Origin: Anaerolineae bacterium
GTDB taxonomy: Bacteria > Chloroflexota > Anaerolineae > Aggregatilineales > Aggregatilineaceae
Assembly: GCA_016930015.1 (NCBI GenBank)
Contig: JAFGHR010000121.1
Span: 11,701 to 75,700 of the forward strand
Length of the DNA stretch: 64,000 bases
Direction: 5' to 3'
In this document: one piece after another, positions 1 to 64,000 of the stretch
How the letters are laid out: each line of letters starts with the position of its first letter
Numbering within the stretch: position 1 is the stretch's first letter
Notes under the pieces: generated by a model
Told to the model about the DNA's origin: nothing
Database searches by the model: none
Seen by the model: the letters and a program-made list of their open reading frames with translations, nothing else
Translations under genes and position numbers: made by a program

Positions 1-1
1 G

Positions 2-2326
2 CGAGCGACAGCGGTGGAAGTAACGCTTGGCGCATTCACCGCCCTGCTGCATCTGTACGCAAATGATCCACAGCCCCGCGTCCTGGCGCGGGACGGCGCA
101 GGCGGCGGTTATCTTGGCTGGGCATTATCTGAACTCACGGGCAGCCTGGGCCGGACGCTGTCACTTGGCATATTCAGTGTGCTGTTCATCGCCGGATTAA
201 TCGTAAGCTCTGGCCTGCGCCGGTATCACCTCGTAACGGCCATTAACTGGCTAAACGTACAAATCCAAACGAGCATCGCGCGGCTTGAAGCGCTCTCATT
301 CGAACGGCAGCAGCCAGTCTTACGTGTGGATGCGCCGCTGCAAGCCGACGCCATAACTATGCCTGACATCTTGCCGGAAACCGACAAACCGGTTTCACAG
401 CCATACAGCCGGCCATCAATCGTGCCGCGTGACGATGTGCAACCCGATGAATCACCGTCACAAGCGCAGCCGGTCATCGCTGAGACAACACGACAACCTG
501 ATGCGCCCAAAAAACCGCGTGAAAGTTCATCCAGCCAGCATGCAACAGGTAAAACAACTATTCCCGCTCGCCGCCTGACCAAAGAGGAACGGTTAGAACT
601 TGTCGAGCAGACCCGGAAAACACTGGGCGCGGCAAACGGGCGAAGCCTGGTAGCCCCCGGCGAACCGGGCGAACGTGCATCAATTGTGCCGCGTGACTTT
701 TTGCCTGATGCACGTGGTGTCTCGTCTGCACCACAAGCGCGTGTGCGGCGGAAAGCCGATGACCCCATCGAGCGTTACTTTGCAGTTGATGACTTCCGCG
801 AAACAAAAAAGACCGGCAAGCGTGAAAACAGCTTACCGCCGCTGGAACTGCTGAGCGATATCGAACTTAACAAACCAACTGAAGAAGAGATCAACACCAA
901 CGCCAGAATCATCAAGAATACGCTGCTTGAGTTCGATGTCGATGTTGAAGTTGTTGATGTCAACGTCGGGCCGACCGTTACACAGTATGCTGTTTCACCC
1001 TATACAGAATCAGTTACCGAAGAGGGCGAAACCGTTTTACACCGGGTTCGCGTGGGCGAAATTGCCAGGCTAAGCGGCGATCTGGCTCTGGCGCTCTCAG
1101 CCAAACGCCTGCGTATCCAGGCGCCTGTACCGGGCACATCCTATGTTGGCGTTGAAGTGCCAAACCGCCAGCCTAGCACGGTTGCGCTGCGTCCAGTCCT
1201 GGAAACTGAACACTTTTACAAGAATCGAAAGCGCCCGCTAGCGCTGCCTTTGGGCCGTGATGTCTCCGGCGAACCATTCATCGCCGACCTGCAAACGATG
1301 CCCCATCTGCTCATTGCCGGAACAACCGGTTCGGGCAAGTCAATCATGCTGGCCGCGATGACTACGGCGATTGTCACCAACAATACACCCGACAAGGTTA
1401 AATTGATTCTGCTCGATCCCAAGATGGTAGAGCTCAGCCGTTTTAATGGCCTGCCACACCTGTTAGGGCCGGTTGAAACCGAACTGGACCGGATTATTGA
1501 GGTGCTCCGCTGGACCACGCGTGAAATGGACCTGCGTTATAAGCTGCTCGAAAAAGAAGCGGCCCGCAACCTCGAAATATATAACAAAAGCCTCGGACGG
1601 CGGCGAAAATCCGAACAACTGCCGTATATCGTGGTCATCATTGACGAGATCGGTGATCTGATGATGCAGCGTCCGGAAGAAACCGAACGTGCGCTGACAC
1701 GTTTGGCCCAGATGGCGCGTGCGGTGGGAATTCATTTGATGGTTGCGACACAACGGCCAAGCGTTGATGTTATCACCGGTCTGATCAAAGCAAACTTCCC
1801 GGCCCGCATTTCGTTTGCGGTCGCATCGGGCATTGACTCACGCGTGATCCTTGATGCCACCGGGGCCGAAACCCTCATGGGCCGTGGTGATATGCTTTTC
1901 CTGGCGCCTGATGCATCCGGTCCGCAGCGTGTTCAGGGCTGTTATATTTCGGACGAAGAAGTGAACGAGATCGTCACCTATTGGAAACAGTGGCACGCTG
2001 AAGAAATCGCCGAAAACCATAGCGAGCCTCTCCGCGTCGCCCCGTGGGAACGCGGCTTGACCCGGCGCGAAGTGCTGGCCGAAACCGATCCGATGCTGGA
2101 AGACGCGATAGCCCTGGTCATTGCCGAGGGTGAAGCGTCGGCATCCATGATACAGCGGCGGCTGGGCCTGGGATATCCGCGCGCTGCTCGCCTGATGGAC
2201 CTGATGCACGAGTTAGGTGTTGTTGGCAAAGCCCAACCAGGGGGGCGGACTCGTCAAGTGTTGGTTCGTCCCGGCCAGGATCCATTCAAAAAACTGGTTG
2301 AGCAGCGGCTGAAGAAAAGAAACTAA
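2..2326 (+). CDS. ftsK: DNA translocase FtsK/SpoIIIE, 5'-truncated by the window edge
   Basis: The frame is open from base 2. There are TM-like segments, a long Pro/charged linker, Walker A GTTGSGKS, Walker B VVIIDEIGDLMM and a C-terminal gamma winged helix SASMIQRRLGLGYPRAARLMDLM. Confidence 0.92.
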   Translation, partial: RATAVEVTLGAFTALLHLYANDPQPRVLARDGAGGGYLGWALSELTGSLGRTLSLGIFSVLFIAGLIVSSGLRRYHLVTAINWLNVQIQTSIARLEALSFERQQPVLRVDAPLQADAITMPDILPETDKPVSQPYSRPSIVPRDDVQPDESPSQAQPVIAETTRQPDAPKKPRESSSSQHATGKTTIPARRLTKEERLELVEQTRKTLGAANGRSLVAPGEPGERASIVPRDFLPDARGVSSAPQARVRRKADDPIERYFAVDDFRETKKTGKRENSLPPLELLSDIELNKPTEEEINTNARIIKNTLLEFDVDVEVVDVNVGPTVTQYAVSPYTESVTEEGETVLHRVRVGEIARLSGDLALALSAKRLRIQAPVPGTSYVGVEVPNRQPSTVALRPVLETEHFYKNRKRPLALPLGRDVSGEPFIADLQTMPHLLIAGTTGSGKSIMLAAMTTAIVTNNTPDKVKLILLDPKMVELSRFNGLPHLLGPVETELDRIIEVLRWTTREMDLRYKLLEKEAARNLEIYNKSLGRRRKSEQLPYIVVIIDEIGDLMMQRPEETERALTRLAQMARAVGIHLMVATQRPSVDVITGLIKANFPARISFAVASGIDSRVILDATGAETLMGRGDMLFLAPDASGPQRVQGCYISDEEVNEIVTYWKQWHAEEIAENHSEPLRVAPWERGLTRREVLAETDPMLEDAIALVIAEGEASASMIQRRLGLGYPRAARLMDLMHELGVVGKAQPGGRTRQVLVRPGQDPFKKLVEQRLKKRN

Positions 2327-2618
2327 CCCCTGCCAACTAATCCGGCACTGGAGTAGGGCGTGATACTGGTAGAGTCCAGCAAGACACCAGTCACGCCCTT
2401 ATTGACTATAGGCTGAACCAGGAAGATATATCTCCCGTTTGTTCGCCCATGCCGGGGATGGGATCATTATTTTTATGGCGCAGCCATTACCGCTAACAGC
2501 TTGCCGTGACAGACAGCACATCGACGGGCATATTGGGGCTAAATCTGTGTTTCCAGTATTGCTTTTTAGCGATTGAATCAGTAAGATACGCGACGCATCT
2601 GATACCAGGAGAGCGATT

Positions 2619-3302
2619 GTGTTACCAGCAATACGTATTGCCCCATCAATTTTGGCAGCGGACTTTACCCGGCTTGGTCAACACATCGCTGAGGCCGAAG
2701 CTGGCGGCGGCGATCAAATTCACATTGACGTCATGGACGGTCGTTTTGTACCCAATATCACGATGGGGCCGCTGGTAGTCCAGGCCGCCAGACGGGCTAC
2801 TGCACTGCCGTTGGATGTGCACTTGATGATCGTCGAGCCAGAACGCCATATCCCGGCCTTCATCGACGCAGGCGCCAGCAACATAACGGTACACGTCGAA
2901 GTATGCGCGCACCTGCACCGTGTGGTGCAGCAAATTCACCAGGCAGGAGCAGCCGCGTCAGTTGCACTTAATCCACACTCACCGGCCTGTCAAATAAAAG
3001 AAATTTTGCCTTTTGTAGATATGGTGCTGGTCATGACGGTCAATCCCGGCTTTGGTGGCCAGTCGTTCATCGACCAGATGTTATTAAAAATCAGGGAAAT
3101 TCGCGAGATGAGCCGCGCGCTGGGTAAGCCGCTTGACATCCAGGTTGATGGCGGCATTGATGCTCACACCGCTCAACAGGTCGTCGCCCACGGCGCTAAT
3201 GTGCTCGTTGTAGGTACCGCCGTCTTCGGTGCAGCGGAAGGTATCCAGGCCAGCATCGCGGCGATCAGAGCATCTGCTGAATCAGGCAAAGCAAAAACGT
3301 AA
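2619..3302 (+). CDS. rpe: ribulose-phosphate 3-epimerase
   Basis: GTG start after AGGAGAG. Motifs PSILAADF, HIDVMDGRFVPNIT and MTVNPGFGGQSF are present. Confidence 0.93.
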   Translation: MLPAIRIAPSILAADFTRLGQHIAEAEAGGGDQIHIDVMDGRFVPNITMGPLVVQAARRATALPLDVHLMIVEPERHIPAFIDAGASNITVHVEVCAHLHRVVQQIHQAGAAASVALNPHSPACQIKEILPFVDMVLVMTVNPGFGGQSFIDQMLLKIREIREMSRALGKPLDIQVDGGIDAHTAQQVVAHGANVLVVGTAVFGAAEGIQASIAAIRASAESGKAKT

Positions 3303-3360
3303 AGCCAGCAAATATGCTGGCTCAGATGGTGAAGGCAATGCAGTCACAGCAAAGCCAACG

Positions 3361-3552
3361 TTAGCGGAGTTTGTCGTTTTTGCTCATAGTTCGGATACAG
3401 CGAGCGCACAAATTTTTGGAAACCAAACGGCCATCTTCGATAACTTTCACGCGCTGAATATTGGGCTTGAACTGGCGTTTGGTCTTCCGGAATGAGTGGC
3501 TAATGTTGTGCCCAAACTGGGGTGATTTGCCACACATCTCGCACTTAGCCAT
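3361..3552 (-). CDS. rpmB: 50S ribosomal protein L28
   Basis: The internal start gives MAKCEMCGKSPQFGHNISHSFRKTKRQFKPNIQ, a typical L28. The ORF-track N-terminal extension is unlikely. Confidence 0.9.
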   Translation of the reverse strand: MAKCEMCGKSPQFGHNISHSFRKTKRQFKPNIQRVKVIEDGRLVSKNLCARCIRTMSKNDKLR

Positions 3553-3650
3553 GAGAATACCTCGCGAAGATCTGTTCAAATAAACGAACGTCATGCTACC
3601 ATAGAGCCAGACGTTATGCAAGGGTATATAAAACCATTACGGGTAACCAA

Positions 3651-4007
3651 ATGACAACCAATGAAACCCCACGCGGCACAATTGAAATATCGCCCATCGC
3701 TATTGCGACATTGGTAAGTCACGCCGTGTTGCAAACGTACGGCGTGGTTGGCATGGCATCGCCAAATCTGGCGTCCGATATCGCCGCCAGTCTAACCCGT
3801 GACGTCAAACGAGGCATTGAAGTGCATCAACAAGATTCACAGATCGTCATTGATATCTATGTTACTATCGAGTACGGAACGCGCATTGCCTCTGTAGCCA
3901 ACAGTTTGATCAACGGGGTGCGATATACCGTCGAACAGAGCATCGGCGTGCCTGTGAGCCAGGTAAACGTTCACGTTCAAGGTCTACGAGTTAGTCGAAC
4001 CGATTGA
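3651..4007 (+). CDS. Asp23/Gls24 family envelope stress protein
   Basis: A 118-aa protein in the conserved position between rpmB and the DAK2 gene, with an Asp23-like sequence (GTIEISPIAIATLVSHAVLQTYGVVGM). Confidence 0.8.
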   Translation: MTTNETPRGTIEISPIAIATLVSHAVLQTYGVVGMASPNLASDIAASLTRDVKRGIEVHQQDSQIVIDIYVTIEYGTRIASVANSLINGVRYTVEQSIGVPVSQVNVHVQGLRVSRTD

Positions 4008-4023
4008 AAGCGCAATAGTCCAC

Positions 4024-5718
4024 ATGGCCGAACACTCATCTCAACCAAAACCGGAGCATATCGCCTGCGATGGCCACACATTGCTGCGTCTGGTACAGGT
4101 AGGGTGCGACTGGCTCGACCAGCACCATACCATCGTCAACCAGCTTAACGTGTTTCCAGTGCCCGATGGTGATACTGGAACCAATATGTTGATGACCATG
4201 CGCAACGCTGCCAGAGAAGCGCAGCAAAACGCAAGTAACCACATCGGGCAAATAGCCGCCGCCGTCGCCAACGGGGCGATGATGGGTTCACGGGGCAACT
4301 CAGGAACCATTCTGTCACAGTTGTGGCAAGGTTTCGCGCATGCCCTCAGAGACCAGTCAACGCTTAATGCAGAACTGCTGGTCAAGGGCCTGCGCCAGGC
4401 ATCTGATACCGCTTATCGCGGCGTGATCAAACCGGTTGAAGGTACGATTCTCACCGTGGCTCGCGAAGCCGCTGAAGAAGCTGAACTGGCATTTGAAGAC
4501 ACACAAAACATGGTGCTGATTCTCGAACGCGTGGTCCTGCGTGCCAAAGATGCTTTGTCGCGTACCCCTGAAATGCTGCCGATCCTGCAAAAGGCGGGAG
4601 TGGTCGATTCGGGCGGAAGTGGTCTGACGTACATATTCGAAGGCATGTTGAAATACGTTCGAGGCGAAGCCGTTGATGTGACTTCCATCGAAGTCGGGCC
4701 AGTCGAGGACCTCGCCTTCGTCCTGGAACCAGAGGATGAGCTTGGTTATGGTTATGATGTTCAGTTCATTCTCAAAGGGGAGAGCTTGAACGTCGATGTT
4801 GTTCGCTCCGCGATTGATGCGATGGGATGGTCAACGGTTGTCGTTGGGAACGAAAACGTGATCAAAGTTCATGTTCACGTACACGATCCGGGCATTCCCC
4901 TCAGTTATGGCATCAGCCTGGGAGCCATCGCCGATATTGTTGTCGAAAACATGCAAGAACAATATCACGACTATGTGCGCGAGCGTACCGAACAGCCGGC
5001 AGCCTTCGATGAACCAGAAACGCAGTTCGCTACAGCATTTGGTATGGAACTACAGGAAAATGACGTTGGCGTTGTGGCCGTTGCCGCCGGTGAGGGATTG
5101 GCCCGCGTTTTTCAGCAGTTAGGTGCAGCGCAGCTCGTGATGGGCGGCCAGACGAATAATCCCAGCACACAGGAGCTTCTAGAAGCTATCCAACGTGTAC
5201 CAACACGCAACGTGATCCTCCTGCCAAACAACAAAAACATCTTTCTGGCAGCAGAACAGGCGGCACGTCTTGCCAAAAAACAGGATGTTGTTGTGATCCC
5301 CACCCGCACCATGCCCCAGGGAATCAGTGCCCTGCTGCCGTATGATCCGCAAGGCGAGCTTCAACAAGTCGCCGCTGCAATGACAGAGGCCAAAGACCAC
5401 GTCATTACCGGTGAGATCACCACCGCCACCCGCAGTGTTGAATTAGACGGCGTTGACGTGTCACAGGGACAAATCATCGGGCTGATCGATGGCAAACTGG
5501 CTATTTCGGGTGACAGTCTCGAACACGTTATGCGGGACGTGTTGGAAACAATCCGTATCACCGAACACGAATTAATCACGTTGTACTACGGCGTTGAGGT
5601 CAATCAGGCCGATGCTGAAGCATTGGCCGCAGACCTGCGCGAGGAATATCCAGAACAAGAATTTGAACTGGTTTTCGGTGGCCAGGCACACTATGATTAC
5701 ATCTTGAGCTCCGAATAA
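4024..5718 (+). CDS. DAK2-domain protein, fatty acid kinase FakA/YloV-like
   Basis: N-terminal DhaL/DAK2 motifs (DGDTGTNM, GNSG). The ~560 aa size and the position next to DegV genes match Firmicute yloV/fakA. Confidence 0.85.
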   Translation: MAEHSSQPKPEHIACDGHTLLRLVQVGCDWLDQHHTIVNQLNVFPVPDGDTGTNMLMTMRNAAREAQQNASNHIGQIAAAVANGAMMGSRGNSGTILSQLWQGFAHALRDQSTLNAELLVKGLRQASDTAYRGVIKPVEGTILTVAREAAEEAELAFEDTQNMVLILERVVLRAKDALSRTPEMLPILQKAGVVDSGGSGLTYIFEGMLKYVRGEAVDVTSIEVGPVEDLAFVLEPEDELGYGYDVQFILKGESLNVDVVRSAIDAMGWSTVVVGNENVIKVHVHVHDPGIPLSYGISLGAIADIVVENMQEQYHDYVRERTEQPAAFDEPETQFATAFGMELQENDVGVVAVAAGEGLARVFQQLGAAQLVMGGQTNNPSTQELLEAIQRVPTRNVILLPNNKNIFLAAEQAARLAKKQDVVVIPTRTMPQGISALLPYDPQGELQQVAAAMTEAKDHVITGEITTATRSVELDGVDVSQGQIIGLIDGKLAISGDSLEHVMRDVLETIRITEHELITLYYGVEVNQADAEALAADLREEYPEQEFELVFGGQAHYDYILSSE

Positions 5719-5771
5719 CGGAAACACGGAAACCCATACCATAGGGCACCGCACAGCGGAGGTAAATCCAT

Positions 5772-6641
5772 TTGGGTAAGGTTCGTATCGTTACAGACAG
5801 CTCAGCCCATTTTTTAAGCCCAGATATTCTTGACCGATACGATATACAGGTAGTTCCGCAGACGATTCAACTCGGTTCTCGACAGTTTCGAGAAGGGGTT
5901 GATCTCGATGCAGAAGCTTTCTTCCGCCTGGCCGGTCAAGGACTATCGCCGATCAAACTATCGGCTCCGCCGGTGGACGAATTCGCTGTGCTGTACAGCC
6001 GCCTGAATCGTGAAACCGATCAAATATTGTCGCTGCATATGTCGCGCTACATGAGCAAAACATGGGATCACGCGCACGCAGCGTCAAAAACGTTGTTGGG
6101 ACGCTGTGAGATCATCGCTATCGATTCAATGACAACCTCTGTTGGCCTGGCCATGTTGGTCGAGGCCGCCGCCATAACCGCCGAACAAAACGCCAGCCTG
6201 GAAGAAGTTGTCCGTATTGTTCGTGGCATGCTGCCACACATCTACATGGTTTTTTTCGTAAACACCCTGGACTTCCTTCGAAAAAATGGCCTGCTCAGCC
6301 AGGCGCAATCCATTCTGGGAACCATGTTAGACATCAAGCCGTTTCTGACCATCGAAGAGGGCGAACTCATCACCATGGAAAAGGTGCGCACCCAGATACA
6401 GGCTATCGACAAGCTTGTCGAATTTGTAGCTGAGTTTTCGACTATCGATGATCTGGTCATCCTGCAAAATGCCCCATTCCCTACCGATCAGACCCGTATG
6501 CTTCAGGATCGGCTGTCGGTTGAGTTTCCCAGCCGCACATTTCCATTGATGATGTACGGCCCCAGCCTGGCAACAATGGTTGGCCTGGATGGCATGGGAA
6601 TCGTGGTACGAGAGGGGCTGGAGGCGGAGGACGAGTTTTGA
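5772..6641 (+). CDS. DegV family fatty-acid-binding protein (FakB-like)
   Basis: TTG start after GGAGGT. The DegV N-terminus VRIVTDSSAHF is present and the length is ~290 aa. Confidence 0.85.
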   Translation: MGKVRIVTDSSAHFLSPDILDRYDIQVVPQTIQLGSRQFREGVDLDAEAFFRLAGQGLSPIKLSAPPVDEFAVLYSRLNRETDQILSLHMSRYMSKTWDHAHAASKTLLGRCEIIAIDSMTTSVGLAMLVEAAAITAEQNASLEEVVRIVRGMLPHIYMVFFVNTLDFLRKNGLLSQAQSILGTMLDIKPFLTIEEGELITMEKVRTQIQAIDKLVEFVAEFSTIDDLVILQNAPFPTDQTRMLQDRLSVEFPSRTFPLMMYGPSLATMVGLDGMGIVVREGLEAEDEF

Positions 6642-7498
6642 TGTCGCGTACAGTGATCATAGCGGACAGCACGTGTGATCTGCCATCGGATTGGGTGCGA
6701 CAACTCGATGTACGAATTGTGCCGACCTATGTCAACTTCGGTACCGAAAGCCTCGCCGACGACGGTGTAGAACTCACCCGGAACGCATTTTATACCCGCC
6801 TGGTGTCATCAACCGACTTGCCGACAACCGCTGCACCATCCCTTGGATTAACGCGACAGATCATGAAACAGGCGCTCCAAGATGCCGACCTCGTGATCGG
6901 GATCACGGCTCCAGCCAAATTGAGCGGCATTTATAATACATTTCGACTGGTCGCCGAACAAACCGATCCGTCACGTGTTACGCTCATCGACAGCGGCATG
7001 CTCTCGATGGGCATGGGGTGGCAGATCATCGCTGCAAACGAAATGCTTGCTCAAGGACTGGGTCCAACCGAGATCAAAACCCGGTTGGAGGCCATGCAGC
7101 CGTACATCAATGTTTGGGCCGCATTGGATACAATGGTATACCTGCGACGCAGCGGGCGCGTTGGCTGGGCAGCCGCATTTGTGGGTGATCTTCTGCAGAT
7201 CAAACCACTGATTCATCTACAAAAAAGTGTGATCAGCTCGGTCACCCGCGTGCGAACATCTCAGCGGGCATTCGATAAGCTGGTAGAATTAGCACAACAG
7301 GCAGCGCCACTTGAGCGCCTGGCGGTGCTTCACACAAATAACCTTGACAAAGCTTACCGGCTGACCGACGCGCTGCACGACATTCGGCCAGATGCATCAT
7401 CAAGCCGCTACAATTTCGCTATTGTAGACGTCACGCCCGTTATTGGCGTTCATGTCGGCCCAAATGGTTTAGGGCTGGCTTTGGTACGTCAGAATTGA
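6638..7498 (+). CDS. DegV family fatty-acid-binding protein (FakB-like), second paralog
   Basis: The ATGA start overlaps the stop of the previous degV. The N-terminus is VIIADSTCDLP. Confidence 0.85.
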   Translation: MMSRTVIIADSTCDLPSDWVRQLDVRIVPTYVNFGTESLADDGVELTRNAFYTRLVSSTDLPTTAAPSLGLTRQIMKQALQDADLVIGITAPAKLSGIYNTFRLVAEQTDPSRVTLIDSGMLSMGMGWQIIAANEMLAQGLGPTEIKTRLEAMQPYINVWAALDTMVYLRRSGRVGWAAAFVGDLLQIKPLIHLQKSVISSVTRVRTSQRAFDKLVELAQQAAPLERLAVLHTNNLDKAYRLTDALHDIRPDASSSRYNFAIVDVTPVIGVHVGPNGLGLALVRQN

Positions 7499-7512
7499 AA
7501 CAGGGACTTTTT

Positions 7513-10146
7513 ATGCCTTCGGCGTTGGAAACTTTGATAAAAATCCTAAAGCTCGAACAGAATACCGATTACAAAAACACAGCCGTGATCGGGGGTCTGG
7601 AATCTTTTGCTGATAATTGGGCAGCAGACGCACACACTCAAGCTAAACGGCCTGAACATCACCAACTGATCGATGAACTTCGCAGCCAGATGTACCAGTA
7701 TCCAGCGATGGATACCAAAGCAGCCCGGCACGAGTCAGTGAAATATATGATAGGCCGGATCATGGGTCGTATCCCGACCCCTCCGAACCTGCCGCCGTCG
7801 GATTACATACCCCCGGTGGAAAGCGCACCGCCTGAGCCGGTCGAACCGGAGCCGGAAACGGTTGACAGCCATGCTGACGACGAAGCAGGCAGCGATTCAG
7901 AGCGCGCTGCGGCGCCGGAACAAACACAATACGACACCATCGCACCGGTTGATGAAGGTGTAACAGCCGCGCCTGCCCGTGTTCTAGATGATGCAGCGGA
8001 CGTTCCGCGGGTGCTGCCCGCCACAAACCCACCACGACGACCTCACCGGCCTGCGCTGTCTGAAGAAGAAAAGGCTGAACGCCAACAAGCCTTACAGGCA
8101 CCGATCACGGTGTTGAATAAGGTTGGGGACAAAATGGCGGAAAAACTGTCCAGGCTGGGTATCACTACCATCAACGATATGCTGGTCGCATTCCCGCGCC
8201 GGTACGACGATTACACACGCATGTGTACACTTAGCCAACTGCGTCCCGGCGAGATCGCGACTGTCATCGCCGCGGTACATTCAGTTGCCAAACGGCAAGG
8301 CCAGGGTGGTCGTTCTTATCTGTCGGTAACAGTCAGCGATGACACCAGCCTGTTACAAGTGACGTTCTTCGGCCAACCATGGCTTCAACGCCAGTTCAAA
8401 CAGGGCGGCCAGGTCGTCCTGAGCGGCAAGGTCGAATTGTTCCGGGGGCAGTTGATGATGACAAACCCGGAATGGGAAATGCTGGAACGGGAGAACCTTC
8501 ATACACGCCGTATCGTTCCCGTCTACCCGCTAACGAAGGGGTTATCAGCACGAACCATGCGCCGTCTTGTTCGTCAGACGCTTGATTATGCTCACAAATT
8601 CATCGTTGATTTTATGCCGCAAAGCGTTTTGGACCGTGCGAACCTGGCCGACCTCAGTTGGGCTATCCAACAGATCCATTTCCCTGAATCGTACGATTAC
8701 CTATCACATGCCCGGACGCGATTGAGCTTTAACGAACTGTTTGTTTTCCAGATGGGCATGATGTCCAAACGCCGCGAATGGCAGGAACTCCCCGGCCAAC
8801 CGCTGCACGTAGATGACGAGTGGCTGGCTTCTTTCCTGAGCAGCCTGCCATACCAGCTCACCGGCACTCAAAACCGCGCACTGAACGATATCCGGGCCGA
8901 TATGGAGCGCGAAATCCCGATGAACCGCCTTCTACAGGGTGACGTGGGCTCAGGTAAAACGATTGTGGCCGCCGCCGCCTTAGCAATGGCTGCACATCAC
9001 GGCAAACAGGCCGTTTTAATGGCCCCCACCAGCATTCTGGCTGAACAACATGCGCGCAGCATACGCCATATTTTCAGCCAGTGGTCCGGCGGCGAACACG
9101 TACAGATACGCCTCCTGACCGGAAACACAACGGAACCAGAGCGGCAGGAAATCTACGCCGGGTTAGCTGATGGCTCAGTCCATATCGTTATCGGCACACA
9201 CGCGGTAATCCAGGAATCGGTTACGTTTCACGATCTCGCATTGGCCGTTATTGACGAACAGCACCGGTTTGGTGTTGAGCAACGTGGTGTACTGCGGGGT
9301 AAAGGAACAAATCCGCACGTGTTGGTCATGACCGCCACGCCGATTCCTCGCACGTTGGCACTCACACTTTATGCCGACCTGGACTTGAGCATTATCGATG
9401 AAATGCCACCAGGCCGCACCCCGGTACAAACGGGTATTCTGACACCCGTGGAACGCGAACGGGCCTACGGTTTTATCCAATCCCAACTCGAAAAAGAACG
9501 CCAGGCGTTTATCGTGTATCCGCTCGTAGAGGCGTCGGAAAAATCGGAAGAACTGGGGGCAGCCGTGGATGAATACGAGCGCCTCAAAAAGCAGGTGTTC
9601 GTACACCAACGCATCGGGCTGCTGCATGGTCGTCTGAGACCCGCTGAAAAAGACGCGATCATGTCATCGTTTGCCGCGGGAGAAATCGACATTTTGGTTT
9701 CGACATCTGTCATAGAAGTTGGGATCGATGTCCCCAATGCCAGTGTGATCCTGATCGAAAATGCCGAACGATTTGGTTTGGCCCAACTCCACCAGTTCCG
9801 AGGCCGTGTTGGGCGTGGCGATCACGCGTCGTTTTGCCTGCTGCTGGCCGGTAGCACGAGCGCCGAATCGAAACAACGGCTGGCCGCCATGGAAGACACA
9901 ACAGATGGGTTCAAGCTGGCCGAAATTGACTGGGAAATGCGCGGGCCAGGTGATTTACTCGGTGTCCGGCAGAGCGGTATGCATCAATTCCGGCTGGCCG
10001 AGTTGATGACCCCACGCCTGGTTGAACTGTCACAGCGTGAAGCACGCACGCTCTACGCTGAAGACTCACACCTGGTGCAGCCGGAACACCAGGATTTAGC
10101 CCACCAGGTTCAACACATGCTAACCCAACGTGCCGATGTGAGCTAA
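7513..10146 (+). CDS. recG: ATP-dependent DNA helicase RecG with a ~200-aa N-terminal extension
   Basis: Helicase motifs are GDVGSGKT, DEQHRFG, TATPIPRT and QLHQFRGRVGRG. The canonical RecG N-terminus (GVG..L..LGI.T..D.L..FPRRY) begins only near nt 8100. An alternative TTG start lies at 7495. Confidence 0.9.
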   Translation: MPSALETLIKILKLEQNTDYKNTAVIGGLESFADNWAADAHTQAKRPEHHQLIDELRSQMYQYPAMDTKAARHESVKYMIGRIMGRIPTPPNLPPSDYIPPVESAPPEPVEPEPETVDSHADDEAGSDSERAAAPEQTQYDTIAPVDEGVTAAPARVLDDAADVPRVLPATNPPRRPHRPALSEEEKAERQQALQAPITVLNKVGDKMAEKLSRLGITTINDMLVAFPRRYDDYTRMCTLSQLRPGEIATVIAAVHSVAKRQGQGGRSYLSVTVSDDTSLLQVTFFGQPWLQRQFKQGGQVVLSGKVELFRGQLMMTNPEWEMLERENLHTRRIVPVYPLTKGLSARTMRRLVRQTLDYAHKFIVDFMPQSVLDRANLADLSWAIQQIHFPESYDYLSHARTRLSFNELFVFQMGMMSKRREWQELPGQPLHVDDEWLASFLSSLPYQLTGTQNRALNDIRADMEREIPMNRLLQGDVGSGKTIVAAAALAMAAHHGKQAVLMAPTSILAEQHARSIRHIFSQWSGGEHVQIRLLTGNTTEPERQEIYAGLADGSVHIVIGTHAVIQESVTFHDLALAVIDEQHRFGVEQRGVLRGKGTNPHVLVMTATPIPRTLALTLYADLDLSIIDEMPPGRTPVQTGILTPVERERAYGFIQSQLEKERQAFIVYPLVEASEKSEELGAAVDEYERLKKQVFVHQRIGLLHGRLRPAEKDAIMSSFAAGEIDILVSTSVIEVGIDVPNASVILIENAERFGLAQLHQFRGRVGRGDHASFCLLLAGSTSAESKQRLAAMEDTTDGFKLAEIDWEMRGPGDLLGVRQSGMHQFRLAELMTPRLVELSQREARTLYAEDSHLVQPEHQDLAHQVQHMLTQRADVS

Positions 10147-10210
10147 CGAATGTTTATCCAAGGGACCACAAACACCGTCCCAATGCTATTGTAGAAAGTG
10201 ACTCAACCAT

Positions 10211-10747
10211 TTGAATACCATCAAACGAGCCATCTATCCCGGATCATTTAACCCGATTCACTATGGTCATATGGACATTGCCCGGCGGGCGCTGAGGCTG
10301 TTTGACGAAGTTTTGGTGGCAATCTATGTGAATCCCGGCAAACCCGATTTATTTTCCGTCGAAGAACGCATCCAGCTTGTAAAAGAGTCATTCAAAAATG
10401 AAACCAGGCTCCAAGTTGCGTCATATAACGAATTAACTGTAAACTATGCGCGGGCGATGAATGCCTATGCAATTGTGCGCGGACTCCGGGTTTTTTCTGA
10501 TTTTGAGTTGGAGTTTCGCATGGCGCTGGCCAATCGACGGCTGGCACCTGACATCGAAATCGTAAACTTCATCGCCGCGGAACAGCATTTGCATATCAGC
10601 TCCAGCACAATACGTGAGATCGCTTCGCTGGGTGGAGATGTATCATCCATGGCGCCGCCGCATGTGGTTAACGCGCTCAACCGGCGGTTTGCAGAGCTAA
10701 AAGCACAGGGTACAAATTCTTCGTTTATGGTAAGCCTGGAGGATTAG
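10211..10747 (+). CDS. coaD: phosphopantetheine adenylyltransferase
   Basis: IYPGSFNPIHYGHMDI (T/HxGH motif) and SSSTIRE are present. A TTG start is implied. Confidence 0.88.
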   Translation: MNTIKRAIYPGSFNPIHYGHMDIARRALRLFDEVLVAIYVNPGKPDLFSVEERIQLVKESFKNETRLQVASYNELTVNYARAMNAYAIVRGLRVFSDFELEFRMALANRRLAPDIEIVNFIAAEQHLHISSSTIREIASLGGDVSSMAPPHVVNALNRRFAELKAQGTNSSFMVSLED

Positions 10748-10773
10748 CGCGTTGACGGATTGGGAGGAAGTTG

Positions 10774-11352
10774 ATGGATATCCAGCACCTGGTTGACCGT
10801 CTTGAAGACTTGATCGACGAAGGCCGTCACGTACCATTTAGCAAATATACATTGATCGACGAAGAACACGCATTAGAAATCATCGACCAGATGCGTATTT
10901 CGGTTCCAGAACAGATCGAAAAAGCGGTCCGGCTGATTAACCAGCGCGATCGTATTATGGCCCAGGCCACCGAGGAATCCGAGCGGATTGTCAACCTGGC
11001 TAAAGAACAAAGTAACGAATTGGTCAAGCGGGATGCCATTGTCCAGACTGCCGAACATCGAGCCGCAAACGTGATTGAGCAAGCCCGACGCGAAGCGGAA
11101 GGCATTCGCACTGAAGCCGATAATTATGTTCTGGAAGTGCTCAAAGAACTTGAAACCCAGTTGATCCGCAACTTGTCTGTTGCGCGTAATGGTATGGCGA
11201 AAATTACGGAAGAACGCGAAGCCAATCGTGAGCGGATTCTGTCCATTGTTGAACACACCGCATCCGAAGTAAAAGCCCATGCTCAGGCCCTGGTTGACGC
11301 CGAATCACAGGTCGAAACATCGGTACAGCCGGGTAAGTCAACTATCAGTTAA
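10774..11352 (+). CDS. coiled-coil protein of unknown function (ATP synthase b / DivIVA-like heptad-rich)
   Basis: ATG after GGGAGGAAG. The sequence is charged and helical (AQATEESERIVNLAKEQSNELVKRDAIVQTAEHRAANVIEQARREAEGIR) with no catalytic motif. Confidence 0.6.
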   Translation: MDIQHLVDRLEDLIDEGRHVPFSKYTLIDEEHALEIIDQMRISVPEQIEKAVRLINQRDRIMAQATEESERIVNLAKEQSNELVKRDAIVQTAEHRAANVIEQARREAEGIRTEADNYVLEVLKELETQLIRNLSVARNGMAKITEEREANRERILSIVEHTASEVKAHAQALVDAESQVETSVQPGKSTIS

Positions 11353-11370
11353 GCTGAGCATAACCGGCTC

Positions 11371-11400
11371 TTGACAGGTACTTGCTGACTACTTTATAAT
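11371..11400 (+). promoter_or_regulatory. sigma-70-type promoter upstream of rpmF
   Basis: TTGACA (11371-11376), an 18-nt spacer, then TATAAT (11395-11400). Confidence 0.6.
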
Positions 11401-11458
11401 CTTGCATGTTGTCCGGACATTTTGCCGTGACCAACATGTGGCGAAGGAGAACGTTGTT

Positions 11459-11644
11459 ATGGGTCCGCTGCCCAAGCGAAAAGTTTCGAAAACGCGCCGT
11501 AACAAGCGCCGCGCGCACGATCATCTGTCACTCCAACACCTGGTTGTCTGCGAAGAATGCAATAATTACAAGCCAGCACATCAGGTTTGCCCTCATTGCG
11601 GAACCTATGGTGGTCGCGAAGTGCTGACAATTGAGGAAGATTAA
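11459..11644 (+). CDS. rpmF: 50S ribosomal protein L32
   Basis: ATG after AAGGAGA. The sequence MGPLPKRKVSKTRRNKRRAH with CxxC...CxxC is typical of zinc-type L32. Confidence 0.9.
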   Translation: MGPLPKRKVSKTRRNKRRAHDHLSLQHLVVCEECNNYKPAHQVCPHCGTYGGREVLTIEED

Positions 11645-11671
11645 CACTAGTTTTGCCTGGTATGTGGTGGG

Positions 11672-11705
11672 GCCGTGCCGTGTTACGCACGGCTCTTTAC
11701 GTTTC
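11672..11705 (+). terminator. hairpin terminator after rpmF
   Basis: GCCGTGC / GCACGGC stem followed by the T-rich TCTTTACGTTTC. Confidence 0.5.
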
Positions 11706-11793
11706 TCCTAAAACCACACATCCACGTGTTCAATCACCAGGCCGTGGGCAGCATGCCCGGCTGCTTTAACAGGTCAACATGCGGAGGAAAATT

Positions 11794-12750
11794 ATGATTG
11801 ACTGGACCAAAACAGCATTTGTATTTCCGGGGCAAGGTTCACAGCATGTAGGGATGGGTCAAGACCTGGTCAAGACTTACCCCGAAGCTGAAGCCACCTT
11901 TGGCCTGGCCGATGAACTATTAGGTGTTTCGCTCAGCGACCTGTGTTTTAATGGTCCATCAGAAACACTCAATGACACGGTGAACACCCAACCAGCCCTA
12001 TTCGTTATGGGCGTTGCGCTGCTGCGTATCCTCAACACAGCGTTTGAAGGCGATCTGCATCCCGCTTTTGTTGCAGGACACAGTCTGGGTGAATTCACAG
12101 CATTAACCGCTGCGAATGCGCTTAGTTTTGCCAGCGGCTTAAAACTGGTGCGTGAACGTGGGCGCTTGATGAAAGAAGCGGGCACACGCGAGCCGGGGGC
12201 TATGGCCGCCATCCTGGGACTTGACGCCGATACTATTCAAGCCGTTTGTACCGAGGCCAGCCAACACACCGGCAAACGCCTGGTACTGGCTAACGATAAC
12301 TGTCCCGGTCAACTTGTTATTTCCGGTGACAAAGAAGCCGTCGAAGTCGCGCTGCCGCTTGCGCAAGACCGCGGCGCCAAACGGGTTGTGCTGCTCGCTG
12401 TCAGTGTGGCTTCACATTCACCACTCATGCAGTCCATATGTGACGAGTTCCGTACCACATTACAGACGATTTCGTTCACGCCCCCCGCTATCCCCGTTAT
12501 CGGCAATGTGAACGCCGCGCCGCTTGATAGCATCGATAATATCCGGAACGAATTGGGCGACCAGCTTTTGTCGACGGTACGCTGGACCGAATCGGTTCAT
12601 TTTATGCGTGATGCGGGTATAGAAACATTCATCGAACTGGGGCCGAAAGACGTCCTCAGTGGACTGCTCAAGCGCATTGATCGCTCGGCGCAGCGGATCG
12701 CGCTAAACTCGGTCGAAAGCGTCGATCAGTTTTTAAAACAGCATATCTGA
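11794..12750 (+). CDS. fabD: malonyl-CoA:ACP transacylase
   Basis: ATG after GGAGGA. Motifs FVFPGQGSQ and the active-site GHSLGEF are present. Confidence 0.92.
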   Translation: MIDWTKTAFVFPGQGSQHVGMGQDLVKTYPEAEATFGLADELLGVSLSDLCFNGPSETLNDTVNTQPALFVMGVALLRILNTAFEGDLHPAFVAGHSLGEFTALTAANALSFASGLKLVRERGRLMKEAGTREPGAMAAILGLDADTIQAVCTEASQHTGKRLVLANDNCPGQLVISGDKEAVEVALPLAQDRGAKRVVLLAVSVASHSPLMQSICDEFRTTLQTISFTPPAIPVIGNVNAAPLDSIDNIRNELGDQLLSTVRWTESVHFMRDAGIETFIELGPKDVLSGLLKRIDRSAQRIALNSVESVDQFLKQHI

Positions 12751-12800
12751 TTGGTCATTTTCCATACCACACTGTGCATGTTGCATAAGAAAACATGATA

Positions 12801-12844
12801 TGTCCGGGCAGGTCTTACGGATTTCTGCCACGGACATTTTTTTT
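12801..12844 (+). terminator. rho-independent terminator after fabD
   Basis: TGTCCGGGCAG ... CTGCCACGGACA stem followed by eight T. Confidence 0.8.
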
Positions 12845-12871
12845 CTTGTCCAAAGCATACAATTTCTTCAC

Positions 12872-12899
12872 TTGAATAGAGCCATTTTCGCAATATAAT
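12872..12899 (+). promoter_or_regulatory. sigma-70-type promoter upstream of glnA
   Basis: TTGAAT, a 16-nt spacer, then TATAAT, about 45 nt upstream of the glnA ATG. Confidence 0.55.
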
Positions 12900-12943
12900 G
12901 TCGCCGCAGTTCCGATTTTAAAGTCAGGAGGCCAGCGGACGTT

Positions 12944-14287
12944 ATGGACAACAAAGCCAAAGAAATTCTCGAAATCACTAAGGCCGAAGGTGTGCAGTTC
13001 ATCGACCTGCAGTTTACGGACATTTTTGGCACCACAAAAAGTGTAACCATTCCTAGCTCGGGTTTGGAAGAAGCGCTTGAACGCGGCGTATGGTTTGATG
13101 GTTCCTCGATTCAGGGGTTCGCCCGTATTCAAGAATCAGACATGTTTCTTCAACCTGATCCAGTGACGTACCGCATTCTGCCCTGGACGCGTAACGGTGA
13201 TTCCAACAAGCTGCGTGCGCGGGTTATCTGTGACGTTCATAACCCTGACGGCAGCCCATTTGAAGGTGATCCGCGCTACGCGCTCAAACGCGCGATAGCA
13301 CATGCTGAAGAACTAGGGCTTACGTACAACACCGGACCAGAACTTGAGTTTTTCCTGTTTCGTGAAAATGGCACAACTGCCGTTCCTCATGACGTTGGCG
13401 GCTATTTTGACTTCTCCCCCGGCGACGAGGCTCAGCGTGTGCGCAGTGATATTATCCAGTCCCTGCTAGCCCTTCGCATTCATGTTGAAATGAGCCATCA
13501 CGAAGTAGCGATCGGGCAGCACGAAATCGACTTCCGATATGAAAACGCGCTGCATTCCGCCGATAACGCGATTACGTTCAAATACACGGTAAAAGGTATC
13601 GCAGCCAAGCATGGCCTGTTCGCAACCTTTATGCCTAAACCCATATTCGGCGCCAACGGCAGCGGTATGCACGTACACCAAAGCCTGGTTGACGTCGAAT
13701 CAGGCGACAGCGCCATGTACGATCCTGATGGTGAATTTTCCCTGTCGGAAACCGCTCGCCAGTTTGTGGCCGGCCAGTTAACACATGCCCGTGCCCTTGC
13801 CGCCGTGGTTGCGCCTACCGTCAACAGTTACAAACGCCTGACCCCAGGTTACGAAGCACCGGTTTATGTGTGCTGGGCACAGCGCAACCGGTCAGCCCTG
13901 ATCCGTGTTCCGCGTTATTCGCCAGGCCGTGAACAAAGTACACGCGTTGAACTGCGTTTTCCCGATCCGGGCTGCTGTCCGTATCTGGCATTCGCCGTGA
14001 TGCTTGAAGCCGGGTTGGATGGCATCGAAAAAGGGTTGCAGCCACCAGCCGCCGTCAGCGACGATGTGTTCCACTGGACACAAAAAGAACTTGAAGAACG
14101 CGGAGTGGATGTTCTACCCGGTACGTTAGAAGAAGCGCTTGACGAATTGGCCGGTGATCCTGTCGTGCTTGAAGCGCTTGGTGAGCACATCTATACTCAC
14201 TACAATCGTGCCAAGCGTGCTGAATGGGACGACTACCGGATTCATGTCACCCAGTGGGAACTGGATCGTTATCTCTCAACTCTCTAG
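12944..14287 (+). CDS. glnA: glutamine synthetase, type I (no adenylylation Tyr motif seen)
   Basis: 447 aa with HHEVAIGQHEIDF and GSGMHVHQSL. The region equivalent to NLYDLP reads DDVFHWT. Confidence 0.92.
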   Translation: MDNKAKEILEITKAEGVQFIDLQFTDIFGTTKSVTIPSSGLEEALERGVWFDGSSIQGFARIQESDMFLQPDPVTYRILPWTRNGDSNKLRARVICDVHNPDGSPFEGDPRYALKRAIAHAEELGLTYNTGPELEFFLFRENGTTAVPHDVGGYFDFSPGDEAQRVRSDIIQSLLALRIHVEMSHHEVAIGQHEIDFRYENALHSADNAITFKYTVKGIAAKHGLFATFMPKPIFGANGSGMHVHQSLVDVESGDSAMYDPDGEFSLSETARQFVAGQLTHARALAAVVAPTVNSYKRLTPGYEAPVYVCWAQRNRSALIRVPRYSPGREQSTRVELRFPDPGCCPYLAFAVMLEAGLDGIEKGLQPPAAVSDDVFHWTQKELEERGVDVLPGTLEEALDELAGDPVVLEALGEHIYTHYNRAKRAEWDDYRIHVTQWELDRYLSTL

Positions 14288-14326
14288 GCCGCACCCAACG
14301 CCAGTTAGTTGATTTTCCGCACCAGC

Positions 14327-14362
14327 ATAGGGCAGTTGTTAACAACTGCCCTATTGCTTTGT
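14327..14362 (+). terminator. hairpin terminator after glnA
   Basis: Perfect palindrome ATAGGGCAGTTGTT/AACAACTGCCCTAT followed by TGCTTTGTGT. Confidence 0.65.
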
Positions 14363-14416
14363 GTATAGGATGATGGGAAAATGTTTGACAGCGTATTGCA
14401 CCCAACGAGGCACCCA

Positions 14417-14932
14417 ATGACTTTACCAAGCAGCGCCAGTCACAAAGCCGCAGCCGCTCAACAAGGACCGGTTGCTGTCGCCATTGTCACAGTCAGCGAC
14501 TCCCGCACACCCGAAACCGATGAAAACGCAGCCTACCTGCGTGAGCAAATCGAGGCTGCCGGACAACGTGTCACCGACTACCGGCTGATCAAGGATGATA
14601 CCGAACAAGTCAGCGCCGTTCTTGACGAACTGGTTACGGGCCAAGCGCAAATCATACTGTTTAACGGCGGCACCGGAATCTCCCCGCGTGACCGTACTTT
14701 TGATGCTTTGAGCCGCAAGCTCGAAAAAACACTGCCCGGATTCGGCGAGTTGTTCCGTATGCTCAGCTACGAACAGGTCGGCTCAGCCGCCATGCTCTCA
14801 CGAGCGACAGCCGGTGTCTATCGAAACCGCGTGATCATATCAACACCCGGCTCGCCCGACGCGATACGCCTGGCGTGGGAAAAACTGATCGCACCCGAAT
14901 TACAGCACTTAGCCTGGGAAGTGATCCGCTAA
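14417..14932 (+). CDS. moaB: molybdenum cofactor biosynthesis protein MoaB/MogA family
   Basis: [10 protein letters not shown] and GGTGISPRD motifs. The start was chosen at the internal ATG (MTLPSS...). Confidence 0.8.
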
Positions 14933-14987
14933 GGCCTGGGCTGATCCCGGATCTGCCGGAGACAAAAAATGTCCCGTACTGGGATTA

Positions 14988-16160
14988 TCACACTTCCGAA
15001 AGGAACACTCTTCCCCCAACCGAGATTGGAAACAGCCACGGTCCGGTAATTCGTCTAATTTCCTCGCCCTGAGACGAACCGTCCAGTGAGGTTCCGTGCA
15101 AGCTGTCAACCGTCAATGTCCATTCCTCTGGCTCACCCCGGTACGGAGCCAGAAAATCGATAACTGCACATGATTGTTCGCCTGTCTTATACATCTGGGG
15201 AGCAATCCCAATGAATCCGGTATCAGAAACCTCCTCCTGACTAGTGTTAAGCTTCGCTTCGGGCAGCCAGGCAAGGGCTGCATCGACACCATCCATGCAC
15301 AGGGTCAGTTGAGTTGATGATGGTGTAACCGAGATGTGCTCAAGTGTTATAGTGACATCGCTTACGCTCTGGCTGATGCGCGACTCAATAATCGTGGCTG
15401 GGATAAAAGGCACGGCAAAATCAAAATGAAATGGGCCAATCTCTATAGCCGGATATTGTTCTGGTATTTCCACTTGTCCGCTGGGCTGCTGTCCGACCGG
15501 CGCCATCTTCATTTGCAGACGTATTTCCAATTGCAGCACCAGATCCGATGGATCACCCGTGATCGAGGTCGCGTCAAAATTCGCGCTGCCGGACAACGAC
15601 CAACTCGTACGCGGGATAGGTGTTGGAGCGTCACCCTCATCCCCAGGGCCGCCACCTCCTCCCCCACCGCCGCCACCGCCACCGCCACCACCAAAGATTA
15701 CTGGCAGGGAAGTTCCATCCTCCAGTTGAAGATTAAACGCAGGAACAATTCCAACAGGCCGGTAGGACGAGTCCGGCTGTGTTACTGAGAAGAAAATGGC
15801 AACCCGGTGTTGATCCGCGTATACCCAATCGAGGGTTGCCGTGACTCCGTCGATGGTTTGGCTTTCTGCTAACTCCACGCCGAATTGATCATCGTGAGCT
15901 TGCTGCAAACCGGGATCGAAATCTGGCACGAGGATTGAAAGATGCCGCATGGCATAGACCCCCGCACTCACAAACAGCAGCAGCACGATGCCCCCAACGG
16001 CAAACACCGTCGCCCAACGCAAAGACATTCTAACCTTTCGATGGTGGCGCGGCCTGGCAGCGCGAAGTTGTGACTCTATCCTGAGCCAGAGGTCAGTATG
16101 TTGTGCAGTGCGCCGTCGGGCAACGTTTTGTAAGGCTTCCTTGAAAGACTTCTCGTTCAC
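14988..16160 (-). CDS. membrane-anchored anti-sigma factor-like protein (DUF4179-like) with a poly-Gly tract
   Basis: GTG start after AGGAGAG, 12 nt downstream of the ECF sigma stop. It has a short cytoplasmic N-terminus, a single TM (WATVFAVGGIVLLLFVSAGVYA) and an extracytoplasmic domain. Confidence 0.7.
   Translation of the reverse strand: MNEKSFKEALQNVARRRTAQHTDLWLRIESQLRAARPRHHRKVRMSLRWATVFAVGGIVLLLFVSAGVYAMRHLSILVPDFDPGLQQAHDDQFGVELAESQTIDGVTATLDWVYADQHRVAIFFSVTQPDSSYRPVGIVPAFNLQLEDGTSLPVIFGGGGGGGGGGGGGGGPGDEGDAPTPIPRTSWSLSGSANFDATSITGDPSDLVLQLEIRLQMKMAPVGQQPSGQVEIPEQYPAIEIGPFHFDFAVPFIPATIIESRISQSVSDVTITLEHISVTPSSTQLTLCMDGVDAALAWLPEAKLNTSQEEVSDTGFIGIAPQMYKTGEQSCAVIDFLAPYRGEPEEWTLTVDSLHGTSLDGSSQGEEIRRITGPWLFPISVGGRVFLSEV
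15648..15692 (-). repeat. simple-sequence tract: 15 consecutive glycine codons (GGN)15
   Basis: The minus strand reads ggt ggt ggc ggt ggc ggt ggc ggc ggt ggg gga gga ggt ggc ggc, inside the anti-sigma ORF. Confidence 0.9.
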
Positions 16161-16172
16161 CGTTCTCTCCTA

Positions 16173-16763
16173 TCAACCCGAGGACGAACGATCCGGTGCC
16201 AGGTGATGCAACCATACACCTAACTGTTTTCGCGCCGCATGCAGTCTCCACCGCACCGTGCCGGGTGCGCAGTCCAGGTATGTGGAGATTTCAGCGTCGG
16301 TGAGTTCCAGGTAATAGCGCAGCACAATCGCGGCACGCTGTTCGGGAACGAGACGGCGCAAGGCCTCTTCGATGACTGTTTCAAGCTCCGCTTGTTCGAA
16401 CAGATCGTCCGGTCCAGGGGCGAAATCAGGCAAGATTTCACTCAGAGAAATGTCGTCAGGCCCGTCTTCGCCTGTGACGGGTTTGTTCAGTGCCAGATCG
16501 CGAGACTCGCGCCGTGCCGCTTTGACTGCGGCATTCACCACGCTGCGCATCAACCAGGGCCTGACGGGGCGCGATAGATCAAAGCGCCCGATATACTGAT
16601 ACACCTGTAGAAACACGTCCTGTACCACATCTTCAGCCAATGCAAGATCGTGAGTGATAAGGTAGGCTGTTTCAATCGCCGGTGACTGGTAGCGTTTCAC
16701 CAGCACGGCAAGCCCCCCGATATCGCCTGCTTTCAGCCTGCGAATAGCTTGTTGATCATCCAC
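16173..16763 (-). CDS. RNA polymerase ECF-type sigma-70 factor
   Basis: Region 2 is DVVQDVFLQVYQ and region 4 is LTDAEISTYLDCAPGTVRWRLHAARKQL. The likely start is GTG after GGAGG. The ORF-track TTG at 16808 adds an implausible MCCCCPDGG leader. Confidence 0.88.
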   Translation of the reverse strand: MDDQQAIRRLKAGDIGGLAVLVKRYQSPAIETAYLITHDLALAEDVVQDVFLQVYQYIGRFDLSRPVRPWLMRSVVNAAVKAARRESRDLALNKPVTGEDGPDDISLSEILPDFAPGPDDLFEQAELETVIEEALRRLVPEQRAAIVLRYYLELTDAEISTYLDCAPGTVRWRLHAARKQLGVWLHHLAPDRSSSG

Positions 16764-17015
16764 AAGCGCCTCCGACCATGTCCCTCCGTCCGGGCAGCAG
16801 CAACACAATACTCACGGTTTGCAGCTCTACACCCTGTGACGCTGCTGGCCGCTGATGTAGAAGCCGGTGGGTTGTTTTCGCCATTTGGATAATCGCAGCA
16901 GCAGATAACACAACCATAGTCGTTCAGCCAGCATCGGCAGTCGTTACAGCCAGGATAACATAAAATGGCCTCGTGACGCTGCTGGCAATCGAATAGGTGC
17001 CTATACGATCTCTAG

Positions 17016-17044
17016 TTGAAATTCTCTTGTTGTGTTTGAAATTC
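17016..17044. promoter_or_regulatory. direct repeat TTGAAATTC x2 (20-bp register); a third inverted copy lies at 17147-17155
   Basis: The motif was read directly at 17016-17024, at 17036-17044, and as GAATTTCAA at 17147-17155. All three lie upstream of the SBP-RR operon. Confidence 0.35.
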
Positions 17045-17253
17045 GCAGGTTGAAGGTGTCCGGACGTAATCCAGTCGAATGGGGTATGCCCAGGAACATG
17101 TACGACTGGGCGGTTTTGTCACATTGTGGCCAACTCAGCAATCACTGAATTTCAAACAGATCGCCGCATTACAAGCTAGAAATAGTGTATGCGAATTTGT
17201 GTGTGCCCAAACATGAATTACGGTTTATCCGCGTATAAAGGAGAATAAAAACC

Positions 17254-19848
17254 ATGAAATATGCCAAAAAAGCGGCATGGGTCTGTTTGATCGTCACGCT
17301 GGTGATCGGTCTGCTGCTCCCACTGCCCGTTTATTCCCAGGCGCAGAACGTCACGCTGACTCTATTAGTTCCCGCCTGGATGCAGAATGCGCTAAACCCG
17401 GCGTTTTTTGAACCATTTGAAGCAGCGCATCCCGGTGTGCGCGTGGAGCTTGCCCGCGATCCGGGTGTGCAGGGTTTTCTCTACGGCGCGCATGGTATAG
17501 AAACGTACCTGGAAACAGTGCAGCAATACGTCAGCGCGGCAGACGTGGTCTTCACCATAGGCGATCAATTCAATATTACCCCGGAAGCCACACAAGCTGG
17601 CCTTATCCTGGACTTAAGCCCACTCGCTGCGGCTGATCCGGACCTGGCTTCAGAAGACTTCTATGCGCCGATCTGGCAGTCCTGCCAATGGGATCAAGGC
17701 ATCTGGATGCTGCCCTTTGCGGCAGGTGTTAACCTGCTGGTTTATGACATACCGTCCTTTGACCGCGCGGGCCTGGCTTACCCCCATGAAGGCTGGACCA
17801 TGTCCGACATCGAAAATGCCGCGCGGGCGCTGTATCGTGATAGTAATGGGCTGCCGGGGTTAATCACGCTCGATCGTCTGGATATGTTACTTTACAGTCT
17901 GACCGGCGAGCCGTTTTATACCCCGGATGGCCCGGCGCTCACGCCGCGTTTCACAACGCCAACCCTTCAAGAACTGGTTCAAGCGTGGGCGGAACTCGAA
18001 AGCGAAGGCGCAGCCGTGCGTTATGGCGGTGGGGACTATAACATCATTCCCGCGAAAGTTGAATCGCCTTTTCGTCTTCTCGATGAAGCGGGGACCCAGC
18101 AATATGGAGTGTCCCTGCTGCCCGGCGGACGTGCCGGACTGACGGTGCGTGGGTTTGCGGTCAGCGCCGGTACTCAGCAGCCTGAACTGGCGTATGAACT
18201 CGCCAAGTACCTCAGCACAACGTCACAGTTGGCTAACTTGTTCCCAATGGATACACATGCACGGCAAAGCCTCAGCAACAACTTTGCCGCTTTTCCGCCC
18301 GACGTCCAACCCGTGTTACAGCGTGCGCTCACCAACGCCATCCCGACCTCGGACCTGCGTTACGGGATATACATCACCGATGCGATTTCGCTGGTAGTAG
18401 AGGGGCATGGGGATGTGCTCACCGCACTGCAAAATGCCGAAGCACAGGCGATCGATATTCAACACTATGCGGTCGAACAGAGAACATCTATTACCGTAAC
18501 TGTTGCCGAGCCGCCCGCGCAAGCACAGGTTGAGCCGGGGGAGATCGCGCTCCAATTCGGGGTTAATGTCCCGTTCCCACCTTTGCAGAATACTGAACTG
18601 TGGGACCGCGTTATCACCGATTTTGTCGCAGCGGACCCACAGGTCGGTCACGTCGAACTGGTTATCCAATCAGGAGCGCCGCAACCATTCGAGGATGTAG
18701 ACTGCTTCTTTTATCCCACTAACCAGTTGCCCACTCTGAATCTTGCCACCGTGCTTAACCTCGATCCGCTCATGACGGCTGATCCGGCTTTCGATACACA
18801 GGATGTGCTGCCGGGCGTGATGCAGCAGGTACAACGTGATGACATGACCTGGGCTTATCCGTTCGTGATACAACCCGCCGTGTTGTGGTATAATCCTGAT
18901 CTTTTCACACAAGCCGGTGTGCCGTCACCTGAGTCGGGTTGGACAGTAGAGCAGTTCGAAGACGCGCTGCACCAACTAAACAGCCTGCTGCCTGAAGACA
19001 TCCCGGTGTTTGTGCCACCTTCGGTTGGCAATTCGTATCTGCTGACGCTCTTCGCGGCATACGGCAGCCTGCCGCTGGATTACCGCACCGATCCTCCTAC
19101 GGTAAACCTGGCCGACCCCGCAACCATCGAGGGCATGCGGCACGTGTTAGACCTGGCTCGCGATGGGATCATAAACTTCCAGCAACTTAATATGTTGGGC
19201 GGCGGTGGCGGTTTTGGAGGTAATGAGCCTTCTCCCCTCTATGCCGATATGTTGAACATGTTCAGCTTCAGGCTGAGAGCACGCAGCGAATCGGGCGTGA
19301 GCAGCCCGCAACGTTTCGCCCCATATCCGCAAGGCAGCGACTATGTGCCGGTAGCTTATCAGCTTGGCGCGGGTTATATCAGCGTTGAAGCCGAAAGCCC
19401 GGAAGCATGTTACCGGTGGTTTAACGCCCTGGCCCAGCAGCCCGGCCTGTTTCCGGGTATGCCTGCGCGTTTTTCAAAGCTGGCTGATACTTCGCTTGCA
19501 GCAGCTCAAGGCGAGGTACTTGTCGCGTATTACCGGCTCTTCGCCGACATGCTGCAAAGCCCTGACGTGATTGTATTCCCGGAGTTGTTTGGCAGCAGTG
19601 GCGTACCGACCTCAGCCCACGTCGAGCAAATGTGGCTCAACGATGCCATCAACGACTATGTGTTACGCAGCGCTGACCTGGACACTGAGCTTGCCGAAGT
19701 GGAAACGCTGATCGCTGCGTATCGCGGTTGTGTTGATCAAATCCAACCCTTCGATCCTGCGTCTGAACCGGCGCGAGATCGGTACACATCCGAGGTGATC
19801 AACTGTGCATTTTTAGTCGATCCTGAGATGCAGACTCACATGCATTAA
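17254..19848 (+). CDS. secreted tandem (duplicated) extracellular solute-binding protein, family-1-like
   Basis: ATG after AAGGAGA, with a signal peptide MKYAKKAAWVCLIVTLVIGLLLPLPVYSQA. There are two SBP-like halves with parallel motifs (see findings). Confidence 0.8.
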   Translation: MKYAKKAAWVCLIVTLVIGLLLPLPVYSQAQNVTLTLLVPAWMQNALNPAFFEPFEAAHPGVRVELARDPGVQGFLYGAHGIETYLETVQQYVSAADVVFTIGDQFNITPEATQAGLILDLSPLAAADPDLASEDFYAPIWQSCQWDQGIWMLPFAAGVNLLVYDIPSFDRAGLAYPHEGWTMSDIENAARALYRDSNGLPGLITLDRLDMLLYSLTGEPFYTPDGPALTPRFTTPTLQELVQAWAELESEGAAVRYGGGDYNIIPAKVESPFRLLDEAGTQQYGVSLLPGGRAGLTVRGFAVSAGTQQPELAYELAKYLSTTSQLANLFPMDTHARQSLSNNFAAFPPDVQPVLQRALTNAIPTSDLRYGIYITDAISLVVEGHGDVLTALQNAEAQAIDIQHYAVEQRTSITVTVAEPPAQAQVEPGEIALQFGVNVPFPPLQNTELWDRVITDFVAADPQVGHVELVIQSGAPQPFEDVDCFFYPTNQLPTLNLATVLNLDPLMTADPAFDTQDVLPGVMQQVQRDDMTWAYPFVIQPAVLWYNPDLFTQAGVPSPESGWTVEQFEDALHQLNSLLPEDIPVFVPPSVGNSYLLTLFAAYGSLPLDYRTDPPTVNLADPATIEGMRHVLDLARDGIINFQQLNMLGGGGGFGGNEPSPLYADMLNMFSFRLRARSESGVSSPQRFAPYPQGSDYVPVAYQLGAGYISVEAESPEACYRWFNALAQQPGLFPGMPARFSKLADTSLAAAQGEVLVAYYRLFADMLQSPDVIVFPELFGSSGVPTSAHVEQMWLNDAINDYVLRSADLDTELAEVETLIAAYRGCVDQIQPFDPASEPARDRYTSEVINCAFLVDPEMQTHMH

Positions 19849-19977
19849 CCGCGTACCATAAAAAATGATTCGTAGAAGCAGGATATGGCCGATTCCATAC
19901 GGCCATATCCTGAAATTAGGTATCAATTGTGCCGGAAAACCATTCGCGCGGCTAAGGATACCATTCGTGAGGGAGAC

Positions 19978-20691
19978 ATGTTCAGCGGAAAAGCGCAGTT
20001 GCTGGTACTGAGTGAAGAAACGCGAGGCGGAAAGTTACAAAACAGCCTTGAAATCGTTGGGTTTCATGTCGTTGTGAAACACACCGCCTTTGCCGGAATA
20101 AGTTTCGCTGAAAACGCCTATCCGGACCTGGTGATCGTAGGCTCTCATCTACCCGATGGGACAATCGTCGAGGTTTGCCGCCAGTTGCGAGAAACCCGGT
20201 ACTATGTGCCGATTATTGTTTATGTTGAGCAAGCCGATGAATATGATCACGTCCTGACCCTGGAGATTGGTGCAGATGATTATGTCGCCGAAACAATCAA
20301 AACGCGCGAGTTAGTCGCACGGATTCGAGCACAACTCCGGCGAGCCTACGAGTATTCAAAACCCGATACTGATGTGCTCAATGTGGGGGGCCTGGTCATT
20401 GACTGCACCCGAGGCCAAGTATTTTGTGACCGGCGTTCGTTAGACCTGACGCCAATCGAGTTCCGTTTGTTGAGGTTCTTGGTCCAACATCGCGATCACG
20501 TATTGTCCCGTGCGCAAATTCTCAACCAGATTTGGGGTTATGGACTGCAACCGTATGGTGAGCAAATGGTGAATGTGCATATCTGCCGGCTGCGGCGAAA
20601 AGTAGAGGCCGATCCACTCAACCCCGCGCTGATCTTGACGGTACGTGGATTAGGCTATCGCCTGGTTTCAAACCCTGGCCATGTCATTTAG
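19978..20691 (+). CDS. OmpR/PhoB-family winged-helix regulator with a degenerate (phosphorylation-incompetent) receiver domain
   Basis: The C-terminus (LTPIEFRLLRFLVQHRDHVLSRAQILNQIWG...TVRGLGYRL) is typical of the family. The receiver has G, V and E in place of the Asp, Thr and Lys. The start is uncertain (19885 is the alternative). Confidence 0.8.
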   Translation: MFSGKAQLLVLSEETRGGKLQNSLEIVGFHVVVKHTAFAGISFAENAYPDLVIVGSHLPDGTIVEVCRQLRETRYYVPIIVYVEQADEYDHVLTLEIGADDYVAETIKTRELVARIRAQLRRAYEYSKPDTDVLNVGGLVIDCTRGQVFCDRRSLDLTPIEFRLLRFLVQHRDHVLSRAQILNQIWGYGLQPYGEQMVNVHICRLRRKVEADPLNPALILTVRGLGYRLVSNPGHVI

Positions 20692-20785
20692 CTTTGTAGA
20701 GACAGATAAGGCCATTCCAGAAGTTAAAAAACTCATTTGCTGCGCACCAGGGTAAACTCTAGAAGGTGCAGGTGGGCAAGGGAAC
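20691..20785 (+). repeat. conserved ~95-nt intergenic element, copy 1 (possible structured RNA)
   Basis: Aligns with 36804-36898 and shares the blocks TTCCAGAA, TTTGCTGCGC, GTAAACTCT and AGGGAAC. Confidence 0.7.
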
Positions 20786-21293
20786 TCCCAGGCGGAGAGA
20801 CGATCCGGGTGAAGATCAATGATTTTGGGTTTCAGCTTGCGGCCCACCCATCTTGAAGCGGCGCACGGATCGCTGTAACCACAAGTGCAAAAATCAGGGT
20901 GATACAAACAGGCCAATTTTATATACATTTGGGGTGCCTGTCACGGGTAGGCCATAGTCTCATAGTCTGGACTGTCCCCAGTTTAGTGATCTTTCCGCGC
21001 TTTATGTAGAGTGACTGCCTGTGTTTCATTTTAGCTCTTGCCTCAATCTACAAAGACAAATTCGACAAATACCTTGTTTCTGCAATAAACTACCCTGGAA
21101 AAGCAAACTTTGGCTTGTTTACGCGAATAACAAAAACGATACGCGTTCATGTTTAAGTCCGGAGCCAATCCAATGAACCAACCCTGAATTTTTATCTTTT
21201 GCAGCAAAAAATGTTCAGAAATTCCGGTGTATGTTGTTGTTCAGTGATCGATGCAGCCGGGCATGATAGATAACTCTGCAAGGAGAGCGCATT

Positions 21294-22421
21294 ATGTTGG
21301 CACAAACCCCACCGATGGGCTGGAACAGTTGGAATACATTTGGCGACAACATCGACGAAGCGCTGATTCGTGACACGATAGATGTATTTGTCAACGAAGG
21401 CCTGCGCGACGCGGGTTATACCTACGTGGTGATCGACGATCTTTGGGCGGCTGATAAACGCGTCAATGGCCGGTTGACATGGGATACGGCGAAGTTTCCC
21501 AATGGCATCAAAGCGCTCAGCGACTATGCACACAGCCAGGGGTTGAAGTTCGGCATGTATTCATGCGCGGGGACACACACCTGCGGCAATCAATTGGCGA
21601 GTTATGGTCATGAAGAAATTGATGCTCAAACGTTCGCGGAATGGGGCGTGGACTTTTTGAAATACGACTATTGCCACGTGCCAGCGGGCGTCAACGGTCC
21701 GATGCTGTTCCGGCGTATGGGGCAGGCGCTGAGGGCTACGGGGCGTCCCATCGTGTACAGCATATGTGAATGGGGAACCAACAAACCCTGGGAATGGGGC
21801 GCGCAGGCTGGCGGGCATATGTGGCGCACAACCGGCGATATCGCCGATTCGTGGGAGTCAATTCTCGACATCGGGTTTCAGCGGCAGGCCGAATTAGCCC
21901 CTTATGCCGGGCCGGGACACTGGAACGATCCTGACATGCTGGTCGTGGGCATGTACGGCAAAGGTAATGTGGCCCAAGGCGGCTGCACGGATGCCGAATA
22001 CCGCTGCCATTTTGCCCTATGGTGTTTGCTGGCCGCGCCCTTGATGATCGGCTGCGATGTGCGCAGCATGAACCAGACCACGCGCGATATCTTGCTCAAC
22101 CACGAATTGATCGCCGTGAATCAGGACCCCCTTGGCCGCCAGGGGTATCGCGTGGGGCAGGTGGATTATGCCTATGAGATCGCCGAAACGTGGGCCAAAC
22201 CCCTGTTAGACGGCTCAATTGCTGTTGGTATGTTCAACCTGGGAAAGCGACAGCAGCGGCTTGTCTCAGCGCCGTGGGAATCGTTAGGGCTGCACCCGGA
22301 ACGCGCCTGCCAGGTGCGCGATTTGTGGACAGGTGAGAACCTGGGCGTTTTCACCGCCTGTTTTTCCGCCCACGTCGCTAGTCACGATGTAACCATGATC
22401 AAGATCACGCCGATAGCGTGA
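21294..22421 (+). CDS. alpha-galactosidase, GH27 family, cytoplasmic (no signal peptide)
   Basis: ATG after AAGGAGAG. Motifs PPMGWNSWN and FLKYDYC (nucleophile Asp motif) are present. Confidence 0.88.
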   Translation: MLAQTPPMGWNSWNTFGDNIDEALIRDTIDVFVNEGLRDAGYTYVVIDDLWAADKRVNGRLTWDTAKFPNGIKALSDYAHSQGLKFGMYSCAGTHTCGNQLASYGHEEIDAQTFAEWGVDFLKYDYCHVPAGVNGPMLFRRMGQALRATGRPIVYSICEWGTNKPWEWGAQAGGHMWRTTGDIADSWESILDIGFQRQAELAPYAGPGHWNDPDMLVVGMYGKGNVAQGGCTDAEYRCHFALWCLLAAPLMIGCDVRSMNQTTRDILLNHELIAVNQDPLGRQGYRVGQVDYAYEIAETWAKPLLDGSIAVGMFNLGKRQQRLVSAPWESLGLHPERACQVRDLWTGENLGVFTACFSAHVASHDVTMIKITPIA

Positions 22422-22469
22422 GACGAAAACCCTGATACAGAACACCGTTTTTGTTTGGGGGAATACTCC

Positions 22470-22637
22470 ATGACTGGCAACCAGCAAGAACGTGAGCAAC
22501 TCCTGACCTGTTATGCAGACTTGCGCGTTGCCGATGTGCGGGATGGTATGGACTGGTGCGGGATGCATCACTACGGGTCAATGTCGCCCGACATTCGTTA
22601 TGGTACTACGCGGAAGCGGGCACTTATCCCTGGATAG
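22470..22637 (+). pseudogene. possible 5' remnant of an RraA/HMG-aldolase-family gene
   Basis: The 55-aa ORF MTGNQQEREQLLTCYADLRVADVRDGMDWCGMHHYGSMSPDIR resembles the N-terminus of RraA-like proteins and then stops. Full-length proteins are several-fold longer. Confidence 0.3.
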
Positions 22638-22676
22638 AAGAAATCCAACCGACTCATGCAAGAAAGGATCGCCTGA

Positions 22677-25034
22677 ATGCGCTACGGCCAGTTGTCGCCT
22701 GACCAGACGGAATACGTCATCGAACGCCCCGACACCCCTACACCCTGGATCAACTATATCTCGAACAGCGAAGGTTATTGTGGCATTGTCAGCCAATCAG
22801 GAGGGGGTTTTTCGTTTCACAAGGACCCGCGCGACCGCCGCATCACCAAGTACCGCTATAACAATGTGCCTGTCGATCGCCCCGGACGTTATTTTTACAT
22901 AAAGGACCGGCAAGATGGCGTGACCTGGTCCCCAACCTGGCAGCCCACGCGTACCAACTTGGATCATTATCGTTGTACACATGGTCAGGGTTATACGACG
23001 ATTGAAGCCGCCTATAAAGAAATCGAAAGCCGCGTGACCTATTTTGTGCCGGTCAAAGGCTCACACGAGGTGTGGCACTTACGCCTGGACAACACGGGGC
23101 AGCACCCCCGGCGATTCTCGATCTTCGCGTACTCAGAATATACGCTCTGGTGCGAACCGGAGTCGCGCAACATTCAATGGTCGCTGCACCTGACGCGGGG
23201 CGATTTTCAAGATGGTTTTGTGACCTACAATTTTATCGAGCCGCACCCGGCCTTCGACATGGCCGCCAACGCTGACTATGTTGGTGATCGCCCCGGCCTG
23301 GCCTATATGACCGTTGTGGGCGCACCGATCAAAGATTTCGACTGTGTGCGTGACAGGTTCCTGGGCATGTATCACAGCGAAAGTGATCCGCAAGGCATTG
23401 AGAATGGGCAGCTTTCCAACTCCATTTTGCGAGGGGGCAACGGCTGCGCGGCGCTGCGTGTGGAAGTGGAACTTGCCGCAGGCGCAGGCACAAACCTGAT
23501 CGTCCTGCTGGGTTATGCCGACACGCTCGATCAAGCCCGACAGGTAAAGGCTCACTTTGCGAATGTCCAGGTAGTCGCCGACGAATTAGAACAGGTCAAA
23601 CAATCCTGGCGGGACTATCTCTCTGTTTTCCGCGTGGAAACTCCCGATGCTTACCTGAACGCTATGATCAACACCTGGAACCAGTACCAGTGCAAAACTA
23701 CGTTTGACTGGTCGCGTTACATTTCATTCTACGAAAATGGTGAGGGGCGCGGCATGGGCACGCGTGATTCCAGCCAGGACACGCTGGCGGTGGTTGCCCA
23801 GATGCCGGACCGTGTGCGTGCTCGCATCATCGAAATTTTCTCCACTGTACAGTTAGAAACCGGCGATTGTTATCATATTTTTTTCCCGCTGCTCCAGAAA
23901 GGTGAACTACGTTATTTCTCCGATGACACGCTCTGGTTGGTGCAGATGGTGTATGCCTACATGTGCGAAACCGGCCACCTGGATTTCCTCAACGAGATGG
24001 TGCCTTACGCTGAATCTGACAGGGTGGACAGTATTTACGACCACCTGAAAGCCGCGCTGGATTTCACCGCTCAACACACCGGCCCGCATGGTTTCCCGCT
24101 GATTCTCACGGCGGACTGGAATGATACCCTGCACCTGTGGATGACGTGCGAACATCCCGAATCGGTGCTGGTGGCAGAATTTTACGTGTACGCGCTCAAA
24201 CAAATCGCGCTGCTGGCCGAACGGCTCGGAAAAACCGCCGAAGCCGCCGACTTCACAACCCGCGCGGCGGAGATGGTTAAGCGGATCAATACCATCGCGT
24301 GGGATGGGGCGTGGTATCTGCGCGGTTATGGCAGCAAAGTGATCGGCACGCACAAAAACGACGAGGCCAAACTCTTTCTGAATCCGCAAACCTGGGCCGT
24401 GATCTCCGGCGCAGCACTCCCTGAGCGCGCCCTGTCGGCAATGGACAGTGTACATGCGCACTTAGCCAGCGCGGATGGTATCAAGGCGATTTGGCCCACC
24501 TTCCAACAGTATGATCAGGCTTACGGCCTGATGTCACGTTATGTGCCGGGGCGCAAAGAAAACGGCATCTTCGCCCACGCGAATTCCTGGGCCATCGTCG
24601 CCGAGGCCCTGTTGGGACGCGGCAGCCGGGCGCTGGATTATTACCAGAAGATCACGCCTATCTACAAAAACGATCAGGCTGATGTAACCGGCACCGAACC
24701 GTATGTATATTGCCAGACTATTGCAAGCGACGATTCGCTAACCCCCGGCATGGGAGCGAATTCCTGGCTCACGGGCACGGCAGCCTGGATGTTTGTGGCC
24801 GTGACGCAGTATCTCCTGGGGGTGCAGCCGGAGTTGGACGGGCTGGCCATCCGGCCCAACATCCCCGATGATTGGCCCGGTTTCACGTTCTCCCGCCGGT
24901 TTCGAGGCTGCACGTATTTTATCGAGGTCAAACGCACTGGCTGCCAGCGGATTACAGTAGATGGGGCGCCGATTACCGGCTGTATCATCCCGCCCAGCGA
25001 AACGGCAGCATGCCGGGTCGTAGTGGAACTTTAG
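22677..25034 (+). CDS. GH94-family glycoside phosphorylase (cellobiose/cellobionate/chitobiose phosphorylase-like)
   Basis: The N-terminus is MRYGQLSPDQTEYVIERPDTPTPWINY and the catalytic-region motif is LTADWNDTL. Length is 785 aa. Confidence 0.85.
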   Translation: MRYGQLSPDQTEYVIERPDTPTPWINYISNSEGYCGIVSQSGGGFSFHKDPRDRRITKYRYNNVPVDRPGRYFYIKDRQDGVTWSPTWQPTRTNLDHYRCTHGQGYTTIEAAYKEIESRVTYFVPVKGSHEVWHLRLDNTGQHPRRFSIFAYSEYTLWCEPESRNIQWSLHLTRGDFQDGFVTYNFIEPHPAFDMAANADYVGDRPGLAYMTVVGAPIKDFDCVRDRFLGMYHSESDPQGIENGQLSNSILRGGNGCAALRVEVELAAGAGTNLIVLLGYADTLDQARQVKAHFANVQVVADELEQVKQSWRDYLSVFRVETPDAYLNAMINTWNQYQCKTTFDWSRYISFYENGEGRGMGTRDSSQDTLAVVAQMPDRVRARIIEIFSTVQLETGDCYHIFFPLLQKGELRYFSDDTLWLVQMVYAYMCETGHLDFLNEMVPYAESDRVDSIYDHLKAALDFTAQHTGPHGFPLILTADWNDTLHLWMTCEHPESVLVAEFYVYALKQIALLAERLGKTAEAADFTTRAAEMVKRINTIAWDGAWYLRGYGSKVIGTHKNDEAKLFLNPQTWAVISGAALPERALSAMDSVHAHLASADGIKAIWPTFQQYDQAYGLMSRYVPGRKENGIFAHANSWAIVAEALLGRGSRALDYYQKITPIYKNDQADVTGTEPYVYCQTIASDDSLTPGMGANSWLTGTAAWMFVAVTQYLLGVQPELDGLAIRPNIPDDWPGFTFSRRFRGCTYFIEVKRTGCQRITVDGAPITGCIIPPSETAACRVVVEL

Positions 25035-25072
25035 TTTTCGATTTTCTCAGGACACTGAGCAGGAGAAGCGTT

Positions 25073-27466
25073 ATGCGTTACGGTGATTTTGACGATCAAG
25101 CGAAAGAATACGTGATCACGCGGCCCGATACGCCGCTGTCATGGAGTAACTATCTTGGCACCACGAACTACGGCGCGATCATCACGAACAATGCCGGGGG
25201 GTACAGCTTTTATAAATCCGGCGCACAAGGCCGTTTCTTGCGCATGCGTTTTAACAGTGTGCCCATGGATCAGCCCGGTCGTTACTTTTATCTGCGCGAC
25301 CAGGAGAGCGGCGATTACTGGTCGGCATCCTGGCAGCCCGTGGGCAAACCGCTCGATCAGTTCAAATCCACCTGCCGGCATGGCACAGCGTACACGATCA
25401 TCTCGTCTGAATACGCTGAGATTATTACCGAAGCCACATATTTTGTGCCGCTGGGCCAGCGTTTTGAATACTGGCGGCTCAAAGTTACCAACACGTCCCA
25501 CCGACCGCGCCGGATATCGGCTTTTACCTATTGTGAGTTCACCAATCACTGGGCCACGTTCCAGGATTTGACCAACCTGCAATACTCGCTGTTCATCGTC
25601 AAGGGCGAACTGCGCGATGGTTTGTTGCGGATTGCCTGTAATCCGAACATGCCGGTGGACCCCGATGGGAATATAGACAACGACCAGAGCCAGCGTACCT
25701 GGATGGCCCTGATCGGTGCGCCATTGGCCGGATACGATACCCGCCGCGATGCGTTCCTGGGTCCCTACCGCTCTTACGACCGCCCGCTGGTGGTTGAACA
25801 GGGACAGTGCACCAATAGTGATGCCTACGGCGGCAACGCCTGCGGCACCATGCAGGCCGATCTGATCCTGCAACCCGGTGAAAGTCGCGAACTGCTGGTA
25901 TTACTCGGCATTGGAACTGCCGAAATCGTCGGCCAGCCCACTGTGGCTGAGTTTGGTTCGCTGGCGCGCGCTGATGCGGAGTTTGCTGCACTCAAGGCAA
26001 ACTGGCATTCCAAACTGGGCAGTTTGATTGTGGAAACTCCTGATCAAGACCTAAACCACATGATCAACGTGTGGGCGCTCTACAACAGTTTGATTACCTT
26101 CAATTGGTCACGTGCCGCCAGCCTGGTCTACAACGGGGAGCGCGACGGGTTGGGTTTCCGCGATTCCGTGCAGGATATTCTCGGTGTCACGGCGGCTATA
26201 CCTGGTGCAGCCCGCGCACGCCTGGAGCTGCTGCTGACAGGGCAAATGTCCACCGGCGGCGCGATGCCGATTGTCAAACCGTTCGACCACCACCCCGGAC
26301 AAGAACAAGGCCCCGCTGCGGAAGATTACCGCTCGGACGATTGTCTGTGGTTCTTTAACGCCATCCCCGCTTATGTCGCTGAAACGGGCGACGAGGACTT
26401 TTATCACAAGGTGCTGCCTTACGCTGACCAGGGCGCTGCCACTGTTTTTGAGCATTTGCGGCGGGCGCTGGAATTCAACTTAGAGCGCACCGGTCAGCAC
26501 GGCTTGCCCTGCGGCCTGTATGCGGATTGGAACGACTGTTTACGCCTCGGATACTACGGGGAAAGTGTATTTGTCGCGTTCCAGGTGCATTTAGGGCTGA
26601 ATGTGTACGCCGACATCGCGGACCGGTTGGGCAAACCTGACGAGGCAGCCTGGGCGCGTGAGCAGTGCGCGGCATTGGACGTTAACATCCGGCAGACGTG
26701 CTGGGATGGCGAGTGGTTCATCTGGGCGATCGGTGACGATGGCACGGTCTATGGCACAAAGGATTACGACGAAGGCCAGATGTATTTCAACACCCAGGTG
26801 TGGGCCGTGCTGAGCGGTTTTGCCACGCCCGAACAGGCTCAGACGTGTATGGAGAGCGTGCACAAACACCTTGCCACGCCCTACGGCCTGATGCTCTCGG
26901 CGCCCCCATTTGTCAAAACCCCTGTGGACGTGATGCGGGCCGTGTTATTCAACAATGGTATCAAGGAAAATGCCGGCATCTTCAACCACACCCAGGGCTG
27001 GGGTGTTATGGCTGAATGTATGCTGGGGAACGGGGACCGCGCTTTCGAATACTACCGCGCCTTTATGCCCGCCGCCTATAATGACAGGGCGGAAATTCGC
27101 CAGATTGAGCCTTACGTGCAAGGCCAAACCACGTACTCGACGTTCTCCCCGCGTGCAGGTAACGCCCGCACATCCTGGCTTACGGGCGCGGTGCCCTGGG
27201 CGTACTACAGCGCAACACAGTATATATTGGGTATCCGTCCCGAAATGGACGGCCTGCGTATCGACCCCTGTATCCCGCATGATTGGGCGGGTTTTACGGT
27301 CACACGCCAGTTTCGCGGCAAGTCCATCGACATCGACGTGAAGAACCCTCACGGCGTGTGCAGGGGAGTGCGATCACTCACGCTTAATGGTGAGCCATTG
27401 CGCGAGGCGTTCATCCCCGCCGATGCACTGCTCGACCACAATCACGTAGAAGTCGTGTTAGGGTGA
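25073..27466 (+). CDS. GH94-family glycoside phosphorylase, tandem paralog
   Basis: ATG after AGGAGA gives MRYGDFDDQAKEYVITRPDTPLSWSNY. The motif LYADWNDCL is present. The ORF-track start at 24872 overlaps the previous gene and is rejected. Confidence 0.88.
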   Translation: MRYGDFDDQAKEYVITRPDTPLSWSNYLGTTNYGAIITNNAGGYSFYKSGAQGRFLRMRFNSVPMDQPGRYFYLRDQESGDYWSASWQPVGKPLDQFKSTCRHGTAYTIISSEYAEIITEATYFVPLGQRFEYWRLKVTNTSHRPRRISAFTYCEFTNHWATFQDLTNLQYSLFIVKGELRDGLLRIACNPNMPVDPDGNIDNDQSQRTWMALIGAPLAGYDTRRDAFLGPYRSYDRPLVVEQGQCTNSDAYGGNACGTMQADLILQPGESRELLVLLGIGTAEIVGQPTVAEFGSLARADAEFAALKANWHSKLGSLIVETPDQDLNHMINVWALYNSLITFNWSRAASLVYNGERDGLGFRDSVQDILGVTAAIPGAARARLELLLTGQMSTGGAMPIVKPFDHHPGQEQGPAAEDYRSDDCLWFFNAIPAYVAETGDEDFYHKVLPYADQGAATVFEHLRRALEFNLERTGQHGLPCGLYADWNDCLRLGYYGESVFVAFQVHLGLNVYADIADRLGKPDEAAWAREQCAALDVNIRQTCWDGEWFIWAIGDDGTVYGTKDYDEGQMYFNTQVWAVLSGFATPEQAQTCMESVHKHLATPYGLMLSAPPFVKTPVDVMRAVLFNNGIKENAGIFNHTQGWGVMAECMLGNGDRAFEYYRAFMPAAYNDRAEIRQIEPYVQGQTTYSTFSPRAGNARTSWLTGAVPWAYYSATQYILGIRPEMDGLRIDPCIPHDWAGFTVTRQFRGKSIDIDVKNPHGVCRGVRSLTLNGEPLREAFIPADALLDHNHVEVVLG

Positions 27467-27503
27467 TGTGCGAATGTTCAGAAGTCACGTTGTGGAACCC
27501 AAA

Positions 27504-27546
27504 GTCAACTACTACCGGCTGAAAACCGGTAGTAGTTGACTTTCTC
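27504..27546. terminator. bidirectional hairpin terminator between convergent genes
   Basis: A perfect 15-bp stem GTCAACTACTACCGG / CCGGTAGTAGTTGAC with a 7-nt loop. It is flanked by AAA on one side and TTTCTCTCTC on the other. Confidence 0.8.
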
Positions 27547-27571
27547 TCTCAGGACACATGAGTGTCCACTG

Positions 27572-28603
27572 TCAGTTAGCCAAATCCAGGTCAATCATGA
27601 CCTTCATATACTGGCCGTCCGAGTTTTCGATGGTGTGATACGCCTTCAGGTAATCATCAAACGCAAAACGATGAGTGACCAGCCGGTCCAGACGTATCTT
27701 ACCGCTGGTTACCAGTTCTATGGCCCGCTCATAATCCTGTTTCTGATACATGGCGGTGCCCATCAAGTTGAGCTCCCAATCCTGCACATACCCCAGGTTG
27801 ATGACCGGTTTCTGGCCGAAGACGCCAACAATGATGATGGTTGTGCCTTTGCGTGCGCATTCGATAGCCTGGGTAGCGGTTATCTCACTTCCCACACACT
27901 CCAGGGTCAAATCGGCGCGATCGGGACCAAAATCACGCAAGAGAACGTCCATGAGGTCTCCTTTTGCCGTATTGACCACATAATCGATCCCGCATTCTCT
28001 GGCTTTTTCCAGCTTATAGTCGTTAATATCAGTGATCATGACGGTTTTTGCATCCAAGGCGCGGGCAACTTGCGCAACCAGGTTGCCTATCGTGCCTGCA
28101 CCTAACACCAACACGTTTTTACCTGAGGCGCCACCGCCCCGGCCCACAGCATGAACCGCTACCGCCACCGGCTCGATCATGGCAGCATGATCCAGCGGCA
28201 TGTCGTCCGGCAGTTTGAACACGTTCCATTCCGGAAGGGCAAAGAACTCCTGGGCGGCCCCGCCCGTTTGAAATCCCATCACCTTAAGTTTTTCACAAAG
28301 GTGATACATGCCATGATGACACGGATAACATTCCCCACACGTCACCTGCGGTGTGCATGTCATCTTGTCACCCACGGAGATCCCTTTGACGTTTTTCCCT
28401 ATGGCAGCCACTATGCCCGATACCTCATGGCCCTGCACAACGGGATAAGGGGTGTAGGGATGTAAGCCGTGAAAGACATGAATATCCGATCCGCAAACCC
28501 CGATGCGTTTGGTTTGCATAAGCACTTCGTGATCTTTCAGGGTCGGTTTTTCCACCTGACGGAGTTCGATTTTGCCGGGTGAGATCATGACTGCCTGTTT
28601 CAT
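27572..28603 (-). CDS. zinc-dependent medium-chain alcohol/polyol dehydrogenase (sorbitol/threonine dehydrogenase-like)
   Basis: Motifs GVCGSDIH, GHEVSG, the structural-Zn Cys cluster CGECYPC and the Rossmann motif GAGTIG are present. Confidence 0.88.
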   Translation of the reverse strand: MKQAVMISPGKIELRQVEKPTLKDHEVLMQTKRIGVCGSDIHVFHGLHPYTPYPVVQGHEVSGIVAAIGKNVKGISVGDKMTCTPQVTCGECYPCHHGMYHLCEKLKVMGFQTGGAAQEFFALPEWNVFKLPDDMPLDHAAMIEPVAVAVHAVGRGGGASGKNVLVLGAGTIGNLVAQVARALDAKTVMITDINDYKLEKARECGIDYVVNTAKGDLMDVLLRDFGPDRADLTLECVGSEITATQAIECARKGTTIIIVGVFGQKPVINLGYVQDWELNLMGTAMYQKQDYERAIELVTSGKIRLDRLVTHRFAFDDYLKAYHTIENSDGQYMKVMIDLDLAN

Positions 28604-28699
28604 TTTTACCTCTGCGTAGATATGGCTCTAGGGCGTCGAGGTTCCGTTCCTGTAACTCAGGATGACGCCATAATCGCCTGATTTGATCTTCAATCGATA

Positions 28700-30547
28700 T
28701 TACACTCGTACAGGTTCACGATCACTTTCCCACAGCGACTGGAATTCCGCACAGGTGGCTAACAAATCGTCCAGATGGCCTTCTGCCTCAATGCGCCCAT
28801 CTTTCAGCACGATGATATGATCGGCGCGGCGTAGTGCGGCCTTGCGGTGCGACACCACCAGACACGTCGCTCGCTGATCCCTGAAGGCTCGTTCCCAGAG
28901 CGTGGCCTCGGTTTCGACATCCAGCGCGCTGGAGAGATCGTCAAATACCAGCAGTTCCGGCTGGCGAATGAACATCCGCGCTGCTGCCGTGCGCTGCATC
29001 TGCCCGCCGGAGAGCTTGACGCCTTTCGGTCCGAGCATGGATTCCAGGCCATCTTCCAGGTTTTCGAGATCGTCTTCCAATACTGCCGCATAGAGCGCAG
29101 CCAGCACCGCGTCATCGGTTTTGGGCATACCCATCAGGACATTATCACGCAGTGTCAGACTGAACAGGCGCGGCACCTGGGAGGTATACGCGCTGCGGGG
29201 CGGCACGAAAAAATCACCCAGGTTGTCGATCACGGCGCCGTTCCAGCGCACCTCGCCCGCATCTTTGGGCAGCAAACCGAGCAGCACGCGCAGCAGCGTA
29301 GTCTTGCCAGAACCGATCCGCCCGGTAATCGCCGTAAACTGGCCACGCTTCAGCCGCAAATTGATATCATCGATCCCGCTTTGAGTGCCGGGATAATGAT
29401 AACTCAAGTGCGCCGCTTCGAGTTCGTGCAGCGCGTCGGCATCGGTCCTGGCCACGTCCACTACGGGCGGCAGTTCGCCGGAAAGATACACTTTGCTGAA
29501 TGCGATCACTGCATCGTTCGGCGCACCTTCCATCAATCGATGTAAGCGCTCCAACGACACGCCGATCTGCCGGTAGCGGGCCAGCAGCAGGCCAACAAAC
29601 GCCGTCAGCTCGCTCACAAACTCCAGGTAGAAAGCGAACAGCGCGAAATCACCGATGGTGAAATTGCCGCGTTGCATGGCCTGCCCGGCCAGCAGCAGGA
29701 TCACGCCCGTGCCCAGCGTAACGGCGTTACGGAAGAACGAAAACAGGATTTGCTCGAACAGAACGTCTTTGAGCACGACCTTGCGGCGCGCGTCATTCAG
29801 CGTTTCAAAGTGCTCGATCACGCCCTTCTCTGCGGTTGCGACCTTAACAGCCTGCGCCGCGCCGAAGATTTCGCCAATAAAGCCGGTCACGATCCCGGCA
29901 TGTTTGCGGCTGGCGCGGCGGTACTTCTCGATGCGCTCGCTCGCGGCGTTCGCTCCGATGCCCACCAGGATAAACGGCAGCACGGCCAGCAGCGTGATCT
30001 GGGTATTGATGCTGAACATGATCGTAAACGCGATGATGCCAAAGAAGATCATGCCCAGAACGTCATTCACCCACAGCGCAAACAGTGGTATCTCGAATAC
30101 GTCACCCCGGAAGCGGCTGACAGCCTCGCCGGGCGAGTAGGGCAGCGCCTTCGCGCCGGGCCGCTTGAGCACGTTGAGCAGCAGGTTCTTGCGTAACAGC
30201 GTCATGGTGTGGACGAAGTACGGAATGTTGGTCAGAATCAGGCCCCAGATGCCCGCCAGCCGTGCCAGTTCCCCGGCAAACAGCAGCGCCACCAGTGCCC
30301 AGATGCCGAAACGCGCGTCTGCGCCATCCGACAGCAGGTTGAAGAATTCGCGGTTGAGCAGCCCTGGCATCTGCCAGAAAACATTGAGAAATAACATGGC
30401 GATCAGGTTGGGCACCCAGAAGCGGCGGCCATACACGATCAGCCGCCAGATCACTTTCCAGGTAGGGATCGGGGGCTTGGGGCGTCGTTTTGCGCGAGTT
30501 TGTCCGTTGGACGCGTTATCGTTTAACACGTCATCAGCCGTTGTCAT
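28700..30547 (-). CDS. ABC exporter fused TMD-NBD subunit with a degenerate Walker B (DD)
   Basis: Walker A is GRIGSGKT, the signature is LSGGQ, Walker B is LLVFDDLSS (Asp replaces the catalytic Glu) and the H-loop is SHR. The start overlaps the upstream subunit's stop. Confidence 0.88.
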
Positions 30548-32289
30548 ACCAGAACCTCCGATAAACCGGTTTTTAACAGGCCGGAAAAACGCGAATCCGG
30601 ATCACTGACCAGTCGCTCGCGGTCGCCATATTCGGTGATGCCGCCATCTTCCAGGATCATGATGTGATCGGCGCGCTGGACGGTGCTCAGCCGGTGGGCT
30701 ACAATGATCGCCGTGCGGTTTCGGAGCAGACGGTCAATGGCGCGTTCGATCAACTGCCCGGTGGCCGGGTCGAGGCGCGAGGATGCTTCATCAAGAATTA
30801 CTAATCCAGGATCGTGCAGGAAGACTCGCGCGAAGGCCAACAACTGCGCCTGTCCTGCCGAAAGACTCTTGCCGCCGGTTTCGAGTTCGGTATCCAACCC
30901 GTCGGGCAGTTTCCCGAACCAGTCGCCCAGCCCCAGTTCTTCGATCACGTCTAGAATGCGCGCATCGGGGATATCGCGGTTGAAAAAAGTCAGGTTGTCG
31001 CGCACGCTGGCCTGGAATAACTGGACATCCTGCGTCACCATCGCTACCCGGTGGCGTAATTGGTGCAGCGTCGGCTGGGTGACATTGGTCTGGTTGAGCG
31101 TAATGCTGCCACCTGTCGGATCGTAGAGCCGGAAGACCAGCCGGGTAATGGTTGTTTTGCCGCTGCCCGTGCGGCCTAACAACCCCAGCACGTGCCCAGG
31201 TTCCAGTCCAAAACTGAGGTTTTTTAGCACCAGATCGTCCTCGACGTATCCAAACGACACGTTGTCGAAAGTCAGCGCCAGCGGCCCACCGGCGATCTCT
31301 GCGCCGGGGCCATCCACGATCTTGGGCTGGAAGGCGCGCAGATCGGACAGCCGCTCAATAGCCGCGCCGATGTTTTGCAGGCTTTCCACCTGGGCGGTCA
31401 GTTCGCGGATAGGGCGTGCCATAAGCCCGGTGTAATGCAAGACGAGGTAGACGCTGCCGATGGTCAGCAGATCGTCGCGGTAAAGCCGGTACCCGGTCAG
31501 AAATGCTACCGTGTAACCACCCATCAGCGTTAAGCCCGCCACCAGGCGCACTACCATATGCATGTTGCCCGCCTTGCGCCAACATTGAAGTATGTGCGCG
31601 TGCAACTGGTACAGCCCACGAATGACGAACGGCACGGTCCCATTAGCGCGGATATCCTCGGTCCCGGTCAGGCGTTCTTCCAGAAAACCGAACAGATCGG
31701 CGTTGGCTTTGCGCAGGGCCTTGTCATGGGGCACAGCGATGCTGCGTACACGGTTGAGGGCGACGATCGTGGAAACTGCAAACAGTCCAAACGCGATCCC
31801 CAAGCGCCAATCCTCGAAAAACAGCACCACCACGATCGCCGCCAGCAGCAGGATATTGCCCAGGATCATGATCACCAGCCGGGAGAAGAACATCGACAGC
31901 TCGTTTACATCACCATCGATGCGCTCGATCAACTCGCCAGGGCTGATGTCGTTGTGGAAGGTCATATCCAGCCGCAGGCAATGCTCGGCCAGTTCGGCGC
32001 GCAGCCGGTTCGTGGCCCGCCATGCCACGTTTTCTCCCACATAAGTGGCGGCGACCGCGACGAACTGCTGAACCAGGGCCAGGCAAATAAACCCGATCGC
32101 CACTGTAACCAACACGGTGCCGTTGTCACCGGCCATCGCTTCATCGATGAAGTAGCGCATCAACTGCGGGATGAAAACTTGCAGGCTGATGCTGCCCAAC
32201 AGCAGCAGCACCAAGAGCGTGGTATATCCCTTCTGGACTCGCAAATGGTCAACAAGCAAGTCCCAATACTGCTTAAGTGGGATGTTCAT
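30544..32289 (-). CDS. ABC exporter fused TMD-NBD subunit, consensus Walker B with non-canonical signature
   Basis: Walker A is GRTGSGKT, the signature is LSAGQ, Walker B is LVILDEASS and the H-loop is AHR. Confidence 0.88.
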
Positions 32290-32708
32290 AACAAACCTAT
32301 GCCTTTGTTGGTCGCTAAGGTCTTCGGTAAGTGACGCCGTGAATCACGCCGGTTGCCAGAGTCCGGCCAGAAACGAGAAAAGATTCCAGGGTTTGCCGCA
32401 AACCCCGCCAGTGGAACGCGGTGACAGTCCCAGGAGAGGATATTTATTGAAACATGGATAGAGGATCATCATCCCAACTCACTGCCCCCTTGAGGAATAT
32501 CCAGAGCTTTCACATCATACCATAAGAGGTTGCGAATGGGAACAAGAGAACCAAAAAAATCCCAGGGCGATTGTATATTGGTCAATTCTGCCCGTTCGAA
32601 GGATTTAGAACGCCTTCCTGAGGGTTTCAAAGGGTCAGAACCCGACAGAAAACTGCCATATGCACATGCTATGCACATGCACTTGTCCTGCTTTCCGTCC
32701 AAATCTCA

Positions 32709-32737
32709 TTGACAAACCTATACACTGAGTGTACAAT
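32709..32737 (+). promoter_or_regulatory. sigma-70-type promoter of the padR operon with an embedded small palindrome
   Basis: TTGACA, a 17-nt spacer, then TACAAT. The palindrome TACAC-TGA-GTGTA (32721-32733) overlaps the spacer and -10 element. Confidence 0.55.
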
Positions 32738-32776
32738 TTTTCTAACAATAAATTAATCACTCGGCGTATAGGTTTC

Positions 32777-33391
32777 ATGTCGGTCAAAAATACACTACTC
32801 GCCCTTCTCTATCAACGTCCCATGCACGGCTATGAGTTAGGCAAACAGCTCAAACTGACTGTTCATGCTGAGTGGGATGTTAAACCAGGGCAGATCGCCA
32901 GCACGTTAGCCCGCTTGAAGGACGCTCATCTGGTCGATTATGAAATCGAAGAAACAGATGATGCGCCGGATCGCAAAGTCTACTTCATCACCAATGAAGG
33001 ATTGGACGAACTTCGTCAGTGGTATCTCATGCCAGAAGTGCGCGAGTATCGCTTAGGTGACACCTTCTACGTCAAGCTGGTGCTGAGTCTGGTTGGCGGC
33101 CCGATCAACCCCGAACAAGTGCTAATGGTACAGCGGCGCGAGCTTTACCAGCAGTTGCATGAGATCACTGAGATGCGCCGCCAGGCTGACCTGCGGACAC
33201 AACTTCCCTGGGTGATGCTGCTTGACAGTGCTGTCATGCACCTGGAAGCCGATCTGCGCTGGATCGAAATGTGTGAAGCACGTTTGCCCGATCTCAAGCG
33301 TTACGATCCTCCCCGGCCAAAACCCAAAGCGCGGGGACGGCCTCGGCATAGGACAAGGCAAAAAGAAAAATCGATCCCCTCTGGTGATTAA
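32777..33391 (+). CDS. PadR family transcriptional regulator
   Basis: The winged-helix motif LLALLYQRPMHGYELGKQL is present, with a basic C-terminal tail. The start was chosen at MSVKNT. Confidence 0.85.
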   Translation: MSVKNTLLALLYQRPMHGYELGKQLKLTVHAEWDVKPGQIASTLARLKDAHLVDYEIEETDDAPDRKVYFITNEGLDELRQWYLMPEVREYRLGDTFYVKLVLSLVGGPINPEQVLMVQRRELYQQLHEITEMRRQADLRTQLPWVMLLDSAVMHLEADLRWIEMCEARLPDLKRYDPPRPKPKARGRPRHRTRQKEKSIPSGD

Positions 33392-33498
33392 CAATACGAG
33401 GCAAGCAATAAAAAGAACCGTTTGGGCAAATAAGAAACAGGCGGATGTGATGCGGCGTTTTCTTGCCCCCAGTTGACAGAAAGTGAAACGGAAAAATC

Positions 33499-34239
33499 AT
33501 GCCAGTAGTACGCACCGAATCATTGACGAAAATTTACGGGGATGCCCCCCGGCAGGTCCGCGCATTGAATGAGGTATCACTCAATATCGATGCGGGCGAA
33601 TTTGTGGCGATCATGGGTTCCAGTGGATCGGGCAAAAGCACCCTGTTGTATAACTTGGGCGGCCTGGAAATGCCCACCAGCGGCCAAGTATGGTTCAATC
33701 AAACCGATCTCAGCACGATGAATGACAACGAGTTGTCACAACTGCGCCGCCAGCAGATCGGGTTTGTGTTCCAGTTCTTTAACCTGATTCCGGTGCTGAC
33801 CGCGCAGGAAAATGTCGCCATGCCGTTAATCCTGGATGGTGTGTCGCACCTTGACGCCACACGCCGCGCTGACCAGGCGTTGGAAAAAGTAGGGCTAAGT
33901 GAGCGCAAAACACATCGTCCGGCAGAGCTTTCGGGTGGGGAACAGCAGCGCGTCGCAATAGCACGAGCGCTCGTTACAAACCCCGCGTTGATCCTGGGTG
34001 ATGAGCCAACCGGCAATCTCGATTCGCATTCTGGCGATGAGGTCGTCAGTTTGTTACGCAATGTCGTTGATCAATGGGGGCGCACATTGGTCATTGTCAC
34101 CCATGATCCGCGCATCGCTGCCCATGCTGACCGGATCATTTTCCTTAAAGACGGGCAAATTGTGGACGAAACTCATCTCAAGGGACAGGCCAGCGCTGAT
34201 CAAATCCGCGCTCAGTTAAGCAAAGTCGCCGTGAGCTAA
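33499..34239 (+). CDS. ABC transporter ATP-binding protein (MacB/LolD-type)
   Basis: Motifs [24 protein letters not shown] and [11 protein letters not shown] are present. Confidence 0.9.
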
Positions 34240-34313
34240 ATCAGTCTCTACCTTTTATTCCCTGCGCAATGGGAGGGGATAAAAGGATAGGGACGGAACA
34301 AGGAATGTGAATC

Positions 34314-36821
34314 ATGAAAACCTCAACCTGGTTGCAAATGGCGCGGATGGCATGGCAGTATTTGAAGAGGCGAAAACTGCGGACAGCCCTCACGACGCTG
34401 GCGATTGTGTTTGGTGTTGCGCTGATCTTTGCCATCAATCTCATCATGCCCAGCGTCCTCGATATAATGAAGGAATCGCTGGAATCTGAAACGGAAGTGG
34501 TTGATCTCAGCATTGTGGATCGCATCGGCGAATCGTTTGATCCGGCTCCGTTGACTGAAACCTTGTTGAAAATCGATGGGGTGGAAGGCGTATCAGGGGT
34601 TTTGCGCCGCCGCATTATTCTGCCGGCAGACAACAACCCGCTGGGTGACATCTCACGCATTGAGATGATCGGTGTTGATCCAGCCACTCAATCCGCTGTG
34701 CGGACGTATGATCTGCGCGAAGGACAGATGCCAAAAGCCGAGGGCGAAGCGGTAGTGTCTGCGGAACTCGGTAAACTGGGTGAAACGATCGCGGTGACAA
34801 CGGCCAATGGCCTCAAATCGTATACTATTGTTGGGCTTCTGAAAGACGATCCCACTGTCGAGCGTCTGATCGTCACGCTGCCGGATGCTCAAACCGCGCT
34901 GAATCTGGTTGGTCGTGTCAATCTTCTAGAAGTGGCCTTTAGTGCTGGCGTTGATACCGACAAATTAAGCTCGCAGATCGAGGAGACGCTCGGCGATCAC
35001 TATCTTTATAATGTCACTTCGGAAGAGGAATTTAGCTTCGCAGAAGTAGCCTATTTGATGCTCAACCTGTTTGGCATGATCGCGCTGTTTATGGGTGGCT
35101 TCTTGATCTTCAATACGTTTCGGACAGTCGTCATCGAACGCCGTCATGATCTGGCGATGCTGCGAGCAATTGGCGCGACCCGCCGCCAGGTTATGCAACT
35201 GATCCTGATCGAAAGTGTGCTGCAAGGCGTACTTGGAACACTGCTGGGCCTCGTGTTGGGGTATCTGCTCACGCTGACGGCTACAGATTTTTTGGGTAAA
35301 TTTCTCGACCAATTTATGGCTGTGGAGGATTTAGAAATCACCTTCCAGCCTGGCGCCTTTGCAATAGCCATTGGTATGGGTGTTCTCTCAACCCTGCTGG
35401 CGGGTTACTGGCCGGCCCGCCGCGCCGGACGGACGTCGCCCTTGGATGCGTTGCGCCCCATGACGGCCAGCGATCTACAAAAGGCGAATCGCTGGAGTCT
35501 GATCATCGGCTTTGGGATAATGGTCGTCGCGGTACTGATGTTGATCGGCAGTGACAGCAGCGCCGCCTTTGGCGCAATCCTATTCCTGATCGGTGCGGTC
35601 ATCGCCGGGCCAGGGCTGGTCGTGCCGGTAGCGCGCTTGTTCAATCCCCTGTTGACCCTGTGGTTTGCCCGCGAAGGTGATCTGGCACGCAATAACCTGA
35701 TCCGCCAGCCAGGGCGGGCAGCGATCACGGCCAGCACGCTCATGATAGGCCTGGCTACCTTTATCATGGTGGCTACGCTGGTCAGCGGGATAGTGGGCTT
35801 TACACATGATCTGGTTGAAAGCAACTTTGCCAGTGATGTAATGCTGATACCACCGGCAATTGCCACCTATAGCAGTCTCGTTGGGGCAGATGAAAATCTG
35901 GGGAATCAGTTACGCGAACTACCGGAAGTGGAGTTGGTTTCAGAACTACGTCATGCCGCCAGCGTCAAAGACAACTTGAATCTGGACGTGTTCGGGATCG
36001 ATCCGAACACTTATCCCCAGGTTGCGCCTTTTATATTTGTAAAGGGCGATCCTGAGCAAGCCTATGCCGACCTGAGCCAGGGGCGCACAATGATCATGAA
36101 TTCGTTCCTTGCTTCGTCATTGAACCTGGAAGTGGGCGACGAGTTCACCCTGCCGACGGTAGAGGGCGACCAGCAGTATCGACTGGTGGGCATCGGCAAT
36201 GACGTACTGAACCTCAAGCTCAATGCGATCTTCATCTCGCATGAAAACCTGCAAGCTGACTTCCACAAAAGTGAGGCGATCATGTTGATGATCGATCTCA
36301 CACCGGGCGCGGATGAAACGGCAGCAAAAGCGCAGATCGAAAGCGTAGCACAAGATTATCCACAGTTCACTGTAAAACTTGCGCGGGAATACCGAGAAAA
36401 TATGATTGAAGCGGTGGAGAGCAGTATAGGCATCTACTATACGATCGCCATTTTGATCCTGATTCCGGCAGCGTTGGGGTTGCTCAATACGTTAACCATC
36501 AATATCCTGGAACGCACCCGCGAAATCGGCATTGTAAGGGCAGTCGGCGGCAGTCGTAAGCAGGTCCGGCGCATTGTGATTGCGGAAGCGCTGCTGTTAG
36601 GTTTGTTCGGCGCGGCAGTCGGGGTGCTGGTCGGGGTAGCGATGAGTTATGGCTTTACGCTAGTTTTCACCATGATCGGATGGAAAGTGCCGTATGTCTT
36701 CCCGGCGATAGGCATCATCGCGGCGATCATTATCGCAATTATGCTAGGGTTGTTTTCCAGCATTCTTCCAGCGCGGAACGCTGCCAGGCTGGATATTATT
36801 CGCGCTTTGCAGTATGAATAA
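34314..36821 (+). CDS. FtsX-family ABC transporter permease (duplicated FtsX module, 835 aa)
   Basis: There are two FtsX-like TM bundles. The C-terminus ARNAARLDIIRALQYE is typical of the family. Confidence 0.85.
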   Translation: MKTSTWLQMARMAWQYLKRRKLRTALTTLAIVFGVALIFAINLIMPSVLDIMKESLESETEVVDLSIVDRIGESFDPAPLTETLLKIDGVEGVSGVLRRRIILPADNNPLGDISRIEMIGVDPATQSAVRTYDLREGQMPKAEGEAVVSAELGKLGETIAVTTANGLKSYTIVGLLKDDPTVERLIVTLPDAQTALNLVGRVNLLEVAFSAGVDTDKLSSQIEETLGDHYLYNVTSEEEFSFAEVAYLMLNLFGMIALFMGGFLIFNTFRTVVIERRHDLAMLRAIGATRRQVMQLILIESVLQGVLGTLLGLVLGYLLTLTATDFLGKFLDQFMAVEDLEITFQPGAFAIAIGMGVLSTLLAGYWPARRAGRTSPLDALRPMTASDLQKANRWSLIIGFGIMVVAVLMLIGSDSSAAFGAILFLIGAVIAGPGLVVPVARLFNPLLTLWFAREGDLARNNLIRQPGRAAITASTLMIGLATFIMVATLVSGIVGFTHDLVESNFASDVMLIPPAIATYSSLVGADENLGNQLRELPEVELVSELRHAASVKDNLNLDVFGIDPNTYPQVAPFIFVKGDPEQAYADLSQGRTMIMNSFLASSLNLEVGDEFTLPTVEGDQQYRLVGIGNDVLNLKLNAIFISHENLQADFHKSEAIMLMIDLTPGADETAAKAQIESVAQDYPQFTVKLAREYRENMIEAVESSIGIYYTIAILILIPAALGLLNTLTINILERTREIGIVRAVGGSRKQVRRIVIAEALLLGLFGAAVGVLVGVAMSYGFTLVFTMIGWKVPYVFPAIGIIAAIIIAIMLGLFSSILPARNAARLDIIRALQYE

Positions 36822-36898
36822 AGCCGTTCCAGAATATAAAACGCTCGTTTGCTGCGCGTTAGAGTAAACTCTGGCAGCAGGAGGGTGAGGCAGGGAAC
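36804..36898 (+). repeat. conserved ~95-nt element, copy 2; it overlaps the last FtsX codons
   Basis: Aligns with 20691-20785 (see findings). Confidence 0.7.
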
Positions 36899-37024
36899 AA
36901 AAGCCGGAAGGTACATAGTCAAGCCGCACGTATTGAAAGGCAGCGAACGATGGATGTATGTGGCGCGGGTCCGCCGCCATTATTCCTCATTCCCCTTTTG
37001 ATGCGATTACCCTGAAATTATGCA

Positions 37025-37052
37025 TTGACGTGTTGCCGACGATTGGTATAAT
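37025..37052 (+). promoter_or_regulatory. sigma-70-type promoter of the tRNA gene
   Basis: TTGACG, a 16-nt spacer, then TATAAT, ending 11 nt before the tRNA 5' end. Confidence 0.7.
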
Positions 37053-37063
37053 ACGGTTTGTCG

Positions 37064-37135
37064 GGCGACGTAGCTCAGCGGTAGAGCAGGGGACTCATAA
37101 GCCCTTGGTCGTGTGTTCAAATCACACCGTCGCCA
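37064..37135 (+). tRNA. tRNA with CAU anticodon (elongator tRNA-Met, or tRNA-Ile2 if lysidinylated); no encoded CCA
   Basis: A manual cloverleaf gives acceptor GGCGACG/CGTCGCC, D stem GCTC/GAGC, anticodon loop CTCATAA and T arm GTGTG-TTCAAAT-CACAC. G1-C72 is paired, so it is not an initiator. Confidence 0.9.
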
Positions 37136-37142
37136 CACCTGA

Positions 37143-37170
37143 CCCTCTGGTCCGTTTCAGAGGGTTTTTT
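37143..37170 (+). terminator. rho-independent terminator after the tRNA
   Basis: CCCTCTG / CAGAGGG stem followed by TTTTTT. Confidence 0.8.
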
Positions 37171-37273
37171 GTTTGATCCGCTTTCCTACTCATGCCCACT
37201 TTCCCCAAGTGGGCAACCTGCGTACACTTGGCATGAAGCTCGTTATCATCATCCATGTTGGGAGAAGCGTAAT

Positions 37274-37609
37274 ATGACCAGGCGTCCTGATCCATTTAGC
37301 CAGCCCAAATTGGAAGAAGTCCTGCTTGAACTTGGATGCCCGGAATCTTTTATTTCGTCAACGATCAGTAATTACCGGCTGTTTGTACCGCTGCTGTTTG
37401 CAGAATTGGGCGAGGAACGTATTCTGGAGATCGTGGCGGGTGTGCGCGATGAGTTTGGGCTGGCCGATCAGCACAACGCCTGGCGAACATCAGCGCGCCA
37501 CCTTGTCGCCTGGGCCAAATATGTTATTGATGACTATCGCATCCGGCGCCAAACACAGATCACCCAGCTTCCGCCCAAAGATGATCAGCAGCAGCCCCGA
37601 TTGTTCTAA
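37274..37609 (+). CDS. hypothetical protein (111 aa)
   Basis: ATG after GGGAGAAG. No motif was recognised and the C-terminus is Gln-rich. Confidence 0.5.
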   Translation: MTRRPDPFSQPKLEEVLLELGCPESFISSTISNYRLFVPLLFAELGEERILEIVAGVRDEFGLADQHNAWRTSARHLVAWAKYVIDDYRIRRQTQITQLPPKDDQQQPRLF

Positions 37610-37718
37610 ATCGAGGAGACGGCTTTGTTCTGGTAACAAGGTTGGATACAATGGGCCGTTGTCAGACCAATTGGTTAGACTATGACACTCTGTACTCAGA
37701 AATTTACGAGGTGAAAAG

Positions 37719-38297
37719 ATGAAACCGACGTTTGTGATATTCTTTGGTCCTCCTGGCTGCGGAAAAGGTACCCAGGCAAAAAAAGTGATCGAGGAATTGG
37801 GCCTGGTGCAAATATCCACCGGCGAACTGTTTCGCAAACACCTTAGCGGAAAAACTCCCCTGGGCATCAAGGCGCAAGACTACATGTCACGCGGTGAACT
37901 GGTTCCCGATGACATCACCATTGGCATGGTGCGTGAGCGGCTGCAACAGCCGGACTGCGCCGCCGGGGCGATCTTTGATGGTTTTCCGCGCACAGGTGAC
38001 CAGGCTAAGGCACTGGACACACTACTTGAAGAACTTGGCGGCCCGTTGTCTATGGTTGTGAACTTTGATCTGCCGATTGAAATTTCACGCCAACGCCTGC
38101 TGGCTCGCCAGGAAGGACGCGCCGACGACAGCCCCGAAATAATCGAGAAGCGGCTGAACGACCACGCGCAGGTTGAAGCCAGCGTTATGCCCCACTACAA
38201 AGCTCAAGAAGGCATCATCAAAAACATCGACGCCAACCGTTCGATCGATGCGATTTATAATGACGCCCTTGCCCTGATCAAAAGCGTCATGGCTTGA
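37719..38297 (+). CDS. adk: adenylate kinase, short-LID type
   Basis: The P-loop GPPGCGKGTQ and the motif DGFPRT are present. At 192 aa it has no Cys4 zinc lid. Confidence 0.9.
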   Translation: MKPTFVIFFGPPGCGKGTQAKKVIEELGLVQISTGELFRKHLSGKTPLGIKAQDYMSRGELVPDDITIGMVRERLQQPDCAAGAIFDGFPRTGDQAKALDTLLEELGGPLSMVVNFDLPIEISRQRLLARQEGRADDSPEIIEKRLNDHAQVEASVMPHYKAQEGIIKNIDANRSIDAIYNDALALIKSVMA

Positions 38298-38446
38298 TCG
38301 TTTCCTGACTAAAATGTGTGTTTTGTGGTAGAGGGCAGTTCCATCACCCTCTACCCAAACAACAACTGTATTTACAGTGTCGATAAACAACACGATCCCC
38401 CATCCGCCCATGTTTATCGATCACAGGCAGCGAATTAGAATAGACA

Positions 38447-39505
38447 ATGAGCGAACATAAACCATTATCTCACCTGGTTCCCGGTCAAAAACTGGGCCAA
38501 TTTACCATTAAAAGTCTGATCGGTCGCGGCACAGATGGCGAGGTCTACCGCGCGTTTAATCCTGGATTAGGGCGCGACATTGCTATCAAAGTCTACTATC
38601 CCGGTGAACCCAAAACAGCCGACTTTATCCGGCAGTACCGCGAAGAAGTACAACCGATTGCCGATCTAAAACATCCGAACATCATCCGTGTGTATGACTT
38701 TAATATTGGAAGCAACGTATGTTATCTTGCGATGGAACTCATCGAGGGGGTTGGCCTGCGTGACCTGATCTCGATGCACCATACAGGGTTGAACCGTGAC
38801 GATACCATCCGTGTGTTCAGCCAGATCGCGAGCGGTATTGCGTATGCACATGATCAGGGGGTTGTCCACGGCAATATCAAACCCGACAACGTGCTGATCG
38901 ACACCAGCAAACGCCCGGTTGTGACCGACTTTAACGTGCCCTGCTTGGCAGCATTCGGCAGTTCGACATCCCGTGAACTGCCCAGTTCAGCCGCCGTCTA
39001 CATGGCACCCGAACAGTTCGCCGGGGAACATCCGTGCCCGCCGTGTGATATCTATTTACTGGGTATCCTGCTGTATGAAATGGTCACCGGCGACGTACCC
39101 TTTAAGGGCGACACGTTCGAAAGTATTGCCGCTCAACACAGTAAGGCGTCACCAAAATCGCCCAGTCACATCAATATCGATCTTGATCCGCGCATTGAGC
39201 GGGTGATTCTCAAAGCTCTCGAAAAAACGCCCGATGACCGGTACCCCACAGCCCGCGATATGCTAACCGATCTTGAACGCCGCGAAGTCGTCAACGAATA
39301 TGATACAGTGACGTTCGACCGGCAAACAGCCGAACTGATCCGCAAACGTCGTTCGGAAATCATACGGTTTCACAAAAGCCGGTCAGATGTGCCCACCGCT
39401 GAGATTCGCGCCGTCAAGGTAAAACGTAACCTGACCCTGCCACTGGCCGTGGTGGGGATTATCCTGATTATTGCCCTTGTAGTGGCGGCGGTTTTGCTGA
39501 TATAA
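38447..39505 (+). CDS. Ser/Thr protein kinase homologue, tail-anchored, catalytic loop HGN (predicted pseudokinase)
   Basis: The Hanks-type subdomains are GRGTDGEVY, AIK, HGNIKPDN, DFN and YMAPE. There is a C-terminal TM, LTLPLAVVGIILIIALVVAAVLLI. Confidence 0.85.
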   Translation: MSEHKPLSHLVPGQKLGQFTIKSLIGRGTDGEVYRAFNPGLGRDIAIKVYYPGEPKTADFIRQYREEVQPIADLKHPNIIRVYDFNIGSNVCYLAMELIEGVGLRDLISMHHTGLNRDDTIRVFSQIASGIAYAHDQGVVHGNIKPDNVLIDTSKRPVVTDFNVPCLAAFGSSTSRELPSSAAVYMAPEQFAGEHPCPPCDIYLLGILLYEMVTGDVPFKGDTFESIAAQHSKASPKSPSHINIDLDPRIERVILKALEKTPDDRYPTARDMLTDLERREVVNEYDTVTFDRQTAELIRKRRSEIIRFHKSRSDVPTAEIRAVKVKRNLTLPLAVVGIILIIALVVAAVLLI

Positions 39506-39552
39506 AAACCGATTGTTACTGTACTGCACAGAGGGGGTAACAATCGGTTTCG
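39504..39552. terminator. bidirectional hairpin terminator between convergent genes
   Basis: A 14-bp stem AAACCGATTGTTAC / GTAACAATCGGTTT, flanked by an A-run and a T-run. Confidence 0.7.
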
Positions 39553-39577
39553 CCAATCACACCAAAGGTGTCAGGGG

Positions 39578-41518
39578 TTATTTGTGCAGCTTAGGAAATG
39601 ACGAGTCACCTTCGAACACCAGCACATGCCCATTGCCTAAATGCGCGTCGATGGTCACAACGCCTGCCCCACGCTGCACCGAATCATTTCCCCAAATGGG
39701 GGATAAACCACACTCGCAGACCGGTAAAAACGCCTTGCCTTCTTCGGCGGTTTCCATGCTTGAGTTCGCCACAATGGCAATGGTTTGCTCCGCGTTCTGA
39801 CGCGCCAATACGATAAAGTGCGGGTTATCACTATAACCCAAAACCAGCGTCGCCGGGTCCGGATCGATCAACAGGCTGGCGTATTTTTTACGTATCTGGA
39901 GCGCATAACGCACTGAGCCAAGCAGGTTATCGGGACGCGTCCAATTAAACGCCCACCCGCTGAACAGGGGCAGCGTCTCGGCGGGATTCTGGTCGATCAT
40001 CTCGTCGGTGAAGCCCAGCCCGGTGTTAATTGGTTTCTCTTCCATGAGTTCAAACCCGCTGTGAATGAACGGAATGCCGGGAAGGACTACGCCGAAGATC
40101 AGTGCATAATGAACATAAGCAAGGGGCTGCGGACGGCTGAACGCACGCGGCGTGTTATGGCTTTCGGCTGTCGCAAAAAACGGGAGGGCTAACCGTTCGT
40201 GCGCCATACGCCCCAAAAACTCGCGGAATTTGTCCGGCACGTGCAGATCAAACACCATGTAACCCAATACGGCATTGTAACCTTCGTCAACGCTCTTGTG
40301 TTCGATCAGGAAGTTTTCATCCCAAAACGCAAAATCGGGGTTGATCTGGCGGGCTGTGTCAACGACACGCTGTTTGAGCGGCATTGGCAGCGCGTGGCCC
40401 ATGTCGATCATCACGCCGTCGATGCCAAACCGCTCCTGGTAATGCGGGATAACACCAACGATCGTATCCCAGAGATCGTTAACAGCATGTTCGGGTTTTG
40501 CGAACCGCTCATCATACATGCGGAGGGTGTTGTAGGCAATGTAGTTAAAATCGGCGTGATCGTACATGCGTAAGTAGGTCACGTCGGTCCAGGGCGGTTG
40601 GTTGTCGTCCGGAGGCCAATCGGCAAAGGCACCCGGCACCCGCACCCGCGTACCGTCATCCAGCACGCCAATCCAGCGGCCATTTTCCATGTGAACCTGA
40701 TCGGCACGCGGCGGCGCGGTAAACATGTCACGATAAGTTTGTGGTGGGGCGGGAAGGTCTACAAACTCACCGCGATTAACCTTGTCTTTGACAACGGCCA
40801 GATCACCTGCGGGGAAAACCGGATTACCGTACGCGCCGGGATCATCATCGCCCGGTTTGCGATCCGGCACATTTTCACGAATCCAGTAAAACCATTCCGG
40901 ATGTTCACCAATCCAATCGCCGTCTTTGGACGCGGTGCGCAGCACAAACTCCATGACCACCCGCATACCCAAACGGTGCGCCGCCTCGACAAAACCGGCA
41001 AACAGCGTGTCGGCGTCCAGGCCAAGCACAGGCTCGGCCAACTTGTGATCAAGCTCATACGGGTTCCGAATCCCGTAGGGTGAGCCCAGCGTGCCTTTTT
41101 TGCCATCCTGACCGACCGCCGTAACCGGCAGCAAATGAACCGTATTCACGCCCAACTGCTGGATGTACGGCAGCAGGGCAATACACTTGAGCAGTGTGCC
41201 GGTGTCCCGCCAGCCATCGGGTGATGGCTCGATGGACAGCGCATCATCATGGGCGTGATCGTAGGCGCTCGTCACGCGTGGGAACAGGTTATAGATGATC
41301 GCGTGTTGTGTCCAACTGCCATTTCCTGATCCACGAACCAACGGCAGCGGTTCAGCATCAACTAACGATTGCAGCCTGGCGGCATAAAAATCGAACGGGT
41401 TGACGGCCTGGGCAGCCGTTGTTTCGTAATCGGCCCACAACCCCGGCACATAATAGGGCGTGGAAAGTTCTCGGCGATTCTGGTGCAGGGCTGAAATAAT
41501 GTGTTGCAGCGCAGACAT
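39578..41518 (-). CDS. GH13 alpha-amylase-superfamily enzyme (GlgE-like features), cytoplasmic
   Basis: DGVMIDMGHA (region II-like), FWDENF (region III-like) and HPEWFYW are present. There is no signal peptide. Confidence 0.7.
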   Translation of the reverse strand: MSALQHIISALHQNRRELSTPYYVPGLWADYETTAAQAVNPFDFYAARLQSLVDAEPLPLVRGSGNGSWTQHAIIYNLFPRVTSAYDHAHDDALSIEPSPDGWRDTGTLLKCIALLPYIQQLGVNTVHLLPVTAVGQDGKKGTLGSPYGIRNPYELDHKLAEPVLGLDADTLFAGFVEAAHRLGMRVVMEFVLRTASKDGDWIGEHPEWFYWIRENVPDRKPGDDDPGAYGNPVFPAGDLAVVKDKVNRGEFVDLPAPPQTYRDMFTAPPRADQVHMENGRWIGVLDDGTRVRVPGAFADWPPDDNQPPWTDVTYLRMYDHADFNYIAYNTLRMYDERFAKPEHAVNDLWDTIVGVIPHYQERFGIDGVMIDMGHALPMPLKQRVVDTARQINPDFAFWDENFLIEHKSVDEGYNAVLGYMVFDLHVPDKFREFLGRMAHERLALPFFATAESHNTPRAFSRPQPLAYVHYALIFGVVLPGIPFIHSGFELMEEKPINTGLGFTDEMIDQNPAETLPLFSGWAFNWTRPDNLLGSVRYALQIRKKYASLLIDPDPATLVLGYSDNPHFIVLARQNAEQTIAIVANSSMETAEEGKAFLPVCECGLSPIWGNDSVQRGAGVVTIDAHLGNGHVLVFEGDSSFPKLHK

Positions 41519-41680
41519 GAATAAACTGGACTCCTGAAAAGGTTAACACAGGTTATTATGGCATACGGGAGAGATCATAGTGGCGACATGCTGTAACGTC
41601 AAACACGCAGCCGGGTACGTTTTAGCATACCGGCTGATCCCAACAACCGGAACCATATAAAATAGCTCACGATCCAGATG

Positions 41681-42973
41681 TTACTGGTTGTACCCCACTC
41701 CGAACACGTCCAGCATCAGGCCGCCAATCTTGGACCGGTCGGGAACCAGAATCGCCTGTCCCTGCCACGTCACAGGGGTGACATACTGCCAGTCGAGCAC
41801 ACCGTTAGAAAAATTCCCCGCCGGGATATCTTTGATGTACCACGCGAGTTCTAACAACTGCTCCATCGACAACCCGGTATCTATGCCTGCTTCTAGCTCA
41901 GACCACAGTACGGGGGCCTGCACCGCGAGTTTGGGGATCATATCCAGGGCAAGCACTTTATCCCGAACAGCATAGATCACTTGCTGCTGGCGCTGCGCAC
42001 GATCGATATCATCCGAGCTGTGGCGGCTGCGGGCATATTTCAGCGCGGTCGCGCCGTCGAGATGTTTCCATCCGGCCTCGATATAAAACGGATCGTAGCC
42101 ATAATTCATGTCCGGGTAATTGGGATCATAGATCGCGTAGGGGACCTCGACATCAATCCCGTCGATCAAATCAACGATACGAATAAACGACGCAAAATCA
42201 ACAAGCAGGTAATCGTGCACGCGAATGCCCAGGTTGTATTGAACGGTTTGCATCGCCAGGCGCGGCCCGCCGCCAAGCCCTTCATACTCACCCAGGCCAT
42301 AGGCCGTGTTTACACGCTGCAAGCCATAACCGGGCACATCCACATACAGATCACGCGGAATGCTGAGCATCCCCACCTGATCAGTATCAGGGTCCAGGCT
42401 AATCAGGAGCATGGTATCGGTGCGGAAGGATGTTCCCAATTCGCCAGGGCGCTTGTCCATACCCATCAGCAGAATGGTAAACCGGCTGTCACCGTTCCAG
42501 GGCTGGATGATCATGCTCTCACCATCGCCCAGCAGTCCACCAGCTGACGCTTCGCCCTCATTCTCCAAAATGCCACCCGCGCCGTAGATCACCGAGGTCG
42601 GCTCGACTGCCGGTTCGCTGGTAGCCAGGGTATCGCCATCGCCGCGTGTAGCGTGTAACAAAAAAAACACCGTGATACTCATCACTGCCGTCAAACCCAG
42701 TAACGCCGCCGCGATCACCACCCACGCCCAGTCATCCGGCGCCCCGGCGTTACGGCGTACCTTGCGCCGCCGCAGACGATCACGCGCATGGCTGACAGGT
42801 ATCTGCCGTTCGCGTGCTTGTGGCGCGGGCACAACCGGTCGCTGATCGGGAAAACTATACCAATGGCTGCCCTGGTTCCCCCTGATAGGCGGGGAATTAG
42901 GCGGCGGGCTGGCTGGTTGACCGGGCGGAACCGGTTTGTTGTGTGGCTGGGTCGGGACTGTATCGTCCGTCAT
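41681..42973 (-). CDS. LytR-CpsA-Psr (LCP) family cell-envelope phosphotransferase
   Basis: A Pro-rich cytoplasmic N-terminus and a TM are followed by LLMGMDKRPGE, RTDTMLLISLDP and LSIPRDLYVDVPG. The start was chosen at MTDDTV. Confidence 0.85.
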   Translation of the reverse strand: MTDDTVPTQPHNKPVPPGQPASPPPNSPPIRGNQGSHWYSFPDQRPVVPAPQARERQIPVSHARDRLRRRKVRRNAGAPDDWAWVVIAAALLGLTAVMSITVFFLLHATRGDGDTLATSEPAVEPTSVIYGAGGILENEGEASAGGLLGDGESMIIQPWNGDSRFTILLMGMDKRPGELGTSFRTDTMLLISLDPDTDQVGMLSIPRDLYVDVPGYGLQRVNTAYGLGEYEGLGGGPRLAMQTVQYNLGIRVHDYLLVDFASFIRIVDLIDGIDVEVPYAIYDPNYPDMNYGYDPFYIEAGWKHLDGATALKYARSRHSSDDIDRAQRQQQVIYAVRDKVLALDMIPKLAVQAPVLWSELEAGIDTGLSMEQLLELAWYIKDIPAGNFSNGVLDWQYVTPVTWQGQAILVPDRSKIGGLMLDVFGVGYNQ

Positions 42974-43103
42974 AGAGCGCTCCGTCACATGGCGATAACA
43001 TTGTGTCTGTATTCTAACTGTAAACAAGACCAATCTCAATGTGCTACAATCCGGCTGTTGTACTACGCCAGCCCATTGACCTGCCGCCACTACAGGAGTG
43101 ACT

Positions 43104-43925
43104 ATGAGTTACACAATCTGGCGCCTGCTGCTAACCGGAACCGCCGATGGCGCGATGAATATGGCCGTTGATCAGGCTATTATGGAAGCGGTTGCGAACG
43201 ACGAAACGCCGCCTACCCTGCGTTTTTACGCGTGGGAACCACCATGTTTGTCGCTGGGCTACACACAGCCCATTGCCGATGTCGATCACGAACGACTGTC
43301 AGCGCGGGGCTGGGGACTGGTCCGGCGCATCACCGGCGGGCGTGCCATTTTACACGCGGACGAACTGACATACAGTGTCGCGGTCAAGGCCAGTGATCCA
43401 ATCGTGGCCGGTGGTATCGTTCAAAGTTACCGCCGTTTGAGCCAGCCCTTGCTGCACAGTATGCAAAATATGGAAACCGACGCCCACGCCGACAAACTCA
43501 CACAGCGGCATCCTGACGCAAAAGGCCCGGTCTGTTTTGAAGTGCCCAGCCACTATGAGATCACCGTGAGCGGTAAAAAGCTGGTCGGCAGCGCCCAGGT
43601 GCGAAAATTCGGCGCCGTTTTGCAACACGGCTCATTTCCCCTGACCGGTGATATCACGCGGATTGTTGATGCCCTCGTGTTCGAGAACAACGATAAACGC
43701 GAAACGATCCGCAGCCGTGTTCGCCAGCGTGCGGCCACACTCCGGGATGTCACGGGACAACTTGTTACCTGGGAACAGGCCGCGCAGCGCGTAGCAGCCA
43801 GTTTCCAGGACGTGTTTGACCTGACGTTTGTCACCGAAAAAACGCTTACCCCGCAGGAGAAAACACGCGCAGATGAACTGCGCGCGTCACAGTATGCCAC
43901 TGATGAATGGAATGCCCGGTTTTAG
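43104..43925 (+). CDS. lipoate-protein ligase A / octanoyltransferase (LplA/LipM) family protein
   Basis: The motifs RRITGGRAILHADELTYS and GKKLVGSAQ (catalytic Lys motif) are present. Confidence 0.8.
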   Translation: MSYTIWRLLLTGTADGAMNMAVDQAIMEAVANDETPPTLRFYAWEPPCLSLGYTQPIADVDHERLSARGWGLVRRITGGRAILHADELTYSVAVKASDPIVAGGIVQSYRRLSQPLLHSMQNMETDAHADKLTQRHPDAKGPVCFEVPSHYEITVSGKKLVGSAQVRKFGAVLQHGSFPLTGDITRIVDALVFENNDKRETIRSRVRQRAATLRDVTGQLVTWEQAAQRVAASFQDVFDLTFVTEKTLTPQEKTRADELRASQYATDEWNARF

Positions 43926-44827
43926 GGAAAACAGTTTTCGCTCGGCGGTACTTGCTCGGTGCTGCGCTGGAATTCAAACGCCACATCGTAACCCAGCGCT
44001 TTGATCAAATCGGCGATGCTGTCTTCGGCGTTGTGATACGCCACGTCAAACAGGTCGTCACCGTTGATCGTTTGAATTTCATGTTCCAGGGCTTTTTCGC
44101 GCAGTTCGTCCAGTGAGCGGTCATACGCAGCGTCTTGCAGATCGGTACGAATATCATCACAATCCTGCACAAACGGAATGTCGGTGCAACTGCTGCTGAC
44201 AACTTCCGGATTCCGCAGCGCACAATCCAGAATTTGAACCGGCGGGAGTGTAATCGTCAGGTGGCCGTCTGCATTAACAACCACGTCTGTTTCGTCAAAC
44301 AGCGATAGATCGATGCCGACCCCCACCGAACCAATGTAACTCATTTTGAGCCTGGCGTCCGGCGCAGCCCCGGTATCAACGACTTCTTTGGTGATCTGCA
44401 CCTCGCCGCTGGCGGTCTGGAGCACCGACATATCACGTATACCCAGGATAATAACCTGTGTATCAACCACTTCAGGCTCAGCATCTTCGTCGAAACCAAA
44501 AACCGCCAGGAAGTTGTCCAGCGGGTCGCGTAAAAAATCAAACGCCTTGAGCGTGATCACCATCATCACAAACGCCAGCACCACTGCGATGACCAACATC
44601 GGCAGGCTGGCATACGTCGTGCACGACCGGACCAGACCCGACCAGGGCCAGGGCAGCAGCGAGGGCCAGCGGCGGCGGCGTTTGCGCTGGACTGGACGCT
44701 CCGCGCGCTCGGCAACAGCCCATGATTCACCGGGATCAATAATAGCATCCGGACGCCTTACGGCAGGTGCGTCATACCGATCCGGATCGCGGCTATCGTC
44801 CTGAGCAGGTGGTAATCGTGATGACAT
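43922..44827 (-). CDS. membrane-anchored hypothetical protein (DUF4230-like)
   Basis: An Arg-rich N-terminus and a single TM (LPMLVIAVVLAFVMMVITL) precede the extracytoplasmic domain. The 3' end overlaps the convergent lplA-like gene by 4 nt. Confidence 0.55.
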   Translation of the reverse strand: MSSRLPPAQDDSRDPDRYDAPAVRRPDAIIDPGESWAVAERAERPVQRKRRRRWPSLLPWPWSGLVRSCTTYASLPMLVIAVVLAFVMMVITLKAFDFLRDPLDNFLAVFGFDEDAEPEVVDTQVIILGIRDMSVLQTASGEVQITKEVVDTGAAPDARLKMSYIGSVGVGIDLSLFDETDVVVNADGHLTITLPPVQILDCALRNPEVVSSSCTDIPFVQDCDDIRTDLQDAAYDRSLDELREKALEHEIQTINGDDLFDVAYHNAEDSIADLIKALGYDVAFEFQRSTEQVPPSENCFP

Positions 44828-44923
44828 TCCGCTTCTCCCTATGTGTAGCCCTGTATGGGTTGTTTACGTATTCACGGCCCTATTGTTGCATAACCGGGTG
44901 GCATCAACAAACGGCAAAATAGG

Positions 44924-46777
44924 CTACTGCGGTTCAGCCAGCGGTCGAATCTGGTACAGATCACCGTCAGCAAAGCCCCGCTTGCGGTAATAGGCGCGTG
45001 TGCCCACCGACGATATCACGGCCAGCCGCGCATAACCCCGTTCAGCCGCGATGTCTACCGCGCGTTCGATCAACAGCGTGCCCAGTCCGCTGTGCTGGGG
45101 ACGGCCCGGCACGTCTTCCCCGACCGACAGCGCCTGTCCGTATACGTGCACTTCGCGGATCATCGCGGCGCCTGCCAGCTCGTCCAACAGGGGCGCCTGC
45201 TCCGGCAGCGAGAGCCGCAAAAACCCGGCGATGCGGCGGTCAGCGGTGATGATCTGCAAAAACACTTCTTCCCCGATGCTGGACGCATACCACACTTCAT
45301 CCAGGTGCAGCGCATCAAGGGACACCGTCTGTCCGCGAATCTCCCTGGCACGGATATCAGGGCTGCGTTTCCCCTGGGCTTGCAGCGCACGGTCCACGAC
45401 CTGCCGAAAGTTCGTGGTCATATTTCCGGTCACAATATCCGTTGACGGGATATCGCGCACTACGCGGGTCAATCGGCAGTATTCCGGTGTGTGCTGAAAA
45501 CACGCTGTCAGCACATGCAGCAGTTCGTCATGTGTGTAGGGCTGCCAGCCGCCCTCACGATATACCTGCATCAGTTCGGCGCTTTCGATCAGCGAGCACG
45601 GGTAAATTTTGAGTTCGTCCGGGCGGAAACCGGGATCGGTGAACAAGCGCTGGTAGTCTACAATATCCGCTTCCGGCGTCGAGCCGTACAAATTCGGCAT
45701 CCAGTGGGCGTGAATCTTAAAACCAGCCTGCCGCAGCAGTTTGACCGCTTCACACGTCCGTTCGACCGTGTGCCCGCGTTTGTTTTTCCGCAGGATGTTA
45801 TCATCCAGGCTTTGAAAACCGATCTGCACTTTTGTCGCGCCCAACCGCCGGATGCGGATCACTTCATCAACGGTCAGGTTGTCCGGGCGTGTTTCGATCA
45901 CCAGACCAACACAGCGGCATGGCGCGTGTTCGTTTTCCCGGTGCGCCGCTTGCAGCTCGTCCCACGTTGCGTATTCGTCTACGAGCGAACACTCGCGCTC
46001 ACCACGCGCGATAGCCTGGGCCTGCTCCCTGGAACGGTGAATTTCATCCCGGTAAATGACCTGCACGACCTGGTTATAGGTGCGGTCGAACCGGGTGCCG
46101 TCGATCACTTCGACAGCTTCCGTTTCCACTACTTCAGGTGACGGGTAAAACTGTGATACCTGTCGCAGAGCGTCCCAAACCTCAGCCGTGTGATCGATGC
46201 CTTTCCCGAAATCATGCAGCGCGTCAAACGCCCGCTTGATAAACCAGACCTGGTACGTTTCGGGATAAAACGACCATGTGCCGCCCAGAATAATGAGTTC
46301 GATCTTGTTGGTGGGATGCCCGCCGCTGTACAGCGTTAACAGGCGTGAATAGGTCTGCAAATAGGGATCGAAGGCGTTTTGCTCGGCCCGCTGCGCCCCC
46401 GGCTCACTTGACAGATAACTTTTGGGCATACGGACATCGTTCGGGCAAAAAATACACTCACCGGGGCACGGAAACGGCTTGGTGAGCACCGTTACAGGAG
46501 TCACGCCGGACATGGTGCGCACCGGTTTTAAGCGCAGGCGCTCGATCACAGACGGGTCAAACGGTGGCAGTCCGCCCGTCCCGGCAAATGCGCGGTACGC
46601 CTGGATCAGATCGTTCTTACTGAACAGGCCGCGCCCATCTTTGGGATAGTCCTTTAGCAGACTCACCAATCGACGCTGCGAAAGGTTGGGTTCCCGGACC
46701 ACAGCGTGTAAGATCGCTGTCAACGGCTCGCGATACAGGTCTAGATCAATCGGAGGTTTAAACGTTTTACTCATCAC
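44924..46777 (-). CDS. elp3: Elp3-type radical SAM / GNAT tRNA U34 carboxymethyl-modifying enzyme
   Basis: The radical-SAM cluster motif is CPGECIFCP. The C-terminal GNAT is QHSGLGTLLIERAVDIAAERGY...YYRKRGF. Length is ~617 aa. Confidence 0.88.
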   Translation of the reverse strand: MMSKTFKPPIDLDLYREPLTAILHAVVREPNLSQRRLVSLLKDYPKDGRGLFSKNDLIQAYRAFAGTGGLPPFDPSVIERLRLKPVRTMSGVTPVTVLTKPFPCPGECIFCPNDVRMPKSYLSSEPGAQRAEQNAFDPYLQTYSRLLTLYSGGHPTNKIELIILGGTWSFYPETYQVWFIKRAFDALHDFGKGIDHTAEVWDALRQVSQFYPSPEVVETEAVEVIDGTRFDRTYNQVVQVIYRDEIHRSREQAQAIARGERECSLVDEYATWDELQAAHRENEHAPCRCVGLVIETRPDNLTVDEVIRIRRLGATKVQIGFQSLDDNILRKNKRGHTVERTCEAVKLLRQAGFKIHAHWMPNLYGSTPEADIVDYQRLFTDPGFRPDELKIYPCSLIESAELMQVYREGGWQPYTHDELLHVLTACFQHTPEYCRLTRVVRDIPSTDIVTGNMTTNFRQVVDRALQAQGKRSPDIRAREIRGQTVSLDALHLDEVWYASSIGEEVFLQIITADRRIAGFLRLSLPEQAPLLDELAGAAMIREVHVYGQALSVGEDVPGRPQHSGLGTLLIERAVDIAAERGYARLAVISSVGTRAYYRKRGFADGDLYQIRPLAEPQ

Positions 46778-46820
46778 TCACACAACATCGCCCACTCACT
46801 ATCAACCGTACAATACTAAC

Positions 46821-47528
46821 ATGGATGAATCAACAGTTAAACGCCTGAATCAGATCAATCGGCAGTTTTACCGCGTCACTGCCACCGATTTTGACGAATC
46901 CCGCAGCCAGCCCTGGGCCGGATGGGACACACTGCTGCCGTACCTCAAACCGCCGCTGTCGGTGTGTGACACCGGGTGTGGCAACGGGCGCTTTGGCGTG
47001 TTTCTGGCCGATAACCTGGGGCCGGACCTGTCCTACGTCGGTATTGACAGCAACTCAACGCTGCTGGACCGGGCGCGGGTAGCGCTCAGCGCGGTAAAAA
47101 ACGCCCGGTTTGAGTTGATCGACGTGGTCGAACAGCCGTTTGACCTCGGCACATTCGACCTGGTCGCCGCGTTTGGCGTGCTGCACCACATCCCCGGCAG
47201 CGGTCAGCGCCGCACATTTATGCAGCAGCTTGCCCGGTGTGTCGCACCGGGGGGACTGCTGGTTTTCGCGGCGTGGTGCTTTTTCGAATTCGAACGTTTT
47301 CGAAACCGCCTTGTGCCCTGGCCGGATGACATTCGGGTCGAAACACATGACTACCTGCTGGACTGGCGCCGGGGTGAGCGGGCCATCCGCTACTGTCACT
47401 ATATCGACGCTGCCGAACACGCCGACCTGATCGCCGCCGCTGGTTTGACTGAATTAATCACGTACCGGGCCGATGGCCGCACAAACGATATCAACCGTTA
47501 TAGCATACTCCGGCGAGACTCCCCATGA
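46821..47528 (+). CDS. class I SAM-dependent methyltransferase, Trm9/ALKBH8-MT-like
   Basis: The landmarks are DFDESRSQPW, SAM motif I CDTGCGNGRF, FGVLHH and RYCHY. It is divergent from elp3 across a 43-nt gap. Confidence 0.75.
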   Translation: MDESTVKRLNQINRQFYRVTATDFDESRSQPWAGWDTLLPYLKPPLSVCDTGCGNGRFGVFLADNLGPDLSYVGIDSNSTLLDRARVALSAVKNARFELIDVVEQPFDLGTFDLVAAFGVLHHIPGSGQRRTFMQQLARCVAPGGLLVFAAWCFFEFERFRNRLVPWPDDIRVETHDYLLDWRRGERAIRYCHYIDAAEHADLIAAAGLTELITYRADGRTNDINRYSILRRDSP

Positions 47529-48646
47529 AAAACACCGGGCACGACTTCACCGCGCCGCACGCGTTACACGACGACCTGATCGCGTGGTTCGAGGCGCACA
47601 AGGCCGATTTACCCTGGCGGCGCACACATGATCCCTACGTGATCTGGCTGTCGGAGATCATGTTACAACAAACGCAGGTAACCACCGTAATCCCCTATTT
47701 TGAACGGTTTCTGGAACGTTTTCCCACCGTGCACGCATTGGCAAATGCGCCGCTGGACGACGTGCTCAAGCTGTGGGAAGGGTTGGGATACTACAGCCGG
47801 GCGCGTAACCTGCACCGCGCCGCCCGGATGGTTTTGAACGACCTGAACGGCGTGTTCCCATCCACAGTGAACGCTTTGCAGCAGCTTCCCGGTGTGGGCC
47901 GTTACACGGCAGGCGCGATCGCGTCGCTGGCGTTCGGCCTGGATGCGCCGCTGCTGGACGGGAACGTGATCCGCATCCTGACGCGGCTGTTCGACATAAC
48001 CGGCGATGTGGGCTTAACCGCCACCAAAAACACGCTCTGGGAACTGGCCGGGCGGCTGGTTCCGAGCGGGCGCGCCGGTCCGTGGAACGAGGGCTTGATG
48101 GAGCTTGGGCGGCGCATCTGCTCGCCGAAATCGCCGGATTGCGACCGGTGCCCACTGTCCGCACACTGCGAAGCATACCGGATGGGAACCCAGCACGAGC
48201 GCCCGGTCAAACGCCCCAAAGCCAGAACACCGCACTATGACGTAACCGCCGCCGTGATCGAGCGTGACGATGGTTCCGTTCTCATCGCGCAGCGCCCGCA
48301 TGACGGTATGTTAGGCGGGCTGTGGGAGTTTCCCGGCGGTAAGCGTGAACCGGGCGAATCGCTGCCCGATTGTCTTCGGCGTGAAATCCGCGAGGAACTG
48401 GGCATCACGATTCAGGTTGGCAGACAGTTAGGCACGGTCCGCCATGCGTATTCGCATTTTCGCATTACGTTGTATGCGTTTGCGTGCAGGCTGGTCAGCG
48501 GCACACCGCACGCCATCGAATGCGCGGATTGGACCTGGGCCACGCTTGACGAACTGGGGCAATACGCCTTCCCGGTAACCGATCAGAAAATCATCCGGAT
48601 GCTGCGCAACGGTGAGGGGCAGCTCGGCATGGACCTGTGGACCTGA
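47525..48646 (+). CDS. mutY: A/G-specific adenine DNA glycosylase MutY with a C-terminal domain carrying a complete Nudix box
   Basis: Motifs are LSEIMLQQTQV, HhH LPGVGRYTAGAI, the Fe-S cluster CSPKSPDCDRCPLSAHC, YSH, and the Nudix box GGKREPGESLPDCLRREIREELGI. Confidence 0.9.
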   Translation: MKNTGHDFTAPHALHDDLIAWFEAHKADLPWRRTHDPYVIWLSEIMLQQTQVTTVIPYFERFLERFPTVHALANAPLDDVLKLWEGLGYYSRARNLHRAARMVLNDLNGVFPSTVNALQQLPGVGRYTAGAIASLAFGLDAPLLDGNVIRILTRLFDITGDVGLTATKNTLWELAGRLVPSGRAGPWNEGLMELGRRICSPKSPDCDRCPLSAHCEAYRMGTQHERPVKRPKARTPHYDVTAAVIERDDGSVLIAQRPHDGMLGGLWEFPGGKREPGESLPDCLRREIREELGITIQVGRQLGTVRHAYSHFRITLYAFACRLVSGTPHAIECADWTWATLDELGQYAFPVTDQKIIRMLRNGEGQLGMDLWT

Positions 48647-48661
48647 TGCTCGCACGCGGTA

Positions 48662-48690
48662 TTGAGCCACAAAGCCCACGTTGATATAAT
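48662..48690 (+). promoter_or_regulatory. sigma-70-type promoter
   Basis: TTGAGC, a 17-nt spacer, then TATAAT, about 35 nt upstream of the 48724 ATG. Confidence 0.6.
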
Positions 48691-48723
48691 CGCTTCAACA
48701 GCCGTTTATTGTGAGCGTTTACC

Positions 48724-49335
48724 ATGCCCGGAAAACAACTCAGCCGCCGCGAAGAAGAACAACTCATGAAAGAGGCTGGCCGCCTGCCACCCGGCCAGTC
48801 ATTGACGCAAAAGTTCCCGGTGCTGCATTATGGCCCGGTTCCCGAAATCGACATCACGACATGGAGACTCAGTGTTTTTGGCGAAGTCGAAAACGAAACA
48901 AGCTGGACATGGGACGCGTTTCGACACATCCCGACCGTGACGCTCACCACAGATATTCACTGCGTCACCAGGTGGAGTATGTTTGATACAACCTGGGAAG
49001 GTCCGCGTTTTCGTGATTTTGTTGATCTGTTTGGCGTCAAGCCCGGCGCGAAGTTTGTGATCGCCCACGCACCGCACGGGTTTACCGCCAACCTGCCGCT
49101 CGACGTGATGCTCGAAGACGACGTATTGCTGGCGTGGAAATATAACGGCGACCTCCTTGATCCCGCGCACGGCTTCCCGGTGCGTACACTTGTCCCGCAG
49201 CGGTATTTCTGGAAAAGCGTTAAGTGGCTCACCAGGCTGGAGTTCAGTTCCGACGATCAACCGGGGTTTTGGGAACAGGCCGGTTATCATAACGAGGGTA
49301 AACCCTGGGAAGAACAACGAACCCAACGGTCATAG
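48724..49335 (+). CDS. sulfite-oxidase-family molybdopterin-binding oxidoreductase (single Moco domain)
   Basis: HCVTRWS (Moco Cys ligand region) and GFPVRTLVPQRYFWKSVKWL are present. Length is 203 aa. Confidence 0.8.
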   Translation: MPGKQLSRREEEQLMKEAGRLPPGQSLTQKFPVLHYGPVPEIDITTWRLSVFGEVENETSWTWDAFRHIPTVTLTTDIHCVTRWSMFDTTWEGPRFRDFVDLFGVKPGAKFVIAHAPHGFTANLPLDVMLEDDVLLAWKYNGDLLDPAHGFPVRTLVPQRYFWKSVKWLTRLEFSSDDQPGFWEQAGYHNEGKPWEEQRTQRS

Positions 49336-49372
49336 ATGGTCTGGCACAGGCCCCTTACCACCCATAAACGCG

Positions 49373-49421
49373 CGGCGCTCCCCGACCAGTTTCATGATCA
49401 GATGGGAGCGCCGTATTTTTT
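49373..49421 (+). terminator. rho-independent terminator
   Basis: CGGCGCTCCC / GGGAGCGCCG stem followed by TATTTTTT. Confidence 0.75.
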
Positions 49422-49455
49422 GTTGCCGTTCACGGATGACTAACCTCGCCAGCCT

Positions 49456-49878
49456 TTATACAACGATCGTTTCGATCCCGGTTTCGGCTTTGATGGCGGG
49501 ACTGAGCTGTTGTTCCAGGTATTCAAGCGTGGTTAGGTTGTCATCAGCGGGCCGCCCCAACACGATCAGTGAAGCACCAACTTCCTTAGCCGCTTCGACC
49601 AATGCCGTTTTGAAGTCACCCTCACGTACAACATAATCTGACTCGACGCCTGCTTTTTCGGCGCGTTCCTTGGCCATCAGCAGCAAGAACTCGCCCATGT
49701 TTTTCATTTCCTCGTCCATCCCTGGTACACGTGGCGCGGAATATTTGTCGAGGAAACGTGCATCAGAAACAAAGATAAATACCAACCTGCCGCCACGTTC
49801 TTTGGTCATCTCGATAGCACGTTCCTGGGTTTTGATGCTAGCCTCGCCACCACGTGTCGCACACAAAATAACATTCAT
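49456..49878 (-). CDS. universal stress protein (UspA family)
   Basis: The start at MNVILCATRGGEAS lies 10 nt after the permease stop, with GGAGG upstream. The protein has a USP-like alpha/beta pattern. Confidence 0.75.
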   Translation of the reverse strand: MNVILCATRGGEASIKTQERAIEMTKERGGRLVFIFVSDARFLDKYSAPRVPGMDEEMKNMGEFLLLMAKERAEKAGVESDYVVREGDFKTALVEAAKEVGASLIVLGRPADDNLTTLEYLEQQLSPAIKAETGIETIVV

Positions 49879-49888
49879 ATCTGTTCGA

Positions 49889-51613
49889 CTAACCTCCCAG
49901 CACCTCAAAGCGAAATAGCAGCCACAAACTACCGACGATCAATGTAAGTATAGTCACAGGAATACTCACCCGCGCAAATTTGCCAAACGACAAGGGATAC
50001 CCAGCACGTTCGGCGATGCCCGCTGTCATCAGGTTGGTTTCACCACCAATCAAGAAACCGTTGCCACCCATCGCCGACCCCATTGACAGGCCGTAATACA
50101 AAATTTTGCTGCTCACAGCGCCCGAAATATTGCCCGATAGATACTCGACAACGGGCAGCATCGATGCTGCCAGCGGGATATTGGCGATCGAGAATGATAG
50201 GAAACCAACACCGAGTGTAATCACAAATACACCCGCGTACAGATTATTACCAACTACATCACCCATGAATCCCGCAATCGTACCGATCAGGCCGACTTCC
50301 TGAATGGCACCCACCAGCATAAACAGCGCCATGAAAAAGACCAGGGTCGTCCAGTCCACCAGATTCAGCATTTTATGAACATCGGTTTCGACCCACACCA
50401 ACATCACCGTAGCAGCCAGCAGCGCCGTCACAGCGGGCACCATTTCCAGGCCTTCGCCCATAGCAAACACCACAATGGTAAGCGCAAATACAAGCAGCGA
50501 TTTGCGCAGCACGTTTATGTCTTTGATCTTGGCGTTCTGTTCCAGCTTGGCGTAGAGTGTCGGTGATATTCCTTTTTCGACCTGGGAAAAGACCGCGCGG
50601 AAGTGCCAAAGCACATACAAGGTCATCGTGATCAACGCCAATAGCACGCCAATGGTCTGGTTGACCAGAAAATCGTTAAACGAAATCTTGGCATAAGCAC
50701 CGATCAAGATATTGGTCGGGGTGCCGATCAGAGTCGTAATGCCGCCAATGTTGGAAGCCATAATTTCGGGAATCAGCAGGGAGGTTGGTGGCAAATTGAG
50801 CGCAATCGCGATCTCCAACGTGATCGGCACCATGAGCAGCATGGTCGTAACGTTGTCAAGCAGCGCGGACGCGAGCGTGGTGATGATCACCAGCACAACC
50901 ACCAGGATCACCGGCTGGCCCCGGCTCCATCGATACGCCATAAACGCCAGCCACTGGAATAACCCTGTTCCTTCGATCACGCTGACGACGATCATCATGC
51001 CCATCACCAGGAAAATCACTTCCCAGTTGATATATGTCAGCGCCCGTTCGAAGTTAAACACGTACAAGTCAGACAGGAGCTTGCTGCCAAAAAACGTAAC
51101 TGCAAACACCACAGCCACACCAAACAGGGCGGCGGTCGCATTCGGCATTTTCTCAAACGCGATCAGCAGCAATACAGCCAAAAACGTGAGTGATGCCACC
51201 CAGAAACCAAGCGTATAACTGTAATCCAGGTTCACTTCGCCCAGGTTCACAGATTCGCCCTGGCTCAAAACCGCCACTTCTTCCGGTTCCAGCTCATAGG
51301 TCCACGTGTTGTAGTGCGGGTGAATCACTTCGATTTCGACAGACTGCTCTGGTGGCCGGGGCAGCGCCGCTTCCCACAGGCCATCTTCATGCGATTCAGC
51401 CGTTACCACCGGTTCTTCTTCACCATCCAGGAATACTTCGATCTCAGCTTCGGCTATGGCCTGCCCCTGCTCTGTAAGCAAAAACCCCAGCAGCGTCGAT
51501 TGTTCCTGCCCATCGCCCTGCCCGTGCGCCGAATCCGGACCGGGAACCAACAACCCGACCGCACACAAAAGACACAACAAAGCAAATGCATAACGTAGGA
51601 CGGATTGCCTCAT
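49889..51613 (-). CDS. ArsB/NhaD (citrate-transporter-like) permease with an N-terminal secreted beta-sandwich-like domain
   Basis: The start at MRQSVL follows GGGAGAAAAA. A signal peptide and a ~110-aa acidic domain are followed by many TM helices. Confidence 0.75.
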   Translation of the reverse strand: MRQSVLRYAFALLCLLCAVGLLVPGPDSAHGQGDGQEQSTLLGFLLTEQGQAIAEAEIEVFLDGEEEPVVTAESHEDGLWEAALPRPPEQSVEIEVIHPHYNTWTYELEPEEVAVLSQGESVNLGEVNLDYSYTLGFWVASLTFLAVLLLIAFEKMPNATAALFGVAVVFAVTFFGSKLLSDLYVFNFERALTYINWEVIFLVMGMMIVVSVIEGTGLFQWLAFMAYRWSRGQPVILVVVLVIITTLASALLDNVTTMLLMVPITLEIAIALNLPPTSLLIPEIMASNIGGITTLIGTPTNILIGAYAKISFNDFLVNQTIGVLLALITMTLYVLWHFRAVFSQVEKGISPTLYAKLEQNAKIKDINVLRKSLLVFALTIVVFAMGEGLEMVPAVTALLAATVMLVWVETDVHKMLNLVDWTTLVFFMALFMLVGAIQEVGLIGTIAGFMGDVVGNNLYAGVFVITLGVGFLSFSIANIPLAASMLPVVEYLSGNISGAVSSKILYYGLSMGSAMGGNGFLIGGETNLMTAGIAERAGYPLSFGKFARVSIPVTILTLIVGSLWLLFRFEVLGG

Positions 51614-51740
51614 TTTTTCTCCCAGTGTAAGGTTTCCATGAATAAGCGTGACAAAACACATTGACCGGCAGTTGCACCACCACGAGCGGCGGGCCGGACG
51701 CGATCTGTCCGTTATTCTATCCATTTCCGATTATATTACA

Positions 51741-52997
51741 TTACGGGCGGACGTGCCCTTCACCGATAATGATCCACTTGTACGTTGTCAGTTCCTCTAG
51801 GCCCATCGGCCCGCGCGCGTGTAGTTTTTGGGTACTGATCGCGATCTCGGCGCCCAGCCCTAACTGGCTGCCATCGGTGAAGCGTGTTGACGCGTTCACA
51901 TACACCGCCGCCGAGTCGATCTCGTTCAAGAACCGCTCAATCGAAACCGGATCAGTCGTCAAAATGCCGTCCGAATGGGCCGTGCCGTGCTGCTGAATGT
52001 GGGCGATAGCCGTGGCGAGATCGGGCACAACACGAATACCCAGGATCAAAGCCAGCCATTCCATGTCCCAATCACCATCAGCCACCGGTTGTACGTTTGC
52101 GGCACCGGCTAACAGCGCGGCGGCCTGTTCATCGACACGCAGTTCGACGTTATCCTGGGCCAGGCGTTCGGCCACGCGCGGAATAAATCCATCCGCGATC
52201 GACTCCTGCACCAGCAGCGTGTCGAGCGCATTACACACCGAGGGGCGCTGCACCTTGGCATTGTGAACGATCTCGACCGCGGCGTCCAGGTCGGCGGTTT
52301 CGTCAACGTAAAGATGGCAGATGCCGATCCCGCCGGTTATCACCGGGATCGTGCTGTGTTCGCGGCAGAACGTATGCAGGCCGCTCCCGCCGCGCGGGAT
52401 GATCATATCGACGTAGTCGCTCAGGCGCAGCAGGTCGCTGACGTAACGCCGGTCAGTATCACGAATCAACTGCACGATATCCGCCGGGAAACCGGCGTTT
52501 TCCAGCGCGCGGCGAATGGTATCGACCAGCGCCATGTTACTCTTCAGCGTTTCGGACCCGCCGCGCAGAATAACGGCATTGCCGGTTTTTAACGCCAACG
52601 CGGCGACATCCACGGTTACATTGGGCCGCGACTCATAGATCACACCCAAAACACCGATCGGCACACGCCGTTTGCGTATCTGAAGGCCGTTCGGCATCGT
52701 TCGTTTTTCATATTCCTGGCCAACCGGATCGGGCAGTTCGGCGACGCGGCGCACATCGGCTGTGACACCTTGCAGCCGTTTGGCAAGATTCAGCCGGTCC
52801 AGAAACACGGGAGTTAAACCGGCCTTGCGGCCATCCTCCATATCGATCGAATTTGCTTCGAGAATGACCGCCTGATTAGCGTCGATTGTGTCTGCGATTG
52901 CCAGCAGCGCGTGGTTTTTCGCTTCGGTATCCATCTGGCGGAGTACCAGGGATGCTTGTTTGGCCTGCTGTCCGAGCACGTGCATGTCAATAGCCAT
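51741..52997 (-). CDS. proA: gamma-glutamyl phosphate reductase
   Basis: VIYESRPNVTVD and the catalytic-Cys region SVCNALDTLLV are present. Length is 418 aa. Confidence 0.92.
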   Translation of the reverse strand: MAIDMHVLGQQAKQASLVLRQMDTEAKNHALLAIADTIDANQAVILEANSIDMEDGRKAGLTPVFLDRLNLAKRLQGVTADVRRVAELPDPVGQEYEKRTMPNGLQIRKRRVPIGVLGVIYESRPNVTVDVAALALKTGNAVILRGGSETLKSNMALVDTIRRALENAGFPADIVQLIRDTDRRYVSDLLRLSDYVDMIIPRGGSGLHTFCREHSTIPVITGGIGICHLYVDETADLDAAVEIVHNAKVQRPSVCNALDTLLVQESIADGFIPRVAERLAQDNVELRVDEQAAALLAGAANVQPVADGDWDMEWLALILGIRVVPDLATAIAHIQQHGTAHSDGILTTDPVSIERFLNEIDSAAVYVNASTRFTDGSQLGLGAEIAISTQKLHARGPMGLEELTTYKWIIIGEGHVRP

Positions 52998-53014
52998 AAT
53001 GACTTCCTTTTTGT

Positions 53015-54118
53015 TTACATCAACACCAGATTGTCCCGATGTATCGCTTCGTCACCGTAGGTGTAACCGAGGATATCACAAATCTCTTGAGATTGGTGGC
53101 CGCGCAGCCGCTCTAATTCGTCGCTACTGTAGTTTACCAATCCCTTAGCCAGCGCTTTGCCGCGCTCGTCAACGACCAAAACCACCGCCCCGCGCGTGAA
53201 TTCAGTCTCCGTCGCCCGGATACCTACCGGCAGCAAGCTGGCCCCTTCTTCCTGTAACACCCGTGCAGCACCGGCGTCGATTCGAATCGTTGCCTGTGAG
53301 TGTTCGGCCAACAACCATCGTTTGCGACTCTCGATATGGCCAACCGACGGCACAAACTCAGTTCCCAGGTCTTCACCGGCCACCAGACGGATCAACACAT
53401 CCTGCGTGCGCCCGTTCGCGATCACGGTCTTGGTGCCACTGCGAGTAGCCAATTGGGCAGCCTGTATTTTGGTCACCATGCCCCCTACGCCCAGGCCGGA
53501 CCCACTTGAACCGGCGAGCTGGTAGGTTTGCTCGTCAATGGCATCAACACGCGGGATCAAATATGCGCCGTGGTCAGAACGCGGATCATGATTATACAGC
53601 CCGTTCTGGTCGGTTAGCAGGATCAACATCATCGCGTTAAGCAGTACGGCGATCTGCGCCGAGAGATTGTCATTGTCGCCAACCTTGATCTCCTCGACCG
53701 CCACCGTATCGTTTTCGTTGACAATTGGCACAATGCCGTAGTTGAGCAGGGTATCCAGCGTATTACGCGCGTTCAGGTACCGGGTGCGGTCCGATAGATC
53801 ACCGTGTGTCAGCAGCACCTGGCCAATATGCACCCCGTATAGATCAAACAACATGCTGTATACTTGCATTAGGTGGCCCTGGCCAACAGCACTCAACATC
53901 TGTTTGGCGGGCAGATGGTTGGGTACGGACGGAAAATCGAGCAGTTCGCGTCCAGCCGCCATAGCACCAGAAGACACGATAACAACACGGTATCCATCAG
54001 CCCGGAGCATGATCACCTGGCGGATGATTTCGAGCATGTGCGGACGAGACAAGCGCTGTGTCCCACCCGTCAGAGTAGATGTACCTACCTTGACGATGAT
54101 TGTATGTTGAGGCTTCAT
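53015..54118 (-). CDS. proB: glutamate 5-kinase with PUA domain
   Basis: IIVKVGTSTLT and VIVSSGA are present, with a C-terminal PUA-like region. An alternative GTG start lies at 54127. Confidence 0.9.
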   Translation of the reverse strand: MKPQHTIIVKVGTSTLTGGTQRLSRPHMLEIIRQVIMLRADGYRVVIVSSGAMAAGRELLDFPSVPNHLPAKQMLSAVGQGHLMQVYSMLFDLYGVHIGQVLLTHGDLSDRTRYLNARNTLDTLLNYGIVPIVNENDTVAVEEIKVGDNDNLSAQIAVLLNAMMLILLTDQNGLYNHDPRSDHGAYLIPRVDAIDEQTYQLAGSSGSGLGVGGMVTKIQAAQLATRSGTKTVIANGRTQDVLIRLVAGEDLGTEFVPSVGHIESRKRWLLAEHSQATIRIDAGAARVLQEEGASLLPVGIRATETEFTRGAVVLVVDERGKALAKGLVNYSSDELERLRGHQSQEICDILGYTYGDEAIHRDNLVLM

Positions 54119-54330
54119 TGTTCCCACGTCGTTTTTTGCCCTGTAGAGACACTGTTCAGCAATAAGTCTGCATTAGTCTATCGCACGGACCCGGTCGGGA
54201 ATTTGTGCTTTTTGCATGGAAACCGCAAAGGCACTTTCTGCATCTAAATAAGTGGTTCACAACACGTTACCCTGCTACGATCATTAAGAGAAACACAAAT
54301 GAGCCAGCGTAACCCAGAATAGGAAACCTT

Positions 54331-55746
54331 ATGGCATCGTTAGTTGGAACAACAGATAACCCACTACGTGTAGCGATAATCGGTTCGGGGCCATCGGCTT
54401 TTTATGCAGCAGAACATCTACAAAAACAGCGTGATATGACCATCATAATTGATATGTTCGAACGTCTGCCCACACCATTTGGACTGGTCCGGGGCGGCGT
54501 AGCACCGGATCATCAAAAAATCAAGTCGGTTACCAAAGTATACGAGCGTATCGCCGAGCAGCCCGGCTTCCGCTTTTTTGGAAACGTAACTTTTGGAAAA
54601 GATATTGTATATAACGATTTAGCGGAACGGTACCATGCTATCATCTACGCCGTTGGTACACAAACCGATCGCCGCATGGATATTCCCGGCGAAGACTTAC
54701 CCGGCAGCCACGCGGCGACTGAATTTGTGGGCTGGTACAACGCACATCCTGACTACCATGACCGCACGTTTGACCTGTCGGGGAAACGTGTGGCCGTTAT
54801 TGGAAACGGCAACGTTGCCATGGATGTCATCCGCATCCTGGCCCGGACCGAAGATGAACTGCACTCAACCGATATCGCTGATTATGCGCTGGAAGCGCTG
54901 AGCAACAGCGGCATAAAAACGCTTTACCTGCTGGGGCGGCGTGGACCGGCGCAGGGCAAGTTTACCCCACCTGAACTGAAAGAACTTCAGGACATGGCCG
55001 GGGCGGATATTGTCGTTTCGCCCGATGAAATAAAACTCGATCCCCTGAGCGAAAAATACATTCAGTCCGGCGAGGATCGAGCTGCCGTGCGTAACCTTGA
55101 ATTGCTCACACACTATGCCCAAAACCCCACAGACACCAAACCAAAAAAGATCGTCATGCGGTTTCTTGTGTCGCCGGTTGAGGTGCTTGGCACCGGACAG
55201 GTCGAAGCGATTCGACTCGTCAAGAACGAAATCTGCGAAAAAGAGCACATGTTGCGCCCATGCCCAACCGATGAATTTGAAATCCTGCCGGTTGACCTGG
55301 TCTTCCGCTCCATCGGCTATCACGGGGTGCCATTGCCCGGCGTACCATTTAACGAAAAAACGGGCACTATTCGCAACGACCACGGGCGTGTTACGGACGA
55401 CTCCGGGACATATCGTACCGGCGAATACGCTGTGGGGTGGATTAAGCGCGGACCGAGCGGCATCATCGGCACCAACAAACCCGATGCGCAGGAAACCGTC
55501 ACCCTGCTGTTAGAGGATGTAGGCGCAGGCAGGCTGCTGGCCCCGGCACATTCCGAAATAGAATCGCTGCTGGCTGAGCGCGGTATCCGGTTCGTTACAT
55601 ACGATGATTGGCGTCTTCTCGACCAGTTGGAACAAACATGGGGTGATGCTGTTGGCCGCCCACGTGTCAAGTTTTACCAGGTCGAAGACATGCTCCATGC
55701 CCTTGCAGATCATGCGGACATCCTCAATCCGCAGCTCTCGTCCTGA
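54331..55746 (+). CDS. FprA/adrenodoxin-reductase-type NADPH:ferredoxin oxidoreductase
   Basis: The FAD motif is VAIIGSGPSAFYAA and the NADP motif is VAVIGNGNVAMD. Length is 471 aa. Confidence 0.82.
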   Translation: MASLVGTTDNPLRVAIIGSGPSAFYAAEHLQKQRDMTIIIDMFERLPTPFGLVRGGVAPDHQKIKSVTKVYERIAEQPGFRFFGNVTFGKDIVYNDLAERYHAIIYAVGTQTDRRMDIPGEDLPGSHAATEFVGWYNAHPDYHDRTFDLSGKRVAVIGNGNVAMDVIRILARTEDELHSTDIADYALEALSNSGIKTLYLLGRRGPAQGKFTPPELKELQDMAGADIVVSPDEIKLDPLSEKYIQSGEDRAAVRNLELLTHYAQNPTDTKPKKIVMRFLVSPVEVLGTGQVEAIRLVKNEICEKEHMLRPCPTDEFEILPVDLVFRSIGYHGVPLPGVPFNEKTGTIRNDHGRVTDDSGTYRTGEYAVGWIKRGPSGIIGTNKPDAQETVTLLLEDVGAGRLLAPAHSEIESLLAERGIRFVTYDDWRLLDQLEQTWGDAVGRPRVKFYQVEDMLHALADHADILNPQLSS

Positions 55747-55959
55747 AGGATACAGTTTGAGGCGTTGGCCAGCATGTGCTTTTTTGCCATAACATACCAG
55801 CGCCTCACTCACCTGTTAAACTAACCCAGGCTTTCCCCAATTAAAAATCGTCCAACTTGTGTTGAACGATTCATATATAACGAACACAGATCATCATGCG
55901 CGCCTGCCGTGATCACGCTCCCTGTATGGAATTACAACCGGAAACGGCCAGGGTCAAGT

Positions 55960-56673
55960 TTACTCACATGCTCCTGGCTTGACGCCAAGATCGAATGTTT
56001 CCGAAATAACCGGGATATTATCCCACCAGCATTGTGAGTCGATAATGATGACACCGATCACGGATGTGACAATGCACAACACAAGAAAACACCCGCATCC
56101 CAGGATCACCCAGCGCCCAACACCACCACCTTCATACGGTTCTTCTTGATAATCATACTCATAGGCCATTGGCTGTTGGCCCTGAGGTGGCGTCCCGTAG
56201 GGTTGTTGAGGTGCCGCCGCGCTGGCGTAGCCAGCTTGAGGCTGCTGTTGTGACGGCTGCTGATTATAGACGGGCGCGGCTGGCGGCGCATACGCAGCGG
56301 GCCCAGCCTGGGGAGATCCGCCAACCATCGTCGCGGCGTGGGGTGCTTCAGCGGGTGCACCCGCGCCGACCACTTCATAGGCCAGGGTAACCGTTTCACC
56401 AAGCCCTATCATATCACCGTTAGAAAGCGGACGGGCGCCAGTCAGGCGCTGGCCATTGATAAACGTGCCGTTGGTTGATCCCAGATCCTCAAATGTAAAG
56501 CCACCGCCACCCTGAGTTAGTCTAGAGTGGTGACGGCTCACTTCAGGATCGTTGATCACAATATCATTTGTAATATCGCGGCCAAGCGTAATAATGCCCT
56601 TGTTTAATTCATAAACCTGGTTGGGCTGCGGACCACGACGAACAATCAGACGGAAGCTAGTGCTGCCCTGCAT
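55960..56673 (-). CDS. FHA-domain protein with a Pro/Gln-rich linker and C-terminal TM
   Basis: The start at MQGSTS follows GAGGAGG. The FHA motifs are ITLGRD...SRHHSRL...GSTNGTFING. The TM is WVILGCGCFLVLCIVTSVIGVIII. Confidence 0.85.
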   Translation of the reverse strand: MQGSTSFRLIVRRGPQPNQVYELNKGIITLGRDITNDIVINDPEVSRHHSRLTQGGGGFTFEDLGSTNGTFINGQRLTGARPLSNGDMIGLGETVTLAYEVVGAGAPAEAPHAATMVGGSPQAGPAAYAPPAAPVYNQQPSQQQPQAGYASAAAPQQPYGTPPQGQQPMAYEYDYQEEPYEGGGVGRWVILGCGCFLVLCIVTSVIGVIIIDSQCWWDNIPVISETFDLGVKPGACE

Positions 56674-56863
56674 ATACAATGCCTCCTCACGCGCAAGGAA
56701 GTGGCGGTATGAACACATGCGACGGCTCGGAGTATACGGGGATTAGGAACGGATGTCAACAAAGGCACTTTGCCGCGAGGCAAAAACGCCACTACCGCGA
56801 TAGTGGCGTATCTGACCAGTGTTCGTCGTCCCCGTCGTTACTCCTACCTGTCCGGCTTCCCGA

Positions 56864-58063
56864 TCAGGTAAAATCACGCAACTGGCGCGAGCGGCGTGGA
56901 TGTCGCAACCGGCGTAAGGCTTTGCCTTCAATCTGCCGGATACGCTCACGCGTCAATCCGAACTTTTGGCCAACCTCTTCGAGCGTGTAACTACGCCCAT
57001 TTTGTAACCCAAAACGCAGCCGCAAAATTCGCGCCTCGCGTGCCGTCAGTGTGCCTAACACTTCTTCCACTTTTTCACGCAACAGGTTCTGATAAGCGCT
57101 CTGTGTCGGGGTAGGTGTGGTCAAGTCCTCGATGAAGCTGCCCAGCTCGCTATCTTCTTCTTCGCCCACTGGACGCTCCAGGCTCATCGGTCGCCAGCTT
57201 ACTTTGAGCATCCATTGGACTTTGCGCGGCTCCAGGTCCATGCGATCGGCAATTTCTTCGGGTGTGGGCTTGCGACCATTTTCTTGTTCCAACTGGCGGG
57301 CCGTTTTGTACAAACGCCGGATGCGGTCGGACATATGCACCGGAACCCGGATGGTACGTCCCTGGTCGGCAATGGCACGGGTTATCGTCTGGCGAATCCA
57401 CCACGTCGCATACGTGCTGAAACGGTAACCTCGCGTGTAGTCGAACTTTTCGACGGCTTTCATCAAACCCAGGTTGCCTTCCTGAATCAAATCCAGAAAA
57501 TGCACGCCGCGCCCCATGTATTTTTTGGCAATGCTTACAACCAGGCGTGTATTAGCTTTGATCAGGTGGTCGCGCGCCGCCCTGCCATCTTCTATGGTTT
57601 CTTGCAAGGCTGACAATATATCAGGCGCAACATTCCCATTCAGCCGGGCCAGTTCGGCGCTTGCCGCATTACCGGCCTCAAGGCGTTTCGCCAGATCAAC
57701 CTCTTCTTCTGTGGTCAGCAGCGGTACACGGGCCATCTCTTTTAGATAGAGGCCAACTGTATCGTCGGATGATACCCCGCTCAGATCAAACGATTCATCA
57801 TCGTCATCATCGTCATCAAGGTCGTCATCACCCAACTTACCGGCTTCAATATCGCCTGGTTTATCGCCAAAAACCTCAACACCAGCCGCGTTTAACCACA
57901 TAAAAATATCTTCGAGTTGATCCATTGCCTCGTCGGCATCGGGCAACACTTCAAGAATATCATCAGTCGTCAGAAAACCCTGGTTATCTGCTTTTTCGAG
58001 CAAAGCGGCCATCAAATCCAACTGCGAAGTCTGATTCTCGGTATCGCCATAATCGTCGGTCAA
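56864..58063 (-). CDS. rpoD: primary RNA polymerase sigma factor (RpoD/SigA)
   Basis: [27 protein letters not shown] (region 2.4/3) and [30 protein letters not shown] (region 4.2) are present. TTG start after AGGGGGA. Confidence 0.92.
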
Positions 58064-58107
58064 AGCGAAATCCCCCTTTATCGTTCGATAAAGTCCATTG
58101 GGTTAGA

Positions 58108-58647
58108 TCATTGATTCGTGGTTTTGTCACGGAATGTCTGCAAAATAGCCAGTCGAGGATCAATATCATCGCTGACACAATCGCATGTTCCCTCGTTCAG
58201 ATTTTGACCACAGATAGGGCACAACCCTTTGCAGTCCGGTTTACAAAACACCCCCATAGGTACAGCCAGGATCACTTCTTCACGTACCAGGGGAGCCAGA
58301 TCCAAAATACCCGATTCCTCCACAGAATATACTGTTTCGGAACCAGGCGGGAAGGAGAACAACTCTTCGATTTCTAACGACACGGGAACGGAAACAGCAG
58401 CCAGGCAGCGAACACATTCGCTAATCACACTGGTGCCCAACACACCCTGGACCAGCACGCCGCGTGAATTGCGACTCAAACGCAAGTCACCTTTTAGATA
58501 GTCCAGTATCAACCCGTCAGCCAGACGAATACAGGGAATATCTAACTCAGAGACACGGTGATAGCCTGCACTTTGGGCAAGTAGGAAACCAACATTAAAC
58601 TTCAGAATACGAGGATTCACAAAATTCTGACGTTGCGAATGATTCAC
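58108..58647 (-). CDS. YceD/DUF177 family protein
   Basis: The C-terminal Cys cluster is CKPDCKGLCPICGQNLNEGTCDC. Length is 179 aa. Confidence 0.8.
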   Translation of the reverse strand: MNHSQRQNFVNPRILKFNVGFLLAQSAGYHRVSELDIPCIRLADGLILDYLKGDLRLSRNSRGVLVQGVLGTSVISECVRCLAAVSVPVSLEIEELFSFPPGSETVYSVEESGILDLAPLVREEVILAVPMGVFCKPDCKGLCPICGQNLNEGTCDCVSDDIDPRLAILQTFRDKTTNQ

Positions 58648-59029
58648 GACCGCAAGCCTTTATTACGGCAGGAAGTAAAAAACGAAGCCGCGCGCTCAAT
58701 CAATGTCGGGATTTTTGAATGCGGCTATACGTTAGATATGTTTCACTGTCAGTGACATAATTATAACGATTCCTGTATTTTATGTCAAGCCAACAGCTAA
58801 TTTATTAACCTAAAACAAACCAATACAGCCCTGAGAGCATATACCTTTGGGGTTTCTTATGTATCACATCCTGCCATAACAGACGCGGCTATCCATTTTT
58901 GTCAGGCGAACGTTGGTAGAAAATCGCTGTACGAGCCCATGCGAATCCGGTATAATTGCCCCGGCTTAAGCCAAAAACCAGCCATTTTGTACGGGTCATT
59001 GCTTCACATATCATAACAGATCGGGTGCT

Positions 59030-59896
59030 ATGCGAATTCTTGTAACCGGAGCCAACGGGCGTCTAGGCAGTTCGATCGCCCAGTTGTTAAACATCGAAAA
59101 CCACACGGTTGTGGGCGTTGATATCGACACGATGGATATCACTGATTCTGAAAGCGTTCAGGAAACATTTAGCGTTTCTCAGCCCAACCTGGTCATTCAC
59201 TGTGCGGCCCTTACCGCCGTTGATTACTGCGCCCAACACCCGGATGAAGCCATCGAAACCAACGGGTTCGGCACACAAACCATCGCCCTGGCGTGCCAAC
59301 AGCATGATGCAGCGATGGTCTATGTCAGCACCAACGAAGTGTTTGATGGCACATCCAACCGGGCTTATCGGGAGTATGACACACCCAACCCGGTCAATCC
59401 TTATGGATATAGTAAATACATGGGTGAGCAAATCGTCCGTGACCTGGTGAGCAGGCATTTTATTGTGCGCACCGCCTGGCTGTTTGCGCATGGTGGACGC
59501 AACTTCATTCACGTCATGCTGGATTTGGCTCAGAAGGGTAAACCCCTGCGTGTGGTTACCAATGAGATCGGCTCACCGACCTATACCAATGACCTGGCAG
59601 CGGCTGTTTGCCGGTTGATCCAAACCGACCAATACGGCATCTATCATCTTGTGAACGCCGGTCAGGCGTCACGATACGAGTTCGCCCGCCATGTCCTTGA
59701 TTTGGCCGGATATACTATCATCCCAATTGAACCTATCACGCTGGAGGAATACCCACGCCCGTCACGTCCCCCCGAATACGCGAGCTTGCGGAACATGGCG
59801 GGCGCCCGGTTGGGGATCACGCTCCGCCCGTGGAAAGAAGCCGTAGCCGCGTTCCTGGACGTTGACCCGGTCGCCAGGCCGGGGGCAGAAAAGTAA
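59030..59896 (+). CDS. rfbD: dTDP-4-dehydrorhamnose reductase
   Basis: ILVTGANGRLG and YGYSKYMGE (YxxxK) are present. Length is 288 aa. Confidence 0.85.
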   Translation: MRILVTGANGRLGSSIAQLLNIENHTVVGVDIDTMDITDSESVQETFSVSQPNLVIHCAALTAVDYCAQHPDEAIETNGFGTQTIALACQQHDAAMVYVSTNEVFDGTSNRAYREYDTPNPVNPYGYSKYMGEQIVRDLVSRHFIVRTAWLFAHGGRNFIHVMLDLAQKGKPLRVVTNEIGSPTYTNDLAAAVCRLIQTDQYGIYHLVNAGQASRYEFARHVLDLAGYTIIPIEPITLEEYPRPSRPPEYASLRNMAGARLGITLRPWKEAVAAFLDVDPVARPGAEK

Positions 59897-59902
59897 ACAT
59901 AC

Positions 59903-60901
59903 ATGGGCGAAACAGTTGCCAGCCCCAGGCTTTCGGTCATCATACCGAATTGGAACGGGGCACATCACCTGAAAACATGCCTGGACGCACTGCGATCACA
60001 GACCTATGCCAACCTGGAAGTCATTGTTGCGGACAACGCGTCAAGTGATGGGTCGCTTGAACTGCTCGCCGATCACTACCCAGAGGTTCACGTGATAACT
60101 CTGCACGAAAACCAGGGATTCACGGGGGCATGCAATGCCGGCCTAAGCATCGCCACCGGTGACTATAGCGCGCTGTTGAACAATGATACGGAAGTTGATC
60201 CGGGCTGGGCCGAAGCCGTGATCGATACGTTCGCCCGGCATCCGGAAGCCGGGTTGGTGGCATCAAAAATGCTGTTGTTTGACCAGCGGGATCGGTTTCA
60301 CACAGCCGGTGACCTGTATCGTGTAGACGGACGGTTGTTTAATCGCGGCGTGTGGGAAACAGACACCGGGCAATATGATGAAGAAACCTATGTCTTCAGC
60401 GCGTGTGGGGGATCGTCGGCCTATCGCCGGGCGATGCTGAATGATATTGGGCTGCTGGACGACGATTTTTTCTTTTCCTGCGAAGATATGGACCTGGGAT
60501 GGCGTGCCCAACTCACCGGATACCGGTGCGTTTATAACCCGAACGCGATAGTATACCATCAACTCAAGGCCACTGGCGGCGGCCCGACAGCCAGTTTTTA
60601 CGATGGGCGCAACGTGATCTGGATTCTGGTCAAGAACTACCCGGCGGCCCTGTGGCGCAAACATGGGTTTAAAATCATCCGCGCCCAATTGGGGCTTGCC
60701 TGGGAAGCCCTGCGGGCGTGGCGCGGCGCGGCAGCACGTGCCCGTTTGCGCGGTATGGCGTCCAGTGTCACCGGCCTGCGTAACATGCTGCGCAAACGGC
60801 GCGCCATTCAGCGGGATCGCCGTGTATCAATACCATACCTGGAATCTATCCTGACACCGATGCCGTCTGACCGCGCACACGATACACATAGAACGGAGTA
60901 A
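59903..60901 (+). CDS. glycosyltransferase family 2
   Basis: SVIIPNWNG, ALLNNDTEVD (DXD-like) and the GT-A pattern are present. Confidence 0.85.
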   Translation: MGETVASPRLSVIIPNWNGAHHLKTCLDALRSQTYANLEVIVADNASSDGSLELLADHYPEVHVITLHENQGFTGACNAGLSIATGDYSALLNNDTEVDPGWAEAVIDTFARHPEAGLVASKMLLFDQRDRFHTAGDLYRVDGRLFNRGVWETDTGQYDEETYVFSACGGSSAYRRAMLNDIGLLDDDFFFSCEDMDLGWRAQLTGYRCVYNPNAIVYHQLKATGGGPTASFYDGRNVIWILVKNYPAALWRKHGFKIIRAQLGLAWEALRAWRGAAARARLRGMASSVTGLRNMLRKRRAIQRDRRVSIPYLESILTPMPSDRAHDTHRTE

Positions 60902-60904
60902 CTG

Positions 60905-61678
60905 TTGGCAACCGAAAAAGACACTCAAAACGGGGAACGCCCGCTGCTCTCGATCGTTATCCCGGCGTATAACGAAGAAGCCCGCCTCCCCGATAGTTTA
61001 CAAACCATTACCGAATACATCACGCAGCAAACGTATTCGGCTGAAGTGATCGTTGTTGACAACAACAGCAGTGACCGCACGCACGCTATCGCGCAGGAAT
61101 TTGAAGCGAAATTTCCATGTGTGCGCGTGATGTTTGAAGGCGCGCAAGGCAAAGGGGCGGCGGTTCGAACCGGCATGCTGGCGGCCAAAGGTCAATACCG
61201 GTTTATCTGTGACGCGGACCTGTCCATGCCGATTGAAGAGATCGGCAAGTTCCTGCCACCGGCACTCAACAATTACGACATTGCGATTGCCTCGCGTGAG
61301 GCGCCTGGGGCCGTTCGTTATGATGAACCCTGGTACCGTCACCTGATGGGACGTGTATTTAACACCATTGTGCGGCTGTTCGCCGTCGGCGGGTTACAGG
61401 ACACGCAGTGTGGTTTTAAGATGTTCCGCGGTGATATCGCCGACATGCTGTTTCCATTCCAGACCCTTGACGGCTGGGCGTTTGATGTCGAAATACTCTA
61501 CGTCGCCCAAAAACGCAGCGCCAAAATCATCGAAGTGCCCATCAACTGGTATTACAAAGCGAACACACGCATCCATCCGATCAAGGACTCGATCGACATG
61601 TTTATAGAAGTGTTCAAGATTCGCCAGAACGGGTACCGTGGTCTGTACAATCACCAACCGCATGACACACAAAGCTGA
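60905..61678 (+). CDS. glycosyltransferase family 2, polyprenol-phosphate hexosyltransferase-like (no C-terminal TM)
   Basis: LSIVIPAYNEE, VVDNNSSD and FICDADLS are present. A TTG start is implied. Confidence 0.8.
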   Translation: MATEKDTQNGERPLLSIVIPAYNEEARLPDSLQTITEYITQQTYSAEVIVVDNNSSDRTHAIAQEFEAKFPCVRVMFEGAQGKGAAVRTGMLAAKGQYRFICDADLSMPIEEIGKFLPPALNNYDIAIASREAPGAVRYDEPWYRHLMGRVFNTIVRLFAVGGLQDTQCGFKMFRGDIADMLFPFQTLDGWAFDVEILYVAQKRSAKIIEVPINWYYKANTRIHPIKDSIDMFIEVFKIRQNGYRGLYNHQPHDTQS

Positions 61679-62315
61679 TCTTGTCGAGGAATACCGGCTT
61701 CAAGCCCAGGGATTTGTACACCTTGCCGGGCTGGATGAAGCCGGGCGCGGCGCCTGGGCGGGCCCTGTGGTTGCCGGGGCCGTGATTCTACCATTGGATC
61801 GTTTTGACCTGGCCCATGCCCTGGATGGTGTGAACGATTCCAAACAGCTTTCGGCGCAAACCAGAGAAACCCTGTTCTCACACATCACGGATACAGCGCT
61901 CGCCGTCGGGATTGGGCACGCTTCTAACGACGAAATAGACCAACTGGGCATTGTACCCGCCACTCGATTAGCGATGGTGCGTGCGCTGGATCAACTGGCC
62001 GAACAACCCGACCTGCTGCTGATCGACTCGATGCAGTTATCGTACCGTGATCTACCCTGCACATCGCTCGTCAAAGGGGATCAAAAATCGCTCAGCATCG
62101 CCGCCGCCAGCATCATCGCCAAGGTGACACGTGATCAACACATGGCGCTTCTGGACAACACATTCCCTCAGTACGGATTTCTGGTTCACAAAGGGTATGG
62201 CACCGATCTTCACCACCAGGCCCTTAAACAGTTCGGCCCTACCAGCGTTCACCGGAAGACATTCGCCCCTGTCCAGGCCCTGGTTGACTCCGGGAAAAAG
62301 GAAGCCGGTTTATGA
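61662..62315 (+). CDS. rnhB: ribonuclease HII
   Basis: LAGLDEAGRGAWAGPVVAGAV (DEAGRG catalytic motif), DSMQL and SIIAK are present. The start is uncertain (61638 is the alternative). Confidence 0.88.
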   Translation: MTHKADLVEEYRLQAQGFVHLAGLDEAGRGAWAGPVVAGAVILPLDRFDLAHALDGVNDSKQLSAQTRETLFSHITDTALAVGIGHASNDEIDQLGIVPATRLAMVRALDQLAEQPDLLLIDSMQLSYRDLPCTSLVKGDQKSLSIAAASIIAKVTRDQHMALLDNTFPQYGFLVHKGYGTDLHHQALKQFGPTSVHRKTFAPVQALVDSGKKEAGL

Positions 62316-63430
62316 AACTGGCCCTGGTTCACGACTGGTTAAACCAGATCGGCGGCGCGGAAGACGTGCTCGCTCGCCTGGTGGACTGTTATCCGCAAGC
62401 GCCGGTCTACACCAGCATGTACGCGCAAGAGTTGATGCCTGACAGTTATCGTACGTGGACCATTCGCCCGACGTGGATGAACCGGCTGCCGGGCATTTAC
62501 CAGCATCACCAGCGTTATTTGCCACTGTACCCGCTCGCGTTTGACCGGCTCGACCTGTCGGATTATGACGTGGTGCTCAGCAACAAAAGCGGCTTCTGCC
62601 ACGGTGTGAGGACCGGACCCGACACCCTGCACATATGTTACTGCCTGGCGCCAACACGTTATGTCTGGAATTTGAACGACTACCTCGACCGCGAGCAGCT
62701 TGGGTCTAACGTGCGATTAGCCGCGCGGGTGGTGGCGCGGTTGTTCCGGCAGTGGGATTATGCCGCGGCTCAGCGCGTGGACCACTTTATCGCCATCAGC
62801 ACCGAGATTCAGCAGCGCATCCGGCGTTTTTACGGTCGCGAGTCAACAGTTCTGTATCCGCCCGTTGACGTGGCCGAACGGTTTTCGATTTCGGATGTGA
62901 CGGACGACTATTTTCTGATCGTGTCACGCTTGATCCCGTATAAGCGTATTGATCTGGCCGTGCAGGCGTGTTCAAAACTCGGTCTACCGCTGTTGATCGG
63001 CGGGCAAGGCCGTGACCGCGAACGGCTGGAAGCAATGGCCGGGCCAACCGTGCAGTTTTTGGGATTTGTGCCCGATGCCGATCTGCCTGACCTGTTTGCA
63101 CGCTGCCGGGCGTTCATTTTCCCCGGCCTGGAAGACTTCGGGATCACGCCGCTGCAAGCCCAGGCTGCCGGGCGGCCCGTGATCGCGTTTGAGGGCGGCG
63201 GCGCACTGGACACGGTTTTACCCGGCGAGACGGGCGTTTTTTTCTCCGAGCCAACCGTTGAGGCGTTGGGTGATGTGCTGTCTACGTTTGACGAAACCAT
63301 CTTTGACCCGGTCCGCGCACGTCACCACGCCATGCAGTTTGACTCGTCAGTCTTTACACGCGCCATTTCACAGACCGTCGAGCGGGCATACCACACCTTC
63401 AGATACAATACGATCGGGGAAAAAGGTTGA
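62312..63430 (+). CDS. glycosyltransferase family 4 (GT-B, retaining-type)
   Basis: The ATGA start overlaps the rnhB stop. The EX7E-region sequence is EDFGITPLQAQAAGRPVIAFEGGGALDTV. Confidence 0.85.
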   Translation: MKLALVHDWLNQIGGAEDVLARLVDCYPQAPVYTSMYAQELMPDSYRTWTIRPTWMNRLPGIYQHHQRYLPLYPLAFDRLDLSDYDVVLSNKSGFCHGVRTGPDTLHICYCLAPTRYVWNLNDYLDREQLGSNVRLAARVVARLFRQWDYAAAQRVDHFIAISTEIQQRIRRFYGRESTVLYPPVDVAERFSISDVTDDYFLIVSRLIPYKRIDLAVQACSKLGLPLLIGGQGRDRERLEAMAGPTVQFLGFVPDADLPDLFARCRAFIFPGLEDFGITPLQAQAAGRPVIAFEGGGALDTVLPGETGVFFSEPTVEALGDVLSTFDETIFDPVRARHHAMQFDSSVFTRAISQTVERAYHTFRYNTIGEKG

Positions 63431-63533
63431 TCGCGCCGGATGCGTAGGCGAACCGCCCTTTCCACACGTCGTATCGCTGCGTTATAATCTCCCCAGCATG
63501 ACCCCGTATTAATAAACAAAGGTAGTTGTGCGC

Positions 63534-64000
63534 ATGAATATTGTCCAGACCGTTGCCGAGCGCATTATCGACAACGTTTCCCAGGTCATTATCGGCAAGC
63601 GGAATGAAATCCGCCTTACGGTGCTCGGCTTGTTGTGCCAGGGGCACATCCTGATCGAAGACATCCCAGGTGTGGGCAAAACGATGATGGCGCGGGCACT
63701 TGCCCGGTCAATCGGCGCATCGTTCAGCCGCATTCAGTTTACACCAGACATGCTGCCATCGGACGTGACCGGCGTATCGGTGTTTAACCAGCGCACGCGT
63801 GAATTTGAATTCCGTCCCGGACCGATCATGTCCCAGATCGTGTTGACGGATGAAATCAACCGCGCTACACCCAAAACACAGGCCGCGCTGCTGGAAGCGA
63901 TGGAAGAACACCAACTGACGGTTGACGGGGTAACCTATATCCTGGAAGACCCGTTCCTGGTCATCGCCACCCAAAACCCGATCGAATATGAAGGTACGTT
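63534..64000 (+). CDS. MoxR-family AAA+ ATPase, 3'-truncated by the window edge
   Basis: [11 protein letters not shown]..., Walker [11 protein letters not shown] and Walker [24 protein letters not shown] are present. The frame is open to the end of the window (not in the ORF track for that reason). Confidence 0.85.

Follow-up and report, generated by a model that had tools for sequence, protein, structure and literature searches.

Behind a response regulator gene of an Anaerolineae bacterium lies a stretch of about 95 nt that recurs, on the same strand, at the end of an FtsX permease gene elsewhere in the window, the whole 64,000-nt stretch of DNA that was analysed. An earlier note on this DNA had taken the likeness for conservation at the nucleotide or RNA level, shared by the 3' flanks of two unrelated operons. 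We asked whether the two stretches are a functional RNA module, a coding or DNA-level element, or the remains of a dispersed repeat.

Two similar stretches at the ends of unrelated genes

The core of copy 1 spans 20691-20785 (+ strand) in the 3' flank of an OmpR-type response regulator gene (19885-20691, + strand), and weaker likeness to copy 2 runs out to ~20675 and ~20812. Copy 2 has its core at 36804-36898 (+ strand), with weaker likeness out to ~36788 and ~36920; it takes in the end of an FtsX/MacB permease gene (34314-36821, + strand) and its 3' flank, the first 18 nt being the last FtsX codons (ALQYE and the stop) and the remainder flank. A tRNA-Met gene (37064-37136) begins ~145 nt downstream of copy 2. 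When 20691-20785 was aligned with 36804-36898 by MAFFT, 69 of the 96 columns were identical (72%) and two were gap columns, in agreement with the earlier estimate of about three quarters identity with a couple of single-base gaps. The ungapped core (20706-20772 against 36818-36884) reached 76% identity and was the top direct repeat in the whole window. The local alignment score was 63, against a mean of 21.6 (sd 2.0) and a maximum of 30 in 200 shuffles, confirming that the reported ~95-nt likeness is real and lies at these coordinates. With copy 1 as the query, blastn against the genome recovered copy 2 with E=4e-8. Judging from this alignment, the two stretches are probably diverged paralogous copies (~72% identical) of a short dispersed repeat.

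Both copies had been described as beginning at the stop codon of the upstream gene, which holds only in part. The TAA of copy 2 (36819-36821) is indeed the FtsX stop codon, but the copy itself begins inside the last FtsX codons, and the TAA of copy 1 that aligns with it (20707-20709) is found 16 nt past the TAG stop of the regulator gene (20689-20691). To the left of the TAA, a further ~30 nt are alike in both copies, GCTTTG.AG matching at 8 of 9 positions; this upstream likeness was marginal when its banded local score was compared with random gene ends (P=0.03-0.07). The solid blocks of identity pointed out earlier (TTCCAGAA, TTTGCTGCGC, GTAAACTCT and AGGGAAC) are no sign of patterned constraint, because randomly placed mismatches give runs of this kind: when as many mismatches were scattered by chance, the longest run was at least 10 in 66% of trials, and at least four runs of at least 7 appeared in 16%. 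Identical runs of 8-10 bases within a 72%-identical pair are no evidence of constraint.

Searches of the 4.0-Mb MAG with nhmmer --max returned copy 1 and copy 2 as the only genome copies, the next match having E=0.63. BLAST found no copy of the element in 41 relatives, and a sequence-only covariance model yielded none that was accepted in 41 other genomes of the family. A structured covariance model, the kind of check that the earlier note had called for, was without a match in 150 other genomes of the order. A scan of metagenome, genome and viral contigs for the exact core TTTGCTGCGC-N6-GTAAACTCT retrieved nothing related, all matches being either one Synechococcus gene or a few chance sites. 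The element was absent after FtsX orthologs (73-80% amino acid identity), apart from a MITE end in the relative G013, and it was absent after orthologs of the regulator. The best regulator homolog was a 100%-identical contig from the same organism, which adds nothing, and the next homologs were at most 76% identical and had no element. The Logan contig SRR13394437_644462 matches the window at 100% identity along 6,080 nt, so the organism is present in that sample. A match of the sequence-only model in G013 and G045, which belong to one genus, consisted of a 19-nt identity (AAAACGCTCGTTTGCTGCG) within the signal-peptide region of an opposite-strand 419-aa ORF, with the frames out of step; about 0.1 such matches are expected, and it was judged to be chance. 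Among the genomes searched, which include no other member of the genus, the copy 1/copy 2 repeat is restricted to this genome, and the further copies or orthologous conservation that the earlier note had looked to were found neither in the genome, nor in its relatives, nor in the flanks of orthologous genes.

The left end and the MITE family FB

The genome carries hundreds of MITE-like repeats. Its self-comparison by all-against-all blastn (word size 11) gave 261 non-coding repeat loci in 38 families, two of them large (124 and 44 loci) and 25 with just two copies; the number of two-copy families is a lower bound, since a word size of 11 is blind to the copy 1/copy 2 pair, whose longest exact match is 10 nt. 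One family, FB, has ~47 left ends at E<1e-3, size classes of ~78, 104, 120, 125 and 138 nt, and the family ends GGCTGAACCAAGAAAATAA. A short member of ~78 nt at 2409-2490 (+ strand; GGCTGAACCAGGAAGATA...TTATGGCGCAGCC) served as reference and is not a copy of the element studied here. Identical 3-nt flanks were present in 24 of the 36 full-length FB copies, and in 20 of these 24 the triplet was TAA or TTA; in 9 of the 36, an ORF at least 100 codons long has the flanking triplet as its stop codon. FB thus duplicates a 3-bp TAA/TTA target, and owing to this targeting its insertions are often at stop codons. Tourist-like MITEs and their bacterial counterparts are mobilised by transposases of the IS5 or PIF-Harbinger type and duplicate a 3-bp TNA/TWA target, and we take FB to be a TWA-target, Tourist-like MITE family. 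No partner transposase for FB was found in the 87.6%-complete MAG (PF13359 had no match), and the sole PF01609 insertion sequence in the MAG has ends unlike those of FB.

The earlier description of the element as not an obvious MITE was too strong, as its left end resembles the terminus of this abundant TAA/TTA-inserting family. In copy 1 the candidate segment lies at 20707-20722 (+ strand) and consists of TAA followed by TAAGGCCATTCCAGAA, with a weak resemblance to FB; in copy 2 it lies at 36819-36863 (+ strand) and consists of TAA, the FtsX stop, followed by TAAAGCCGTTCCAGAATATAAAACGCTCGTTTG... In a targeted search of 1.4 kb, an FB left-end profile matched copy 2 with 7.2 bits (E=0.0034) and copy 1 with 3.9 bits (E=0.038), in both cases in register at the TAA. 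Pairwise comparison against dinucleotide shuffles gave P=0.001-0.003 for copy 2 with the three FB consensus sequences and P=0.011 for copy 1 with the long consensus; the short and mid consensus were not significant for copy 1. When a profile built from copies 1 and 2 was run against the 4-Mb genome, 8 of the 14 weak non-self matches inspected were FB left termini in the same register, including the best of them (E=0.63). The FB left-end profile did not reach either copy in a whole-genome search at E<=10. Terminal-repeat likeness next to a TAA or TTA, the mark of an FB left terminus, was therefore present in both copies, weakly, and the left end of the copies may well descend from FB.

Beyond about nt 45 this resemblance ends. 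Neither copy was similar to any of the three FB consensus sequences there (P=0.2-0.9), and a comparison of copy 1 with the G013 family consensus gave P=0.026, an isolated borderline value that stems from a G-rich stretch. No profile match to the FB right end occurred within 640 nt of copy 1 or 290 nt of copy 2, an inverted-repeat scan found nothing that would fit a right terminal repeat of either copy, and no right-hand TAA or TTA stands where the likeness of the copies ends (~20812 and ~36920), the TAA being on the left only. Lacking a right inverted repeat, a target duplication and FB internal sequence, the copies fail the structural definition of a MITE.

A relative offers a direct comparison at one of the two loci. 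The FtsX ortholog of G013 is 80% identical over the last 299 aa, and the sequence found at its TAA stop is a member of a repeat family that has 40 or more matches in the G013 genome. This sequence matched the FB profiles from the genome studied here with E=3e-6 to 1e-5; at the FtsX stop codon, the relative thus has a true FB member. Copy 2 aligned to the G013 MITE over its first 45 nt, with a score reached by 0 of 1000 shuffles.

Origin of the pair

The reading that we favour, with a probability of roughly 0.6, is that the pair is a decaying two-copy fragment derived from a MITE, with no demonstrated function. The left 16-45 nt of the copies would derive from the FB left terminus and the right 50-90 nt would be unrelated to FB. 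As the right part has no FB likeness, inverted repeat or target duplication, the common ancestor would already have been a truncated or chimeric element. The stop-codon targeting of FB would explain why each copy starts at a TAA that coincides with a gene end or closely follows it, on the coding strand. The second copy could have arisen when a variant element transposed from one TAA to another, or by a small ectopic duplication in which ~135 nt, comprising the last 18-30 nt of FtsX, the degraded MITE and some flank, were copied behind the regulator gene. The distribution of mismatches looks random and the substitutions are transition-biased (16 transitions to 9 transversions), with no sign of selection, so that the copies appear to be neutral remnants. 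That ~100 nt are still 72% identical at two places is compatible with neutrality without proving it.

Several observations speak against MITE ancestry. Besides the missing right end and FB internal sequence and the failure to find a partner transposase in the MAG, the FB link is weak at the scale of the genome, copy 1 being significant against one FB subfamily only, and the likeness over ~30 nt left of the TAA is not predicted by clean transposition. The last two would suit a plain micro-duplication without any mobile-element ancestry, in which illegitimate recombination placed a copy of ~115-135 nt, the FtsX end with its native 3' flank, behind the regulator gene, where it has decayed since, the likeness to the FB terminus being coincidental. 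Copy 2 opens with genuine FtsX codons conserved in all orthologs, copy 1 has a broken look-alike of these codons (GCTTTGTAGAGACAGATAA), and neither copy shows a right end, an inverted repeat or a target duplication, all as such an event would leave them. However, the upstream likeness is the marginal one noted above, the first 45 nt of copy 2 match both FB and the G013 MITE (P<=0.003 in targeted comparisons) in exact register with the terminus at the TAA, and a real FB member sits at the same FtsX stop codon in G013. Micro-duplication alone is thus an unlikely account.

RNA, coding and DNA-site readings

The RNA reading had started from a small hairpin, which was found in both copies. In copy 1 it is AGGG-UAAA-CUCU (20749-20760, + strand), with four pairs of which one is G-U, as read from the sequence; in copy 2 it is AGAG-UAAA-CUCU (36861-36872, + strand), with four Watson-Crick pairs, so that one G-U to A-U change keeps the pairing. 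The copy 1 hairpin was part of some predicted folds, and RNAalifold dropped it as a consensus helix in that form. The enclosing CUGC...GCAG stem did not survive closer inspection: in copy 2 the hairpin is enclosed by UUGCUGC/GCAGCAG, out of register with the outer stem of copy 1, and the stem occupies non-homologous columns, with a spacer 3' of the hairpin of 7 nt in copy 1 and 1 nt in copy 2. Fold-energy z-scores against shuffles were +0.36 (copy 1) and -1.60 (copy 2) on the + strand and +1.49 and -0.91 on the - strand, so neither copy was stable beyond what its composition would lead one to expect. The RNAalifold consensus of the two copies had -10.6 kcal/mol, 20 pairs and a covariation term of -1.25 kcal/mol, with no compensatory pair; two sequences give this comparison almost no statistical power. 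Rfam 15 had no match to either copy, whether the whole window was searched at gathering scores or the surroundings of both copies with E-values up to 5 allowed, where only noise appeared; overall the Rfam searches returned the tRNA-Met and noise. Within the element there was no U-tract terminator, promoter-like site or terminal inverted repeat, and the terminator and inverted-repeat scans bear out the earlier statement that it has neither a U-tract nor terminal inverted repeats.

If the pair were nevertheless a functional 3'-UTR module in both operons, it would form part of the regulator and FtsX transcripts and work by means of the small hairpin and the sequence on either side, as a processed sRNA or as a signal for stability or processing, possibly as a domesticated MITE. 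Such a module would agree with the position of both copies on the coding strand immediately after a gene, with the lack of a strong intrinsic terminator between gene and copy (weak terminator-like sites first appear 140-260 nt downstream), with the retention of the 4-bp UAAA-loop hairpin and with the somewhat more stable fold of copy 2. Yet the habit of the FB family already accounts for a coding-strand position at a gene end, copy 1 folds no better than its shuffles, the weak consensus structure contains no compensatory pair, the outer stem stands at non-homologous positions, and the identity blocks fit random placement of mismatches. Nor is the element kept after orthologous genes or found in the other genomes searched, and Rfam does not know it. 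With no further copies, shuffle-like folds, no compensatory pair and no Rfam match, a conserved or structured 3'-UTR RNA is not supported, and we regard a functional module as improbable. More doubtful still is a specific form of it, a domesticated MITE fragment retained in the 3' UTRs of the atypical response-regulator operon and the PadR-ABC-FtsX exporter operon, in which the hairpin AGRG-UAAA-CUCU and the purine-rich tail might couple the stability of the operon mRNAs or yield a shared sRNA. If true, this would be a lineage-specific exaptation of a mobile element into post-transcriptional control in the Chloroflexota. A functional 3'-UTR module, if borne out, would make a neat case of exaptation; at present nothing points there.

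The earlier view that the likeness lies at the nucleotide rather than the protein level was upheld, as no frame had protein-like conservation and no Pfam family was matched at its cut-off. Pfam at family cut-offs gave nothing for the small ORFs of at least 20 residues on either strand; its matches were solely sub-threshold and fell on the minus-strand ORF of copy 1 (best E=0.027). A translationally coupled micro-ORF was the most concrete form of a coding hypothesis. Its ATG would overlap the end of the upstream gene and its frame would close at the same TAA in both copies, giving MSFSFVETDKAIPEVKKLICCAPG from copy 1 (20681-20755, + strand) and MNKAVPEYKTLVCCALE, of 17 aa, from copy 2 (36816-36869, + strand). 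Neither copy interrupts this frame, which in both has the same stop and an ATG overlapping the upstream stop region, and the predicted products share the motif KA(I/V)PE..K.L(I/V)CCA, in which hydrophobic positions and the CC pair are retained. However, among the changes in 16 codons a hand count put ~8 as non-synonymous and 4 as synonymous, a ratio that gives no indication of purifying selection, and equal nucleotide likeness continues for at least 40 nt beyond the stop. The copy 2 ATG arises from the FtsX codons TAT-GAA, where most orthologs have TAC; reading the FB terminus in this frame simply gives the KAVP residues, and in the FB consensus itself the frame closes after 11 codons. No Shine-Dalgarno sequence was seen on reading the sequence, the copy 1 micro-ORF had no Pfam match, and the related G013 sequence does not keep the frame open. 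The micro-ORF is very improbable, and coding hypotheses on both strands were rejected.

A role at the level of DNA is equally hard to credit. The copies are direct repeats 16,112 nt apart and copy 2 is close to the tRNA-Met gene, which would fit att-like repeats bracketing the 16-kb segment from 20.8 to 36.8 kb; a shared regulator-binding site would be another form of this idea. However, the tRNA lies outside both repeats, and their identity of no more than ~72% contrasts with attachment sites, which are normally identical. The segment between them holds ordinary genes (an alpha-galactosidase, two GH94 enzymes, an alcohol dehydrogenase, ABC exporters and the PadR-ABC-FtsX operon, which is conserved as a unit in relatives), and it has neither an integrase nor a compositional break, on which grounds an island flanked by att sites was rejected.

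A decaying MITE-derived fragment makes the pair a low-copy, degraded dispersed repeat, an ordinary finding that carries little weight as a discovery. In this lineage, look-alike sequences that start at stop codons are best compared first with the local MITE families.

Comparison with known systems

Several known kinds of repeat and RNA resemble the pair in one respect or another. Small RNAs derived from 3' UTRs in enterobacteria (CpxQ, SroC and DapZ) end at the intrinsic terminator of their own mRNA and are conserved with the host gene. Like them, the element is on the coding strand and has its start at a stop codon or close to one; unlike them, it has no U-tract terminator and is absent after orthologous genes. 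With REP/BIME-type palindromes it shares the character of a repeated extragenic sequence at gene 3' ends, but REPs are palindromes of 20-40 bp in many copies, whereas the element has no palindrome beyond the 4-bp hairpin and exists in two copies only.

Correia repeat-enclosed elements of Neisseria are MITEs of ~100-155 bp that duplicate TA and are co-transcribed with neighbouring genes, to which they can add promoters, terminators or RNase III sites. The element is likewise a short intergenic repeat that adjoins genes and would join their mRNAs, and Correia elements are the best model for how such a remnant might come to affect an mRNA. They differ from it in having 26-bp inverted repeats and hundreds of near-identical copies, whereas the element consists of two diverged copies without an inverted repeat or an internal promoter- or terminator-like site.

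Compared with the Tourist-like MITEs of family FB, the element lacks a right inverted repeat, a target duplication on its right side and any FB likeness past ~nt 45, and it exists in only two copies, 72% identical, with no partner transposase found in the MAG. It shares with FB a start at TAA, a first 16-45 nt that resemble the FB terminal repeat in register, and a short, non-coding make-up at a gene end, a position also taken by 9 of the 36 FB copies. The pair is probably the remnant of a MITE-like dispersed repeat.

Two diverged repeat copies behind unrelated genes

Copy 1 of the repeat (core 20691-20785) lies in the 3' flank of an OmpR-type response regulator gene (19885-20691, + strand), which is preceded by the gene for an 864-aa solute-binding protein and followed, after approximately 500 nt without a convincing ORF, by an alpha-galactosidase gene. 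Copy 2 (core 36804-36898) starts within the final codons of the gene for an 835-aa FtsX/MacB permease (34314-36821, + strand), the final gene of a PadR-ABC-FtsX operon, and is followed about 145 nt downstream by a tRNA-Met gene (CAT anticodon, 37064-37136). The latter had its own near-consensus promoter (37025-37052; TTGACG, a 16-nt spacer and TATAAT with extended TG) and a strong hairpin-plus-U terminator (37141-37166), forming a self-contained single-tRNA unit at 37025-37166.

When the two copies alone were aligned, 69 of the 96 columns were identical (72%) and 2 were gap columns. Their ungapped core (20706-20772 vs 36818-36884) reached 76% identity and was the top-ranking direct repeat in the 64-kb window. 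The local alignment score was 63 for the 900-nt neighbourhoods, compared with a mean of 21.6 (sd 2.0) and a maximum of 30 in 200 shuffles, and copy 2 was recovered from the 4.04-Mb genome at E=4e-8 when copy 1 was the blastn query. Chance therefore does not account for the similarity, and the earlier note's observation of two look-alike stretches, both on the + strand, is confirmed. The copies are 16,112 nt apart and differ by 16 transitions and 9 transversions; softer scoring extended the similarity to ~20675-20812 and ~36788-36920. The 49 nt immediately 3' of copy 1 (20796-20844, GAGAGACGATCCGGGTGAAGATCAATGATTTTGGGTTTCAGCTTGCGGCC) were 82% identical (E=8e-5 with a 521-nt query) to an intergenic site on a different contig, upstream of an argininosuccinate synthase-like gene (G000:C124:33126-33173; L132:2627-2674), and this pair may be another small fossil repeat.

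Distribution and folding of the repeat

No genomic copies beyond these two were detected with nhmmer --max (next match, E=0.63). BLAST of 41 relatives returned nothing, a sequence-only covariance model gave no convincing hit among the 41 other Aggregatilineaceae genomes (best foreign match, 20.5 bits), and a structured model found none in 150 other Aggregatilineales genomes except the FtsX flank of one relative, G013 (E=0.03). Scans for the exact core in metagenome, genome and viral contigs hit unrelated sites only. All 12 FtsX orthologs of the family terminated in ...LDIIRALQYE-stop and diverged past the stop, mostly to ordinary hairpin-plus-U terminators; six further homologs from public assemblies (73-80% identity) showed the same pattern with divergent flanks. 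By the names of its homologs, the organism belongs to Chloroflexota, near Anaerolineae. The flanks of regulator orthologs were also without the element, showing that it is not conserved at either orthologous locus. The sole identical DNA found elsewhere was a 6.5-kb Logan contig from a public run (L107, SRR13394437_644462) that was 100% identical to 17.0-23.1 kb of the window over 6,080 nt, and sample SRR13394437 therefore holds this organism. Nineteen nt of copy 2 (AAAACGCTCGTTTGCTGCG) recurred exactly in two genomes of one genus (L050:1501-1555, equal to G013:C50:20535-20589, and L049:785-849 in G045), within the part of an oppositely oriented gene that encodes the signal-peptide region of a 419-aa secreted protein. 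Chance alone would give about 0.1 matches of this kind, and the reading frames drift out of alignment; the match is probably a coincidence, not a further copy.

The earlier note regarded the pair as an element conserved at the nucleotide or RNA level, and a functional 3'-UTR RNA could be shared by both operons. The proposed 4-bp hairpin, AG(G/A)G-UAAA-CUCU, was indeed present in both copies, but the CUGC/GCAG stem said to enclose it did not fall at homologous columns, the spacer 3' of the hairpin differing in length (copy 1, 7 nt; copy 2, 1 nt). Neither copy matched Rfam, and relative to dinucleotide shuffles the 100-nt RNAs showed no gain in folding stability (copy 1, z=+0.36; copy 2, z=-1.60). 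The RNAalifold consensus of the two copies was weak (-10.6 kcal/mol, 20 pairs), and none of the 20 pairs carried a compensatory change. The solid identity blocks do not indicate patterned constraint and fit randomly placed mismatches: the longest run was at least 10 in 66% of random trials, and at least four runs of at least 7 occurred in 16%. Of the outcomes that the earlier note named as refuting, the absence of further copies and of orthologous conservation was observed, and the alignment of just two sequences showed no compensatory pair; the RNA interpretation is not supported, and we consider it improbable. No promoter-like or terminator-like site was found inside the element.

An FB-like left end and the origin of the pair

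All-against-all comparison of the genome grouped 261 non-coding repeat loci into 38 families (2 large, 25 two-copy), a lower bound because the word size of 11 cannot seed even the copy 1/copy 2 pair. The first large family was a 210-nt MITE with GGGCTATCGCTTCAAA ends and 185 profile hits. This MITE-like family had inverted ends GGGCTATCGCTTCAAATGA ... TTTTGAAGCGATAGCCC and G/C-rich internal palindromes (e.g., G000 C21:25598-25812 and C83:6172-6381); none of the nhmmer hits in the 4-Mb MAG (E<=1e-3) was on the window's contig. The abundant family named FB here had ~47 left ends genome-wide, termini GGCTG(AA/TT)CCA(A/G)GAAAATAA ... TTATTTTTATGGCGCAGCC, and size classes of ~78, 104, 120, 125 and 138 nt built around a CCCCTTCCCTAAGGGAAGGGG palindrome. 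Identical 3-nt flanks were observed in 24 of 36 full-length FB copies and were TAA or TTA in 20 of these 24, showing that FB duplicates a 3-bp TWA target; in 9 of the 36, the flanking triplet doubled as the stop codon of an ORF with 100 or more codons. A short copy lies in the window at ~2409-2490, with others at G000:C41:16405-16489 and C118:37024-37109. Neither an autonomous FB partner nor an FB transposase was found in the 87.6%-complete MAG. The sole DDE_Tnp_1 (PF01609) match in the MAG was in an insertion sequence (L133, G000:C45:1-2744) whose GGGTTTTCCTATTCTC-type inverted ends are unrelated to both MITE families.

The FB left terminus was the best non-self genome match of the copy 1/copy 2 profile. 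Eight of the 14 weak profile matches inspected were FB left termini, all in a single register that puts the FB terminus at TAA 20707-20709 in copy 1 and, in copy 2, at the TAA that ends FtsX (36819-36821). The FB left-end profile matched both copies in a targeted 1.4-kb search, with alignments that begin at TAA (copy 2, E=0.0034 and 7.2 bits; copy 1, E=0.038 and 3.9 bits); the genome-wide FB profile search did not recover either copy. Against dinucleotide shuffles, copy 2 was significantly similar to the FB consensus sequences (P=0.001-0.003), and copy 1 to the long FB subfamily (P=0.011) and to no other FB consensus. Beyond approximately nt 45 neither copy resembled FB, and no FB right end downstream, inverted repeat, or TAA/TTA at the right edge of similarity was found. 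By structure, the copies therefore do not qualify as MITEs. The earlier statement that they are not an obvious MITE was nevertheless too strong, given the FB-like left end, and the copies were classified as MITE-derived, not as MITEs. Because both share the junction between an FB-like left and an unrelated right part, their common ancestor was already chimeric.

We favor, at a probability of roughly 0.6, the reading that a MITE-derived fragment is decaying in two copies, which lie at gene ends because the parent family prefers TAA/TTA targets. A variant element could have transposed from one TAA to another, or ~135 nt comprising the FtsX end and a degraded element could have been duplicated to the site behind the regulator gene. 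The second route predicts similarity left of the TAA, where GCTTTG.AG matched at 8 of 9 positions and CTGG..AT.T.ATT lay further left; the banded local score of the 35 nt upstream was marginal when random gene ends served as the reference (P=0.03-0.07). We lean slightly toward duplication. Set against the FB-like left ends, a simple micro-duplication of DNA that never derived from a MITE seems unlikely. A micro-ORF of 24 aa in copy 1 and 17 aa in copy 2, ending at the same TAA, is highly implausible: its changes were mostly non-synonymous, the similarity ran on past the stop, the copy 2 ATG arose incidentally from the Tyr-Glu codons of FtsX, KAVP was what the FB terminus encodes in this frame, and Pfam gave no match for the copy 1 ORF. 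Equally implausible are recombination sites, with the direct repeats bracketing a 16-kb island beside tRNA-Met, since the segment had no integrase and no compositional break, and the repeats, just 72% identical, lie outside the tRNA gene.

FB-type MITE at the FtsX stop codon of G013

The sole ortholog flank resembling copy 2 was that of G013, over ~25 nt after the stop. This flank (L064:2398-2500; G013:C6:4009-4111), the same DNA as in GCA_964472565.1 (L111), belongs to a repeat family for which G013 yielded 40 or more matches, and it matched the FB profiles of the present genome at E=3e-6 to 1e-5. A genuine FB-type MITE, with a decayed right end, is therefore present exactly at the FtsX TAA stop codon in another genus. 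The first 45 nt of copy 2 aligned to it with a score reached by none of 1000 shuffles, the similarity beyond nt 27 not being significant (P=0.22). Either this insertion is ancient and shared with the present genome, or the FtsX stop codon has been targeted repeatedly. The occurrence of an FB sister family in G013 indicates that FB is old and widespread in the bacterial family.

Follow-up and report, generated by a model that had tools for sequence, protein, structure and literature searches.

To our knowledge, the wobble-uridine modification mcm5U34 has until now been described in eukaryotes and a single archaeon only, and recent reviews of the Elp3 field treat bacterial Elp3 as a Dehalococcoides curiosity, with no evidence of xcm5U in bacteria. 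We know of a single characterised bacterial Elp3, that of Dehalococcoides mccartyi (DmcElp3, 5L7J), and of no methyltransferase partner described for it. In E. coli, the class I methyltransferase CmoM (SmtA) acts after CmoA/CmoB and converts cmo5U34 to its methyl ester mcmo5U34. The Elongator wobble-uridine pathway is linked to human neurodegeneration and cancer. In eukaryotes, Elongator is followed by Trm9-Trm112 or ALKBH8-TRMT112 (EC 2.1.1.229), and all characterised Trm9 enzymes require Trm112 (PMC4678810, PMC6144793). The closest known system-level analogue of the locus described here is archaeal and consists of a stand-alone Elp3 followed by a Trm9 homologue (H. volcanii HVO_1032, S. solfataricus). 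For H. volcanii HVO_1032, mcm5U has been shown, and Haloferax Trm9 requires Trm112 in vivo (PMC6144793). In Sulfolobus solfataricus, Elp3 and Trm9 form a gene cluster (PMC2584109, PMC6144793). Elp3 on its own forms cm5U in vitro and H. volcanii Trm9 forms mcm5U (PMC6144793, PMC2584109, PMC7663514). The usual bacterial pathway employs MnmE/MnmG (+MnmC) and yields (c)mnm5U34; according to a 2020 review, direct evidence for xcm5U in bacteria is lacking and the sole bacterial Elp3 tested is weakly active (PMC7663514).

The window, i.e., the whole 64-kb stretch of DNA analysed here, contains a minus-strand Elp3 ORF and a plus-strand methyltransferase ORF of 235 amino acids. Their divergent arrangement, the 43 nt between their starts and the overlap of the methyltransferase stop with the start of mutY, all pointed out in the first-pass annotation, agree with the coordinates:

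44924-46777, minus strand: elp3, encoding a stand-alone Elp3 (radical-SAM + GNAT/KAT) of 617 aa (TIGR01211, Pfam, PDB match 5L7J)
46821-47528, plus strand: gene for a Trm9-like class I SAM-dependent methyltransferase of 235 aa, a predicted tRNA (carboxymethyluridine34-5-O)-methyltransferase (family profile, hhalign, AF2/Foldseek)
46778-46820, no strand: divergent intergenic region of 43 nt, presumed shared or overlapping promoter region (coordinates)
47525-48646, plus strand: mutY, translationally overlapped downstream gene, context only and outside the conserved module (TIGR01084, 338 bits)

The elp3 ORF starts with GTG (617 aa) and an ATG lies one codon further on. The methyltransferase TGA (47526-47528) overlaps the mutY ATG (47525-47527) as ATGA, and the mutY product exceeds the TIGR01084 cut-off with its 338 bits. 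A search of the 43-nt intergenic region for a sigma-70 consensus gave no match, and neither a structured RNA nor a compositional island was found at the locus; elp3 and the methyltransferase gene may be co-regulated from a shared regulatory region. The pair likely constitutes a two-gene tRNA wobble-uridine module that would make cm5U34 and turn it into mcm5U34, probably independently of Trm112. The two-step Elp3/Trm9-type pathway proposed in the first-pass annotation is thus supported by the homology of both proteins, the conservation of catalytic residues and a conserved linkage, and we infer the chemical product and the tRNA substrates.

First, we focus on the linkage, which is found far beyond the window. 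Among the matches listed, Elp3 lies upstream and divergent of the methyltransferase in 54 of 73 evaluable GTDB species genomes (41 + 13), and 41 of the 73 have the head-to-head layout of the window, with gaps mostly of 14-185 bp. Outside Chloroflexota, the upstream and divergent arrangement occurs in 32 of 34 genomes among the matches listed. The reverse test, starting from Elp3 in metagenomes, recovers the pairing in 54 of 64 evaluable loci among the matches listed, so that the neighbourhood association is strong whichever gene is taken as the starting point, and in different phyla. In 17 of the 73 genomes listed, most of which are closely related to the window organism, the two genes do not lie within 10 kb of each other. 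The pair is present in at least six phyla (Chloroflexota, CPR/Patescibacteria, Myxococcota, Acidobacteriota, Spirochaetota, Fermentibacteria), and at E<=1e-30 the methyltransferase family numbers at least 671 clusters formed at 50% identity. This indicates that a bacterial Elp3 clade tied to a Trm9 relative is widespread, and it sets the window pair, as a conserved divergent cassette, apart from the archaeal system. Elp3 and methyltransferase distances are correlated (r=0.51, reached by 0 of 2000 permutations), which may simply mirror shared phylogeny. Neighbour clustering and inspection of inserts revealed no third conserved partner, any other neighbour occurring in at most 9 of the 80 loci listed.

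As an additional tRNA association, trmB adjoins or is fused in four related loci. The TrmB fusion in locus L017 is real at the sequence level and possibly an assembly or frameshift artefact. Other apparent long "fusion" ORFs are mostly over-extensions by the ORF caller in high-GC DNA and were discarded.

The window Elp3 scores 457 bits against TIGR01211 (cut-off 350, residues 77-608) and contains the Pfam domains Radical_SAM, Radical_SAM_C and Acetyltransf_1 (GNAT), i.e., the full Elp3 architecture assigned to it previously. Its closest solved relative in the PDB is DmcElp3 (5L7J, 315 bits), with which it shares the radical-SAM and KAT architecture. The following features can be delineated:

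46445-46468, minus strand: radical-SAM [4Fe-4S] cysteine motif C104-x3-C108-x2-C111, CPGECIFC (sequence, conservation in linked Elp3s)
46526-46777, minus strand: extended N-terminus, aa 1-84, without counterpart in Dehalococcoides Elp3
45956-46210, minus strand: insertion of ~85 aa in the radical-SAM domain, aa 190-274, specific to the bacterial clade (alignment break relative to solved Elp3s)
45080-45097, minus strand: KAT acetyl-CoA-binding motif QHSGLG, aa 561-566 (aligned with QHRGLG of DmcElp3)

The radical-SAM motif CPGECIFC is present as annotated, whereas its spacing is CX3CX2C (C104, C108, C111) and not the CX4CX2C given originally. This cysteine triad is kept in 50 of 51 methyltransferase-linked Elp3s, and in the QHSGLG motif the Gln, the His and both Gly are kept in 49-51 of 51. 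In contrast to DmcElp3, the window protein has an extended N-terminus and the 85-aa radical-SAM insertion, and it lacks three zinc-binding cysteines. The DmcElp3 alignment begins only at window residue 85, and at least 65 residues of the N-terminal extension are aligned in all 51 linked Elp3s. By analogy with archaeal Elp3, this extension may bind tRNA (PMC6367351). Alignments to all solved Elp3s are interrupted between window residues 189 and 275, and an insertion of at least 40 aa, including a conserved YNQxV, is found in ~60% of the linked bacterial Elp3s. At the zinc-binding cysteine positions, the window Elp3 has S472, D474 and A477, and the full motif is missing in 31 of 51 linked Elp3s. 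Eukaryotic Elp3s likewise lack the zinc-cysteine motif. Hence, the motif does not define the family as a whole. The window Elp3 is predicted to form cm5U34.

The methyltransferase is recognised by Pfam and NCBIfam only as a generic class I enzyme, and Trm9 ranks 18th in a single-sequence PDB search (phmmer). Because single-sequence searches were not decisive, we turned to family profiles. The best PDB match of the family profile is Yarrowia Trm9 (YlTrm9, 5cm2_Z, E=8.6e-15), with a modest margin of 58 bits vs. 52 bits for the next match, and Trm9 is the sole PDB match that spans the protein from the N-terminal TR..W motif to the C-terminal RYxH. In hhalign, the family aligns with a profile of 20 source-named fungal Trm9 proteins over nearly its full length (probability 99.55%, E=2.3e-23, 203 columns). 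In a single-sequence hhalign comparison, Trm9 (E=2.5e-19, score 127, full length) is ahead of E. coli UbiG (6e-13, Rossmann core only), UbiE (2.9e-9) and CmoM (E=5.3e-9, score 63, well below Trm9). The curated family matches (UbiG, UbiE, CmoB and others) stay far under their cut-offs and cover residues about 40-150 only (NCBIfam: UbiG 28 bits vs. 103, UbiE 22 vs. 216), and CmoM is absent among the NCBIfam matches listed. With the family profile, Trm9 ranks first in the PDB, and it beats UbiG, UbiE and CmoM in the direct comparisons, in line with the relationship that had been suggested from motif correspondences. The chemistry of CmoM, methyl esterification of a modified wobble uridine at its carboxylate, is analogous; however, CmoM belongs to a different family in which the Trm9 catalytic motifs are unaligned, and it follows CmoA/CmoB rather than Elp3.

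The AF2 model of the methyltransferase (pLDDT 96.7) adopts a Rossmann-type fold, and Foldseek places Trm9 (5cm2_Z) second of 350,542 chains. The first rank is taken by 3sm3, an uncharacterised M. mazei methyltransferase. The fungal Trm9 profile search does not retrieve 3sm3, and we thus set it aside as a generic structural neighbour. Many close homologues are named TRM9 in the JGI automatic annotation. For the C-terminal substrate-binding region alone, a profile search of the PDB (hmmsearch) found no Trm9, and hhalign aligns it with Trm9 in the right register but weakly (E=0.008, probability 5%). Hence, the C-terminal residue matches fit homology and are not independently significant. Taken over its full length, the sequence supports the assignment of the methyltransferase as a Trm9 relative. 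Its key elements map as follows:

46869-46916, plus strand: N-terminal lid helix and substrate motif Y17...F24..R28...W32, corresponding to ScTrm9 Y18, F25, R29 and W33 (hhalign register)
46968-46988, plus strand: SAM-binding motif I DTGCGNG, aa 50-56 (aligned with Trm9 DVGCGNG)
47184-47189, plus strand: His122-His123, corresponding to ScTrm9 H115/H116, which orient carboxylate and uracil O4
47388-47399, plus strand: R190-Y191-C192-H193, corresponding to ScTrm9 R241-Y242-Y243-H244, the functional Tyr being replaced by C192
47493-47495, plus strand: N225, corresponding to ScTrm9 N271, proposed reader of uracil O2/N3 (aligned register)

In ScTrm9, mutation of R29, D72, H115, H116, W145, W168, R241, Y243 or N271 lowers activity; R29A keeps ~5% of wild-type activity and H116A is inactive (PMC4678810). 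For eight of these nine activity-relevant residues, the bacterial family has the same amino acid with no or almost no variation (R28, D76, H122, H123, W152, W182, R190, N225), and the single mismatch is ScTrm9 Y243, which is C192 in the window (Cys/Val/Ala in the family). D50, G52 and G54 of motif I and the SAM-binding acidic residue D76 are invariant in the family alignment A2, as are H122, H123 and N225. Among 66 locus proteins, R28 and R190 are found in all, H122 in 62 and H123 in 61, residue 192 is a Cys in 47 of them, a Val in 12 and an Ala in 5, and residue 225 is an Asn in 47 and a Ser in 13 (about 20%). The motif pairs given in the first-pass annotation hold for DFDESRSQPW/HFSxTRYKPW, DTGCGNG/DVGCGNG, VLHH..RR/VVHH..RR and RYCH/RYYH, whereas the equation of LVPW with FVPW is not supported. 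Aligning the two profiles places the Trp of the Trm9 catalytic VPW opposite the conserved LLDW of the family (W182) and window W167 opposite the Trm9 "RRGW". The window enzyme thus has the class I SAM fold, the N-terminal lid helix, full-length profile homology, eight of nine functional residues and the genetic partnership with Elp3 in common with Trm9/ALKBH8. It differs from them in being bacterial, in lacking RRM and AlkB domains and in the replacement of Y243 by Cys.

A further difference concerns Trm112, as the window enzyme has neither the conserved hydrophobic Trm112 patch nor a nearby Trm112 gene. No Trm112-like zinc-ribbon ORF adjoins the pair, as had been noted before, and a motif screen of the 64-kb window, like neighbour clustering and insert inspection in the 80 genomes listed, was negative. 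Five interface positions are 100% hydrophobic in fungal Trm9, whereas in the bacterial family polar or charged residues make up 93, 82, 54, 74 and 46% at the equivalents of Yl V59, F78, V102, V103 and A110, a mapping that hinges on the alignment through loop regions. Because the interface positions are polar and no small neighbouring gene is conserved, we infer that the bacterial Trm9-like enzyme is probably independent of Trm112. Alternatively, the same cm5U to mcm5U pathway might operate with a methyltransferase that, like those of yeast and Haloferax, depends on a Trm112-type zinc-ribbon activator, whose gene would then lie in another part of the genome. Such a requirement would match every characterised Trm9, Trm112-like proteins occur in bacteria and have been proposed as methyltransferase partners (PMC4678810, PMC6144793), and our Trm112 screen of the window genome covered 64 kb. 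However, with the interface 46-93% polar or charged, no conserved small ORF beside the pair in the 80 genomes listed and a conserved unit that is the pair alone across phyla, including the genome-reduced CPR, we regard this alternative as unlikely.

The methyltransferase might also be coupled to Elp3 and generate a product other than mcm5U, by methylating another atom or a different intermediate formed by Elp3, or by acting on an RNA other than tRNA that bacterial Elp3 uses as substrate. The exchange of Y243 for Cys/Val/Ala, the Ser at the N271 position in a minority of proteins and the clade-specific insertion of 40-100 aa in linked Elp3s, many of which lack the zinc site, would be compatible with this. 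Moreover, no product has been established for bacterial Elp3 in vivo (PMC7663514), and the fate of cm5U without Trm9 in yeast and Haloferax involves undefined pathway branches (PMC3110198, PMC6144793). On the other hand, the proposed carboxylate (R28, H123, R190) and uracil (H122, N225, W152) residues are the most conserved positions of the family, which speaks for a substrate held in the same way as in Trm9 and makes a different product improbable.

In a third reading, the enzyme would be a generic UbiE/UbiG/Methyltransf_11-type methyltransferase acting on small molecules or lipids, with Elp3 as a chance neighbour, or else a partner of mutY in DNA repair. This reading would fit the generic class I assignment, the Rossmann-core matches to UbiG, UbiE, CmoB and others and the stop codon overlapping the mutY start, but is highly improbable and already contradicted by the linkage data, since curated matches fall far under their cut-offs, Trm9 outscores UbiG, UbiE and CmoM and alone aligns at full length with the catalytic motifs, and Elp3 adjacency recurs in at least six phyla. 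The functional link to mutY implied by the ATGA overlap was rejected because, beyond the window, MutY adjacency is confined to its closest relative, Aggregatilinea lenta (L001), among the 81 loci listed.

In the favoured Trm9-type module, the stand-alone Elp3 would use its radical-SAM [4Fe-4S] cluster and acetyl-CoA to carboxymethylate C5 of U34, generating cm5U34 without other Elongator subunits. R28, H123 and R190 of the Trm9-like enzyme would then hold the carboxylate of cm5U34, H122, N225 and W152 would recognise and stack on the uracil, and the SAM methyl group would be transferred to form the methyl ester mcm5U34. The head-to-head order, presumably with one regulatory region, would ensure that the intermediate and the finishing enzyme are made together. 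Unlike in the eukaryotic system, the Elp3 partner would act without Elp1, Elp2 and Elp4-6, and the two genes are physically head-to-head. MnmE/MnmG have the same target (C5 of U34), presumably in overlapping tRNAs, but are unrelated in enzymes and chemistry, relying on GTPase/FAD and glycine where Elp3 relies on radical-SAM and acetyl-CoA.

If the product is mcm5U, a wobble-uridine pathway of the eukaryote/archaea type would reach the third domain of life. A two-protein system without Elp1, Elp2, Elp4-6 and Trm112 would be minimal and attractive for mechanistic and structural work, and one would have to ask how its hosts share labour with, or replace, MnmE/MnmG. In its widest form, the proposal is that a self-sufficient cassette of stand-alone Elp3 and Trm112-independent Trm9 installs mcm5U34 in at least six phyla, possibly replacing MnmE/MnmG, as a minimal natural Elongator pathway; we give this a little less than an even chance. 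The prediction is directly testable because the cultured A. lenta has an identical locus.

The two genes lie in an Anaerolineae MAG (Chloroflexota), kin of Aggregatilinea, and their coordinates agree with those of the first-pass annotation, which had described them as divergent and separated by 43 nt:

44924-46777, minus strand, Elp3 ORF, 617 aa
46821-47528, plus strand, Trm9-like methyltransferase ORF, 235 aa

The cultured Aggregatilinea lenta, whose locus has an identical layout, keeps the ATG with which the methyltransferase starts. As had been noted before, its TGA overlaps the ATG of mutY (ATGA, 47525-47528), and this downstream gene is a bona fide mutY (TIGR01084, 338 bits). Among the 81 loci listed, mutY adjacency is common only to the window and A. 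lenta (L001, 6701-6708). Hence, the overlap is a lineage-specific operon arrangement and not a functional module. We infer co-regulation of Elp3 and the methyltransferase from the 43-nt intergenic region, in which neither a sigma-70 consensus nor a structured RNA nor a compositional anomaly was found.

Judged by sequence comparison, the methyltransferase is related to Trm9. Curated libraries return generic class I matches only, which are limited to the Rossmann core and far below family cut-offs, and a single-sequence PDB search ranks Yarrowia Trm9 (YlTrm9, 5cm2_Z) 18th. The full-length family comprises 671 clusters at the 50% identity level (E<=1e-30). A profile of 61 bacterial family members ranks Trm9 first of 177,635 PDB sequences (E=8.6e-15), in line with the relationship proposed in the first-pass annotation, and Trm9 provides the sole PDB alignment spanning the N-terminal TR..W through the C-terminal RYxH motif. 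The earlier pairing of LVPW with FVPW of Trm9 is not supported, as the alignments point to a different correspondence. A fungal Trm9 set of authentic, source-named proteins was gathered with the deposited YlTrm9 sequence as query. Profile-profile alignment with this set (hhalign; probability 99.55%, E=2.3e-23, 203 columns) extends across nearly the full length of both families. Single template sequences aligned head-to-head with the bacterial family profile (hhalign) gave the following values:

Yarrowia Trm9: E=2.5e-19, score 127, 201 columns
E. coli UbiG: E=6e-13, score 87, 104 columns (core only)
E. coli UbiE: E=2.9e-9, score 65, 183 columns
E. coli CmoM: E=5.3e-9, score 63, 193 columns

The AlphaFold model of the methyltransferase is very confident (pLDDT 96.7), and a Foldseek search with it places Trm9 2nd of 350,542 chains, after an uncharacterised archaeal methyltransferase. 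Many close homologues are already named 'TRM9' by the JGI automatic pipeline and generic methyltransferases by NCBI. The top Foldseek neighbour is PDB 3sm3 from Methanosarcina mazei. Another solved structure, 3ege_A from Anabaena variabilis, is annotated as 'putative methyltransferase from antibiotic biosynthesis pathway' and has the N-terminal Y..I...YSQTR motif of Trm9 and the HH motif; re-examination of both 3ege and 3sm3 may be worthwhile.

The activity of yeast Trm9 (ScTrm9) depends on R29, D72, H116, W145, W168, R241, Y243, and N271, and more weakly on H115 (Létoquart et al., PMC4678810). R29, H116, and R241 are proposed to hold the cm5U carboxylate, H115 and N271 to read the uracil, and W145 to stack on it (PMC4678810). 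These residues and two lid residues map to the window protein in the hhalign register:

ScTrm9 R29, window R28
ScTrm9 D72, window D76
ScTrm9 H115 and H116, window H122 and H123
ScTrm9 W145, window W152
ScTrm9 W168, window W182
ScTrm9 R241, window R190
ScTrm9 Y243, window C192
ScTrm9 N271, window N225
ScTrm9 lid residues Y18 and F25, window Y17 and F24

Apart from C192, the mapped residues are invariant or nearly so in the bacterial family. The translated proteins of 66 independent loci all have R28 and R190, and each of H122, H123, W152, D177, and W182 occurs in 60-63 of them. At position 192 they carry Cys, Val or Ala and never Tyr, and N225 is replaced by Ser in ~20%. The C-terminal region by itself aligns weakly with Trm9 in the same register (E=0.008), and hmmsearch with its profile does not retrieve Trm9; the C-terminal residue matches rest on the full-length alignment. 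Family members without a nearby Elp3 retain the same catalytic residues.

Loci of this family were collected from GTDB with the family profile (one genome per species), yielding at least 80 loci, 73 of them with enough upstream sequence. They stem from Chloroflexota, Patescibacteria/CPR, Myxococcota/'Deltaproteobacteria', Acidobacteriota (including Ca. Multivorans), Spirochaetota, and Fermentibacteria, and also from MAGs labelled Pseudomonadales; many loci are from MAGs, and the taxonomic labels may be unreliable. The head-to-head pairing, from which a two-step module had been proposed, recurs with a divergent upstream Elp3 in 41 plus 13 of the 73 evaluable loci among the matches listed:

Elp3 immediately upstream, opposite strand, gap <500 bp: 41/73
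Elp3 upstream, opposite strand, with a 0.5-2.5 kb insert: 13/73
Elp3 elsewhere within 10 kb: 2/73
No Elp3 within the flanks: 17/73

The unlinked loci mostly belong to close relatives of the window organism, and outside Chloroflexota 32 of the 34 evaluable loci among the matches listed are linked. In the reverse direction, an Elp3 alignment searched against an independent metagenome-contig collection revealed a divergent upstream methyltransferase in 54/64 evaluable loci among the matches listed. Pairwise distances of the two proteins correlate (r=0.51, 0/2000 permutations), to which shared phylogeny contributes. A third conserved gene was not found; in the 80 loci listed, any other gene recurs in at most 9. 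The inserts, whose identities were judged from sequence and not by profile searches, are heterogeneous and include membrane-protein-, kinase-, and sigma-factor-like genes as well as a short-chain dehydrogenase-like gene in Acidobacteriota. In Thermoanaerobaculia/Ca. Multivorans (L034, L038, L040, L046, L080), this short-chain dehydrogenase/reductase-like gene (281-339 aa, judged from sequence) lies between Elp3 and the methyltransferase, in the same orientation as the methyltransferase.

The 617-aa protein is, as proposed earlier, an unambiguous Elp3 (TIGR01211, 457 bits vs. a cut-off of 350) with Radical_SAM, Radical_SAM_C, and GNAT domains according to Pfam; its radical-SAM motif CPGECIFC is CX3CX2C and not CX4CX2C as previously given. 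Among solved structures, Dehalococcoides mccartyi Elp3 (DmcElp3) is the closest relative, and Elp3s of archaea and eukaryotes come next. In 51 related bacterial Elp3s, both the three cysteines of the cluster and the acetyl-CoA motif QHxGLG are conserved. In contrast to DmcElp3, the window Elp3 has an extended N-terminus (aa 1-84, 46526-46777) and an ~85-aa insertion in the radical-SAM domain (aa 190-274, 45956-46210), and lacks the three zinc-binding cysteines, which are replaced by S472, D474, and A477 (aa 472-477, 45347-45364). The insertion, which contains a conserved YNQxV, has no counterpart in any solved Elp3 structure; an insertion of at least 40 aa is present in ~60% of methyltransferase-linked bacterial Elp3s and missing in ~30%. 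The full zinc motif is lost in 31 of the 51 linked Elp3s and the three cysteines are kept in 20. All methyltransferase-linked bacterial Elp3s possess the extended N-terminus typical of archaeal/eukaryotic Elp3, whereas DmcElp3, to our knowledge the only characterised bacterial Elp3, is without it. Hence, DmcElp3 may not be typical of Elp3 in bacteria. In archaeal and eukaryotic Elp3s, the extended N-terminus serves tRNA binding (PMC6367351).

Eukaryotic and Haloferax Trm9 require Trm112 (PMC4678810, PMC6144793). The first-pass annotation had seen no adjacent Trm112-like ORF, and none was found within the window or the conserved neighbourhoods. Five positions (V59, F78, V102, V103, and A110 in YlTrm9) make up the hydrophobic core of the interface between Trm9 and Trm112 and are 100% hydrophobic in fungal Trm9. 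Their equivalents in the bacterial family are polar or charged in 93, 82, 54, 74, and 46%, respectively, in a mapping that runs through loop regions. The lack of such an ORF in these regions and the polar interface positions suggest that the bacterial Trm9-like enzyme is probably stand-alone and Trm112-independent.

In the proposed pathway, a stand-alone Elp3 would form cm5U34 via radical-SAM and acetyl-CoA chemistry, as cm5U formation in vitro is known for archaeal Elp3 (reviewed in PMC7663514). In a second step, the Trm9-like enzyme encoded by the divergent gene would convert cm5U34 to its methyl ester, making mcm5U34 the presumed product and tRNAs the presumed substrates. The sole RNA gene in the 64-kb window is a tRNA with a CAT anticodon (37064-37136; tRNA-Met according to ARAGORN), which has no U34 and thus is not a candidate substrate. 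That Elp3 and Trm9 cluster in Sulfolobus and that some archaea have Trm9 homologues has been established since 2008 (PMC2584109); for H. volcanii, both mcm5U and the activity of Trm9-Trm112 were demonstrated in 2018 (PMC6144793). With regard to bacteria, the wording of a 2026 paper does not go beyond 'numerous bacteria' (PMC13315578), and the literature searched, whose coverage is incomplete, yielded no account of a bacterial Trm9 or of an Elp3-Trm9-like pair. Given the archaeal precedents, we rate the pair as a putative new bacterial form of the known Elp3-to-Trm9 pathway, namely a conserved cassette of two genes whose methyltransferase probably works without Trm112.

Another link to tRNA modification is the proximity of trmB (tRNA m7G46 methyltransferase), which is directly downstream of, close to, or fused in-frame with the Trm9-like gene in four Chloroflexota loci:

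L007, 10821-11831, trmB directly downstream or in the vicinity of the Trm9-like gene (TIGR00091 above cut-off)
L009, 11575-12561, likewise
L069, 5641-6723, likewise
L017, 10001-11722, Trm9-like and TrmB domains in one 574-aa ORF

The L017 ORF may reflect a genuine fusion or else a frameshift/assembly artefact. In six Anaerolineae loci, from genomes in which Elp3 is not adjacent or not evaluable, the Trm9-like gene is directly followed by a conserved ORF of ~110 aa that matches no NCBIfam model:

L005, 10897-11238
L006, 10735-11145
L008, 1099-1440
L010, 10795-11115
L015, 1551-1967
L020, 10681-11166

A RecQ-family helicase gene adjoins Elp3 beyond its far end in L019, L023, L027, L029, L053, L056, and L071, which belong to CPR genomes and MAGs labelled 'Pseudomonadales'. 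The Elp3 of the latter is closest to CPR Elp3 (62-63% identity), and it looks as if either their labels are doubtful or the region was transferred. Similarly, the Elp3s of a 'Spirochaetaceae' MAG (L044) and a Myxococcota MAG (L037) share 82% identity, which indicates mis-binning or a recent horizontal transfer of the cassette.
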